Shown here piece by piece: positions 1 through 12,276 of a stretch of 12,276 nucleotides of DNA. Within the stretch, counting starts at the first letter, position 1. The number at the start of each line of letters is the position of its first letter. Source of the stretch: Octopus sinensis. Lineage: Eukaryota. The notes under the pieces are model-generated. The model worked only from the letters and a program-made list of their open reading frames with translations. It was not told the DNA's origin and did no database searches. The stretch covers positions 1-12,276 of the forward strand of contig NW_021826639.1 in NCBI RefSeq assembly GCF_006345805.1, in the 5' to 3' direction. Made by a program: the position numbers and the translations under genes.

Positions 1-400
1 TTGAGCATGATCCTATGATCCCAGAAATTGAAAACAGAGAGTTGCTTATTTGCAAAAAAAAAAAAAGAAAAAAGAAATATAACATGTGACTCCATTGACC
101 GAGGTTACCGTGGTCTTTTCCGTAGGCTTTTCTTTCCACGGGTAAACCTCACCTGTCCTCCCCTTTACACTTCATATTGACATTTCTGTGATAACGATCC
201 GTATTGATCAAAAAAAAATTTTTTTTTTCCTCTCCCCCTTTTTTTTAACCCCCCTTTTTTTGTCCTCTTTCTCTCCTTTTACGATCCCTTTTGATCGAAA
301 CTCCCCCTTCCTTTTCTTTTTTTTTTTAAACCTTCAAAAGAAAAGCTCTACCTTGTAATTTGTTCTATCTGTGTGCAGCCCTGTGTGGCTAATAAAGAAA
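1..400 (+). mobile_element. Probable 3' UTR/end of a non-LTR retrotransposon (L1/Tx1-like?), 5' part outside window
   Basis: Pyrimidine/T-run-rich tract with an imperfect hairpin (101-113/136-150) and two similar GATC-N6-GATC mini-hairpins (196-209, 282-297). Ends in AATAAA (391-396)+GAAA directly before a microsatellite. No coding sequence in the window, so the family is a guess. Confidence 0.35.
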
Positions 401-402
401 CA

Positions 403-420
403 TATCTATCTATCTATCTA

Positions 421-482
<62 letters not shown>
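403..482. repeat. Compound microsatellite (TATC)n-(TC)n-(TA)n
   Basis: Directly visible. Confidence 0.97.
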
Positions 483-483
<1 letters not shown>

Positions 484-573
484 TGGAGATGAATGGATTT
501 ATGGTTAGATCGTATGTGATCTTCTTCTAGCATATGGCTGTCCACATAGTGGTTTTTAGCCCTAAATATACAC

Positions 574-576
<3 letters not shown>

Positions 577-607
<31 letters not shown>
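577..607. repeat. (TA)n microsatellite
   Basis: Directly visible. Confidence 0.95.
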
Positions 608-611
<4 letters not shown>

Positions 612-672
612 CAATGATAGTTTTGATTGTTATTTTCATATTTGTGTATGTCTATGTCTCTATTTGTGCGTT

Positions 673-2565
673 ATCACCATCATCATCATCATCATCATCA
701 CCATCATTATCATCATTTAACATCCACTCACCATACTGGCATGTGTCGGCTGGTTTGACAGGAGATTATGAGTCGGTGAGCTGCCCCACGTTCCTGTCTG
801 ATTTGGCATGGTTTCTACAGTTCGATGTCCTTCCTAATGCTAACCACCCCAGGTGTGTAACTGGTGCTTTCAGATGCCACCGGCACGGGTGCCACTTGCA
901 TGACACCGACAATGGCCACGACTACGATTCACGGATGGTTGCCATTTAAATGGCACCACCAACGACGATAATTCCCAGGTGCCAATTTACATGGCACCAT
1001 CGGTGACCACAACTATGATACCCAGGTGTCATTGACATGGCACCGGAAGCGAACAGCCACGGCTATGATGCACGGCTGCCACTTATAGGACACTGGCACG
1101 ACCACATCCTTATCGTCACTTGGCCTGACATGTCCTCTCCCGCAGAGAATATCACCAGGGCTCTCGGTCACTTGTCATCTCCTCTATGATGTCCAACGGT
1201 TGGAGATCATTCTTCATCAACTCATCGAAAGTCTTCTTGGGTCTCCGTCTTCCAAAGGATCCTTCCACAGTTAGAGATCGGCACTTTTTGATACAGCTGC
1301 CCATGTCCATACACATCGCAAGACCATACCAACGCAGACGTCTCTCTTGCACACCCTATTTGATGTCTTCAATGCTCAGCTTTTCTCTCAAGACTCCTAT
1401 ACTCTGTCGTACATGCACACTGACATTTTACATCCAGCGAGGCCTACTGGCTTCATTTCTTTCAAGCCTATGGAAGTCCTCAGAGAGGTCACATCCCATG
1501 TTTCACTGACATGTAACATAGTTGTTTACACACAGGCATCATAACGTCTGCCTTTCAATCTCAGGGAGACGCTCTTTGTTACCATTAGAGTTAAGATTAC
1601 TCTGAACTTTGCATGTCTTATTCTTATTCTTGCAGCTACACTCAAGGAAGAACAAACCTCACTCCTGACTTGGCCACCTAGATAGCGGAAACTATCAACT
1701 CCCAGTAGCTTACCTACCTGGCAATTGATGGGCTCTATTTTCTCTACATTTGTGCTGTTTATTGTACTTGTGCACCTTCCACACAGAAAAACTATTATCC
1801 CCGTTAACCTTCCTCTGATATTGCTGCAACACTTATGTGTCCATACCTTACACTGGGCACTTCTTATGAACTTCCTACCTACGCTTTTTCTACAGATCAA
1901 ACAGTGCCATCTTCCTAAGGGGATTTGTGAATTGTCCGCTTTCCTACTTACTAAGATTGCTTTTTTTAGATGAAGTTTAAGGCTCGTTGATTCTAGTCCT
2001 AACTGATATACCTAAAATTTACCTAGTTCTGAAAGTTATTCGGCTATGATAACAAGGTCATCAGCATTGGGGATCTCCTAGAAGCGGTCATCTTAAATCC
2101 CTCTGTTATTGCCTGGAGGACTCTGATAAACAGGAAGGCGCTGAGGACTAATCCATGATGAACCCCTACTTGTACCCTAATTGATTGCTACACACGATGC
2201 CAAACCTCACCTTACTGACAGCATCCCTGTACATGACTTGTAACGCTCTCACCAACCATTCGTCCATCCCTAGCTTTTGCAGTGACCAGCAAATAAGGGA
2301 TCGAGGAATCCTGTCAAAGCCTTTCTCCGTGTTTAACAAAGGCCCAGTACAAGAGTTTATCTTTGGCTTTGTACTTCTCCTGCAGCTGCCTTACCAGGAA
2401 TATAGCATCAGAGGTTCTTCACTGTGGCACAAAACCAAATTGCATCTCTTCTAGTCTAACACACATCCTAATTATTTTGTCTGTGACCCTCTCAGTAATT
2501 TTCATTGCTTCATCTAATAGTTTGATACTTCTGTAATTCTTCCCGTCCAAGGCATCATCTTCCCT
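673..2565 (-). mobile_element. Decayed, 5'-truncated RTE-clade LINE (RT C-terminal part, 3'UTR, (GAT)n tail)
   Basis: Minus-strand fragments in RT order: NYRSIKLL..MQFGF (~2430-2540), FDRIPRSLICWSLQKLG, GVHHGLVLSAFLF (~2125-2168), degenerate xADD (2057-2068), VDSFRYLG, and the C-terminal RLRWYG...GRRRPKKT...DREPW (1152-1352). (CAT)n at 673-716 is the short-repeat tail typical of RTE. Contains stops and frameshifts. Confidence 0.9.
863..1094. repeat. Array of 5-6 imperfect palindromes GGTGCCA-N6/7-TGGCACC (~41-49 bp period) in the RTE 3'UTR
   Basis: Units at 863-881 (degenerate), 888-907, 937-957, 978-998, 1025-1044, 1074-1094. Spacers share CCACRRCTAYGAT (916-928, 1007-1019, 1057-1069). Confidence 0.8.
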
Positions 2566-2568
2566 GTA

Positions 2569-2600
2569 TGTGTGTGTGTGTGTGAGTGTGTGTGCGTGTG
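2569..2600. repeat. Interrupted (TG)n microsatellite at the RTE 5' truncation point
   Basis: Directly visible. Confidence 0.9.
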
Positions 2601-2750
2601 TATGTATTTGTAATTATTTGGAATTTGGGTATACATTTAGAAGTATACCCCTTAAAGCTCTTTCGCTGATTCGGTTACCTCATGTCATCCACAGTTGAGC
2701 TATAAGTGACACTGGATCTACCTCATGTATTCTGCAGTGTTCGTTCAGTT

Positions 2751-3209
2751 TATAATGAATGAGGGAAGCAGAAAATGGAGTTAATGAGAATTTTTATTCA
2801 TCGCAACGATTGTTTCAATCCATCTTGTATCGGTCCCTTGCAGGTAGGATATTGTATAACTGGTTGTGGTACATCCTCCGGGGCAGATGCATGTCATCGG
2901 GTGTCTTTCTTTTAAAGAAGATACCTCTGTAAATATATTCGGTTTCGCTTGGAATGTTGTTGTTGCCAGGAGGCTGTTGTCTCTCATGTTGTAATCCAAG
3001 AAGCTCCTAGCAACAACATGTCAAGTGAAACTGAATATATTTAGTGAGGTATCTTTACATCAAAACAAGGCACCCGATGAGATGCATCTGCACTGGAGGA
3101 TGCAACACAACATGTATAGTAGCCCACCCGCAAGCGACCGTTGCAAGATGGGTCGAAACGGTCGTTGTGATGCATATTCTCGTGAACTCCGTTTCCCCAA
3201 TTCATTATA
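2751..3209. repeat. Diverged inverted repeat (arms ~2751-2975 and ~3002-3209, ~26-bp spacer)
   Basis: The reverse complement of the left arm aligns colinearly with the right arm (e.g. GAATATATTTA..GAGGTATCTT, CACCCGATGA.ATGCATCTGC, CAAGATGG, GAAAC, ATTCATTATA). ORFs 2781-2999(-) and 3044-3226(+) translate to similar peptides for this reason. Confidence 0.85.
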
Positions 3210-3639
3210 TGTATTTATATATGTAACACTGATGTTTATGTGTGTGTGCCTGCGTGCACATTAGTTTTATGCATGTGGACGCTAACCGGCTCAGCAGTTT
3301 TATGAACCCCTTATTAATGTAGCAACGTCAAAAGTAAACATTAGAAATCATAATTCTTCTTTACTTGACTTGATCTGCTAATCATGTGTTTACTCTAGTT
3401 CTGTTGCCCTACAACTTACTATAGTGAGGGGCAAATGTAGGACATCTTAATATGCTTATCATGTCTCTAACACACACATGTATCAGGTTATAGAAGGTCC
3501 TTATGGAAGATTTATTTCACTGACAAACATCAAATGTATTTGATCAGTTTGATCTAGTACCCAGTAGAAAACTATAATGACATTGATATCAACCTGATTT
3601 TCATGTAAATTTTCATTTTCCATTTTTACCTCCACAAAG

Positions 3640-3849
3640 GATTCGGTGAATTTAGAAATTGTGAACAAAGAATATAGGACACCATTGCTTGAAGCTGTTT
3701 CGAACGGTCACCTCGGAATAATTCAGAGGCTTATAGCCAGGGGTGCGAATGTAAATGCTCTCAACCATGGAGGAAATAATTGCCTGCACCTGGCGTTAGC
3801 AACCAAAGAATTTAATTCTGAGGTGGAGCACATGACCATGTTAGATCAG
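3640..3849 (+). CDS. Internal exon (70 codons, phase 0-0) of an ankyrin-repeat protein, possibly a mind-bomb (MIB)-like E3 ligase
   Basis: Polypyrimidine tract + AAG acceptor ending at 3639; donor CAG|GTAAGT at 3849/3850. Translation DSVNLEIVNKEYRTPLLEAVSNGHLGIIQRLIARGANVNALNHGGNNCLHLAL... has ankyrin TPLxxA-G-GANVN-GNxxLHLA motifs. The MIB-like assignment is inference. Confidence 0.9.
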
Positions 3850-3872
3850 GTAAGTTTTCACATTGTTTGTGA

Positions 3873-3875
<3 letters not shown>

Positions 3876-3957
<82 letters not shown>
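3876..3957. repeat. (TG)~41 microsatellite
   Basis: Directly visible; explains the poly-CV/poly-HT ORFs. Confidence 0.98.
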
Positions 3958-3958
<1 letters not shown>

Positions 3959-4417
3959 ATTTGTGCGTCTGTGTGTGTGTAAAATAGACAAACAGACAGA
4001 GAAAGACAGACAGAAACAGACATTGTTTGTATCGCAATTCTCACCTACCAACCCCATCCTCCATTACCATTTCCTGATCCAGTCACAATGGAAACCCTTA
4101 GTTATATTATTATGTAACAAACACTATTCTCTATTCCGTCCCCTTCCGTCCTCAAAGGCATGACCTCTCCATGGTAGAGAAGGTGATCCATCTCGAATGT
4201 TGGCCATACAAACACGGTCATCAAAATTTGAAGGAGAAATGATCTATTCAAGACAGGAGATATTATTCTGAATTAACAATGATACTGGGTAGAAGAGAGG
4301 TTCATATGATAGACAGTAACATTTATAGTGCTGGTGCCATGATAATAAATACATCTTGTCCATTCCATGAAGAATTCTGCCTGAAACAGCTCTCTGTCAC
4401 ATTTCTTTTATATAATA

Positions 4418-4772
4418 CTAGCAGCATAGCCCGGCATTGCCCGGGTATGTAAGAGCCCCTAGTAGGCAACGACTAATCCCAATCTAGTCCTTTCCCTCTA
4501 GGGAACGAAGGTGCGTGTGTAGGTTGCAATATCTTCTCTTCACTCGAATACTTCTGTGTATACGATGTTCCTAGCTGTCCCTTTGGGCGATAAAAAGGTC
4601 GAGTTGCGTCCTCTAGACAGAAGATGTGTTGCATATAAAAAGTTTAGATTCTCGACTCCATGTCGAATTTATCGATTTTTTTCAGAACTGGGGGAACTTT
4701 TCAAAATTTTCGCTGCGTTAGTTTTGAAATATGACATTGGGCTATTCCCATATGAATAAAGCTCACTACAGA
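4418..4772 (-). mobile_element. Non-autonomous Helitron-like element (3' end at 4418; 5' end uncertain)
   Basis: The minus strand reads CCCGGGCAATGCCGGG (hairpin, 4430-4445), 8 nt, then CTAG|T, matching the Helitron 3' hairpin + CTRR/T target pattern. A possible A|TC 5' end lies at 4772. Confidence 0.45.
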
Positions 4773-5001
4773 TGGCTGACTACTATTCAGGCAGTTGATG
4801 GTCATCTGTGTATTGTTGTAATGTCTACTTTGGTGAGAGGAACCTACTCTGGCAGCCAGCGACCTCCCCACCCACTGGAATAGTCCATCAGACTAACACT
4901 GAACAATTTATCAACCTGCGTTGGTGTTCTGCCTCAACTGTGACACCGATTCTTACTTCCCTTACTTCACTTTCTTCATAAAAAGATGTTTCCTTATTAA
5001 T

Positions 5002-5600
5002 TCATCATCATCATCATCATGATAATGTATCGACTGTTTTCAAAGCTGGCATGGGTTCGACGCTTTGACAGAAGCTGGTCAGCTGAAAAGCTACCTGGGC
5101 TCCATATCTCTTTACGCATGGTTTCGACAGTTGGACGTTCTCCCTAATGCCACCCAATTTACATAATGTACTGCGTGCTTTTCTGCAGCACCGACACGGA
5201 TATTTGTATGTGACACCAGCATGGGTGATTTTTCCGAAGCATCAGCACCCATGATCCCACAAGATTAGGATATCTCAGACGAAGAATGATACAGGGGTCA
5301 CGACAGTATGCAAGGACAACGACGACTTAGCTTGGCATATCATCTCAAGTACAGCAGACTGCCAAAAGTATCGCTCCCATTTCATCCCCTCTGTGAGGCC
5401 CAACGTCTGACGGTCCTTTCTCACCACATTATTGCACGTCTTTCTGGGTCTACCCCCTCCACACATTCCCTCCACAATGAGAGATCACCACTTCTTGATG
5501 AAGCTATCTTCATCCATATGCATCACATAACCATACCATGGTAGACTTCTCTCTTGCGCACAAAATCGATGCCTTATATACCCTGTTTTTCTCTCCAATC
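5002..5600 (-). mobile_element. Short 3' fragment of a second RTE-clade LINE related to 673-2565
   Basis: (CAT)n tail at 5002-5020. 3'UTR motifs shared with the first copy (CTGGCATG.G..CG, TTTGACAG, GGTTTC.ACAGTT.GA.GT..T.CCTAATGC). C-terminal peptide WYG...GRPRKT...W in 5275-5560. Confidence 0.85.
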
Positions 5601-5739
5601 CACTTAATTAAAGAAACATTATTGATCTGCGTGGATATGTCTATGTGGTGTTGATTTAGTTGTTATGTCTGAAGGCCTTGCTATGTTGTTGCTGTTCTCT
5701 TTTCTGGTATAACTTATATTATTTGTGGTGTTATTCATA

Positions 5740-6362
5740 TCTATAAGACAGTCCTTTGACGAAAATTTTATGCACATTTTGCTTTGGATGTTAATGGCAG
5801 CCAAACCGAGGCAAGGATACTAAATGCGTGGTGAGAATGAGACCCGCGATGGTTAAAATTCGCAAGCTATAAGATGTGGTTGCTATGGCAAAAAGAGTGA
5901 TTTTTTGATCCCTCTATAACGATGTCTCTCTGTCACTCTTTCTTGCACCACCTCTCTCACTGTACATCTGTCTGTATCTATAGACAGAAAGCGATGACAA
6001 CCGCAAAAGTTTAAATATTCTCGCCACAGGTCTTTTAGAACGGTGAATTAATATCGCTCACCTCCATCGCACAGTCATAACAGATATTATTAAACAGATA
6101 TATTGTGTTAATTTATATATATACTGTGTGCATATGTGGTTGGATTGTGCTAAAAATATGCACACCTATGTTAAAAGTGCTAGCGAGTTTGTATTGGAAC
6201 TTCGAATTTGCTCAATTGAAAGGCATGGACTCTAGGGCAAAATTCCTCATCTTTTAAAATGTGACCCGCTTAGACCCGAATGAAATCGGGTTATAATACC
6301 AAAACGATTAAAACAATAATAAACTATTTTAATTCCGAACAAGGCCGGGTATGTATGTCTAA
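5740..6362 (+). mobile_element. Candidate non-autonomous Helitron-like unit A
   Basis: Possible A|TCTATAAG 5' end at 5740. The 3' end CCGAACAAGGCCGGGTATGTATGT-CTAA (6335-6362) resembles the terminus at 4418-4445. Boundaries inferred from terminal motifs only. Confidence 0.35.
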
Positions 6363-6862
6363 TCTATCAAATGAAGAAGGCGAACGTTGATACAAATTGG
6401 ATTTTTATGTAAAAAGATGTGTAATTGGGCCTGGAAGGGGATTACAATTTAAAAGAGGGGGTAACTTGCAGTGAGAAATTGTTTGAGAGACTTTTGGGGC
6501 GCTACTGTGGTCGTTTTGGTGTGAAAATGAGGATTTTATTGATTTTGGGGGACAATTGGGGGTTTAGATTGGACACCTTTTGCCCGATTTCAATCAAATT
6601 TTCAACATGGTAAAGTAGAAGATTTGTAATTTAAGCACGGAAATCTAATTTTTTATAAATGGGAGATAGATAGATAGAGAAGGATAAAAAGCAAGAGAAT
6701 GTGAGGGAGAGTCCGAGATAAAGGAAGAGTAAGAGAGTGAGGAAGTGAGAGAGAAAGGAGAGAGGAACAAAGAGGGTGAATATGGCGATAAGAAACAAAG
6801 GAAGCAACAGAAAGTAACAATCACACCCTCACCCACGCGTAGAGCGGGTCACCTTAAGCTAG
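6363..6862 (+). mobile_element. Candidate non-autonomous Helitron-like unit B
   Basis: Starts A|TCTATC at 6363. Ends with the imperfect GC hairpin ACCCACGCGTAGAGCGGGT (6831-6849), 9 nt, then CTAG|T (6859-6863). GA-rich interior. Confidence 0.45.
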
Positions 6863-7282
6863 TACTTATATGTACAATACTCTTCCGTAAGTATTTCTCT
6901 TGCTATGGCCATTTGGCTCTATCAAACCAGTTGCAGAGATAGGTTCTTGTTGGTTTGTTGTCTTTCATTATTGAGACATTTCTTTCCTTATATTTTGTAT
7001 ATTTGACTTGATGTTATAATAACTTTATATTGTGTTTTTATTGAATAGTTTGTGACATTTGTGATTGGCAAGTAAATATTTACTCATTAAATATCATTGT
7101 TAAGCAATAACGTTAACCACTAATGTGTGTTTTGTTCAACATAATGATCATAATTTTTTTCTTAATGTAAAGTAAAAACAAATGATAATGAAAAGTGGAC
7201 TCAACTAAGAGATGATGTAAGAAATCAACGCTGTGTGAATAGTTTAATCACTGGGGAAACAAACTATGTGAAAATGTAGTTG

Positions 7283-7324
7283 AACTGTTGTGTAATTTGG
7301 GGCAACTGTTGTGTAATTTGGGGC
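7283..7324. repeat. Perfect 21-bp tandem duplication AACTGTTGTGTAATTTGGGGC x2
   Basis: Units 7283-7303 and 7304-7324. Confidence 0.95.
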
Positions 7325-7383
7325 ATCTTTAGTATATGTTTGTGTAATCTTTAACTCATCATTTTATATTTCATCATTTGTAG

Positions 7384-7562
7384 TTCTGCGAAGAGCTGAA
7401 ACTGGGAAACGAAGAAAGGTACTCTGGCGTGGTGGTTGCCAGTTACCTAGCCCACCACGGGGCCAACTTTTACTGTAAAAACAAAATTGGCAGAACACCA
7501 TTGGACCTAATAGAAAATGAAAATTTAAAAAAGACGTTAAATATGTTATTCCGACCAACGCC
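7384..7562 (+). CDS. Next exon (179 nt, phase 0-2) of the ankyrin-repeat gene; not in the ORF track
   Basis: T-rich tract + TAG acceptor (7381-7383); donor CC|GTAAGT (7563-7568). Open translation FCEELKLGNEERYSGVVVASYLAHHGANFYCKNKIGRTPLDLIENENLKKTLNMLFRPT has an ankyrin YL..HGA....N..G.TPLDL motif and is in phase with exon 3640-3849. Confidence 0.88.
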
Positions 7563-8010
7563 GTAAGTATTCACTGGCAATGACAAGATAAACCATTACA
7601 TTTTCTGTTTTGTATATAACCGTGTTTATATGTTTATATTGTTTTAATTCGACTGATACATTATACTGTCTTAGTGGCTTAAGGAAAGGTTACACAACAA
7701 CAGTAAGAAGAACAATAAACAATATGCAGTTGTTAAGCTAATTAAAGAAAGAACACTATTTTGATTACATTCAAATGATTGGTTGCGTTGACTGTTATAC
7801 CTCTCCTAAAATCCCAGCCAATCTCTCTCAGTTCCCTATTTTAAAGATTTGGGACCAATGAGAAAATGTAGAAGTAAATAGTGAAGTGATGGAATTTATC
7901 TCTCTACCAATAGATTGTTCCTCTGTCTTCTCTGTCCCACCCAGTCATGTCCATGTGAGCTATCCTGAGAAAATCACTACAAACACATACAATGAGTGTA
8001 CATACACGAA

Positions 8011-8110
8011 TACATACATACATACGTATTTATACATGCATACATAGATACATACATGGATACATACATACATACGTATTTATACATGCATACATAGATA
8101 CATACATGTA
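8011..8110. repeat. 50-bp tandem duplication of a TACA-rich simple repeat, followed by (TA)n
   Basis: 8011-8060 and 8061-8110 are identical except 8059 G vs 8109 T. Confidence 0.92.
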
Positions 8111-8118
8111 TATATATA

Positions 8119-8364
8119 AATTGTGAAGAAATATATGTAGGTCAGACGGGAAACGCACTATTAGAACGCTCACGTGTACACCGGCAACAGATTAGAGACC
8201 CAGAGGTCCGTCAGATACCTTTGAGTAACCACCTAGCAACATGTGGTCGGAAAATATATATAATATTTCCATTCTACAAATTACACAGCCCAAGTGAAAT
8301 CGAGAGGAAAATCAGAGAAAAGAATTTTATTGATAAATTCGAACCCAAGCTAAATAGGCAATAA
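8119..8364 (+). pseudogene. 5'-truncated GIY-YIG endonuclease C-terminal half (part of pseudo-LTR); not in ORF track
   Basis: Open frame NCEEIYVGQTGNALLERSRVHRQQIRDPEVRQIPLSNHLATCGRKIYIIFPFYKLHSPSEIERKIREKNFIDKFEPKLNRQ* has the YVG motif, conserved R, H..H, E and terminal LN. No start; the GIY motif is cut off by the microsatellite junction. Confidence 0.88.
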
Positions 8365-8685
8365 TAATAATAATAATACTTAGAGGTATTACTTCCACTG
8401 CTACGACCATGACCACTAACAACAACAACAATACTAAAGGTGATCAAGACGAAGATAGCAGGAAAATTATCTTATTTAGGGTTAAAAGTTCTATTGCCAT
8501 AACCATCACCACTAGCAACAATAATTAAGGTGCTGACAATGATGATGATGACAATTGAAATATAAAAATATAAAAATCTCTGACAAAGGATATTTACAAC
8601 ATTTCTAAAAATAACCCAACAATTGCTGCTTCGGCCAGGGTCAAGATACAGGACTCTTGACATGTCCAACAAAGCGTGATGCCTA

Positions 8686-8830
8686 AACCAATCAGCTCAA
8701 CCAACCAATCAGCTTAAGTAATTGAGTGATACTACACACTGATTGGTCAGAATACAGTTTGCAAAACCTAGCACTCTGGAGCCTACCCAGCTGTATTTAT
8801 AGCACAGAATCAATCATCTTGCTACAGTCA
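8686..8830 (+). promoter_or_regulatory. Putative pLTR Pol II promoter: three CCAAT boxes, TATA-like box, Inr-like site
   Basis: AACCAATCAGCT at 8686-8697 and 8703-8714; inverted CTGATTGGTC at 8739-8748; TATTTATA at 8794-8801; ACAGTC at 8824-8829, ~30 nt downstream of the TATA-like box. Confidence 0.55.
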
Positions 8831-8863
8831 AAAATTGTGAAGCATGACTGTCACACTACTACA

Positions 8864-8908
8864 TGAACCCGAAGATTGCAGAATTCAATGCATGAAAGTA
8901 CTAGTTCA
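8864..8908 (+). ncRNA. Minimal type-I hammerhead ribozyme (U4C core variant)
   Basis: Stem I TGAAC(8864-68)/GTTCA(8904-08); core CCGAAGA (8869-75); stem II TGCA(8877-80)/TGCA(8889-92) with a U-U at its base; GAAA (8894-97); palindromic GTAC (8898-8901); CUA cleavage triplet ending at 8903. Minimal HHRs are an established feature of PLE pLTRs. Confidence 0.8.
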
Positions 8909-8997
8909 ATCAGAATGAATATTTAACATTCTACTATTTCATTTTATTTTATTCAATTATAATATATTATCTTATAATATATCATTATAAGATTGTA

Positions 8998-9003
8998 AAT
9001 AAA
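8998..9003 (+). terminator. Putative polyadenylation signal AATAAA near the pLTR end
   Basis: AATAAA ~90 nt downstream of the hammerhead. The context is AT-rich, so chance occurrence is possible. Confidence 0.4.
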
Positions 9004-9111
9004 ACGTGAAAATCAGACAAGGTTGGAATTCTTTTTATTATATATTCTTCTATACACAATCACACACACCCATATATATATATTCTATATTCCTATTGTG
9101 TATATGCCAAC

Positions 9112-10401
9112 ATGTCTGGAAAGCAACAAACAAAATTAACAGAATCAGAAAGAATTCTAATGGAAATTTCATCGAAATTATCAACACGCATCACGATGAT
9201 TGACACACAATCCTCTATTTTAAAGGAAATAGAAAAACAGTCTACAGACGGAAAACTTGGAAATGAACACATAAACTCTGAAATTAAGAATTTAGCTGAA
9301 ATGATACCAACAATTATAAAATCTACAAGAGAAAGCCTACCACAACCTCCTTGGATGTCAGAAATAAACGAAAGAAATCTGGAAAAAGAGGCACACCGAA
9401 AAAGAGAAGAGATACAGAAGACATGGAAAAAACTCCTTAACATAAGAAAACAAAACTTCTGGAAGGCATATAAATGCGAAAAATATGCTGAAATACATTC
9501 GAAATGGATATCTTTAGCGGCACCCATACTTCCTCGGAAGTACCTAATTAAAGAAATTGCAGGAGAACCAGAGGAAGAAACTAAACTTCGATGGGACCTT
9601 AGTTTGATAAAATTCAGGACCGACATCTCCATTACCCTGTCTAAACAATCCCGCTACAAAGCCAAATACGAAGCTATCGATGATCAAATCAGAGATGAAA
9701 TATCCAAACTAACGACCGGCAATATAACAGAAAAAATGCGAGAACTATGGATCAGAGATATCTCAAAAGAAGAAAGCAGATCAAGAAAGTTTTGGCAGCG
9801 GAAACAATTATTTCTCGACAAATATGCTACAAACTACGGTAAAGACAACAGAGCTCCAAGAAATAGCATTAAAAGTGGACAACCTCACCAACGCAACATA
9901 CACCAGAACACGTGGCAACATGAACACCTGTTTCACCACGAATCGAAGACGAACTACGGTAAGAACTCTTCCCATTTTGTATGCAAACACCCCAATGCAC
10001 ACAACATGAACAAAAAGCACAAACAAAATAGATATTGTTTTGAACAGACCATTAGCAGTAGAAATAACAGATCATTTTCAAGACCTCAACAGAGATTACC
10101 CACAAGAAACTGGACAAAAAACCGATCTAGATCTAGAAGTAAACCCAGATCATTTCTCCAGGTGGTTAAAAACAATGGTAACAAGAAATTGAAAAGTAGC
10201 ATACATAATACCAAAAACAAGACAGAAAACATAACGAAACCAAGTAAAGTACCACAACCAAAACGCAAAATTCATCAAGCAAACATCAACAGGAATATAA
10301 ATCATAACCAGAAAAAAATCCATTTTTTTACGTCAGGACAACAAACACCGGAGAAAGAAAAAATCCAAGAGGAAACATACCCCAAACAACTGAACGTATA
10401 G
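9112..10401 (+). CDS. PLE ORF1, 429 aa: helical/coiled-coil-like N-terminal half and a basic, probably disordered C-terminal half (putative nucleic-acid-binding, gag-like role)
   Basis: Uninterrupted ORF with good start context (GCCAACATG). Residues ~1-245 are E/K/R/L/I-rich with spaced Trp; the remainder is K/R/N/Q/H/S-rich (e.g. RSRSRSKPR). Lies between the pLTR and RT. Confidence 0.8.
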   Translation: MSGKQQTKLTESERILMEISSKLSTRITMIDTQSSILKEIEKQSTDGKLGNEHINSEIKNLAEMIPTIIKSTRESLPQPPWMSEINERNLEKEAHRKREEIQKTWKKLLNIRKQNFWKAYKCEKYAEIHSKWISLAAPILPRKYLIKEIAGEPEEETKLRWDLSLIKFRTDISITLSKQSRYKAKYEAIDDQIRDEISKLTTGNITEKMRELWIRDISKEESRSRKFWQRKQLFLDKYATNYGKDNRAPRNSIKSGQPHQRNIHQNTWQHEHLFHHESKTNYGKNSSHFVCKHPNAHNMNKKHKQNRYCFEQTISSRNNRSFSRPQQRLPTRNWTKNRSRSRSKPRSFLQVVKNNGNKKLKSSIHNTKNKTENITKPSKVPQPKRKIHQANINRNINHNQKKIHFFTSGQQTPEKEKIQEETYPKQLNV

Positions 10402-12276
10402 ATCCTAAAATAATTAATTTATCAAAAAGAGATTTTGACAATGATGAAATCCAACTTCTGTCAAAAGGACTGAAATTCACACCTACACCAACAGCCAACC
10501 ACCAAGAATTAAAGGAGGATATCCAAAAATTCTGTCGAAAATTACGACTTGTAGAATTCTTCGCTAACAAAAGTAATGAGATTGATGAATCCCTAGTAAG
10601 GAATAAATCAAATTTCACCCCACCAAAAGGAAGAAATAACTACCTTGACCAATACATTGATATCCTGTCTAAATTTCCCCTTAGACGCAATACCAATGTT
10701 AGGCCAAACATTAGCAAATCAGAGATGTCTGCATGTAAACGTATACAAAACGATCAAACAATAATAATTAAACAAGCAGATAAAGGTGGTGCAATTGTTA
10801 TTATGGATACCGAATACTATAAGGATTTGGTTGAAGACCAACTGAAGGATACAACCTTCTATTGTGAAATACCCGCAAATATAGACCACCACATCATGAA
10901 AAAGATCAACAACCTGATTTCAACACACCACAACTCACTTACGGATAATGAAAAAGACTACATCACCAATTTTGAACCAAAACCCAGCAACTTCTACGGC
11001 TTACCAAAAATACACAAATCAAAAAACATTCAACAGGCAGTAACAGAACAAGAAAGTGAGTACATAAAATTATTACATCCAAAAGACCTAAAACTTAGAC
11101 CTATTATAGCTGGTCCAGCATGCCCTACACACCGTCTAAGCAATTTTATTGACATTGTTTTGAAACCACTATGTACTTACATACCAAGTTTCATCAGGGA
11201 TGACATCGACTTCCTGTCCCATCTTCCCAAAACAACAGAAACAAATTCAGTTTTACTAAGTTTTGATGTGGTAAGCCTCTACACCAATATTCCACACGCT
11301 TTAGGAATAAAGGCGATTAAATACTGGTTAGAAAAACATAGAGAAGGGATTCCCAGCAGATTCACAGTGCCATTTATATTAGACACAGTCAAGCTTATTC
11401 TAGAAAATAACACATTCTTCTTCAATGGAAAGAATTACATCCAAATTAGAGGCACGGCGATGGGAACGAGGTTTGCTCCCGTTTACGCCAACTCTGTAAT
11501 GGGATACTTAGAAGAACAACTCTACCAAGAGGTGGAGGTAAACTATGGCACTGGGTTTAGAAAGTATATTGAAAAGGCATGGAAGAGATACCTAGACGAC
11601 TGTTTCATAATCTGGACAGAATCTCTAAATACTCTGGAAGAGTTCAATATCCTCCTGAACAACCTACACCCATCTCTCCAATTTACAAAGGAGATGAGTA
11701 GTACCAAATTACCATTCCTGGATATAATGGTAATTAAAAAAGACACCACCATCACCACAGATATATACTATAAACACACAGACACACATCAATACCTAAA
11801 TTTTAAGTCGTGCCATCCACCACATACAAAACGTAACATCCCATACTGCCTAGCCAGAAGAATTTGTACTATTGTAGAAGATGCAAATATCAGGAACAAA
11901 CGCCTAATAGAACTAAGAGAATTTTTGCTCAAACAAAAATACCCATCTCTACTTATAGAAAATGGCATACAGCGGGCTATAAAAATACCTATACAACAAC
12001 TTAGGACAACCCAAGGAAGAGGAAAACAAGAACAAGTCATACCATTCATAGTGACACACAACCCATGTCACCAGAATATCTTCAACATTGCCAAAGCAAA
12101 CCTACCAATCATTGCCCAAAGTAATGAATTAAAAGACATAATCACAGATCGAGCTATGGTGCTTAGTAAAAGACAGCCTAAAAACTTGAAAACATTACTA
12201 ACAAAGGCAAAATTTGACCTCAGCAACAAAGACCAAACATTCACGGTATCTAAATGCAATGATAGCCGATGTGGCA
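10308..12276 (+). CDS. PLE reverse transcriptase ORF (stop-free to window end; endonuclease expected downstream)
   Basis: Hand translation has no stop after TAA 10305-10307. Motifs: KIINLS..LLSKGLKFTPTP, ADKG (10776-10787), FYGLPKIHK (10992-11018), RPII, SFDVVSLYTNIP, QIRGTAMG, RYLDD (YLDD 11589-11600), LPFLD, YYKHTD..YL...SCHP, KRQPKNLK.LL, KCNDSRCG. Confidence 0.96.
10323..10329 (+). promoter_or_regulatory. Candidate -1 ribosomal frameshift slippery heptamer U_UUU_UUU
   Basis: ORF1 reads caT TTT TTT acg, so the X_XXY_YYZ heptamer is in the correct phase. The RT frame is -1 and opens 15 nt upstream. Confidence 0.6.

Follow-up and report, generated by a model that had tools for sequence, protein, structure and literature searches.

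The heptamer U_UUU_UUA is the slippery site of HIV-1 gag-pol, and a -1 frameshift is also employed by the Athena group of Penelope-like elements (PLEs). According to the abstract of Craig et al. 2021 (PMC8557442), canonical endonuclease-bearing (EN+) PLEs are single-ORF elements. The legend of Fig. 1 in the same paper describes an ORF1 separable by a frameshift with a pseudoknot, the clade being unnamed, and as far as the accessible text goes this figure may already cover Neptune. In killifish Neptune, two non-overlapping ATG-defined ORFs are reported, with no mechanism given in the portion of the text consulted (10.1101/2025.05.22.655539). No published account of frameshifting in EN+ PLEs beyond that legend was found in the partial texts compared, which also comprised PMC3846280, PMC5718144, PMC5408684, PMC8969392, PMC5537684, PMC7544508, 10.64898/2026.07.22.740005 and 10.1101/2025.10.02.679949, the Athena/Terminon papers and Arkhipova 2006 being outside this comparison. 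The two-ORF frameshift scheme in EN+ PLEs may be partly known to specialists already.

The locus considered here is a stretch of 12,276 nucleotides from Octopus sinensis (hereafter the window), whose part from position 8118 onwards is a single retroelement. The ORF1 and reverse transcriptase (RT) frames of this element overlap with a -1 offset, which is the family state and part of a clade-wide two-ORF arrangement.

An endonuclease-bearing Penelope-like element and its ORF1

The element is a young, multicopy, endonuclease-bearing PLE. The earlier note on this DNA had already called it an endonuclease-type Penelope-like element, with which the RT motifs and the GIY-YIG domain of complete copies agree. 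The window ends with its contig, inside the linker between RT and endonuclease (EN), and complete copies carry a 775-codon RT-EN frame. In one of them (L031), this frame matches Pfam RVT_1 at E=2.4e-6, which is below the Pfam cut-off, and GIY-YIG at E=2.7e-5. The N-terminal RT motifs of PLEs, KGLKF and DKG, are present in the translation, and the endonuclease, read by eye in complete copies, is of the CCHH type, its two motifs enclosing cysteines and a pair of histidines following further on. The linker reads C-X4-C-X2-C, a spacing that is Neptune-like and unlike Nematis when set by eye against the available Fig. S2 text of PMC8557442; the nearest named RT homologues are bivalve. By its linker and other features the element would be Neptune-type, the tree at hand being one without any named PLE reference.

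Table 1. Positions, on the + strand of the window, of the features of the element
Feature	Position	Strand	Remarks
5' pseudo-LTR (pLTR)	8118..9090	+	Derived from an upstream, truncated copy, of which it keeps the 3' end (endonuclease tail and 3' UTR)
GIY-YIG endonuclease C-terminal fragment in pLTR	8118..8364	+	Pfam GIY-YIG E=1.9e-4 for 8098-8361
Hammerhead-ribozyme-like motif	8864..8908	+	Read by eye
ORF1, 429 aa	9112..10401	+	Open frame 9010-10401, Met at 9112
ORF1/RT overlap	10308..10401	+	ORF1 = 0 frame, RT = -1 frame
RT-endonuclease frame, no upstream AUG of its own	10308..12276	+	Contig end cuts the CX4CxxC linker (starts 12255)
A7 run	10312..10318	+	Not a canonical heptamer in ORF1 phase; not conserved
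Slippery heptamer U_UUU_UUU, predicted -1 shift site	10323..10329	+	In ORF1 phase
ORF1 stop TAG	10399..10401	+	Comes after 25 sense codons, with the count begun at the first slippery codon

Comparison of ten larger stretches gives a tandem unit of about 4.27 kb. The pseudo-LTR sequence returns about 112 nt past window position 12276 in complete copies (L031/L035/L036), and the partial-tandem arrangement is direct in L031, L035 and L036 and inverted in L034 and L040. The 3' edge of the pLTR varies by copy between 9045 and 9105, and its insertion adjoins a TA/TACA microsatellite. The hammerhead-like motif combines a stem I (TGAAC/GTTCA), a core (CCGAAGA...GAAA, in which C replaces the core U4) and a palindromic AGTACT helix III; stems I and II form in its predicted fold (z=0.11). 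An Rfam search over 8000-12276 returned no hammerhead, only weak or microsatellite-driven matches.

Upstream of the element, ankyrin-repeat exons of a host gene lie on the + strand at 3639-3849 and 7384-7563, and the intron that follows them is apparently where the element lies, in the same orientation. At position 8534, the same foreign sequence is joined upstream in two sequencing runs from different studies, as would result either from a truncated insertion common to both or from a transcript that runs across host and element. Nested inverted repeats at 2863-3111, with arms 84-87% complementary and a hairpin of about 250 nt, are perhaps the inverted junction of another mobile element. By eye, 1129-2500 on the - strand is a decayed non-LTR retrotransposon fragment, one frame of which gives a weak PHD-finger match (E=0.0024).

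The N-terminal part of the ORF1 protein (ORF1p) is a long-helix, coiled-coil-like region, its first 255 residues being modelled by AlphaFold2 as five long helices (mean pLDDT 92), and its tail is basic and rich in R/K/N/Q. ORF1p probably binds RNA and oligomerises, and its position and basic tail would suit a role in RNA packaging. A profile search with ORF1 recovered 1042 clusters (50% identity) at E<=0.001. Pfam contains no family for ORF1 and none common to its members, no capsid or zinc-knuckle match was seen for it, no protease match was seen, Foldseek with the ORF1 model found nothing at E<=0.001, and the Atlas search with ORF1 gave no usable match; its best VIA match (Z 9.4, rmsd 5.0) falls in the range of generic helical bundles. 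A single-protein scan of metagenome contigs and an alignment scan of viral contigs returned no relatives. At the C-terminus, a motif (E/D)(E/D)T-x-x-K stands a few residues ahead of the stop in 11 of 36 proteins with tails of at least 20 residues; window positions 10366-10401 encode EETYPKQLNV. Another observation concerns the 5' end of ORF1, where an out-of-frame ATG in weak context lies at 9104-9106, 8 nt upstream of the start codon.

The ORF1/RT overlap, its conservation and the probable mechanism that joins the frames

In the window, the coordinates given by the earlier note all hold: ORF1 ends with the TAG of 10399-10401, the -1 frame of RT is open from 10308 and overlaps ORF1 by 94 nt, and the U_UUU_UUU of 10323-10329 is in phase, reading CAT TTT TTT ACG. 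An X_XXY_YYZ heptamer in ORF1 phase is thus found in the -1 overlap, 5' of the 0-frame stop. The first in-frame ATG of RT is indeed the one at 10725, which sits 107 codons beyond the point where the N-terminal RT motif begins (the note had counted ~105), and no stop interrupts the RT frame between 10308 and the end of the window. The letters of the TAG belong, in the RT frame, to the Ile-Asp codons of the IDPK motif. The T7 run is the only T run of at least 6 in 9106-12276, a stretch with seven A runs of that length. Strict in-phase heptamers number 2 in the 431 codons of ORF1, so that one would fall in the 31-codon overlap with a chance of about 1 in 7. Taken alone, the window makes a weak case; the case for a predicted shift site rests on its relatives.

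A first search of genome G000 yielded 261 candidates, 40 of them scored at 98-100% identity. The copy set comprises 58 related loci, 55 of them anchorable, the first 30 chosen by likeness to the window and the rest by an RT protein match downstream of the junction; the 45 at 97% identity or more are taken as young copies. In the alignment of genomic copies that the earlier note had proposed, the -1 offset is the family state and no continuous family ORF appears: 32 of the 45 young copies show no net frame change across the overlap and so carry two overlapping ORFs, not the single ORF of canonical Penelope. A net indel is present in the other 13, of a type that would not fuse the frames in 10 and of the fusing type in 3 (L017, L042 and L068). 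Each of the latter is private to its copy; that of L068 is cancelled just upstream, and the open frames of L017 and L042 reach merely 388 and 396 aa. In the short-read contigs of three runs from three studies that extend across the junction, no indel is listed at A7 or T7, and one in-frame 3-nt insertion occurs within ORF1. The A7 run is substituted in L025, L026, L069 and L217 and missing from other families. That the split arose through an assembly error, or through a mutation that inactivated one long ORF, is a notion to which an assembly rich in scattered indels (many copies have short open frames) lends some colour; it can practically be set aside, the split being the majority state of the copies, present in independent short-read contigs and common to distant families.

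Divergent families likewise retain the offset and the in-phase heptamer. Seven other G000 families, all with the junction seen and with RTs about 45-53% identical, have U_UUU_UUA in ORF1 phase within a -1 overlap. U_UUU_UUA also occupies the 10323-10329 site in the older related copies L200, L204 and L205, and since these relatives and the other families share it, the U7 of the window can be regarded as a variant of the commoner heptamer. For a wider view, RT starts preceded by 150 nt or more of sequence, 87 in all and including loci from metagenome and genome contigs (loci without that flank were dropped), were grouped into 39 clusters at 72% identity and classed by the longest overlapping upstream ORF, the heptamer being ignored. 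The outcome was 23 clusters in -1 (one of which duplicates family B), none in +1, 5 single-ORF and 11 unclear. U6 or UUUAAAC stands in phase 0 in 21 of the 23 -1 clusters, with one in each of the other phases, and in 8 of the 11 unclear ones. In a quick tree of 37 rows, with four short rows omitted, the four single-ORF clusters that were placed (of five) lie across a supported branch from the window.

Among 31 families, a set selected for having a heptamer and to which L101 was added by hand, the site is UUUUUUA in 23, UUUUUUG in 4, UUUAAAC in 3 and UUUUUUU in 1. An in-frame Met precedes the first RT motif in only 6 of these families, and an RT-frame stop lies directly ahead of the heptamer in 5. 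The proteins carry the same mark: an FL or FF dipeptide occurs within the last 45 aa in 93 of 111 ORF1 homologues, compared with 7 of 111 in the preceding 45 aa taken as a control, the 111 being those with complete core and tail among the best 150 of 1042 clusters and a slight bias to FL/FF matches being possible through the tail columns of the profile. The ORF1 core is found in none of 120 RT matches, and RT in one of 150 ORF1 matches (the best 150 of 1042); a search of longer proteins found no ORF1-RT fusion. The protein P0152 joins ORF1 to RT and skips the first RT motif, and, judged from the protein, looks like a gene model.

The relatives offered several further observations. In L136 (713-770), the -1 ORF1 lacks a standard heptamer and ends in Y-F-R 12 codons before its stop, and similar x-F-R ends occur in P0204, P0210 and P0221; such ends could possibly reflect single-tRNA slippage on U_UUU. 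The distant PLEs L149 (819-4318) and L155 (569-4122) combine an ORF1 of about 550 codons and U_UUU_UUA with an RT frame in which no GIY-YIG motif appears up to its end, and are apparently endonuclease-less two-ORF elements. PLE sequences also occur in contigs filed as bacterial genome assemblies (L170-L179), probably as contaminating host DNA.

Overlapping frames and a U-run being common to most comparable relatives, ribosomes likely slip back one base here, and programmed -1 ribosomal frameshifting is very probably the mechanism that joins RT to ORF1, in a product predicted from sequence. This reading, first put forward in the earlier note, is supported by the clade-wide offset and the phase of the heptamer, and it is favoured because the offset and the phase are fixed, one slippery heptamer is exchanged for another, upstream AUGs are rare and RT-frame stops stand before the heptamer. 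Most ribosomes would start at 9112 and stop at 10399, yielding the 429-aa ORF1p, while slippage of a minority at the pair of Phe codons would produce an ORF1-RT-EN fusion of ~1,170 aa (406 + 768 codons), the two products being made in a gag/gag-pol-like ratio.

The lack of a strong downstream hairpin, a caveat raised earlier, is borne out: in the window, no 3' stem-loop is predicted 5-9 nt downstream (z -0.63 to 0.60, in a model that leaves pseudoknots and long-range pairs outside), nor is 3' structure seen in the average of the main clade (mean z -0.3 and -0.4). Since no RNA stimulator is predicted in the window family, the efficiency of the shift would probably be low and carried by the U-run. 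In distant lineages, a predicted stem-loop lies 8-9 nt past the heptamer (z -4.3, -1.8 and -2.1) and the stop follows after 3-4 codons, a modelled spacing that is the classical frameshift layout. L142 (808-4709), an endonuclease-bearing PLE whose ORF1 is unrelated, would represent a second frameshifting lineage with a classical signal: it has U_UUA_AAC, its stop follows after 3 codons, and its stem-loop measures 9 bp (z -4.3). The ORF1 profile matches neither the ORF1s of L142 and L149 nor the N-terminus of L116.

The main rival to frameshifting is a splice acceptor. In that case the U-run would act as pyrimidine tract for a 3' splice site, and removal of an intron lying within ORF1 would join an upstream AUG to RT. 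Introns are known in PLEs, as reported in the consulted part of PMC4209133, and an AG directly follows the U-run in 21 of 31 families, in the manner of a 3' splice site; the window reads TTTTTTTACGTCAG at the site, with the AG in the same codon phase. However, the adjacent AG is missing in 10 of the 31 families, three of which have U_UUA_AAC and no pyrimidine tract, and splicing predicts neither the 23 to 0 ratio of -1 over +1, nor the phase, nor the constant read-through of the site by ORF1. Splicing appears very improbable. Three contig sets that are RNA only by guess have no splice joint, a result that does not speak for its absence.

Still less credence can be given to RT production by termination-reinitiation or by internal non-AUG initiation near the ORF1 stop, where the TAG overlaps an RT-frame ATA. 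An overlap between the stop and the Ile codon of IDPK does occur, in the window as in family B, but other families place the stop at varied distances before the RT motif, most lack an upstream in-frame AUG, and reinitiation leaves the conserved in-phase heptamer unexplained. Polymerase slippage on T7 or A7 during transcription, which would create a minority of in-frame mRNAs, is equally hard to credit. Homopolymer runs do occur at the site and are longer in some copies (L209 and L211), but most families have U6 only and three have U3A3C, and their phase relative to the ORF1 codons is fixed. Transcriptional slippage requires no codon phase.

Spacing of the ORF1 stop and a possible ribosome queue

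Counted from the first slippery codon, the ORF1 stop lies at most 6 codons away in 6 of the 31 DNA families, at 7-11 in none, at 12 in 9, at 13 in 3 and at 15 or more in 13. RT-coding DNA, taken as the null, places 6.4% of stops at 12-13 codons and 21% at 7-11, and the excess at 12-13 has a binomial p of 2e-7, which becomes 6e-4 when the likeliest two-codon bin is taken as reference; neither value allows for shared ancestry. In proteins, the stop falls at 12 in 32 of 93 homologues and lower in none, where the null expects 52% below 12. Because the ten residues after FL share a mean identity of just 1.06 of 10, it is the length of the tail that is kept and not its sequence. The stop-distance label clusters on the tree (12 changes versus 26.7 when shuffled) and the spacing is therefore largely inherited. 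A contig-end artefact was considered as a source of the 12-residue peak and rejected, DNA with real stops giving a similar rate (9/31 versus 32/93); cluster members on long contigs, where listed, end identically (14/15 and 8/8), 7 of the 10 clusters looked up being single-member and offering no comparison. A 10-codon periodicity (12, 22, 32) is weak and is not claimed.

PMC6815119 and PMC6701860 are reportedly studies of how ribosome collisions alter frameshifting. In yeast 5'P data, a terminating ribosome is positioned 17 nt before the stop and queued disomes at 47 and 50 nt (PMC7685019, consulted in part), so that terminating and queued ribosomes are 30-33 nt apart. With a stop at 12 codons, this spacing puts the A site of the trailing ribosome on the second slippery codon or the next. 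It is conceivable, though on balance doubtful, that a large EN+ PLE clade uses the terminating ribosome, rather than RNA structure, as the roadblock for its -1 frameshift. The ORF1 stop would be held 12-13 codons past the first slippery codon, a queued ribosome would thereby stand on the heptamer, and RT output would be tied to ribosome load and termination speed in a collision-stimulated programmed frameshift. The window family, with its stop at 25 codons, does not fit and would have to be a member that lost the spacing. Also against the roadblock, G000 families E and H have a Trp codon at the stop position of family C, and two main-clade families have the stop at 5-6 codons. Something else, for instance a requirement for a peptide tail, could underlie the floor at 12 codons. 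In the literature, as judged from partial texts, no account was found of a programmed stimulator that consists of a stop codon placed at the distance of a disome.

Comparison with known systems

EN+ PLEs are taught as single-ORF elements, and yet a clade with more than 1,000 ORF1 clusters appears to be retrovirus-like and two-protein. Under such a scheme, annotation drops the ORF1 part and the RT N-terminus of the fusion, and a transposition assay built from the first AUG would miss them too. The helical ORF1p is a candidate structural protein for the EN+ PLE class, and the stop-codon spacing offers a natural test case for the idea that queued ribosomes may drive programmed frameshifting without RNA structure.

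At the coronavirus U_UUA_AAC site, the position of a nearby 0-frame stop affects frameshifting and the stop lets the pseudoknot refold, according to the available text of PMC8168617. The distant PLEs L142 and L174 are alike in combining U_UUA_AAC and a stem-loop with a stop that follows after 3 codons, whereas the main PLE clade has no such structure and its stop distance peaks at one ribosome length. Retroviral gag-pol is similar in that a structural ORF is followed by a polymerase in -1, and the HIV-1 heptamer is that of 23 of the 31 PLE families; the main PLE clade differs from it in having no predicted stem-loop and an ORF1 with no capsid or zinc-knuckle match. Closer to the element, the endonuclease-deficient Athena/Terminon PLEs also have two ORFs, with coiled-coil structural ORFs (PMC6431247, as far as its text was available), but the present element bears an endonuclease and is dispersed rather than telomeric.

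The closest likeness is with the Neptune-clade EN+ PLEs, as described in the accessible text of Craig et al. 2021 (PMC8557442): an RT with a C-terminal GIY-YIG, a CCHH-type endonuclease, a CX2-5CxxC linker with a long spacer, a partial-tandem pLTR and a microsatellite target. Compared with the Fig. 1 legend as available in that paper, the element shows no predicted hairpin, in a model that leaves pseudoknots outside. Unlike the canonical single-ORF EN+ PLEs, it has a separate and conserved ORF1 that overlaps RT in the -1 frame.
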